Source: a virus (lineage: Duplodnaviria; Caudoviricetes). Taken from it: 34,094 nucleotides of DNA. The translations under genes and the position numbers were made by a program. The notes beneath the pieces are model-generated. The model was not told the origin of the DNA. It saw only the letters and a list, made by a program, of their open reading frames with translations, and made no database searches. The stretch is from positions 1 through 34,094 of IMG/VR virus record IMGVR_UViG_3300020045_000534; one strand, given 5' to 3'. This document shows, piece after piece, positions 1-34,094 of the stretch (its first letter is position 1; every line of letters starts with the position of its first letter).

Positions 1-2
1 AG

Positions 3-2363
3 CTTATCGATCTGGGGTGTGCGGTTCTCCCCGCAGACCCCAAGACCAAGCGACCGTTGACACTTCACGGTCACCTCGACGCGACTAAGGATCGCGAGCT
101 TGCCGCCACATGGTTCTCGGTGGATTACCCTGGGGCCGAGGTCGCAGTGAATGCTGGCGAGTCCGAGTTGGTCATTCTGGACATCGATGTTCGGCAGGAC
201 ACTGGTGTCGATGGCAACCGAGCCCTCGGCTTCCTGAGTGTCCCGAAGACGCACGACTACCTGACGCGCAGTGGTGGCGGTAAGCACTACTGGTTCGATT
301 TCTCCAGCCCGGTACCGCCTGCGTCCAAGTACCGTGGGATGAAGGGTGTAGACCGTCGCAGTGGCAGCAGCTTTGCGATTGTTTGGGGAGACCCGCCTGA
401 GAGCCGCGAGGAGCTTTCCGCACCCCCCGAGTGGCTTCTAGATTTCCCTGAAGACAACCGAGGGTTCCACGCTGGCTTCGCTGGTGAGTTGAGCGATTGG
501 CTCGACCAGTACGCAGACGAGGACCCTACCGAGAAGATTCGCGACTTCATCACTACGCTTCCGGTTGGCGCAGACCTCGACCACCAAGTCATCATTAGCA
601 AGACCTACCAGCTGGTTCGTCTTGCCGCTGAGGGGCAGGTCGGAATCCCGTGGGCTTTTGACAATCTGTGGAACTCGTGGGTTACTGAAGGATGGGATAC
701 TCCGGAACTTCAGAAGGAGCTTCTGGACGCCGTTAATGGCGCCATTCGGAAGGCTGGTGCGGCTGAGTTCGATATCGCGAGCTTGCCACCCTACGTGGAC
801 GTGGCGGAGACCGCTTCGCCTCGCATGTTGGATCACCTGACGGGCTTTGCTGATAAGAAGTCGTATTTCAAGGCTATCGCTCAGGGTGTCAAGGATGAGC
901 TTTCTGATCTGGACATTGCCTCGCTGGTCTGGAATGCTCCGGCCACGAAGATGAATGCTCGTGACTGGGGAATTGAGTACCTGAACGAGCACATCCAGAA
1001 GGAGCGCTCTGAGGCTCAGTTTTCCACTGGTGCAGGTATTGAGCCTGCCGGAAAAGACGAGCGAGTTGAGTTCGTTGACATTTCAGTGTCATTGTTGGAA
1101 GACTATGAGCGGAAGCTTGTAGCAGAGGATAAGCATTTTGTCAAGCGTTACGTGGAGGAAGCGGCAACTCGTGTAGCCCAGCCCAACACGCCATATGACC
1201 GGATCAATGGGTGGATCGTGCTCTCGCTGGGCTTTGCGGACACCGGATTCATCCCGAGGCGCAATGGCCCCGAGCCGCTGAATTTCTACACGGCGACTCT
1301 GGGAGAGACCACTACGGGCAAGAGCTTCTCCCGAAAGACAAAGCTGGCCTTTGCGAAGGAACTTTTCCCCGCAGACCACACCTTCAACATCGGCGGGAAT
1401 GCAAGTCCTAGCGCACTGGCATCCAAGCTGGTGGAGCGGGATGGTCTTGTCTCGTACTTCAATAAGGATGAGGCCCACGGCGCTCTCAAGCAGTGGATCA
1501 CTCAGGACTACCAAGCGGGGCTTCTTGAGGACTTGGCTGAGCTTTACGACGGCACGGTCCCACCGTTCCTGAGGCAGGGAGACAAGCAGAACTCTGGCAA
1601 GTCAGCCAGTACGTTCTTCTTTGTTGACCTGATGGGCACGCCCAAGGCCATGACCGACATTCTGGACCGGGACTTGTTCGGCACTGGGTTCCTGGCGCGC
1701 TTCCAGTGGGTCGTGGGTAACCCTCGTAACGTGACCTATGAGTCTCAGGCTGAGGAGGATGCGGACTCTGAATACTTCGAGGAGGAGTATGATCCTTATG
1801 CTCGTCAGGTGGCTGCTGAGGTTACGCTGTGCAAGCGCAAGGTGCGTGCTGAGGCTGGTACTGACCGGGTGGCGGTTCGCATCACTCCGGAGGCCGCAAG
1901 AAGGTTGCAGGACGCCAAGTGGAAGATGATCAAGGCGTTCGAGTCTGATCCCAACTGGGATATTCTTGAGCCCTCGCTGGTTCGCATGGGTGTAACCATC
2001 CGTAAGTGTGCTTCTCTCATGGCTCTCTCTGAGGGTCGTACTGAAGCAACTGTGCGTGATGTCCTGATTGCGATTGAGGCAGCTGAGGAGTGGGTGGGCA
2101 ATCTGCATAAGGTTGCTTCCCAGATTTCAGCTTCTGAGTTCCAGCGCCAGAGCGACGAGGTTGAGGCTTTCATCAACTCCAAGTCTGGTGAGGTGAAGCG
2201 AGAGGTTCTCATGCGCCGCTTCGGGCATGTCGAGCCGAGATTCTTGACGCCAATGCTGGGGGCACTTGTGGAGCAGGGCAGAATGTGGGAGATTACTAAG
2301 GGGGCCAAGGTGAAAACACGTTGGTTCACGACAAAGAGTGAAGAGGAGCGCAATAATGAGTGA
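3..2363 (+). CDS. Bifunctional DNA primase/polymerase fused to an AAA+/helicase-like domain (5'-truncated)
   Basis: The frame is open from the window start (LIDLGCAVLPADPKTKRPLTLHGHLDAT), a typical prim-pol N-terminus. It has the LDID motif and TRSGGGKHYWF, then Walker A GETTTGKS and Walker B FNKDEAH. Confidence 0.85.
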   Translation, partial: LIDLGCAVLPADPKTKRPLTLHGHLDATKDRELAATWFSVDYPGAEVAVNAGESELVILDIDVRQDTGVDGNRALGFLSVPKTHDYLTRSGGGKHYWFDFSSPVPPASKYRGMKGVDRRSGSSFAIVWGDPPESREELSAPPEWLLDFPEDNRGFHAGFAGELSDWLDQYADEDPTEKIRDFITTLPVGADLDHQVIISKTYQLVRLAAEGQVGIPWAFDNLWNSWVTEGWDTPELQKELLDAVNGAIRKAGAAEFDIASLPPYVDVAETASPRMLDHLTGFADKKSYFKAIAQGVKDELSDLDIASLVWNAPATKMNARDWGIEYLNEHIQKERSEAQFSTGAGIEPAGKDERVEFVDISVSLLEDYERKLVAEDKHFVKRYVEEAATRVAQPNTPYDRINGWIVLSLGFADTGFIPRRNGPEPLNFYTATLGETTTGKSFSRKTKLAFAKELFPADHTFNIGGNASPSALASKLVERDGLVSYFNKDEAHGALKQWITQDYQAGLLEDLAELYDGTVPPFLRQGDKQNSGKSASTFFFVDLMGTPKAMTDILDRDLFGTGFLARFQWVVGNPRNVTYESQAEEDADSEYFEEEYDPYARQVAAEVTLCKRKVRAEAGTDRVAVRITPEAARRLQDAKWKMIKAFESDPNWDILEPSLVRMGVTIRKCASLMALSEGRTEATVRDVLIAIEAAEEWVGNLHKVASQISASEFQRQSDEVEAFINSKSGEVKREVLMRRFGHVEPRFLTPMLGALVEQGRMWEITKGAKVKTRWFTTKSEEERNNE

Positions 2364-2769
2364 ACGCAAGACTAGCGAGCAGATTGATTCCGCACTAATA
2401 GATGCCGGTGGATGGAGCGAAAGCGCCACCCGGGCTAAGGGTGAGTTGAAGAAAATCATAATGGATGCTTACCGGGAGGCCGATGAGTCCGTCTACCTCC
2501 GGGTTGCCTTGGGCGAGCAGACCGCCCGGCTTGTTCATCTAGAAGTTCAGCTAGCTGAAGCCGAGGGCAGGCTTTCCGCTATGAAAAGCTCACCATCCGA
2601 GGAGCGCCTGCTCTGGGGCGTTTCGCTGGGTGATCCTGTCAAGAATGGGAATGCCTTCAGGACATTTCCGAATCGGGCGGACGCCGTTCTGCACTTAAAC
2701 GCCATGGGGATTGAGGGTGAAAGCATTTGGTTTACTAGCCCAAACGGATGGACGGAGTTGAATCGATGA
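2356..2769 (+). CDS. Hypothetical protein with a coiled-coil segment (137 aa)
   Basis: ATG follows GAGGAG and overlaps the upstream stop. Confidence 0.7.
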   Translation: MSERKTSEQIDSALIDAGGWSESATRAKGELKKIIMDAYREADESVYLRVALGEQTARLVHLEVQLAEAEGRLSAMKSSPSEERLLWGVSLGDPVKNGNAFRTFPNRADAVLHLNAMGIEGESIWFTSPNGWTELNR

Positions 2770-2984
2770 GTGAACGACCCTACCGGTATATTTCGGAATG
2801 GACCCTGAATAAGATGTATAGGCAAGCGGTGCGCCGATCCCGCAAGGCAACAACTGGGGGTTACCATGCTATTGCCGCGAATGAGCTTGACATTGCCGAG
2901 ACTTACGCAGCGGAGCTTGACATCCGGGAGGCGAAAGAGCTCGACCCGTTCCGGTCGCTGAAGAAGCGTGGGGATAGCTGGTGA
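2766..2984 (+). CDS. Hypothetical protein (72 aa)
   Basis: ATGA overlap with the upstream gene, GGAG upstream. Confidence 0.7.
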   Translation: MSERPYRYISEWTLNKMYRQAVRRSRKATTGGYHAIAANELDIAETYAAELDIREAKELDPFRSLKKRGDSW

Positions 2985-3196
2985 GTGAAATCAAGTTCCA
3001 GATTGGCGATAATGTTGTGACCAGTACCCCCGATGAGGATTTTTACGATGGCTGGTTGGGTGTTGTAACCGAGTACCGCCCAAGGACGGCGATGTATATA
3101 GTTCTGGTAACTGATGGCTTCAGGGACGGATTTTTCTCGCCGGAAGAACTCACCTTAAGTAGACCGTTGGAAAAGAGTCCTGAGGAGGATATATGA
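2981..3196 (+). CDS. Small hypothetical protein, possibly SH3/KOW-like
   Basis: GTGA overlap; KFQIGDNV...GWLGVV pattern. Confidence 0.65.
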   Translation: MSEIKFQIGDNVVTSTPDEDFYDGWLGVVTEYRPRTAMYIVLVTDGFRDGFFSPEELTLSRPLEKSPEEDI

Positions 3197-3402
3197 GTAA
3201 GAATGCACGTTCGATTGCTGCACGAGGTCTGACCCGTAGCAATATCGGCAGTGAGATTCGATGGGTTGATGGTATGGGAACCCTGAGGATCGCAAAGGTT
3301 GAGGATGTTAGCTACAGTCCTCTGGAGAAGCGAACAGTCGTCAAGTACAGCGCCATCGCCATGCTGAACGATTCACAGCAGATTGAGGTTCGAGATGTCT
3401 AA
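3193..3402 (+). CDS. Hypothetical protein (69 aa)
   Basis: GAGGAGG SD and ATGA overlap. Confidence 0.7.
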   Translation: MSKNARSIAARGLTRSNIGSEIRWVDGMGTLRIAKVEDVSYSPLEKRTVVKYSAIAMLNDSQQIEVRDV

Positions 3403-3419
3403 CGAGAACTGGTTCGCTG

Positions 3420-3833
3420 ATGCAGGTTCTGATGGAAGCGACTAAACCGCTCTACATCCACCCGTGGCCCATCAGCGAATCGGATATGAACGCGATCCGC
3501 GAAGCGAAGGCTGCACTTGATCTGCCTTTCAAGGTGATACCCCGCCCTCTAGACGTAAAAGTCTGGGGGCGGGTTCTTGCTCTCCGGGAGGCTCCTAGTG
3601 CACTGACAGACTACGCCTTGGTGAGCGACCCAGATAGCCCTGAGAGGCTACAGGCGGCTCTCTCGTGGGTTTTGAGTACACGGGTGGACCCTCGTGCCAC
3701 CACGGTCTTGAAAACGCTTCAGAGCATCATGGGTGGAGACGTGCGAGAGGTTGATCGCAGACAGATGGCAGTCGAGAACTTCTCCAAGAACATGAAGTTC
3801 GATGACGGCAAGAAGATACCTATTTTCCAGTAA
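3420..3833 (+). CDS. Hypothetical protein (start 3420 or 3432)
   Basis: ORF fills the operon gap in the expected orientation. Confidence 0.65.
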   Translation: MQVLMEATKPLYIHPWPISESDMNAIREAKAALDLPFKVIPRPLDVKVWGRVLALREAPSALTDYALVSDPDSPERLQAALSWVLSTRVDPRATTVLKTLQSIMGGDVREVDRRQMAVENFSKNMKFDDGKKIPIFQ

Positions 3834-3841
3834 GGCGGGAC

Positions 3842-4276
3842 ATGACTTACGAGAGAAGCGAACTTAAGTACCCCAGCAAGCCTGAGGCTTACGAGAATTG
3901 GCACGAATACTTCAGGGACTATAAGCAGACGGTGGCTGGCGAGAAGCTGGTTGCCGAGAAGCCCAAGCAGTTCATCCTCGTCCCGGGGCATGAAGTCGAT
4001 CTGGATGCGGTGATCAAGCGCACCAAGACCGGTGGCATAAACACACAGTCAACTTTGGGTAAGATTGCCAAGGCCGCGCTAGACTCCGGGTGGACGCTTG
4101 TCGCTGGTGAGTCCGAGTACATGACCCCGAAAGAAGAGGCCAAGGTCTGGCGCTGGATTTCCGGTGGTTATCATGGCTACAGGTTCACGGTCAATGATCT
4201 GGGGTGCCAGCTGAACGGACAGCCCGTGGAGTGGAAAAAGTTGAAAGCAATTGTTGAGGAGAACGTACATGTTTGA
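3842..4276 (+). CDS. Hypothetical protein (144 aa)
   Basis: AAGGCGGG upstream; tight operon packing. Confidence 0.7.
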   Translation: MTYERSELKYPSKPEAYENWHEYFRDYKQTVAGEKLVAEKPKQFILVPGHEVDLDAVIKRTKTGGINTQSTLGKIAKAALDSGWTLVAGESEYMTPKEEAKVWRWISGGYHGYRFTVNDLGCQLNGQPVEWKKLKAIVEENVHV

Positions 4277-4562
4277 TAACTCGAACACTGTTTCATTTGA
4301 GGTGGTTACATTCCCCGATAAGGTCAAGTGGGAGCTGGGTAAGATCGAAACCATGCTCGTGGAGAAAAACAAGGCTTACGGCAACTCAGCGCTGGAGCCT
4401 ATCCGCATTTTCAGCAAAGAGGACGCAGATGCTGGTATTCGACAGCGCATTGACGATAAACTGTCAAGGCTTGCCCGTGGGACAGATTTTGCAGACGAGG
4501 ACACCATCTCTGACCTGATCGGGTATTTGGTGCTACTCAAGATTTCGATGGAGGATAAGTAA
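4269..4562 (+). CDS. DUF1599-like (nucleotide modification associated domain 1) protein
   Basis: KNKAYGNSALEP...IRQRIDDKLSRL...DLIGYLVL matches the recalled family pattern; GAGGAG SD. Confidence 0.65.
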   Translation: MFDNSNTVSFEVVTFPDKVKWELGKIETMLVEKNKAYGNSALEPIRIFSKEDADAGIRQRIDDKLSRLARGTDFADEDTISDLIGYLVLLKISMEDK

Positions 4563-4750
4563 TGGACCAGTCAATTGCACTAGCGGCACTGCTCAAGGCG
4601 AACGGTCTAACGAAGACTGAGGCACAGGATGTCTGGGCTTTACTCAAAACCCGTAAGCTCGGTAGCGGCTGGGAAGACGCATGGGATGCGGTTGAAACTC
4701 TCGCAGATGCAGTCAAGGCCAAGCGGGGTGCGGAAAATGAAGACTCCTAA
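4562..4750 (+). CDS. Hypothetical protein (62 aa)
   Basis: TAATG coupling, GGAGG SD. Confidence 0.65.
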   Translation: MDQSIALAALLKANGLTKTEAQDVWALLKTRKLGSGWEDAWDAVETLADAVKAKRGAENEDS

Positions 4751-4988
4751 GGCTTGGCGTGCTGGCGGGGCTGATCGTGAATTCATGTATCTGGGCATAG
4801 GCTGGTCCCTGATGGACTTGCGTCAAGATATCGAGTTCTTCTCCCAATTTGGGGATGGTCCAGATTGGAAAGTTGTAGTAGGTAGCCTTATTGCTATGCA
4901 ACAGTCGGTTGCAGAGTATGCAGATGCCCGGCTAGACGGTCGTAACCCGCTGGCTGCGGTAAATTTGCAAGAGAGTGAGGACTTTTAA
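4737..4988 (+). CDS. Hypothetical protein (83 aa)
   Basis: ATG overlaps the end of the upstream gene; TAATG coupling to the next gene. Confidence 0.6.
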   Translation: MKTPKAWRAGGADREFMYLGIGWSLMDLRQDIEFFSQFGDGPDWKVVVGSLIAMQQSVAEYADARLDGRNPLAAVNLQESEDF

Positions 4989-5455
4989 TGACCTTACTGC
5001 TCTCAATCGACCCGGGCAAGGCAATCGGAGTCTCCTACGGCTGGTACGGTGAAACCGCTCCCTACAGGCTTGATTACGCCTCAGTCCTCAGTTTCGATGA
5101 GATGTCACATCAAATCAAAAGGGACAAGTTCGTCTGGCCAGATGAGCTTGTTGTCGAACGGTTCATCCCCCAGAGCGGCGGGGCTTTCACTCTTGGCGAG
5201 GACGACGTGGCTGCGGTCGAGGTTATCGGCCTCATCAAGCACGCCAACACTGCCAGTCAGGTATTCTGGCAGACTCGGGCTGACAAAGGGCCAGCGGGGA
5301 TGATGGACGGAGTTCTCAAGGAACATGGACTTTGGAAGACTGGTTCTGATGCCAACTGGACCGACGGTAGGGACGTTAACGACTCGATCATCCACGCGCT
5401 GGTGAACCTGAGGAATAGGGGCCATCTGCCCACGATGCGAAAGTATCTCCGGTGA
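4988..5455 (+). CDS. RuvC-like Holliday junction resolvase
   Basis: LLLSIDPGKAIG N-terminus, LVVERF, and C-terminal DVNDS acidic pair. Confidence 0.8.
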   Translation: MTLLLSIDPGKAIGVSYGWYGETAPYRLDYASVLSFDEMSHQIKRDKFVWPDELVVERFIPQSGGAFTLGEDDVAAVEVIGLIKHANTASQVFWQTRADKGPAGMMDGVLKEHGLWKTGSDANWTDGRDVNDSIIHALVNLRNRGHLPTMRKYLR

Positions 5456-5676
5456 GCTGGCAGGAGTGCCCACGATGCGGAAAGCGTGGTTACACTTCGG
5501 TAAAGCAAGCAAGATTGGCTAGCGGAGCAAACGGTAAGCACATTCGCGTATACCGCTGCGGAAGCACCTTCCACGTAACAACAGAAGTGAAGGCTGCTAA
5601 AGTTGCGAACCGCCGTTCGTCAGCTAGTAGGAGTAGAATGGATACTCCGAAGAACCAAGATAAGGAACAGATTTGA
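5452..5676 (+). CDS. Small basic zinc-binding protein
   Basis: CPRCGKRGY...VYRCGSTFHVT (CxxC...C...H); GTGA overlap. Confidence 0.65.
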   Translation: MSWQECPRCGKRGYTSVKQARLASGANGKHIRVYRCGSTFHVTTEVKAAKVANRRSSASRSRMDTPKNQDKEQI

Positions 5677-5756
5677 ACGAGAATACAACCTCAGTTGACG
5701 GCTACTACATCCCGAGCGACCCGATGGATGAGCTTCAGTGCGACAGCTGCCAGTAG
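5673..5756 (+). CDS. 27-aa acidic microprotein ending in CxxC (MNENTTSVDGYYIPSDPMDELQCDSCQ)
   Basis: TTGA overlap with the upstream stop, AAGGA SD, fills the intergenic gap; not in the ORF track. Confidence 0.65.
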   Translation: MNENTTSVDGYYIPSDPMDELQCDSCQ

Positions 5757-5764
5757 GGTAAACT
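5756..5764 (+). promoter_or_regulatory. -10-like element (GGG TAAACT) upstream of the holin
   Basis: Same hexamer as the late promoters but without the TG extension; AGGAG SD follows. Confidence 0.5.
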
Positions 5765-5790
5765 GGTAGCACAACCTTAGGAGAAATAGC

Positions 5791-6048
5791 ATGATCTGGA
5801 CAAGTGCCTTCTGGAAGGGTGCCGCCGAGCGTGGCATCAAGACTATGGCTCAGACGCTTGCGGCTTACTTTGTGATTGGGGTGACTGGCGTTCTTGAGTT
5901 CGAGTGGCTGCCTGCGCTTTCGATCACTGCGGCTGCCGGGGTTGCATCGCTCCTCACCTCCATCGGCAACGCTGATTTTGTGGCTGGTAAGGCTATCGAG
6001 GTTACACCCGCTACGGCAGATAAGTCGGTAGACATCACCATCGAGTAA
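5791..6048 (+). CDS. Holin, r1t family
   Basis: FWKGAAERGIKTMAQT signature, hydrophobic segments, AGGAG SD. Confidence 0.85.
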   Translation: MIWTSAFWKGAAERGIKTMAQTLAAYFVIGVTGVLEFEWLPALSITAAAGVASLLTSIGNADFVAGKAIEVTPATADKSVDITIE

Positions 6049-6121
6049 CCAAGCCTTTTGACAAACTCCAAGTGACGAAAGTCCCAAGCTGGTTTGATTG
6101 AAAGGTCTGGTGACTTATCTA

Positions 6122-6166
6122 AAACAAAACCCCCAACGCAGATAACATGGCGTTGGGGGTTTTGTT
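6122..6166. terminator. Bidirectional intrinsic terminator between the convergent arms
   Basis: Inverted repeat ACAAAACCCCCAACGC / GCGTTGGGGGTTTTGT with A/T-rich flanks. Confidence 0.85.
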
Positions 6167-6191
6167 GTGTCCGGACTAGACGCAGATACGT

Positions 6192-7424
6192 TTAGTAGAT
6201 ACTGCCATCGATAAGGCATTTCCCGTTGATAATCCGGTAGACGTGAGGGATCGACTCTGAGGGTGTGAAGTAATTGAATCCAATACCTTGCTGCCAGTTC
6301 TCCACGATCCGGGCAGAGGAGCCATCAATGTGCTGGCCCGAGTGGACTCCGGGAACCGTGCCATCAATACGGCAAAGGACTCCGGGATTTGCCGAATACG
6401 AATCAACACGTTCACCGTAAGCGCCGATAGTGGTCCGGTAGACGATTTCCGCGCGATGTGTATGACCAGCCCAAGTAGAGATATGGGGAAGTTCGCTAGA
6501 ATACTGGGCCATTGTGGAGCCACTGCTGTTCGAGCGAGTTCCATGAATGTTCCGGACGGTGCCGTTGTCCCACTCCGTCGCGGCCGGGTAGGCGTCCACG
6601 TATTCGACACCAATCTCCTCAAGGCGAAGAAGATGGGGCAAGGACATGACCGGCCAAGAGCCGGGGAGAGAAGCCTGCTTCAGCCCGAAAGCTGCCAGCG
6701 CGTTAGTTTCGATGAAGGTCTGCATGCGCTTGTCATGGTTGCCTTCAATCACAACGATTTGTGCGTCTGGGCACGCAGCGCGAAGTTCGGACAGGAAACG
6801 GTAGGCGGTGTCAATTGATTTCTGGGTTGTAAGAGCGAAGCCAGCCTCCTGAGCCCACCGCCCCTGAGAAGGAAGATCGAGGAAGTCGCCAAGAATCTGA
6901 ATCTTTTCAGGCTGGTAGGCGAGGCAAACTTTTACAAAGATCGCCATGGCCTGTGTGTCGTGGAACTCTTCGTAAGTGCCATCTGCCAATGTCCTGAAGC
7001 CTATCTGGGTATCAGCGCACTTGATCGCCAGATTGTAACCAGAATCGCGGGCAGCTTCATGCCGGTCCCCCGAAAGTACGACCTCAACAGGCGCAGCCTT
7101 TTCGATCAAGGGCCAAGCGGGCTCGCTGCTATCCCAAGACACCTTGTACCACGAACCGGTCTCGGGGTCGCGGAAACTCGCAGCCTTGGCCAGCCCTGCC
7201 AGAGATTCAGGAAGCTCGAACGGTCCGGAAACATCCCCTGAGACGCTCTGTGCGCCGTTCTCCGGGGTTTTCACGGCGGCGGCGGGTGAATGCTTCAGGT
7301 GGCGTCTAATACTCGCCTCAGAAACCCCAATCTCGTCACCCCAAGCCATCTTTGACTTTGAGGTGTCAACGCTGCGGCCGGTAGCCTTTTCCCAGACACA
7401 GGTAGCACATTCGCTTTTAGCCAA
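6192..7424 (-). CDS. Calcineurin-like metallophosphoesterase with an N-terminal CxxC/HTH-like region
   Basis: Motifs ADTQ, GDFLD, GNHD, HG and GHTH; N-terminal CATC and GVSEASIRRHLKH. Confidence 0.8.
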   Translation of the reverse strand: MAKSECATCVWEKATGRSVDTSKSKMAWGDEIGVSEASIRRHLKHSPAAAVKTPENGAQSVSGDVSGPFELPESLAGLAKAASFRDPETGSWYKVSWDSSEPAWPLIEKAAPVEVVLSGDRHEAARDSGYNLAIKCADTQIGFRTLADGTYEEFHDTQAMAIFVKVCLAYQPEKIQILGDFLDLPSQGRWAQEAGFALTTQKSIDTAYRFLSELRAACPDAQIVVIEGNHDKRMQTFIETNALAAFGLKQASLPGSWPVMSLPHLLRLEEIGVEYVDAYPAATEWDNGTVRNIHGTRSNSSGSTMAQYSSELPHISTWAGHTHRAEIVYRTTIGAYGERVDSYSANPGVLCRIDGTVPGVHSGQHIDGSSARIVENWQQGIGFNYFTPSESIPHVYRIINGKCLIDGSIY

Positions 7425-7456
7425 GACTGGCCCTCTTTCCTCTAAAGGTTCAGATC

Positions 7457-7465
7457 AGCTTAGCA
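7457..7465 (-). promoter_or_regulatory. Extended -10 element TGCTAAGCT
   Basis: Intergenic, ~33 nt upstream of the TTG start. Confidence 0.6.
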
Positions 7466-7469
7466 TACG

Positions 7470-7946
7470 CTACTGCTGGATATCCTCATCATGCTCATGA
7501 GCCTTGGCCTCTTCAATAAGCTCATCGATCCGGGTCCGCCCGAGAGTGTCATACTCGATGTCAACGATGTCCAGAAGCTGACTGTCCTCGCGAGAAGGCG
7601 TAGGCATCTTACCCCTCCGGCCGTTCTCATCCCAGAAGTACAGACGCTGGATGTAGCGGCGAATGACATCCTTGGTCGTATCCAGAAGTCGAGTGACGGC
7701 CTGAAACTCCACCCGCATCTCGGTGATCTGCCGATTGGGCTCCTCAAGGGCCTTATTGACCGCAGCGTCAACCGTGTTCTGGATCATCTTCTGAAGCTCA
7801 ATACTGCCCTCGAACCGAAGCTGTAGCTCATTCTGCGAAGCAACCCTCTCGGTCGTCTTGTTAGACCGCTTTGCTGCTCTATAAACCAGTATGCCGACGA
7901 GTAGGCCACCTACGCCACCACCGCCGAGCAGTTCCCACCAATTCAC
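7470..7946 (-). CDS. Membrane-anchored coiled-coil protein (possible lysis accessory)
   Basis: N-terminal TM segment followed by a helical soluble region; GTGA overlap. Confidence 0.7.
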   Translation of the reverse strand: MNWWELLGGGGVGGLLVGILVYRAAKRSNKTTERVASQNELQLRFEGSIELQKMIQNTVDAAVNKALEEPNRQITEMRVEFQAVTRLLDTTKDVIRRYIQRLYFWDENGRRGKMPTPSREDSQLLDIVDIEYDTLGRTRIDELIEEAKAHEHDEDIQQ

Positions 7947-8449
7947 TTCTCGTTACTCCCAAGCGACCGTAAAAACTCCTCCTGATCGCGACGATCACGG
8001 CTTTCACCACCCAGAATACTGAGGCGGAACAGAGGAAGAATTATGGCCAGCAGAACAACGATGGAGATAGTGTCTCTTCCATTGCTTTCCGGGGTGATGA
8101 GGACTCTCAAGGATACGAAGTATAGCGAGAGAATCGATACGAGGATCGTCTTGGAGGCCGTCTCCAGAGCGTGAAGCCTAGGGAAGGAAACTCCGACGAG
8201 GCACAGAACTGCGATGAGGATGAGAAGGTAGCCAAGAATGTCAGCGACCAGCGAGGGTAGGAGTTCCTCGAATGCCGGTACGCCGCTGCGAATTGCGGAG
8301 AGCCCCATCCAGACTAGCCCGAGGTCGTAAATCGGGAGCCACAGGCGCTTCAGGGAGCGGAGCTTGCGGTCGCCTGCCGGGATTGCTCCGTCTGCCCAAA
8401 TAGAGCGCTCGAACAGCTTAGTGAAAGCTCGTGAGATAGACGAAAACAA
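7943..8449 (-). CDS. Four-TM membrane protein (possibly holin-like)
   Basis: Four hydrophobic segments; lies downstream of the tail genes. Confidence 0.7.
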   Translation of the reverse strand: MFSSISRAFTKLFERSIWADGAIPAGDRKLRSLKRLWLPIYDLGLVWMGLSAIRSGVPAFEELLPSLVADILGYLLILIAVLCLVGVSFPRLHALETASKTILVSILSLYFVSLRVLITPESNGRDTISIVVLLAIILPLFRLSILGGESRDRRDQEEFLRSLGSNEK

Positions 8450-8467
8450 CGAAGACCCTATCGATAG

Positions 8468-8491
8468 TTAGTGTACTATCTAGTCTACCAG
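8468..8491 (-). promoter_or_regulatory. Extended -10 (CTGGTAGACT) plus palindromic TAGT-N2-ACTA site
   Basis: 16 bp identical to 17998-18013; 12-bp motif also present at 17981-17992. Confidence 0.6.
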
Positions 8492-8492
8492 C

Positions 8493-9179
8493 TTACAGGC
8501 CGTCAACAAATAGGGTACCATTTACGTTAAAGTTGCCGCCAGTCCCTAGACGGGGAAAGTCTGCTCCGCTGATCGCTGTGGTAGAGACTGAGGTCGGGGT
8601 GTACAGGTTGAAACTACTCCCTGTGGTGCTATTCGCGTAGCCCAAAAGGTCCGCACCAAGACCGCCAGCGTAGAACTTTAGGGCCAACGAATGCTCACCA
8701 CCACCGGCCAAGGTTATCCCAGTTGGCATTGGTATTGACAACTGGCCTGACCCACTAGAACCTGAACCCATGCCTACAGCAACACGGTAGCTGATCGTGT
8801 ACGGAGAAGTCGGTATCCAGTTCATTACGCGGCTACCACCGCTGCCAAAGTTTGTGACACCACCTACAGTAAATGTGCTGCTGACTTGGTAATTGGTAGC
8901 GCCTGAACGCTTCCACGAACCGCCAACTCGGGTGTAGTAGAACCCCGTGTCAACCTGAAAACCCGTATCACCAGCGCGCATCCCGGTCTGGGCCGCACGC
9001 TCCGAATCGTTCGCCCAGCGGTAGTTGTAACCCTGTCGCCTTCCCTCGTTCAGAGTCAGCGCAGCATCGACGCTTTGGGCAAGAAGTGCCGTGGTTGCGG
9101 GTACATCAAAGTCGTCACCGTTCGTGGCGAAAGAGATTGCATGCGTGCCCGTACCGGCAGCGGTAGTATCTGAAGGCAT
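8493..9179 (-). CDS. Minor tail protein / tail fibre
   Basis: G/S/T-rich; ERAAQTGMRAGDTGFQVDTG pattern typical of actinophage tail fibres; last tail gene. Confidence 0.7.
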   Translation of the reverse strand: MPSDTTAAGTGTHAISFATNGDDFDVPATTALLAQSVDAALTLNEGRRQGYNYRWANDSERAAQTGMRAGDTGFQVDTGFYYTRVGGSWKRSGATNYQVSSTFTVGGVTNFGSGGSRVMNWIPTSPYTISYRVAVGMGSGSSGSGQLSIPMPTGITLAGGGEHSLALKFYAGGLGADLLGYANSTTGSSFNLYTPTSVSTTAISGADFPRLGTGGNFNVNGTLFVDGL

Positions 9180-9304
9180 TAGTTCCTCACCTGAGTTTGC
9201 AGAGCTTCGATCTGGCGGCGCTGGCTTTCAAGGACCGCCTCAACCTCACGAACCCAGTTGGCCATTTGCTCCGGGGGGCTTGCCTGTACTCCATTAATAG
9301 CCAT
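9179..9304 (-). CDS. 41-aa coiled-coil tail-module protein (MAINGVQASPPEQMANWVREVEAVLESQRRQIEALQTQVRN)
   Basis: Fills the gap exactly, TAATG-coupled to the next gene, TAGGAT -10 element 8 nt upstream; not in the ORF track. Confidence 0.7.
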   Translation of the reverse strand: MAINGVQASPPEQMANWVREVEAVLESQRRQIEALQTQVRN

Positions 9305-9320
9305 ATCTATATATCCTACC

Positions 9321-11780
9321 CTACAAAAGTGGCTTAATCTTCGAATCTTTGTACTTTTTGTTGAACCAAAAGCCAGTCGCCTGCCCGTAGGTCTGCGTGG
9401 GGTTCTTGGCGTCGTAGTCCGAGTAGGTCGTGCAAGGCTCCAGGGTCAAAGTGGCCCACTCGTTGCCCGCACTGATAGTTCTAATGCGGTACTTAGCATT
9501 CCTGAAAGAAACAACAGCACCCGCGGAATAACCGAACTGGCCGATTTCAACGCTAGGGATAGTCGCTCTGAGGGATATTGCAGGACCGCTCGCCACGCTC
9601 TGCGCCCGGCCAGCGGTTGCGTAAACCCTGCTCAGGCTGGTAACCCCAATGTTATCGATCTTACGCGGCTCCGAGGCGGGAGACATGGCAGGGTCAGCCC
9701 CGGTGGGGAGAAGAACCTGTACTGGCTGCGTAAAAATGCCCACGCCAACAATAGAGAACTGCGGGTATTTGGTCGATCCATCCGAGGCCGCGAAGTAGAA
9801 GGGGCCAGCCACCCCGGGGATTGCTCTCGGGCCGGTAAGGGTGATATCGATAGCACCGGGGGTTTTAGTGTTCATGGCTACAGACACGCGCCCGCCGTAA
9901 GACTCCCACTGGGACTGGACAACTGGCAGGTTGTCATTCGCAATGATCCAATACTCGCCATCCGCAACAGGAATAGTTGTCCCACGAGTCGGCTGGAGAA
10001 TGGAAATCGGGTAGTTCGTCGTCTGGATAGTTATAGTCTTAACCTCGTTTACGTCCACGCTCAAGACGTTGTTATCAAGAGATGAATTCCACAAGGTTCC
10101 ACTACCAGAGCGAGCCTGATAGTTCGTTACAGAGATGGACGAAGCAGATGAGCTGAGGTCCATGTCAAGGGTCAGCGATCCAGCCCGTGCATTGTCTAGC
10201 GTTGCAGTCGCCGTCAGGCAGTCCCGGACGGTAATCACACCTCCCAGAACGACAATCTCAACGTTATAGGCAGAGCATAGCTGCTTAATGTGTTCCCACA
10301 GGTCACCCTGCCAAGCCGCAACCGGAGCAATCGGATCAGTGCTTGCCGTGTAGCTGTAGCTGTTGATTCCGGCCTTCTGGAAGTAGCTGCCAAGGACCGA
10401 AGACAGGGTGGACTCTGTGTACTGCAAGCGTTGGATTCGACTGATAGTACCCGCGTTTGACACATTATTGTCAATAACCCAGAAGAAATTGCTGCCCGGA
10501 ACGAACCTGACCAGTTGCGAGGCCGAGTTGGCGGTCGTTACGCCGCCAATCTGGTAAGGCGCCATCGCTCCTGCCGGTGGCAGAGACGTGACATTGAAAT
10601 CGTAGGAAGCCACAAGGTTTCCCGCAATGATCTTCCCAGCGTAATCGAAAACTCTGACAATGCCAGTTGAATTGTAGCCCGAGGTCATGTAGACGTACTT
10701 GGAGTTTACGGTGATGCTCGACGGGTTGACTATGGAGAAGGGGCCAGCCTGACTAATGGAAACCCTGCTGACAAAAGTTCCCGCCGAGTCGAAGCGAGTC
10801 AGCCGCGAGTTAGAAGCGAAAGTCTGCATAACGAAAATGTCGCCGTTGGGTGCGATTGCAATATCTGCTGGCAGGTCGCGGAAATCAAACTGGCCATCTC
10901 CAGAGCCGGGTGCCCCGATATTTGCAACAAACGCACCCGTGGCTGGGTTGAATACCTTTACGATATCTGCCGGGATGCCGATGCTCTGCCCGGGATAGTT
11001 CACCGAAGGCGCGTTGGCAATGTACAGGTAGCCAGTCACCGGCGAGAACGACATTGCGGCAATAACAGTACCCACGGATATCGAACCCGTGCCAGTGTTG
11101 CCAAAAGTAGACTGGTAAACGCCGGAAGAGTTGAACTTCATTACCCGCGCGCCGGTGGCCTGCAAACTGGAGGCTACATAGATGTTTTGTGATCCATCCA
11201 CCGCAATCTTCGGGTAGTAATAGACGCTGCCAGTAGCATCCCCAGTGGGAATAGTAAAGGAGAGAAGCAGTGCCCCGCTCGGGCCAAACTTCTGAATTTT
11301 AGCCGGTGCAGAGCCGGTAGCATTGGCCTCAATAGTGTAAGCGTTCCCCGCTGAATCAGTCTCGATACCGGTAAGCGTCGAAGCAAACGTGGCACCGACA
11401 CCACTGCGGAAACCTCCGACTGCGGTGCCGAAGGCCCGCTCACCGATTGCGGTCGTAACCACTTCAATACTCAGCGGGGAAAGTGCGTTACCTCCACTGA
11501 AATTGCCACCCGCCTTCGTCAGGTCCGCTCCATTGCTAGTGGCCTGAATGACCCTGCCGGAAACGCTGCCAAGGCTGGGGTGCGTTGCAATGTAAGACTC
11601 CCCAGCCAGGAACTCGATGTCAGTGGAGGGGCCAGTGGAGAAGGAGAAGTCACCGGTGGAGCCAGAGCTGTTACCAATGACTCGCGGCGTTGCGTCGTTC
11701 TTGGAACTCCAGCCGGGCAAGATCGGGCCGAACTGGTCTCCGGGGCCACTCTTGACAATGCCAATTCCGGAGTCAGCCAT
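9321..11780 (-). CDS. Minor tail (hub-like) protein with an inserted NHL-repeat beta-propeller
   Basis: Second gene after the tape measure; NHL-like units GSGDGQF..PADIAIAPNGDIFV and IAVDGSQNIYVA. Confidence 0.75.
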   Translation of the reverse strand: MADSGIGIVKSGPGDQFGPILPGWSSKNDATPRVIGNSSGSTGDFSFSTGPSTDIEFLAGESYIATHPSLGSVSGRVIQATSNGADLTKAGGNFSGGNALSPLSIEVVTTAIGERAFGTAVGGFRSGVGATFASTLTGIETDSAGNAYTIEANATGSAPAKIQKFGPSGALLLSFTIPTGDATGSVYYYPKIAVDGSQNIYVASSLQATGARVMKFNSSGVYQSTFGNTGTGSISVGTVIAAMSFSPVTGYLYIANAPSVNYPGQSIGIPADIVKVFNPATGAFVANIGAPGSGDGQFDFRDLPADIAIAPNGDIFVMQTFASNSRLTRFDSAGTFVSRVSISQAGPFSIVNPSSITVNSKYVYMTSGYNSTGIVRVFDYAGKIIAGNLVASYDFNVTSLPPAGAMAPYQIGGVTTANSASQLVRFVPGSNFFWVIDNNVSNAGTISRIQRLQYTESTLSSVLGSYFQKAGINSYSYTASTDPIAPVAAWQGDLWEHIKQLCSAYNVEIVVLGGVITVRDCLTATATLDNARAGSLTLDMDLSSSASSISVTNYQARSGSGTLWNSSLDNNVLSVDVNEVKTITIQTTNYPISILQPTRGTTIPVADGEYWIIANDNLPVVQSQWESYGGRVSVAMNTKTPGAIDITLTGPRAIPGVAGPFYFAASDGSTKYPQFSIVGVGIFTQPVQVLLPTGADPAMSPASEPRKIDNIGVTSLSRVYATAGRAQSVASGPAISLRATIPSVEIGQFGYSAGAVVSFRNAKYRIRTISAGNEWATLTLEPCTTYSDYDAKNPTQTYGQATGFWFNKKYKDSKIKPLL

Positions 11781-13808
11781 CTAGAGGTACTCCCAAGGTT
11801 CCGTCTCGGTCAGCTCTGCACTCAGGCCGATGAGGTGACGATCTGCCATGATGTACTCCTCAGGAATGGCGTCTCCAGAGAAGCGCATACCGGCAACACC
11901 CTTGCCGGGGATATGCCGCGTCAGGGATGGCGCCACTCCATCAGGGAGAATCTGCGCCCATAGGCTGTTCAATGTTACAGTAGATGCAGCCGTAGAGGTT
12001 CGGGTAAGGTAGACATCCACGTACTTATAAAGGTTACCACTAAGCGTTGTGGTGAATGACGGCGCTGCGGAGTTAGCAGAAAGCGAGATGTCAGTATTCG
12101 AGTAGGTCAGGACACTTGTTGATGCGTAAGCGGCACCGGTCCATGTCGCTCCGGGGAATTCAGCGCTACCGTCAAAATACGGTCCAAGAGCCGTGCTTAC
12201 GCGGTCCACGGTAAGGCTGTCGCCGCTGCGAGTCGAAGTGCTCGCGTTCGCGGTGCCCGTCCAGGCGAACGTGCGGCCCGTCTCAATGGTGGACCCGTCG
12301 AATGGCACCTGAACGACCGTGCTCGCCTCGAAGTGCGCGATTGACGCATCGAGAGTGCCGCCCGCGGTGATTCCGTTCGTCGCGATGATCGAGATGCCCG
12401 CCGTCGCAGTCGGCGCAGTCACGCCCGTGTTGATCACCGCCGTGAACGTCTGCGGCACACCCGCAACAAACGTGACGTTGGTCGCGATGTTCACGCCGCC
12501 GGTACTGCTATTCCAAGTCGGGCGATACGCCACGGTCGCGGCTGTCAGATCGGTCGAGGAGACAATAGTGATTGAAACGGCGTAGCTCGTGTTCGCGAGG
12601 ATCGTTGTTCCTGCGACCGAGGACAGAATTGATGCCGTAGCCGCTGCCGTCCATGTCGCGCGCCGGGCATTGGCCGCGCCAAGAGCGGCACCTGACACAG
12701 ACGACGACGTTCCGTTCGCAATTCTCCAGTTCGTGGCGTTGTAGCCCTGCGGGTCGAGGATCAGGTTCGTGCGGGTGCCCCCCCACGGGAGACCATCGGC
12801 GCGCACGGCAAGTATCTGCATCCGGTCAGCACCAGCAGGAGCCACCTGAGGCGACCCGACCACCCGAACGTGCGAGGCGTTGGCGACCAGATCGACACCC
12901 GTCATGGTGTCGTAGTAGGTCGAGAGAGAGACGCCCGCTGCGTCCCAGAACGTGTACCGGAACTTGGTCGAGCGTGCGTGGTTGGCCTTCACGTACATTG
13001 ACGGGTAGACCGTCTGGCCCGGCGTGACTCCGATGTCGCGCGCGGAGGAGGTGTTGCCGAACCCTGCACCGTTGAACGCGTTGTTCTGCGTCACGCCAGC
13101 GGTACCGACGAAGCCGTAACCGCCGCCGACACCAGCGCCCGCCACCCGCCCTGTGGCAAGCATCCCGTTGGTGACATAGCCGTTGGAGTTCACCTGCGGG
13201 GACGGGTTGATCGCGTCGTTGGTCAGACCAGCGCCAATAGCTGAAGACTGAGCACGCAACACAGCGGTACCTGTGGTTGAACCAGACCCGCCAAGGTAGA
13301 GAGAGTAATTAGGGGGAATGATGAACTTAAACGACCTGCCGTGCTTGGCATTAGCTGCGCCCGTGAGCGAAAACTGCGCGCTGACGCTTGGCTTTCCGTA
13401 GGGATTGGTAGCACTGGAGAAGGTGACTGAGGTGTCATTAGCACTCGTCTTGGTGAAATCTTTGGCGCCCGCCTGAATTAGACCCGGTTCTGCCCACACC
13501 TGATTGAAAAGGTTCTGGTCCATCCACAGCGGATCGACAACGTAGACGCAGCCAGTCCCGTAGCGCCCAGCAGCAAGCTCCGGGTAAATCTCCAGACCAT
13601 CGTACTGAGACGCATCCTGAACCGGAAAGTCCATGCCATATCGGAGGCTGGAGCCGGAGCTGGAAACCACACCGGAGCCGCCGTTTTCGTACTCAAGGCT
13701 GGCCGAATAGCGACTGCGGGCACGCTGCATCCCCGAGGAAGGTGCGGGTGCCCAGGTCTGGTACTGGTCAGTGCCAATGTACCACTTGCCGTTAGTGTCA
13801 ACTGCCAT
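11781..13808 (-). CDS. Distal tail (Dit-like) minor tail protein with inserted carbohydrate-binding-like modules
   Basis: First gene after the tape measure; two modules of the form TNxxx[N/D]P...[Y/P]FDGS...WTG.A.ASTS. Confidence 0.7.
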   Translation of the reverse strand: MAVDTNGKWYIGTDQYQTWAPAPSSGMQRARSRYSASLEYENGGSGVVSSSGSSLRYGMDFPVQDASQYDGLEIYPELAAGRYGTGCVYVVDPLWMDQNLFNQVWAEPGLIQAGAKDFTKTSANDTSVTFSSATNPYGKPSVSAQFSLTGAANAKHGRSFKFIIPPNYSLYLGGSGSTTGTAVLRAQSSAIGAGLTNDAINPSPQVNSNGYVTNGMLATGRVAGAGVGGGYGFVGTAGVTQNNAFNGAGFGNTSSARDIGVTPGQTVYPSMYVKANHARSTKFRYTFWDAAGVSLSTYYDTMTGVDLVANASHVRVVGSPQVAPAGADRMQILAVRADGLPWGGTRTNLILDPQGYNATNWRIANGTSSSVSGAALGAANARRATWTAAATASILSSVAGTTILANTSYAVSITIVSSTDLTAATVAYRPTWNSSTGGVNIATNVTFVAGVPQTFTAVINTGVTAPTATAGISIIATNGITAGGTLDASIAHFEASTVVQVPFDGSTIETGRTFAWTGTANASTSTRSGDSLTVDRVSTALGPYFDGSAEFPGATWTGAAYASTSVLTYSNTDISLSANSAAPSFTTTLSGNLYKYVDVYLTRTSTAASTVTLNSLWAQILPDGVAPSLTRHIPGKGVAGMRFSGDAIPEEYIMADRHLIGLSAELTETEPWEYL

Positions 13809-16800
13809 TAGAAAGCTCCCCGCGAGTTCTGCTGAGCGTTGCCGCGATTGGCTGCATCAGCGATTTCTCTATCACCCAAGTATACCGCAAGCTCACGGCC
13901 CACAGCTTCACGCAGCACGGACATGCTCTTAGGGCCAAGCTCGACAATTCCCATGCCGAATGTGGAACCCGAAGCGCTGGAGCCAACGAAGCCGCCCGAG
14001 TCGAAGCGGCGACCATTGCGCAGCGCCGACTGGAGGGCGTAGAGCTGGCTCACGTTGCCAGCCGTAGCCTTGGCGTCCATGACGAACTCGCCCGCATGGA
14101 CAATGCCAGCCTCTTGATACTTCCCCCCTGGACCAGTATAGCCACCTTCTGCGTACGCGACCTGCTCGTACAGACCCGTACCCCTGAGGATGAGACCGTC
14201 AGGGTTCTTAATGTCAAGTGCCTTGCGGGTGATGCCTACATCAGAGGGGTCAATTTCAGCGATCTTCTTTAGGTAATACTTGTCAGTGAACGTCGGGCTG
14301 GTGTATGTCTTTCCACCAACCGATGCGGCCTTGCGGTCGGCCTCCTCCAGCTTGGCAATGTACTCGTTGATTGCAGTGGTGGCAGCATCCTTGCTGAACT
14401 TGACGGTCAGGTCGGGCTTGACTGTCGCGAGCACATCACGGAGGGTCCGCACCGAGAACGAATACTTGTCCACGTCGGTCGCGGCAAAACCGAACTTCCC
14501 CAGCTGAGTATCGATCTTGCCAGTCAGGCCCTCAATCTTACCCGTGACATCGCCAATCGGGGTGCCCGCAGCGATCAGAGCCCCGGCATAATCAGCGACT
14601 GCACCATTGAGGTCGCGCAGACGTCCCCGGTTCGTCAGAGCGGCGGTGCTGTTCCCGTCAATAACCGTACTCACGTCACCAATGGAGTCAGCGTACTTGG
14701 TTGCCTCGCTGACCGTGAACCCCATGGCAGTTGCCTGCTCGATGTACTCCTTGCGAGACTGCTCTGTAGCTGCGGCTACAGCCTCAGTAGACTCTCCGGC
14801 ATCGACAAGCCCAGCAATATAGGTGTTGTAGTTACCAACAAGGTTGCGGAGAGTGCTGCGGTTTTTGATGGCCGTCTTGCTGTTGCCCTCAGTCCCAACA
14901 CTCGCATCTGCCTGAGCCTGAGCAAGGTCCGCCGCACTCTTTGCGGCTTTATCGTTGGCCTCAGCGATCTGCTGAATCTTCTCGGCAGCCTTGGCATCAA
15001 TCTCGCCAATGTTGGCAGTAATCTCACCCGCACGGAGGTCGTCACCGAACGCATTCGCTACGCTAAGGAAGTATTCCTGGATGCTACGGTCAGCGGCCAG
15101 AGTTGCAAGGTCGGCCCGGAGCGAGTTGACCTTAGTCTGGTAGTCAACCAGCGAGTCGGACAAGTCCTTGACCTTCTGGCGTTCGGCCTCCTGGGTTTCT
15201 TCAAGATCAATCCATGCGGAACCGATGGCATCCAGCGATCCCTCAAGATCATTAGCCGTAGTGTCGAAGTCCTTGCGGATGTCCTTGAGAATCTTCGAGA
15301 CAGCATCACGCGCCGCCTCAGGGCCGAACTCAATCTCAAACACACGGTCCAGAACGCCAGTTACGTCAGAGGCGTAGTCCTTGAGGGTCCGGACAGACTT
15401 GGAGAGCTTGTCAACACCCTTGGAGGCGTCATCAGCATCCTTGCCAGCGGACTGGGCAGCGCCGCCCATGTTAATGATTTCAGGGGCGGCACCCGAGGTG
15501 GAGTCAGTAACCCCATCGGTCGCCTTGCTGAATTCACGTTCCACGTTGGCCATGTCGCGGAAAATCTTCTGTGTCGCATCGACATTATCGCCTACCAGTC
15601 TGGCACCGCTGGCCAGTCCTCCAAGCGCCTGACTGGTTCCCGTCAGCGCACCGTAGGCCGCGTCGAGAATCCCCGTGAAGATGCCGAGGCTAGATGCGAT
15701 ACCTGCGATGAAGCGGTTTGCATCGGCAGCGATATTGGCGACGTTTACAAGCGCCTCGGCAACAAATGCAACTCCACCCGCGAAGGCCCCCAGGAACGGT
15801 ATCAGGTTCGCGATAACATCCTGAGTGAACGCCATTGCCTCATGGAAGTTGAAGATGTACTCAGCGGCAACGCCAAGAACTGCAAGAATCACCGTCGCCC
15901 GCGCGAGAGCAGCAAATGCAGCGCGTAGGGAGTATGTGGCTACCGTGGCGCCATCGGCACCAGCTTTGTAACTCACGAGCCCTGGAATAAGCTGGGCAAT
16001 GAGGCCGAGGACGCCCGCCCGACCTCCAGCAGCGGAAAGTCCAATCTGGGCCTGAGTGAGTGCAAAGGTAGAAGCCGTAGCCAGAGCCTGTGCCGCCTGA
16101 AGGGCGATCATCGCGCCGACGAGGGTGGTCACCGCAAAGGCCACGGTGGTAATGACCTGACCAGCAGGGGTCTCCGCAAGCGCGCGCAGCTGGTTGACAA
16201 ATTCTGTAGCCACAAGTACAGCCTCAGAAACCCCGGGAAGCATTCCAGCACTGATCGAGTCTGCAAAAGCTGCGATGCTGCTCTGAAGGACAATGAAGCG
16301 GGAGTTCAGATCGTCCGCAACGAACCCGAACTGTCGTGCAAGCTCAGTGCCCTGCTCGAAACCAATCGCAGCATCGACATTCGCCTGAGTCAGAACTCCC
16401 GTGCTCCCCGAGAGCTTCAGGAATGCAGCAGATACTCGCTGCTCCTCAAGGCCGAGAGCTTCAAGGGTCTGGGTTGCCTCTTCGGCGTTAAGAGTCCCAA
16501 GCGAGGCGGCAAAGCTCTCAATGAGAGCGCTAGGGTCGTCACGAAGAAGCTGCTGGAAGCCTTCCTGAGTAGTGCCCAAGAAGCTGGCGAACCTGTCGAG
16601 CGCTTCGCCACCGTTGGCACTGGCCGAGTTGACCTCCTTGAAGAAGGTGCTCACGGCAGAACGGGCAGCTTCGGGCGCGACACCAAGGGAGGCGAAGGCT
16701 GTCGCAAGTCCGACCGTCTCAGCTGCACCCATACCGGCAAGGCTGGTGTAGGAGGAAATCTGCTGGGCGGTGCTAATGATCTGCGCATCGGTTGCCGCAG

Positions 16801-17962
16801 CGTTAAGACCGGCCTTTTCAATCGCAGAGCCGAGTGCTTCGAAGTTGCCATTAACGTCAGGGAGAAGCTCGTTCAGACGCCCGAAAGCCTCGGCGCTGGT
16901 CTCGACCGAAATCCCCGAGACTGCCGAGAACTGGCCAACGGTTTCGGTGAACCCGATCAGCTGATCCTGGGCAACGCCGATCTGGTTACCGAGGGTTGCG
17001 ATACTGGAAAGCTCTCCGAAGGCAATGGGGATGGTGGTGGAGAGGTCAACGAGGGAATCACGCACTTCCCCGATCTGCTCAGCCGTGCCCGTGCTGGTAC
17101 GCTCGACGTTGGTGAACGCCGTCTCAAAGCTTGCCCCAGTAGTAACTACAGCGGCAGATGCCCCAAGGAGGGCGGCAGAGATGACGCCGTAGGTTGTGGC
17201 CACATCATACAGGGCGTAACGCTGGTTAGCAAGGTCCGCGTTGACGGTCTTGCTGTAGCTGCCGTATTGGACGAGCGACTTGAAGGCGCCATCCTGCCGA
17301 TCCGCAAGAAGCTTGTTGGCGGTGGCAACGCCACCAATGGCCCGCTCCTGCTGTGAGAGGTAATCAGCGTAGTTCTTATCCTGATCCGCCGTAGTCTTCT
17401 GGGCGGCGGCGGCCTGAATCTCCTTCTCGACCTGGAGAAGCTTCTCGGCCTCAGCGACACTCTTCTGGGTAGCTTCGCGGCGCTTGACCTCCTCGGCCAC
17501 AACGGACTCAAGAGTTTCCCGCTGGAGCTTGTAGGCTTGCTGGATGGAAGCGAGTTCGCCGTCAGACAGGTTGCTGACACTAGCCCTGCTGAACTGACCA
17601 GCGGAGTTCCGCCCCAGCGAACTCTCGCTAGGGACCGTGACCTCAGAAAGTGAGCGCGTGCTGATCTTGTTCTGAGCAGACTCAAGGGCATTGATCTGGC
17701 GAGTCGCATCCGCCGCAGCAGCTGCGTACTTCTGGAATCCGCTAGCACCAGCACTGGTGTTTGTCGTAACGTCTTTGAACTCGCCCGAAAGCTTACGGAG
17801 GGCCGAACCGCTCCGTTGCGCTACCTTCTCAAGCCCAGAAAGCTCGGCGTCCGTCTTCCCGACTAGGCTGCTGAGGGAGTCGGCAGCCTTGGCCGCGTCC
17901 TGAAAACCCTTTACGAACTGGCTAGCATCAGCTGAGAGGATGACCTTCTCTTCATCAGCCAA
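13808..17962 (-). CDS. Tape measure protein
   Basis: 1384 aa, Ala-rich and helical with a hydrophobic middle; C-terminal YAEGGYTGPGGKYQEAGIVHAGEFV; follows the chaperone genes. Confidence 0.95.
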   Translation of the reverse strand: MADEEKVILSADASQFVKGFQDAAKAADSLSSLVGKTDAELSGLEKVAQRSGSALRKLSGEFKDVTTNTSAGASGFQKYAAAAADATRQINALESAQNKISTRSLSEVTVPSESSLGRNSAGQFSRASVSNLSDGELASIQQAYKLQRETLESVVAEEVKRREATQKSVAEAEKLLQVEKEIQAAAAQKTTADQDKNYADYLSQQERAIGGVATANKLLADRQDGAFKSLVQYGSYSKTVNADLANQRYALYDVATTYGVISAALLGASAAVVTTGASFETAFTNVERTSTGTAEQIGEVRDSLVDLSTTIPIAFGELSSIATLGNQIGVAQDQLIGFTETVGQFSAVSGISVETSAEAFGRLNELLPDVNGNFEALGSAIEKAGLNAAATDAQIISTAQQISSYTSLAGMGAAETVGLATAFASLGVAPEAARSAVSTFFKEVNSASANGGEALDRFASFLGTTQEGFQQLLRDDPSALIESFAASLGTLNAEEATQTLEALGLEEQRVSAAFLKLSGSTGVLTQANVDAAIGFEQGTELARQFGFVADDLNSRFIVLQSSIAAFADSISAGMLPGVSEAVLVATEFVNQLRALAETPAGQVITTVAFAVTTLVGAMIALQAAQALATASTFALTQAQIGLSAAGGRAGVLGLIAQLIPGLVSYKAGADGATVATYSLRAAFAALARATVILAVLGVAAEYIFNFHEAMAFTQDVIANLIPFLGAFAGGVAFVAEALVNVANIAADANRFIAGIASSLGIFTGILDAAYGALTGTSQALGGLASGARLVGDNVDATQKIFRDMANVEREFSKATDGVTDSTSGAAPEIINMGGAAQSAGKDADDASKGVDKLSKSVRTLKDYASDVTGVLDRVFEIEFGPEAARDAVSKILKDIRKDFDTTANDLEGSLDAIGSAWIDLEETQEAERQKVKDLSDSLVDYQTKVNSLRADLATLAADRSIQEYFLSVANAFGDDLRAGEITANIGEIDAKAAEKIQQIAEANDKAAKSAADLAQAQADASVGTEGNSKTAIKNRSTLRNLVGNYNTYIAGLVDAGESTEAVAAATEQSRKEYIEQATAMGFTVSEATKYADSIGDVSTVIDGNSTAALTNRGRLRDLNGAVADYAGALIAAGTPIGDVTGKIEGLTGKIDTQLGKFGFAATDVDKYSFSVRTLRDVLATVKPDLTVKFSKDAATTAINEYIAKLEEADRKAASVGGKTYTSPTFTDKYYLKKIAEIDPSDVGITRKALDIKNPDGLILRGTGLYEQVAYAEGGYTGPGGKYQEAGIVHAGEFVMDAKATAGNVSQLYALQSALRNGRRFDSGGFVGSSASGSTFGMGIVELGPKSMSVLREAVGRELAVYLGDREIADAANRGNAQQNSRGAF

Positions 17963-17980
17963 TGCTTGTCACGCCCCTAA

Positions 17981-18013
17981 ATAGTACACTAATGTATCTA
18001 TCTAGTCTACCAG
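17981..18013 (-). promoter_or_regulatory. Extended -10 (CTGGTAGACT) plus palindromic TAGT-N2-ACTA site upstream of the tape measure gene
   Basis: Repeat of the elements at 8468-8491. Confidence 0.6.
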
Positions 18014-18025
18014 TCAAAAATGCAG

Positions 18026-18550
18026 CTATTCTACACCTTCATCGTCAGAACGTGTGAGGTTTTCGCTGTTTCCCGGCACAAAAACATCCCCACCGAACTT
18101 GCCCCGCACCACAGTGCCCGCACCCTCCGGAAGCTCCTGAGTCGAGGACTCCGCTGGCTTCTTACTCTTCAGGTACTCATCAAGTGTAGGCATGGGGCCG
18201 CCATCGAGCACGCGGGGCTTCAGCAGGAAACGTAGACCCGGTTCTGGCTTGGCGCCCTTGCCGCCGTTCTCAATCTTCTTGGCCTCTGCCTGCTGTGCGC
18301 GATCCATGGCCGCATCGGGCCGTGAAATCTTGCGCTCCACGGTCCAATCGACACGCTTGCTTTCGGTCCAGTAGATCGGGTAGTTGCCATCCATCATCCG
18401 GGACAGGAAGGTATGCGCCTTGATCAGCTTCAAATCCCAGATGTCATAACTGGTGTGACTAGGATCGTTAAGTATCAGCATCTTCGGAGGGAGCCTTGCC
18501 TCGATTGCCGCAACGATGTGCGTATCGAAATGCCGGTTCTCATCCTCCAT
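18026..18550 (-). CDS. Tail assembly chaperone, -1 frameshift extension (gpT-like)
   Basis: In the -1 frame relative to the upstream chaperone, immediately before the tape measure gene. Confidence 0.8.
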   Translation of the reverse strand: MEDENRHFDTHIVAAIEARLPPKMLILNDPSHTSYDIWDLKLIKAHTFLSRMMDGNYPIYWTESKRVDWTVERKISRPDAAMDRAQQAEAKKIENGGKGAKPEPGLRFLLKPRVLDGGPMPTLDEYLKSKKPAESSTQELPEGAGTVVRGKFGGDVFVPGNSENLTRSDDEGVE

Positions 18551-19242
18551 TAAGACTTGGCTAAAAAAACCTCGTCCGCAAGTCCGTCATACCAGTCTAC
18601 CGAGAGCTTCACCTTGTCGATAGCCTGCTCAAGGTGGAACCGGGAAGCGTCGGGCAGTGCCGTGCGAAGTGCCGCGACGGTCTCAAGCGCCGGGCTAGTC
18701 TCATACTGGCCATCAGGGGCAGCGATCTTGACGATGTGCAGCTGCCACAGGAGGTTCGTGTATAGCCGGTTCCGAGCCGCGTTAACAACCTCAGTCTTCT
18801 CCCGCTTTCCGGTGACGGGGTTGAAATACTCGTCGTACTCGATGGGATACTCGGCCTTAGAGGTTTCCAGTGCGGCCTCTGACAGCTTCTTGTCAAAACC
18901 GCGGACGGTAATGATGTATTTGCCCGACTGAATCTTCTCAACCAGCGGAGCACGCTTCGCCTCCAGCGAGGCAAGCTCCTCCTGAAGTTTCGGCAGCTCA
19001 TCGGCAGCCTTGGAAGCCGACTTAATGCCCGATGCAACCTGCGTGGCCAGCTGGTCGATCTTCAGGTTCACCTGACCAATTTCCTCATCCAGCTCAACAA
19101 GGGGCAGAACGGCAACCTCGTCAAGGTAAACAGGAACCTCTACCTCTGCATAGCTCCGGCCCTGAATCGCGTCAAGGAAGCGGAAGGGCTTGATCCTGAG
19201 GGCCTCTTCGGCCAGCTCCTGCGGGGTGCGCTCGTCAGTCAT
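18550..19242 (-). CDS. Tail assembly chaperone (gpG-like)
   Basis: Between major tail and tape measure genes; AGGAG SD; slippery site at its 3' end. Confidence 0.8.
   Translation of the reverse strand: MTDERTPQELAEEALRIKPFRFLDAIQGRSYAEVEVPVYLDEVAVLPLVELDEEIGQVNLKIDQLATQVASGIKSASKAADELPKLQEELASLEAKRAPLVEKIQSGKYIITVRGFDKKLSEAALETSKAEYPIEYDEYFNPVTGKREKTEVVNAARNRLYTNLLWQLHIVKIAAPDGQYETSPALETVAALRTALPDASRFHLEQAIDKVKLSVDWYDGLADEVFLAKS
18562..18568 (-). other. Programmed -1 ribosomal frameshift heptamer T TTT TTA
   Basis: Codons GTT TTT TTA GCC AAG TCT TAA; the -1 frame reads AGC CAA GTC TTA ATG into the next ORF. Confidence 0.8.
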
Positions 19243-19279
19243 GTATATATCTCCTAGAATCCTCTAACCTCTAGAATCA

Positions 19280-19288
19280 AGCATAGCA
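19280..19288 (-). promoter_or_regulatory. Extended -10 element TGCTATGCT
   Basis: Directly after a terminator, upstream of the chaperone gene. Confidence 0.55.
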
Positions 19289-19292
19289 CAAG

Positions 19293-19328
19293 AAAAGGCC
19301 CCCAAACCTATAAGTTCAGGGGCCTTTT
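19293..19328 (-). terminator. Intrinsic terminator after the major tail genes
   Basis: AAAAGGCCCC...GGGGCCTTTT inverted repeat. Confidence 0.8.
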
Positions 19329-19361
19329 GAATCCCAAGGTAGCAGCTTGGAAACTTGGTTG

Positions 19362-20168
19362 TTACGTGTTGGTCACCGCAACGGTAGCACTCGCGCCAGT
19401 GGCAGGGAATGTGGCCGTAATCGTAGCAGTTCCAACCGCGACCCGAGTCACGACACCGTTGCCAGAGACTGTTGCAATAGTCGGGTTGCTCGTGCTCCAC
19501 ACCATGCCACGGGTATAGCGGCGTCCGTTAGCGGTTGCGTTCAGCTGAACGTACTTGTTGCCAGCAATAGTACCCGAAGAGGTTGCAGGGGAGGCGACTA
19601 CGGTGACCGCAGCAGTTCGTGCCACGGTGTAAACAGACACCTCGCCCTGGCTCAAGAAGTTAACGGAGTAGCGGAAAGCTTCCTCGCCAACAATCGACTC
19701 AGTGTAACCACCAGTGACAACCTTAAAAACGCTCAGGTAGTCCGCGAAGCCGCCGTCAGCGAAGTTGATGATCGCGCCGTTGGTGTAGAGCGGGGTCGTG
19801 TTGGCACTAAGGTCGCCATCAATCGAGGTGACAATGTAACCATACGTAGTAGGCGTCTTCAGAAGCTCATACGCGGTGTTGAAGATGTTGGTGGTGTCAC
19901 CGAAAACCTTCGGGTAGTAGAAGCTGAGCGTTCCGCCGAACTGGGTCGCGCCGCGAGTCTGGACGTTCGACTTGTTCGTGATCGCCGGGTCATCCGAGGT
20001 GTTAGATGCCTGAAGACCGAAGCTGTAATCGTTCCAAGAAACCGCGTCCGCAATGTTGGTGCCAGCGTTAAGCTCCGCGACCGTGGGGGCCTTGTAGTTA
20101 ACAAACGCACCCTGAGGATACCAGCGAAGCCGGATCGCTCCAGACGCTGCAAGTCGAACATCGACCAT
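19362..20168 (-). CDS. Major tail protein with a C-terminal Ig-like (Big_2-type) domain
   Basis: APTVAELNAG motif; C-terminal VWSTSNPTIATVSGNGVVT...GTATITAT. Confidence 0.85.
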   Translation of the reverse strand: MVDVRLAASGAIRLRWYPQGAFVNYKAPTVAELNAGTNIADAVSWNDYSFGLQASNTSDDPAITNKSNVQTRGATQFGGTLSFYYPKVFGDTTNIFNTAYELLKTPTTYGYIVTSIDGDLSANTTPLYTNGAIINFADGGFADYLSVFKVVTGGYTESIVGEEAFRYSVNFLSQGEVSVYTVARTAAVTVVASPATSSGTIAGNKYVQLNATANGRRYTRGMVWSTSNPTIATVSGNGVVTRVAVGTATITATFPATGASATVAVTNT

Positions 20169-20194
20169 GAGTTTTTTCCCTTATCCTTTGTCTG

Positions 20195-20710
20195 CTAGCT
20201 AGCCAGCGAGTAGTTCCAGTTAGTGCGGCCGTTGGGCAGCGTTGCGTTGGTCAGTCGAGCATTGTCCGTAGCGCCAACCACGTCCTGAGGCTGGTCCGTC
20301 TTGACATCGACCATCTTGATCTTGTCGCCAACCGCGTACACAACGTCAGACGCCTTGCCAACTCGCAGAACGGCGAGGTAGTTGCAGTCCGCAAACATGA
20401 GGCGCTGGAGTGCACCATCGAAGATTCCAGCAGCCGTACGGTCCTTGTCCCGAAGGATTGACAGAGTCACGGTCGGGTTGAGGAAGGTCGGGGTCTGCGT
20501 ACCAGCGAGGGTGCAGAACGTCAGGCCATCGTCAGTGTCAGGGTCACCCAGCGTAAACTCGGTGTCGTCCTCCCACAGCGCGCAAGTGATGTTGAACGAA
20601 AGCGCGGCGTTGTTCAGCTCGGCAGTTGTAGGTGCCGCAAAGTTCGCGATAGCCTCGGGCTCGTACAGGTCCACGCGTACACCCAGCCGGTACAAACGGT
20701 CGTTAGCGAT
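20195..20710 (-). CDS. Major tail protein paralogue (start ATC at 20710 or TTG at 20695)
   Basis: APTTAELN motif shared with the downstream gene; the SD GAAGGGG is spaced for ATC. Confidence 0.75.
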   Translation of the reverse strand: MANDRLYRLGVRVDLYEPEAIANFAAPTTAELNNAALSFNITCALWEDDTEFTLGDPDTDDGLTFCTLAGTQTPTFLNPTVTLSILRDKDRTAAGIFDGALQRLMFADCNYLAVLRVGKASDVVYAVGDKIKMVDVKTDQPQDVVGATDNARLTNATLPNGRTNWNYSLAS

Positions 20711-20765
20711 AAGTCATCACCCCTTCAAGATGGGCGAGTGCCTTAGTCGCCGTGGAAAAGTTCAT
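20703..20765 (-). CDS. Putative leaderless 20-aa uORF (MNFSTATKALAHLEGVMTYR)
   Basis: ATG is exactly 6 nt after TGGTAAGAT (20772-20780); the ORF overlaps the tail gene start. Confidence 0.4.
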   Translation of the reverse strand: MNFSTATKALAHLEGVMTYR

Positions 20766-20793
20766 AATTCAATCTTACCACAGAGGCTGAAAT

Positions 20794-21462
20794 TTACACC
20801 AATTTGTGCGGCGCGTAAAGGTTTAGAATATGTTCTGCCCACGCAATTTTATCCTCAACCCGCTGGCCAGCTGGCTGGTAAGTATTCCAAAGCTCCAGAT
20901 TTTCTAAACGGTTATCAGCGCGGTCGCCATTAATGTGATGAACATTCTCAGAGCGTTCTAATTTACGGCCTAAGTGTTCCTCCATAACCCAGCGGTGGTG
21001 AAGCTTTCCAACTCTCTTGCCTCGACTCGGGTCGAAGTACATCACATATTTGTAGCCGTCAATTGCTGGCTTCCCAACCACGATAGCCTTGGATACTCTA
21101 TCTGTATAGCCGGGCTGAGACATCCTGTTTTCGTGGTAGTGCTTAGTGCACCAATCTTTTCTGGTGATTATCCCCAAGCAATCTGGATTCAGGCAAGTCT
21201 GACCTGCCTTTGATTTTTTCGGCCTCTTAGCGTATTCAGCCTTACCGCGAGAACTTTTTGCAAGCTTGCATGGCTCACAGCGGCATCCTCTATTGGTGTA
21301 ACCCGTCTCGGTCCCGTGCCAATATGCGCCCTTCGCCACAGATGATCGGTCCTTTAGCCTATCCCGGTAAGCAAGGTACGCTTGCTTGCAGCTTTCACAC
21401 CGGCATTTGTGCTTGTTATAGCCACTAGTTGTGCCATGATTCCATCCCGCTTTTCTTCCCAT
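20794..21462 (-). CDS. Free-standing HNH endonuclease with N-terminal Cys/His repeats (222 aa)
   Basis: HRWVMEEHLGRKL...ENVHHINGDRADNRLENLEL; two HGTxxGY...CRCxxC repeats; leaderless ATG 6 nt after TGTTATTCT. Confidence 0.9.
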   Translation of the reverse strand: MGRKAGWNHGTTSGYNKHKCRCESCKQAYLAYRDRLKDRSSVAKGAYWHGTETGYTNRGCRCEPCKLAKSSRGKAEYAKRPKKSKAGQTCLNPDCLGIITRKDWCTKHYHENRMSQPGYTDRVSKAIVVGKPAIDGYKYVMYFDPSRGKRVGKLHHRWVMEEHLGRKLERSENVHHINGDRADNRLENLELWNTYQPAGQRVEDKIAWAEHILNLYAPHKLV

Positions 21463-21486
21463 ATAAATAGAATAACACAGGGGAAC

Positions 21487-21524
21487 AACAAAACCCCCGC
21501 AGATTAAAATATCCACGGGGGCTT
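21487..21524 (-). terminator. Intrinsic terminator
   Basis: GCCCCCGTGGAT/ATCTGCGGGGGT stem followed by a T-rich tail on the - strand. Confidence 0.8.
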
Positions 21525-21550
21525 GGTTAGAGCTGAATGCTTGAGTATTG

Positions 21551-21961
21551 CTACTTGGCATCCTTAGCGGTCTTAGTGTCGTCAGAAGCAACGGCAAAAT
21601 TGGTGTCAGTATCGATGGGCTTAGCCGCAAGCTCTGCGATCTTGGCGTCCTCAGCATCCTTGGCCTCAGCCGCGTCCTTGGCAGCCTTCTCCTGATCAGC
21701 AGCAGCCTGCTTCGCAGCAGCCTCGGCGTCAGCAGCAGCCTTCTCGTCAGCCTTCTCTTCGGAGGCGCGGCGCGCAGCCTTCTCCTCAGCCCAAGCGATG
21801 TACTCGGACTTAGACATGGCCTTGTACTTAGTCGGGGAGAATGACTTGGTATCTTCGGCAACCTCAACCAGATTGTCATAGACATCGAGGTAGTTGCGAG
21901 GGTTCTTAGCCACCTGTCCGTTGACAAGGTTCAACGTGGTGATGAGGTCGGTTTCAGCCAT
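21551..21961 (-). CDS. Hypothetical protein with an Ala/Glu/Lys-rich helical tail
   Basis: Own promoter (TGCTAGAAT, 6 nt to ATG) and own terminator. Confidence 0.75.
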   Translation of the reverse strand: MAETDLITTLNLVNGQVAKNPRNYLDVYDNLVEVAEDTKSFSPTKYKAMSKSEYIAWAEEKAARRASEEKADEKAAADAEAAAKQAAADQEKAAKDAAEAKDAEDAKIAELAAKPIDTDTNFAVASDDTKTAKDAK

Positions 21962-22004
21962 ATATCTATTCTAGCAGATAGCTTGACTTTTACCATATTT
22001 CCAG

Positions 22005-22463
22005 CTATGGAACTGGAATGTACCCGGCAACATCATCAGTATTGACGCTAAATGTGAACCTCTGGTTCGGCAAGTAGGCGGTGACGTTTCCCTGAGAATT
22101 ACGAGTGACCAGACTACCGCTGCCGCCGCGAGGGTCCATGGCCCCGCCGCCTTCGGGCCGCCAGCCAATCAGGCGGTCTACCACTAGGGAGAGCCCCGAG
22201 CGCGCATCGTTCTCGCGTTCGCCCACCATGAAGATGTCCACTGTAGAGAAGTAGTCTTCCCACCGGGAGCCACCAACGGCTCCCCCACCGGGGCGAAGCT
22301 GAATGCTGCCCCACATCAAAAGAATGTAGTTGACCAGCTTGCCGTTAACTCGTGGCAATGTGGCATCGTCAGGAAGCCCACCCTCATGCACCCGATAGGT
22401 TGTAAACTCGCTCTGGATGTGTGCCTTGATAGACTGCTGTACTGCGTAAAGATCAAGCGCCAT
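22005..22463 (-). CDS. Putative tail terminator protein
   Basis: Size and position as last connector gene; ends ...RFTFSVN. Confidence 0.65.
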   Translation of the reverse strand: MALDLYAVQQSIKAHIQSEFTTYRVHEGGLPDDATLPRVNGKLVNYILLMWGSIQLRPGGGAVGGSRWEDYFSTVDIFMVGERENDARSGLSLVVDRLIGWRPEGGGAMDPRGGSGSLVTRNSQGNVTAYLPNQRFTFSVNTDDVAGYIPVP

Positions 22464-22915
22464 CAGCCTCGTCCAATCTGTCGGGCGGCGTCCTGAATCA
22501 TATCCTGACTAGCCGCCTTAACCTTATCCCGCATCAAAGCGCCCTCGTCCCTGATGGCCTGGACCCCGACGATGTGCTCAGTGCCCAACATTTGGAAGCC
22601 GAAATACTCTTCGTACTGGCCAAGGAAGCCCGCCTCGGCATTGATGACACTCGGGGCCGGGGATGCAACCCTGTGATCAATGGCATTAATCATGGTATCT
22701 GTTACGCGACGGCCCGCGTGCTCACCCTCGCCACGAGCAACACGATCCTCACCGGTGACGGTCTTGGCTTGAGTGATGCGCTCCTGCATGCCCTGAGCGG
22801 CCTGCTCTGCGATGAATTCCATCTGGTTCTGCAAACGACTCACGCTGGATACGGGGATGCCACGGAGATTGTTCGCCAAATCCTCAAGTGTTCCACGAGC
22901 CCACTTTGCACCCAT
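22463..22915 (-). CDS. Neck/tail completion protein (HK97 gp10-like position)
   Basis: Synteny; YFGFQMLGT resembles the gp10 Y...E.GT motif. Confidence 0.55.
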   Translation of the reverse strand: MGAKWARGTLEDLANNLRGIPVSSVSRLQNQMEFIAEQAAQGMQERITQAKTVTGEDRVARGEGEHAGRRVTDTMINAIDHRVASPAPSVINAEAGFLGQYEEYFGFQMLGTEHIVGVQAIRDEGALMRDKVKAASQDMIQDAARQIGRG

Positions 22916-23358
22916 TAGTTCACCTCAGGCGCGCTCATGTCAGAAGTCGCCATGACAGTTCGCGTCCACATGCCAGAGCTGTTGATGCCGTTCTGGATGA
23001 CGTACTGGAAGCCCTCAAGCGTCGGGTCTTCTCCACCATCGACAACGATAATCTGCTGGCCCTTCCGGATGGAACCCTGCCCGGCCGGATCATAAGGAAG
23101 CTGGAATTCCACCGTACGAATGTTCTTTTCCTGGTAGCCAGCATCTGAATCGCGGTCACCCTTGAGCGGCTGGATGCGAGCCTTACCTTCCCACACAACC
23201 TCAGGCTCATCGCCGGTGACGGAGTTGTCAAAGCGGTTGAAGTCCCCGGAGTTTTGCTCGGGCTCAACGATCTTGATATACCCGGTCATCCAGAATTCAA
23301 TAGCCGGGCGCATTCTCTCCGCCATCGCTGTGACATCTACACTAATCTGAATTACCAC
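22915..23358 (-). CDS. Head-to-tail stopper (DUF6093-like)
   Basis: VVWEGKARIQP and FQLP motifs; synteny. Confidence 0.7.
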   Translation of the reverse strand: MVIQISVDVTAMAERMRPAIEFWMTGYIKIVEPEQNSGDFNRFDNSVTGDEPEVVWEGKARIQPLKGDRDSDAGYQEKNIRTVEFQLPYDPAGQGSIRKGQQIIVVDGGEDPTLEGFQYVIQNGINSSGMWTRTVMATSDMSAPEVN

Positions 23359-23780
23359 AGGTAGGGCCTCGGTGTTCCCTCAGGCCAAATCGGGTGCGAC
23401 CAGTCCGCAAAGCCAGTCGGCCCGATAAGGAACTCATCCTCACCACCAGCCAGCGCATCCTCTTCACGCCATCGGGCCGCAAGCTTCAGGAAGAAGTCAG
23501 CACTCTTGGATGGGGAAACCTGTAGGTCATCCTGCCGGTAATCGGGGGTCATGGCGAAAGTCGCGGCGAGGCTCTCGTACAGCGCGGCCCCAGCAAGCCG
23601 GATACTGCCACCCGCAAGGCTAAGCAGCGCAAGCGCGCTCGCGTCACTGACGTACAGATAGTCGCCAAGAATCGGGTCCGCCGTGGCGGTCGGAGAGTCG
23701 TCCGAGATGAGGACGCGCAGCAGCTGAAGATCAGTCGGTGGGTCACTGATCACGAAAGGATACACCCCGGGATTCGCCAT
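23352..23780 (-). CDS. Head-to-tail adaptor
   Basis: LRVLISD...YVSD...IRLAGAALYESLA pattern; leaderless ATG 6 nt after TGGTAGACT. Confidence 0.75.
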   Translation of the reverse strand: MANPGVYPFVISDPPTDLQLLRVLISDDSPTATADPILGDYLYVSDASALALLSLAGGSIRLAGAALYESLAATFAMTPDYRQDDLQVSPSKSADFFLKLAARWREEDALAGGEDEFLIGPTGFADWSHPIWPEGTPRPYLW

Positions 23781-23799
23781 TACTCCAGTCTACCAGCTA

Positions 23800-23871
23800 A
23801 ACCAAAACCCCCGGCCGGAGCGCAAGCTCAACAGCCGGGGGCGGTCGCCATTTAGAGGAGGTTTAGGCAAC
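23800..23871 (-). ncRNA. Candidate small RNA with an anti-SD loop and intrinsic terminator
   Basis: Promoter TGGTAAGCT at 23877-23885; hairpin GTTGCC-[TAAACCTCCTCTAAAT]-GGCGAC; terminator CCCCCGGC...GCCGGGGG TTTT; no ORF. Confidence 0.55.
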
Positions 23872-23891
23872 AATTAAGCTTACCATATTTG

Positions 23892-24437
23892 CTAAGAAAC
23901 CGGCAGAAGCTCCAGCGTGCAAGCCAATGTCGTTGCAGTGTGCCCACTAAGGCCAGCGCCCCACTGCCAAGAGGCATCGATGACTGTATCAAGCGTTGTG
24001 TTCACGGTTGTCGAGATTGAATTGAGGGGTGCAGATGAGCGCTGGAAGTTCAGCCCCGTAACATAGTCCACCGACCCTGCAATCACCACAGTCCCGGCAG
24101 GTCCAGCCGTGAGGCAAGTAATCGTCTGCGCAAGTCGGAAGTTGGCGTTGTTCAGGTTGCCTAGGAGCCCGGAGGTTACACCGCTAGTCACGGTGGTGCC
24201 GTTGAATTTCACCCGCACCGTGCCCGTGCCTACCCCGAGGGTTGGTGTAGTAGTCATCCCACTGATGATGAGACGCGCGACCCTGCCCGGGACAAGCCAG
24301 TTTGCGGGGATGAGCTTGGTGCCAACACCAGAAGACAAGATGCTGGTCTCAGTGGTGGTGTTAACCGTTGCCACACTGCTGTTCGAGTATGCCGTCCTGA
24401 AGGTGCTGTAAGCCGGGTCAGGGAACAGCTCGGACAT
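23892..24437 (-). CDS. Hypothetical beta-rich, probably virion-associated protein
   Basis: T/G/S-rich; TAATG-coupled to the upstream gene. Confidence 0.65.
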   Translation of the reverse strand: MSELFPDPAYSTFRTAYSNSSVATVNTTTETSILSSGVGTKLIPANWLVPGRVARLIISGMTTTPTLGVGTGTVRVKFNGTTVTSGVTSGLLGNLNNANFRLAQTITCLTAGPAGTVVIAGSVDYVTGLNFQRSSAPLNSISTTVNTTLDTVIDASWQWGAGLSGHTATTLACTLELLPVS

Positions 24438-25207
24438 TAGATGTAGCTCCCGTGAATCTGGGCACCCGCTGTCACAACTGTAGTGTCTGTCGCAGCGCTG
24501 GCAGCGGTCACTGCAAGCGCGATGCCGGTGGCGAAACGCTTACCGACCTGCCCGAATCCAAGGTTCGCCGTGGCCCCAGCCGCAACTGGAATCGTGACAA
24601 CGGGAACGTCAGTTCCTACGGTGGGCGCACTGGCCTTATTGAAAAGCTTCACGTAGATGGTCGCCGCGGTAACGTTGCTGATCGTGACTTCGAACAGCGA
24701 ACCGGCCGAGGTCTTAACGGACGTAGCGTTGGTAGTCGCCGCGGTAACCACGTTGAGCGTGCTAACAGTAGTGGGAGGTGATGCAACCGTAGCGACAGAC
24801 GCTTGGTTGGTCGCAAGCACCACGCGCTGAGTGCCTGCATCTACGTTACCCGCGTTCACTGAGACGGTAGTACCGTTCAGTTGCGCGTTGTTTACGGGAA
24901 GGTTAGACTGGTTCGAAGCGATAACAACAGGCTGTGAAGCTGCCATAACGGCCTGCCCCTGAGCGGGAAGCTTGGCACTCATCGCAGCTACGGTAGCATC
25001 GGTTGCGGCACCGGCGGGCAGAGGAAGCGAGGCGGCACTTACCGGAACAGCGCTCTGATTGCTGGCGATAACGACAGGCGCAGAGGCTGCCATGGTCGCC
25101 TGACCATTGGGGTTGCTGGAGCCACCCCCGCCACCACCGGTAGCGGAATAAGGCTGCCCCGTAGTGGGATCGATGAGAACAACGCGATCAGCGTCGGTGT
25201 AGGTCAA
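24437..25207 (-). CDS. Probable head fibre/decoration-like protein with internal repeats
   Basis: Poly-Gly linker, PVVIASNQS-type repeats, A/T/V-rich; directly downstream of the capsid gene. Confidence 0.55.
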   Translation of the reverse strand: MTYTDADRVVLIDPTTGQPYSATGGGGGGSSNPNGQATMAASAPVVIASNQSAVPVSAASLPLPAGAATDATVAAMSAKLPAQGQAVMAASQPVVIASNQSNLPVNNAQLNGTTVSVNAGNVDAGTQRVVLATNQASVATVASPPTTVSTLNVVTAATTNATSVKTSAGSLFEVTISNVTAATIYVKLFNKASAPTVGTDVPVVTIPVAAGATANLGFGQVGKRFATGIALAVTAASAATDTTVVTAGAQIHGSYI

Positions 25208-25240
25208 GATGTACCTTCCGGAGTTTCGGCCCTCTATTCA

Positions 25241-25250
25241 AGTTTACCAG
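25241..25250 (-). promoter_or_regulatory. Extended -10 element CTGGTAAACT
   Basis: Directly after the capsid terminator. Confidence 0.6.
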
Positions 25251-25257
25251 AGAGCGC

Positions 25258-25292
25258 AAAAAAGCCCCGCCACTATGGACGGGGCTTTCTTG
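25258..25292 (-). terminator. Intrinsic terminator after the major capsid gene
   Basis: AAAGCCCCGTCC-ATAGT-GGCGGGGCTTTTTT on the - strand. Confidence 0.85.
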
Positions 25293-25302
25293 TTTGAGAG
25301 TG

Positions 25303-26463
25303 TTAGCTGACTGCCGAGTTGTCTCCACGGCTGTAGCCGACGAGTGCCGGAGTCCACAGGACCGAACCGGAGACGAGGCGCATACGCAGCGTAGCCGTGT
25401 CGGTATCGAACGAACCCTCGAACGGCGAAACCTGTCCGCCACCGACGTAGTTGCCGGTAAGGTTCTGAATGCGAACCTCGGGTGCGGGCTGGAAGGTGGC
25501 CGAGAGGTGCTCAAGAACCGGGCGGGCCGTCGAGCCCGGCTTCGGGATGAGGAACCACTGGGTACCGGTCACATACGTGGACTCGATAACCGTGACGCCA
25601 GCGAACGGGTTGAAGCCGTTGACCTGATACACGTACTCGGGGGTGCCAGCGGCGGGGTTGGTGTTAACCGAGCCCAGCGTCTGGTTCAGCACGAAGTTGA
25701 CGTACAGCGCCTGTCCAACGGGCACGATGAGGTTGTATCCACCGTTGATCTGGACCTGTCGGCCGTTGATCGTACGCTGGCTCATCTGGATAATCAGAGC
25801 GAGGAGGGCGTCACGGCTGAACGGGGCGTTGGCAACCGAAGTGCCACCGGTCGGGATCGCGGTGCCAGCAGCAAGCTGCGATACGGCCGCGCGGCCACCG
25901 TTGAGGAGGGCGTTGTAAACGTCGTACTCTTCAGAGTCAAGAGCAACGCGCAGCATCTCCTGCGGCAGCGCGGCAAGAACGCTGTCCGAGTCGCCGTTAA
26001 TGAAGGCTTCCCACGTCCAGTCCGTCTTAAAACCACGCTTGTTCAGACCACCGGCAAGAGCCTCCTCGCCGCCCATGTAGGCGTACGGGTACGGAGCGCC
26101 CTCAGGGATGATCGGGGCAACACCCTCGGGGTTCGCACCCTCGCGGCCGAGACCCGACCACTCGGAAACCAGCGAGTACAGAACCGGCTTCTTGAAGTTG
26201 GGCAGTGCGCGATCGGTAGCGATCTGAGTCCAAGTGCGCGGGGCGCGCTCGAACTGGGGGAGGATGTTCAGCTCAAGGTAGTAAGCGTAGTTGTGGATCG
26301 CGTCCGAAGACGTGAAAACCTGCTCCAGCTTACCCTTCGCCATGCGGTCACCCGCGAGGGTGGACTCGACAAGCTCCTTGACCGCGGCAACCTTGGCAGG
26401 CGTGACAGCGGTGGGGGGCTTAAGCTTTCCGTTTGCAGTGAAAGCCTTAGTAAGTTCATCCAT
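25303..26463 (-). CDS. Major capsid protein (386 aa from MDELTK)
   Basis: Follows protease/scaffold and cement genes; IIPEGAPYP, EAFINGD and WFLIPKP motifs; strongly biased codons; terminator follows. Confidence 0.85.
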   Translation of the reverse strand: MDELTKAFTANGKLKPPTAVTPAKVAAVKELVESTLAGDRMAKGKLEQVFTSSDAIHNYAYYLELNILPQFERAPRTWTQIATDRALPNFKKPVLYSLVSEWSGLGREGANPEGVAPIIPEGAPYPYAYMGGEEALAGGLNKRGFKTDWTWEAFINGDSDSVLAALPQEMLRVALDSEEYDVYNALLNGGRAAVSQLAAGTAIPTGGTSVANAPFSRDALLALIIQMSQRTINGRQVQINGGYNLIVPVGQALYVNFVLNQTLGSVNTNPAAGTPEYVYQVNGFNPFAGVTVIESTYVTGTQWFLIPKPGSTARPVLEHLSATFQPAPEVRIQNLTGNYVGGGQVSPFEGSFDTDTATLRMRLVSGSVLWTPALVGYSRGDNSAVS

Positions 26464-26464
26464 A

Positions 26465-26890
26465 TTAGGCGAACACTCCAATCTTGACGGCAGTGTCCTG
26501 AGCGGACGCCTTGCCGAGGAACGAATCAACAACACCGAACTTGACGTTGCTGCCAACCGTAAGCGTAAGGCTGGTCACCGCGCCACCAGAGACAACCGCG
26601 TAGACGAGGGTGTTCTTCGGGGTAGCGGAGGTCGCGCCGGTCACGGGGTAGGACCAAGTGCCGTCAGTCGCAACCGAGGCGCTGCCAGCGGTCTGGCCGA
26701 CGAGGCCGTTGGGCTGGGTGATGGTCACGCCATCGACGTTCGGGCCAAACGTGACCGTGCTGTCGGAGCGCGGGCCAAGCGTGAAGCCGGGCTCGTTGGA
26801 GATGGAGAGGACCGGGCTGCGCTTGAGCGTGCCAGCAGGCACAGGCCACTCGCGGACCTTCTCCTCAGTGTACTTGTAGACCTGAGCCAT
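26465..26890 (-). CDS. Capsid cement/decoration protein (DUF2190-like)
   Basis: SVATDGTWSYPV...LVY...FGVV pattern; between scaffold and capsid genes. Confidence 0.6.
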   Translation of the reverse strand: MAQVYKYTEEKVREWPVPAGTLKRSPVLSISNEPGFTLGPRSDSTVTFGPNVDGVTITQPNGLVGQTAGSASVATDGTWSYPVTGATSATPKNTLVYAVVSGGAVTSLTLTVGSNVKFGVVDSFLGKASAQDTAVKIGVFA

Positions 26891-26892
26891 AA

Positions 26893-27849
26893 TTACTTGT
26901 CACCTTCCGGGAAGTAGAAGGAGGTCTGGAAGCTTGCCGCCGTGACCTCAGTAGAACCGTTCTCGTTAATGCGAACGGCGGGAGCCACAAAACCCTGAGC
27001 GAGCTTCTGGCGGGCCTCAGCAACGATTGCCTTGGCGGACTGAATAAGAGGCTTAACGTCCTCGCCCTTGCGAGCAGCAGAACGAAGCGACTCAACCTGC
27101 GACTTGAGCAGTTCAGGCTCAGCGTCAATCAGGGCGATCTGCTCGTCATACTGTCCAAGAACTGCGTCAACCTGAGCCTCAACCTCAGCCTCAACCTTGG
27201 CGGTAGCCTCGGCCTCAGCTTCAGCGCTGAGTTCAGCGGCCTTAGCAGTTACAAGGGACTCAACGGCGGCCTTAAGGGCTGCGAACTGATCCGCCAGCTC
27301 CTTGAATTCCTTTTCCATTTCATCCTTTTTTTGGGCCGACTGGTCGGCGGTGCTCCCCGAGACAAATGACTCGGAAATCTTTTCGAGAAGGCCAGAACCC
27401 CGAAGGCCGGCGGCGGCTACTAGGTCCACGGAGGTGTCTTCTGCATTCCACATGCTAACGACATTACCATCGTCATCGACATCGCCGTCTACAAAAATTG
27501 AGAGAGCGGCAGTGTCCCCGAACTCCTCGGCCAAGTCCTTGTACCGAGGAGAAATCTCCAACTCGGACACAAGAGCACCGTCTGGATAGATGGCCTTATC
27601 GAGACTATCATCGTACCAAGCGTCGGTGCGGAAGACGCCGAATCTGTCGCGCGGGTCGCGGTTTTCGATTGCCTTGTGGCTGATCCAAGACTTTGTTCCC
27701 TTGGGAAAAGCCGCAACACCCTGCTCTTCAAGAATTTCTCGCGAGTAACGCTGGCCCTTAGCGCCCATTCCGGGGGTCGCAAGGACAACCTTCCAGACTC
27801 CACCCGTTTTCTTAACGGTTGAAGTTGTTTCAACGAATTTCTGGCTCAC
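26893..27849 (-). CDS. Capsid maturation protease/scaffold fusion
   Basis: N-terminal protease-like region (YSREIL, SH, ALSI, SVDLV) and acidic coiled-coil C-terminus; leaderless GTG 6 nt after TGCTAAACT. Confidence 0.75.
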   Translation of the reverse strand: MSQKFVETTSTVKKTGGVWKVVLATPGMGAKGQRYSREILEEQGVAAFPKGTKSWISHKAIENRDPRDRFGVFRTDAWYDDSLDKAIYPDGALVSELEISPRYKDLAEEFGDTAALSIFVDGDVDDDGNVVSMWNAEDTSVDLVAAAGLRGSGLLEKISESFVSGSTADQSAQKKDEMEKEFKELADQFAALKAAVESLVTAKAAELSAEAEAEATAKVEAEVEAQVDAVLGQYDEQIALIDAEPELLKSQVESLRSAARKGEDVKPLIQSAKAIVAEARQKLAQGFVAPAVRINENGSTEVTAASFQTSFYFPEGDK

Positions 27850-27876
27850 TCTAACAGTTTAGCATAATTGCTTGAC

Positions 27877-28500
27877 TTATCGCTTGAGATATGCAATAGC
27901 TGACTTCATCTTTTCTAAATCGTCTCCAAACCAGCCAAGACCCAAGTTGCATTGTTTGCAAAGAATTCCCCTGACGCAATCGCCACAAGTTCTCTTCCGG
28001 CCGCTAATCTTTCTGTCGCAGCAGGCATGGTCGTGATCTACATGCAACTCGGTGGTTTTCCCGCAAACCTGACATCCTGTGTCAAATAAAACCTGAAGCT
28101 GGACTGAAGTCAATTTATAACACTCAGATACCCCCTTGTGGCTCCTACACATCTTCGATGAATTGTCACTATTTCCGGCACAACCGGAAATCGAACAAGG
28201 GTATTCTGCAAGAAGTCTTGGTCTCTTGGGCGAGCTGGATATTCCAGTCTTGCTTCTTGAATGACCGTAATGCAAGGCGCAATATTCAAGCTTTTGCCGG
28301 TCTTTTGCGCACCCGGGAACTATGCAGGAGCCCGAAACTGCATTCCACTTTCTCAGCGGCCTAAGCTCAATTTTGTAGACATTTTTCTGTTTCCAGTGAG
28401 AACTACAAAGCCCTCCAGACCTGGAATCCCTACCACAGTCATCAAAACTGCACTCTGGGACATGTTCCCTAGGTTTTGGTCCACTTTTCTTATTTGCCAT
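27877..28500 (-). CDS. Endonuclease VII-family (HNH-like) free-standing nuclease
   Basis: CQVCG...LHVDHDH...VRGILCKQCNLGLG, preceded by three Cx4C...CxxH repeats. Confidence 0.85.
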   Translation of the reverse strand: MANKKSGPKPREHVPECSFDDCGRDSRSGGLCSSHWKQKNVYKIELRPLRKWNAVSGSCIVPGCAKDRQKLEYCALHYGHSRSKTGISSSPKRPRLLAEYPCSISGCAGNSDNSSKMCRSHKGVSECYKLTSVQLQVLFDTGCQVCGKTTELHVDHDHACCDRKISGRKRTCGDCVRGILCKQCNLGLGWFGDDLEKMKSAIAYLKR

Positions 28501-28541
28501 AAGAAAAGTCTACACTATTCTAAACTCCGAAGTCTACACAA

Positions 28542-30053
28542 TTAAGCGCCAGCCCCGGGGACTGCATCTTGATCCCGTAGGTCGTTATTGCCCTCACTGC
28601 GAGCAATTCCGTCCTGCTGCCCACTGCCGTTAACAACCGAAAGCGCGCTGGCTTCTGACTCCTGCTTGGCTTCATCCTTCTTAATCGCCTCAAGAGAGTA
28701 TGCAGCTGCCGTTGTAAACACAGTCGGCTCAGGCAGGTCAGTCGTTGTCGCCTGCACATCCGTAAGCTCGATGAAAGCGTTTCGGTACTCCTGCTGATTG
28801 ATTGCCCCCGACACGAAACCTGCCTGGTAGGTCTGGGCAACTCGGTACTGTGCCTCTTCCTGGAGGTTGGGGAAGCTAATCTCCACGTCCTTCAGCCCAA
28901 TAGCGCGGATCACACGCTCGTAGAAAGTGACCCACAGGGCCTGACGGGCACGGGCGGCGTTGGCGGTCGGGCCATCAAGAGTAGCGGCCGCGCCGTACGA
29001 GCCCGAGGCGCTTCCAGGATCAGAGAGCAGCGCAATAAGCGACACCTCAAGGGCGGATGCAACATAGCCAGCAATGGCCTGGCCATCTTTCATATTGACC
29101 TGGCCAGCACGCGGCATCGAAACCATGTCCGTGCCGTCAGTCATGGCAACGGTTTGAGCGCCACCACGAGAGTTTGCAATCCGGGTCGAAGCGTTCTGGG
29201 TCTGAGCCTTGCTGCGCCCCATGACCTTCCATGCAATAGCAGAGAGAGCCTTCAGAAGCTTGCTGGCATCGCGAATGTACTCAGCATGCGCCCACGCATA
29301 GCCAAGGGCAGGCAGCACGTCGGGGACACCCCACAGGTTCCCGATGCTGGTGTTCACCTTGATGTCCACTACCACAACGTCAAGATCAACCTGAACATCG
29401 CTAATAACGTCAACATCACGATAACCGGGCATCTCAGCACGCTCAAGAACCGGGTACCACTTAACGGTGGGCTCGTTGTTCGGCTTACCCGTTACCAGAT
29501 CAACCTCAGTCCATGTGCGCTGGTAGTAGTACACGTCATCAGTGAGGTCGGGGTTGGAGGCCGAGTTGGTAATTTCCTTGAATGGGATCGGGAAGAACGT
29601 CTTAGTGGACTTCCGGTAGGCCATGATCAGGTTGCCCTTGTTGTACAGCTCACGCTCATTGCGGGAGAAAGCTTCCTGATTGAAGCAAGACCGCTGATTG
29701 ATGGGCTTAATGATGATGGCGTCGTATCGGGGGGCGATGGTCCCCTCTATCTTAAGCCCCCGGGCGAAAACGTTGCTGGTCCGAAGTGTCAGACCGCGCT
29801 TGAGGAGAGGGTTGCCTGTCGTCTGGAGTTCCGCATACTCTGCAATATCCTTGATCGACTTCAGCGAAAACCCATCAGTCTCCTGGGTGCGGCCAACCGC
29901 GGACCATCCCTCATCCTCGTAACGGAGAGACAGCAGGCCAGCAGCAGCTTCCTCGAAACTCTGCTGCAAAACGGGCGGAAGCGTGCCAATAAACGACTCA
30001 ATCTCGTTCATTTTCTGGCGGTTTCCGCTGTAACCAGCAAGCTTCTTAGTCAT
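28542..30053 (-). CDS. Portal protein
   Basis: 503 aa directly after the terminase; NPLLKRG and WGVPD motifs; leaderless ATG 6 nt after TGGTAAACT. Confidence 0.85.
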   Translation of the reverse strand: MTKKLAGYSGNRQKMNEIESFIGTLPPVLQQSFEEAAAGLLSLRYEDEGWSAVGRTQETDGFSLKSIKDIAEYAELQTTGNPLLKRGLTLRTSNVFARGLKIEGTIAPRYDAIIIKPINQRSCFNQEAFSRNERELYNKGNLIMAYRKSTKTFFPIPFKEITNSASNPDLTDDVYYYQRTWTEVDLVTGKPNNEPTVKWYPVLERAEMPGYRDVDVISDVQVDLDVVVVDIKVNTSIGNLWGVPDVLPALGYAWAHAEYIRDASKLLKALSAIAWKVMGRSKAQTQNASTRIANSRGGAQTVAMTDGTDMVSMPRAGQVNMKDGQAIAGYVASALEVSLIALLSDPGSASGSYGAAATLDGPTANAARARQALWVTFYERVIRAIGLKDVEISFPNLQEEAQYRVAQTYQAGFVSGAINQQEYRNAFIELTDVQATTTDLPEPTVFTTAAAYSLEAIKKDEAKQESEASALSVVNGSGQQDGIARSEGNNDLRDQDAVPGAGA

Positions 30054-30062
30054 TTTACCAGT

Positions 30063-31634
30063 TTACCATCCGAAAGGGCTAGCGTAGAAGCCGTGATTTT
30101 GCTCAGCAACCGAGTCGAGGTCATACTGGACCACTGCGCCGGGAGCCGGGTCGCCCACATCGCCAATCTCGGCCGCTGCATAAATAGCCGCGTCAGCATA
30201 GTCAGGGCTGCCGACTCCGCGCTTCCTCATGTCTTCCTTGGATTCCAGCAGCAGAGAGTCTAGGCCAGCAGCGCGCTTCTTAATCTCGATACCGAGGAGT
30301 TCTTCCTGAAGCTGCTCATCAGTCTCATCAATGTCGAGCTTCCCATCGCGGAGCTTCTCGGCAAAGGTTGCATACCACCATGCTCGGGAGTTGAACCAGC
30401 GTACCCGGTCAGGGCTCGGGTTTCCACCCAGCATCTCCCGGACCCAGTAGCGATCATTGCACAACTCAGCAACGTAGTCACAGATCGGGCCACCGAGGCC
30501 CACGCCATCAATCCGAACCTCGTAAGCCCCGGTTGCCAGAGCAGCTTGGTTGATGCGCTCAGCGGTCCGAATTGCGTTACGCTCATTGAAGGCGTCGTAG
30601 AGACGAATCTTCCCATCGTGGTTGATGTAGATAGTGTTCATGTCGCCATGTTCAGACCGGGAAACGTCCACACCAAGCACGGGCAGGGTTTCCGTGCTGG
30701 GGATGATGTCCGTATCGAGACCGACTGCCATGTCTTCTGGCGGGATGAGCGTGAAGCCCTGATCCCAAGCGAACTCGCCCATGACGCGAGCCATGAACTT
30801 CGGGTGCTTCGAAAGCATCCTGCCCATCTCGTCTTCGTAAGCGCCACCCCACTCCGCCAGCTTGCCATCAACGTAACTCTGGTCCACCAGCGTTTCGAGA
30901 ACCTCGACGCGCATGCCCTCGCCGCCGTGGAAGTTCGGGCTGTCAAAAACGCTGATCGTATGCTTGGACCAGTTGGTGAAGTCTTCTTTGAAGATCGTTG
31001 CAACATAAGACAACGGGTTCGTCGGGTTGCAGATCAAGAAAACCCGGGAGGTTCCGTTCGAGGTGATGTTCCCGAGGTCTTCAATAAGCCCAGAGGTCAG
31101 ACCAACCGCCTCGTCCCCGACCGCCAGAACGTAGCGAGCATGGATACCACTCATAGTATCTTCCTTGTGCTCGGGCGGTTTTGCCCCGTAGCCCAGCTCG
31201 ATACCGTTCGGGAGCCTCCAGTGGGCGTCCGATGTAATGTAGCCCGGAAGTGGGTGGTCAATAAGCTTCTTGTCGTACCGTTCGCGAGCTAGCTGGTAGA
31301 ACTTCCGAACTTCTCGCCACACAATTGCGTTAATCTGCTTGGTAGAAGGAGCCGTAGAAACAACAAAGCACCCACCCGGAAGCTGCCAACGAGTGTCTAC
31401 CCACCAAGCGATGAGAACTCCAGCCAGGAAGCTCTTGCCGACTTCGTGCCCAGCCTTAACTACCGTGTTATGGTTATCCACAACGCTCATGGCAACCTCC
31501 GCCTGGGCTGACCAGAGCTGGATGCCCAGATAGTCCCTCGCCCAAGCAACCGGGTTTGAAAAGTAATCGGCCTGACGGTCCTTAGCCTCGTAGGACTCTA
31601 GAGTCCGCTCAATCAGGACATCAAGGTAACCCAT
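30063..31634 (-). CDS. terL: Terminase large subunit
   Basis: Walker A AGHEVGKS, TAPS, Walker B VGDEA, NPT; nuclease motifs LGVDVSR and SPDYADA. Confidence 0.95.
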   Translation of the reverse strand: MGYLDVLIERTLESYEAKDRQADYFSNPVAWARDYLGIQLWSAQAEVAMSVVDNHNTVVKAGHEVGKSFLAGVLIAWWVDTRWQLPGGCFVVSTAPSTKQINAIVWREVRKFYQLARERYDKKLIDHPLPGYITSDAHWRLPNGIELGYGAKPPEHKEDTMSGIHARYVLAVGDEAVGLTSGLIEDLGNITSNGTSRVFLICNPTNPLSYVATIFKEDFTNWSKHTISVFDSPNFHGGEGMRVEVLETLVDQSYVDGKLAEWGGAYEDEMGRMLSKHPKFMARVMGEFAWDQGFTLIPPEDMAVGLDTDIIPSTETLPVLGVDVSRSEHGDMNTIYINHDGKIRLYDAFNERNAIRTAERINQAALATGAYEVRIDGVGLGGPICDYVAELCNDRYWVREMLGGNPSPDRVRWFNSRAWWYATFAEKLRDGKLDIDETDEQLQEELLGIEIKKRAAGLDSLLLESKEDMRKRGVGSPDYADAAIYAAAEIGDVGDPAPGAVVQYDLDSVAEQNHGFYASPFGW

Positions 31635-32149
31635 TACAGGTTAGCCTTATCGCTCAGAGCCTTGCCCGCCGTCTTCAAGCCCGCTCTCTTGGCCGCGGTA
31701 GCCTCTTCCATCGTAATCTCAGGGTGGAGGGACATCAGCATGGCTAGAGTCTCATCCATTGCAACGTCGTAGGTTTCGCCGAAGATGCGGGCATCCTTGG
31801 CAGTAATGCGCTCAAGGTCAGCATCAACGATCTTCCTGCGGGCATCGAACCGAGCGGCCATCTGGTGCATCGACTGGAGCACGATCTTAGCCACCGCAGC
31901 GAAGTTGTCATCGTCAGTGGTCTTCAGCCGGGTCTGGGCTTCCTCCACCATGTCCCCGAGTCCAATAAGCAGCAGCCGCTCGTCCTGCCGCTCGGTACGC
32001 CACCCTCGGTCCTCCAGAAGGCGGTTCAGCTTCTCCCCAGCCTGCTCGGGGGTAAGCCCTGTCAGCTCAGCAATCTCCTCCAGAGACTTCGTGGCATTAG
32101 ACAGCAACTTCTCGCTGAGCGGGCTCCTATTGACAATTTCTAGGTCCAT
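31634..32149 (-). CDS. Putative terminase small subunit
   Basis: HTH-like KSLEEIAELTGLT plus helical body; TAATG-coupled to terL; ATG 7 nt after TGCTAATGT. Confidence 0.65.
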   Translation of the reverse strand: MDLEIVNRSPLSEKLLSNATKSLEEIAELTGLTPEQAGEKLNRLLEDRGWRTERQDERLLLIGLGDMVEEAQTRLKTTDDDNFAAVAKIVLQSMHQMAARFDARRKIVDADLERITAKDARIFGETYDVAMDETLAMLMSLHPEITMEEATAAKRAGLKTAGKALSDKANL

Positions 32150-32396
32150 ACACCATACATTAGCATATAGCAAGCCTTAAATGCGAATAAGAGTTACCGT
32201 TATTTGTACTTACCTACAGGTGAACCCCACAATCTGCTACAACTTCACCCGAAGGCTACTCATGCTTAAGAAAGTGGGGCTCACTGTGCGATGGGATCGT
32301 GACTTCCCTTGTCAAACCTCTACAGTCTACGCGGGAGCCACGTCCCAGACTGTTGTTGTGGCATTTCGCAATCACCACGCTTGGAAAACTAGACGA

Positions 32397-32480
32397 CTAG
32401 ATGTGGCTGGCGATCCAAATGATACCGCCAACGATAATCACAATACCTACAACTGTCCACACGACACTCTGAGTATTCAT
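32397..32480 (-). CDS. 27-aa single-pass membrane microprotein (MNTQSVVWTVVGIVIIVGGIIWIASHI)
   Basis: ATG exactly 6 nt after CTGGTAGACT; one clean TM helix; not in the ORF track. Confidence 0.7.
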   Translation of the reverse strand: MNTQSVVWTVVGIVIIVGGIIWIASHI

Positions 32481-32529
32481 GTATCAAGTCTACCAGCTTT
32501 ATTCGACCAGAAACAAGCTAGGTGGCATG

Positions 32530-32568
32530 AAAAAGCCCCCTCAAGCTTTGTAGGCTTTCTGGGGGCTT
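32530..32568 (-). terminator. Intrinsic terminator
   Basis: AAGCCCCC...GGGGGCTT followed by a T tract on the - strand. Confidence 0.75.
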
Positions 32569-32661
32569 CTCTCACGCCGCTAGTGCGTATCCAGCTTGGG
32601 TTCTGGCACCTGTGACCGTTTTGATCGCCGGGACGGTAATTCCCTCTACATAGGCATAAAC

Positions 32662-32670
32662 AGTTTAGCA
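32662..32670 (-). promoter_or_regulatory. Extended -10 element TGCTAAACT
   Basis: Identical to the element upstream of the protease gene (27856-27864). Confidence 0.6.
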
Positions 32671-32698
32671 CAGGCAGGCCACACGTTACTAGATTTTA

Positions 32699-32863
32699 CT
32701 AAACCTTGTGGGTCGGTAGTTCTGCTGGTTCGATCTGGACTCCGCGCACATCCACATCTGCAAGGTAGGGCATCAAGTAAGCCTGACGGTAGACATCCTC
32801 AATGTTCGCCGGGAGGGTCGTGTAGATAATCCGCCACTCCCGGCCCTCTTCAGCGGAGGACAT
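32699..32863 (-). CDS. Hypothetical protein (54 aa)
   Basis: ATG overlaps the end of the upstream gene. Confidence 0.5.
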   Translation of the reverse strand: MSSAEEGREWRIIYTTLPANIEDVYRQAYLMPYLADVDVRGVQIEPAELPTHKV

Positions 32864-33119
32864 TAAGCGGGTTGACCTTGGACTTGGAGCCATCTGGAGC
32901 GGTGACCGTGACGATTTCCTTGTAGGTCTTGGCGAAAATCACCGCCTTGTTGTAGGCGTCCTTCTCGTTGTCGTAGACCTCCTCGCGGCCACGATTCCCC
33001 GGCTGCATAACATACCAGACACCCCCAACTGGGGCATCGCTGGCGACCATCAGGACTGGAGACACCTTGGGCTTTGGACCGGGCTTTCCCTTTGCGGGGT
33101 TCGCGTTCGCGTTCGTCAC
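32850..33119 (-). CDS. Hypothetical protein (89 aa)
   Basis: GTGA overlap; phage-like codon usage. Confidence 0.7.
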   Translation of the reverse strand: MTNANANPAKGKPGPKPKVSPVLMVASDAPVGGVWYVMQPGNRGREEVYDNEKDAYNKAVIFAKTYKEIVTVTAPDGSKSKVNPLNVLR

Positions 33120-33328
33120 TTTTCAAGGCCAATCATCCGGTATTCTAGCTCCTCTACCTCGCTGGCCCACTGGTTGAACTTCTGGGCCTCGCGGTTCCAC
33201 CAACTAATCGTTGACGGCGAATCAGCATTCTCGGGGTGCTCAGCGTTGGCCTTAGCCGCTCGGGCCTGCATCCTCAAGAACTTCACAGCACCGAGGCTGG
33301 ACTGGGGATCGCGCTTTTCGCTACTCAT
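33116..33328 (-). CDS. Hypothetical protein (70 aa)
   Basis: Overlaps both neighbours by a few bases. Confidence 0.65.
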   Translation of the reverse strand: MSSEKRDPQSSLGAVKFLRMQARAAKANAEHPENADSPSTISWWNREAQKFNQWASEVEELEYRMIGLEK

Positions 33329-33467
33329 TATCCAGAAGCTCCTCAATGTTCACAATAAGCTGGTAGTCGATAGGGTCATTATCGCGGTCATTGGACCACT
33401 TGATAACAACGTCCATCGCCTTGTTCACGCCATCCTCGAACCCATCGAGGTAAGTCGTCTTCGTCAT
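33321..33467 (-). CDS. Hypothetical protein (48 aa, from MTKTTYLDGFEDG)
   Basis: AGGAG SD upstream of ATG 33467. Confidence 0.6.
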   Translation of the reverse strand: MTKTTYLDGFEDGVNKAMDVVIKWSNDRDNDPIDYQLIVNIEELLDNE

Positions 33468-33468
33468 A

Positions 33469-33657
33469 TCAGCGGCTCCTGTTGTTTCGACGGGCAAGCT
33501 TTGCGGCTTTCGCTTTCTTGTGTCGCTTCGCGGCAGTCTGCGGGGATAATGTGCCCTCATAGGTTCCCTTCTGCCCACTTCGAATATTGTTAGTCCAGCT
33601 GATAGTGGCCTTCTGGACCGGTGTCATCGTCTCCAGAATCTGAAACTTCTCGTTCAA
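33469..33657 (-). CDS. Small basic hypothetical protein
   Basis: TTGA overlap; K/R-rich C-terminus. Confidence 0.6.
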   Translation of the reverse strand: MNEKFQILETMTPVQKATISWTNNIRSGQKGTYEGTLSPQTAAKRHKKAKAAKLARRNNRSR

Positions 33658-34040
33658 TCTTCATCCTGTTCGTCATCTTCATCGTAGGTGAACTCAATTG
33701 CAGCGAACATCTGGGCCATGTCCTTGGCGAACTCGATCATCACCATCACGCCGAGTTCCCTGTTCGGCCACGTCACCCGAGTCGCCAGAGGGAACTTGTC
33801 GTTCGAGAAAACGAAATCACCCTGCTCGTCCAGCACTCCCTTGTCGTAGCCAGTAACACTGATGCCGTCGATCAGGACGGCCCGGGTATCAATGCCTAGC
33901 TCCTTCATCATCGCCACGCAGCGGGGGTACTGGCTGGTGTACTTAGTGAAGTCAGGTCCGTCAGTCATCCACTCGGTCCGATCCTCTTGTACTGATCTTA
34001 CTGGCTTCCTCGTAGAGCGGTTCCAGCGTGGGGCTGGCAA
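33654..34040 (-). CDS. Hypothetical protein (128 aa, acidic tail)
   Basis: ORF in operon orientation; start uncertain. Confidence 0.6.
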   Translation of the reverse strand: MPAPRWNRSTRKPVRSVQEDRTEWMTDGPDFTKYTSQYPRCVAMMKELGIDTRAVLIDGISVTGYDKGVLDEQGDFVFSNDKFPLATRVTWPNRELGVMVMIEFAKDMAQMFAAIEFTYDEDDEQDED

Positions 34041-34094
34041 TCGACCACTTGCGGATCAGGTTGAGCACATCCCGGTTGATCAACTTCTGTGCCT

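Follow-up and report, generated by a model that had tools for sequence, protein, structure and literature searches.

A conserved predicted small RNA gene with an exposed anti-Shine-Dalgarno loop in actinophages, and its possible part in an early-to-late switch

In lytic phages, the timing of gene expression is attributed chiefly to transcription. Anti-Shine-Dalgarno (anti-SD) motifs of the CUCCUCCC type stand ahead of the terminator in SuhB/MmgR (RF00519), anti-hemB (RF02837), sX13 (RF02232) and the Betaproteobacteria toxic small RNAs (sRNAs; RF02278), for the last of which a model of ribosome-binding site (RBS) masking exists. The function of the toxic sRNAs is given as unknown in PMC6321483 and PMC4603805. 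Cuckoo RNAs (RSs0680, with CcsR and alpha-r14) are chromosomal in Alphaproteobacteria and have two to four hairpins, each with CCUCCUCCC; RBS occlusion has been proposed for them (PMC4615179). The 6C RNA (6C/B11, RF01066) is a host gene of the Hfq-less Actinobacteria, in which its C-rich loops, with no chaperone involved, bind the G-rich RBSs of multiple targets and repress them (PMC6486639). The 23S-methyl motif of Lactobacillales (RF01065) consists of two hairpins, the second being a terminator (PMC1950547, PMC7724050); the initial proposal was that of a cis element (PMC1950547), and enterococci were subsequently found to contain it as a discrete RNA (PMC7724050). Phages themselves encode RNAs that alter translation by pairing near an RBS, among them P1/P7 C4, lambda OOP, aQ and PreS, which have one or a few specific targets and belong mostly to temperate coliphages (PMC12197685).

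The window, that is, the whole stretch of 34,094 nt analysed here (IMG/VR record IMGVR_UViG_3300020045_000534), was a fragment, about 56% complete, of a lytic-type siphovirus whose minus strand carries the virion genes and whose plus strand carries the primase and small early genes. Identities of 24-60% linked the portal, terminase and capsid proteins of this virus to counterparts in Microbacterium ED/GB, Arthrobacter AQ, Clavibacter CN1A/CMP1 and a handful of other phages. A sequence-only reading had placed a complete minus-strand sRNA unit between two structural genes, and its promoter, stem arms, 16-nt loop, terminator and U run were all located where it had put them, in a gap (between genes 23892-24437 and 23352-23780) free of open reading frames. 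The features are as follows.

23892..24437, minus strand: gene upstream, without a known family; the sRNA terminator likely ends its mRNA as well
23885-23877, minus strand: TG-extended -10 promoter without a -35, TGGTAAGCT, of the type found at late-gene promoters
23800..23871, minus strand: predicted sRNA of ~68-72 nt (fold z = -3.77)
23866..23871, minus strand: 5' arm of hairpin 1 (fold and own-arm pairing test)
23850..23865, minus strand: 16-nt loop, predicted fully unpaired in the discrete RNA, with the ACCUCCU anti-SD core at 23862-23856
23844..23849, minus strand: 3' arm of hairpin 1 (fold and own-arm pairing test)
23807..23842, minus strand: GC-rich hairpin 2, the intrinsic terminator; its lower stem covaries
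23817..23832, minus strand: bulged helix within the terminator (G-C pair, UU bulge at 23831-23830, GAG/CUC), conserved among relatives
23799..23807, minus strand: U-rich tail with a modest U run (23807-23804)
23787..23795, minus strand: separate extended -10 promoter of the leaderless downstream gene (a downstream -10 in 31/33 homologs)
23352..23780, minus strand: downstream gene, phrog_18316, in the syntenic head-tail connector block, with a leaderless start

The 72-nt unit was predicted to fold into a 6-bp stem with the 16-nt loop, followed by an 11+4-bp terminator hairpin (-36.8 kcal/mol, z = -3.77; equalled by 1 of 200 shuffles), and the 4-nt loop of hairpin 2 had no anti-SD motif. The plus strand of the unit folded at -29.5 kcal/mol. 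Since the 16S tail of Microbacterium, the host type, is ATCACCTCCTTTCT, the ACCUCCU of the loop equals the anti-SD core, as the sequence-only reading had stated. The transcription start proposed near G23871 needs a slight correction: a start there leaves a spacer of 5 nt after the hexamer compared with 6-7 nt at the leaderless genes of the window, so +1 may be 23871 or 23870. The sRNA promoter was unlisted by a generic sigma-70 scan because it lacks a -35. A descriptor combining promoter, unpaired CCUCC stem-loop and terminator had a single match in the window, exactly at 23871, and one match in eight dinucleotide-Markov copies of the window; it also recovered the units of CN1A and WaterT and missed that of Hortus1. 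The covariance model R1 gave the window sRNA, a member of its training set, 45.4 bits.

TG-extended -10 elements without a -35 stood on the minus strand before nearly every late block of the window (7465, 8490, 18012, 19288, 20780, 21976, 23795, 25249, 27864, 30068 and 32165), which suggests a phage late activator.

A nucleotide search of the sRNA region against phages returned short chance matches only, and the exact 14-mer of the loop occurred at 120 IMG/VR loci with no homolog by eye. Single-protein searches found no close relatives of the window phage, so relatives were taken from portal, terminase and capsid matches. In 19 named relatives picked by protein similarity, the gaps before the head-tail adaptor block and before terS were inspected. 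Promoter, exposed CCUCC and terminator were present, by eye in printed gaps and folds, in 14 of the 19, so that the unit proposed from one sequence held as a conserved prediction: before the adaptor block in CN1A, Jojan60, Pan2, Hortus1, Jacko, Wolfstar, Roman, Fork, ISF9, Amigo and Molivia, and before terS in WaterT, Cassita and Yappy. The sRNA was doubtful in three of the 19 (CMP1, Satis and MT835568) and not detected by eye in two (Nonagon and MinS1). Among 30 protein-selected IMG/VR loci, a good number of which did not reach across the gap, it preceded the adaptor gene in at least 11 and terS in three. Cultured carriers belonged to Microbacterium ED/GB, Arthrobacter AQ and Clavibacter CN1A, and were joined by about 30 uncultured phages. 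Three layouts were seen: two hairpins, as in the window; a single long hairpin whose tip carries the anti-SD loop (ED); and a longer form in which UUCCUCC makes up the terminator loop (AQ). The recorded hosts of Jojan60 (L123), MinS1 (L137) and Pan2 (L139) are Stenotrophomonas or cyanobacterial, their proteins are related to those of these actinophages, and Jojan60 and Pan2 have the actinophages' promoter type; the three host labels may be wrong.

A pattern built from the anti-SD loop and the bulged helix and run on 56 of the 64 parts of IMG/VR gave 81 distinct matches, 36 of which had a hairpin-2 stem of at least 6 bp. A -10 and hairpin 1, neither demanded by the pattern, were both present in 29/36 of these structured matches vs 1/45 of the others, and a -10 at the expected spacing in 30/36 vs 2/45. 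Most structured matches came from uncultured phages with a related capsid protein.

In an alignment of 33 sequences, hairpin 1 paired over at least 5 bp with its own arm in 32, compared with 38% of 1048 cross-pairings. In hairpin 2, 8 of 12 pairs were changed on both sides, 98.7% of cells paired, and the covariation score was reached by 0/500 shuffles; this covariation is inflated because 23 of the 33 rows came from the pattern search filtered for that very stem. CCUCC was predicted open in all 33 discrete RNAs, with loop variants CCUCCU, CCUCCC and CCCUCCC. Stems were thus rewritten around a kept CCUCC loop, the pattern that the sequence-only reading had named as a check. Flanking genes varied (capsid, ribonucleotide reductase or glutaredoxin upstream; adaptor, fibre or terS downstream), which, together with a separate downstream -10 in 31/33, argues that the sRNA is an independent unit; with promoter, hairpin 1 and terminator added, the features are those of a free-standing sRNA gene. 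The gene is very probably real and conserved across distant actinophages.

The family was not found in host genomes by two partial searches. The pattern, run on 30 of the 64 parts of the species genomes, gave 117 distinct matches, six with a stem of at least 6 bp and none of these six with a -10. R1, with 80 candidates scored in each genome, had no match among the 61 M. paraoxydans family genomes searched. Nonagon, TeddyBear, Dismas and G024 were blank with R1, and G025 and G026 gave sub-threshold matches. R1 misses the ED-type and AQ-type forms, so these blanks are no proof of absence, and the phages used below as controls may be imperfect ones.

An Rfam search, among the checks named in the sequence-only reading, was run and gave no match at gathering score, either in the window or for the sRNA of three relatives, and none at E up to 10 over 23700-23950; the sRNA is therefore catalogued in none of the families tested. 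It resembles the cuckoo RNAs as a short hairpin RNA in which the stems vary freely around an unchanging anti-SD loop (PMC4615179). It differs in being phage-encoded, in having usually one anti-SD loop with varying flanks, and in its terminator with a conserved bulge; where every cuckoo loop carries CCUCCUCCC, the window loop has ACCUCCUCU and the hairpin-2 loop no motif. The cuckoo model had no gathering-score match in the window and none at E up to 10 in 23700-23950. The 6C RNA offers a model from the same host phylum, with C-rich loops, Hfq-independent pairing and multi-target repression, but its loops are C runs rather than CCUCC and it is a host gene (PMC6486639); the RF01066 model (47-bit cut-off) had no match in the window or at the sRNA of CN1A, Hortus1, Jojan60 and G004, at a sensitivity limited by control genomes that also fell below the cut-off. 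No member of the sRNA family matched the SuhB/MmgR, anti-hemB or toxic sRNA models above cut-off, and those families, with sX13, are proteobacterial and chromosomal, unlike the phage sRNA. C4, OOP, aQ and PreS share with it phage origin and, as predicted for the sRNA, pairing near an RBS. The sRNA probably works like the C-rich anti-SD sRNAs, is a member of no tested family, and represents an uncatalogued phage sRNA family.

In the open-access literature, no description of an actinophage anti-SD sRNA, or of an actinophage RNA switching translation by 16S-tail mimicry, was found, in line with what the sequence-only reading had supposed. The strings 'actino', 'mycobact' and 'streptomyces' do not occur in the text of the phage RNA review (PMC12197685), nor do 'small RNA', 'promoter', 'leaderless' and 'terminator' in that of a Microbacterium phage paper, whose ED section is silent on an sRNA (PMC7302621). 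The motif and three contig ids were absent from six supplementary files of a catalogue of viral structured RNAs (PMC10690425); its files 1, 2 and 4 may list the family as an unnamed candidate. The prophage-initiated M. tuberculosis RNA ncRv12659 was set aside as dissimilar, the text of its source having no C-rich or SD wording (PMC3861185).

A second conserved part of the family, seen in protein-selected relatives and overlooked in the sequence-only reading, lay close to the tip of the terminator and was composed of a G-C pair, a pyrimidine bulge of 2-3 bases and GAG/CUC. It was found by eye in L152, L153, L154, L166, L169, CN1A and WaterT, all selected by protein. The first bulge U and GAG/CUC were invariant in 33/33 aligned rows, partly by construction of the search pattern; the base pair above varied and was a standard pair in 25/33. 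In the arginine-sandwich motif of TAR and 7SK, the bulge U forms a triple with an A-U pair one step past the bulge (PMC6189040). The phage helix fits the pattern of that motif, a resemblance confined to secondary structure. As a speculation from this analogy, the helix might be a protein site or might protect the 3' end.

The bulged G-NN-GAG/CUC-C helix is also in the consensus of the 23S-methyl motif, and the phage sRNA shares with that motif a two-hairpin build and a terminator hairpin bearing the helix. The best of five relatives against RF01065, the only one to score, was homolog L243 (24.4 bits, model positions 58-96), compared with 72-86 bits for true members, and the window had no match at the 50-bit cut-off. 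Hairpin 1 of the 23S-methyl motif is long and without a CCUCC loop in two instances inspected, unlike that of the phage sRNA. The motif lies upstream of SpoU-family methyltransferase genes in Firmicutes, presumably TrmL-like, whereas the neighbours of the phage sRNA are actinophage virion genes. In Streptococcus/Limosilactobacillus the 23S-methyl motif had its own promoter and terminator (L416:1501-1596, L417), and may be an independent sRNA instead of a leader.

Several other loci resembled the family. Unrelated phages had CU-rich loops and the same bulged terminator (L201, L214, L225 and L262, after a terminase gene; L174, L178, L242 and L276); R1, which includes none of them, scored these eight at 25-45 bits, and they may form a separate branch or widen the family. 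In Sphingobium (L306:2487-2571, L362:2487-2551) and in L574, look-alikes on the chromosome had CCUCCCU and a bulged terminator. Look-alikes found with the pattern in the two Sphingobium genomes and in unrelated phages scored 20-28 bits against the SuhB/MmgR, anti-hemB, sX13 and toxic sRNA families, all below cut-offs, those of Sphingobium being below-threshold SuhB/MmgR matches. A second anti-SD layout, with an extended -10, then ACCUCCUUCC at the extreme 5' end of the transcript, then a terminator, was seen in Jojan60 (L123:3805-3880) and at L162:4636-4715; in Hortus1 (L122:2625-2660) a 5'-end layout of the ACCUCCUUCC type had tRNAs in place of the terminator. Hortus1 also had, at L122:14300-14385, a second ED-type hairpin with a promoter and without an anti-SD loop.

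The sequence-only reading had held that late mRNAs are immune to the sRNA as leaderless, and the leaderless starts of portal, protease, adaptor and terS were indeed present in the window. Leaderless starts stood at the head of operons, namely at terS, portal, endonuclease VII, protease, adaptor and HNH, and amounted to only 6 of the 22 late genes of the window, and to 17/106 late vs 3/176 early genes over four RNA-bearing phages; the claim of immunity is overstated on these counts. Capsid, major tail/tail tube, chaperone and tape-measure genes had SD-like leaders, so late synthesis is not simply immune. In Nonagon, where the RNA was not detected, 7/21 late genes were leaderless. For this census, early and late genes followed the deposited annotations of CN1A, Hortus1 and WaterT and our own starts for the window, and some starts of the window and CN1A were corrected or dropped.

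GGAGG or AGGAG preceded 84/173 early vs 21/89 non-leaderless late genes in the four RNA-bearing phages (p = 1e-4), and 50/132 early vs 29/60 late genes in three control phages (p = 0.21), which when pooled had neither an SD nor a leaderless difference between early and late. The eight best loop matches were all early genes in CN1A and Hortus1 and 7/8 early in WaterT. In larger scans, with gene starts from simple automatic calls, 116/144 top-eight matches lay on the early strand of 18 RNA-bearing phages (71.7 expected). The proposed early-to-late switch thus kept its support from the best loop matches, mostly early-strand genes, and lost the overstated immunity of leaderless late mRNAs. In an annotation-free run, 3/5 phages in which no RNA was detected likewise had the early-strand GGAGG excess; strong early SDs are therefore not confined to carriers of the RNA. 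SDs of the GAAAGG type, whose pairing partner is the 3'-most part of the 16S tail and whose fit to a CCUCC loop is poor, were commoner on the virion strand in 11/18 RNA-bearing phages, and also in TeddyBear (compare the late genes of L124).

Loops matched the start regions of their own phage better than did foreign loops, again on automatic gene starts (8.8% vs 6.0% at 7 nt or more, 0/20000 permutations; 3.6% vs 2.2% at 8 nt or more, p = 0.0003). The effect held with one phage per clade and without the strongest case (p = 0.0004 and 0.023), and was absent in coding-interior controls (p = 0.09-0.45); it was small, and was lost at 9 nt or more (p = 0.23). No clear per-phage dialect was found in the trinucleotide before GAGG. 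The loop of G022 matched a 10-nt stretch ahead of an early gene and that of G014 several AGAGGAGG sites. The window loop ranked an unremarkable 12 of 24 phages, and its longest perfect matches (9 and 8 nt) preceded the virion-strand metallophosphoesterase (7424) and tail chaperone (19242) genes; with few early genes on a contig about 56% complete, the own-start test is weak for the window.

The kept unpaired CCUCC among freely varying stems points to pairing with SD sites, by which the loop probably works. The reading preferred here, for which belief and doubt are about in balance, is that the sRNA is a late-made, trans-acting RNA masking strong SD sites ahead of early and replication genes of the phage that encodes it. 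A late-type promoter would yield the ~70-nt RNA, its late timing being deduced from promoter type only; the open CCUCC loop would then pair with strong SD sites of many of the phage's early and replication mRNAs and damp their translation as virion synthesis begins. Late genes would escape in part through leaderless operon heads, weaker or shifted SDs and translational coupling, and some host mRNAs might also be struck. A broader version is tentative and on the whole doubtful: that a large group of lytic actinophages (ED/GB, AQ and uncultured) share a 16S-tail-mimic early-to-late switch acting on co-evolving early phage and host SDs, with late operons built to escape it and a TAR-like bulge recruiting a protein, and that a similar module is independent in proteobacterial phages and the terminator helix is shared with the 23S-methyl motif.

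A global host shut-off, in which an abundant RNA would mask host SDs and free ribosomes for leaderless and coupled late phage mRNAs, would account for the near-exact copies of the host 16S tail in several loops (ACCUCCUUU) and for the leaderless enrichment in late genes, and it has parallels in overexpressed 6C, which arrests mycobacterial growth via its C-rich loops (PMC6486639), and in the toxicity of the betaproteobacterial 'toxic small RNAs' in E. coli (PMC4603805). It is nonetheless unlikely, for most late genes, capsid and tail included, are SD-led, and loop flanks follow the start regions of their own phage, which a purely host-directed RNA would not need. If the loop and flanks read one phage gene, such as primase/polymerase, a nuclease or a neighbour, and the broad SD match is incidental, the sRNA would be a single-target regulator: the primase/polymerase start was in the top five matches of WaterT, G004, G019, G021 and G022, RuvC-like or SSB-like genes recurred, and the best match in WaterT was the adjacent terS start. 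Yet no single ortholog was a common target, the top match differing from phage to phage though primase/polymerase recurred, and perfect matches rarely exceeded 8-10 nt while many early genes matched equally well, which makes one dedicated target distinctly unlikely. A MazF that cleaves the anti-SD exists in mycobacteria. A 16S-tail mimic could be a decoy soaking up such a nuclease, or a ribosome factor, with the bulge binding an arginine-rich protein; the invariant U-bulge and GAG/CUC fit the arginine-sandwich pattern (PMC6189040), and ED phages encode an RNA ligase and a polynucleotide kinase thought to counter RNA-cleaving defences (PMC7302621). The loop variants CCUCCU, CCUCCC and CCCUCCC suit pairing with GGAGG/GGGAG better than a fixed protein site, the own-start match is unexpected for a decoy, and such a role appears very unlikely.

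Two readings would deny the unit a trans-acting role of its own. It could be a cis element: a fold that closes the upstream mRNA at its 3' end, or else an attenuator of the adaptor gene whose loop pairs with GGAG by the start codon in read-through RNA. No obvious terminator lay between the upstream gene and the sRNA unit, and in the window the read-through fold buried the loop by pairing with 23797-23783; this burial was seen in just 1/33 homologs, CCUCC stayed open in 28/33 read-through folds, and the attenuator fold was rejected. The gene in question is leaderless, with only 2 nt between GGAG and start codon; given also the changing neighbours and a promoter that belongs to the unit itself, a cis role is highly improbable. 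That the unit is no more than a terminator with a fortuitous stem, or the RBS of a small plus-strand gene read in antisense, is scarcely plausible. Terminators are common in such gaps, and some start codon followed the antisense GGAGG in 18/33 homologs; promoter, hairpin 1 and loop are, however, conserved together, the window has no start codon after the antisense GGAGG, and the homologs' codons vary in position and frame length. A small antisense plus-strand frame was accordingly rejected, there being none in the window and no consistent start among homologs.

Were the masking of early SD sites by the sRNA borne out, a 16S-tail-mimic RNA that switches translation would be an additional layer of control in lytic phages. 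Family ties to the cultured phages Fork and Roman (host M. foliorum NRRL B-24224) make the early-to-late idea directly testable. The sRNA offers a compact, chaperone-free scaffold for SD masking in Actinobacteria, and it draws attention to an unexplained bulged terminator helix common to an old orphan Rfam motif.

Some gene starts and insertions in the virion operons merit record. Four deposited late-gene starts looked misplaced (L121:13936 in CN1A; L122:16702, L122:6575 and L122:18543 in Hortus1), each with an in-frame ATG 6-7 nt past a -10 that implies a leaderless start. In the window, genes for an HNH protein (20794-21961, minus strand) and endonuclease VII (27877-28500, minus strand), both leaderless, were inserted in the virion operon. 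A leaderless 20-codon frame at 20703-20765 (minus strand), possibly truncated or frameshifted, stood in place of the ~72-codon gene that precedes the first tail-tube gene in relatives.
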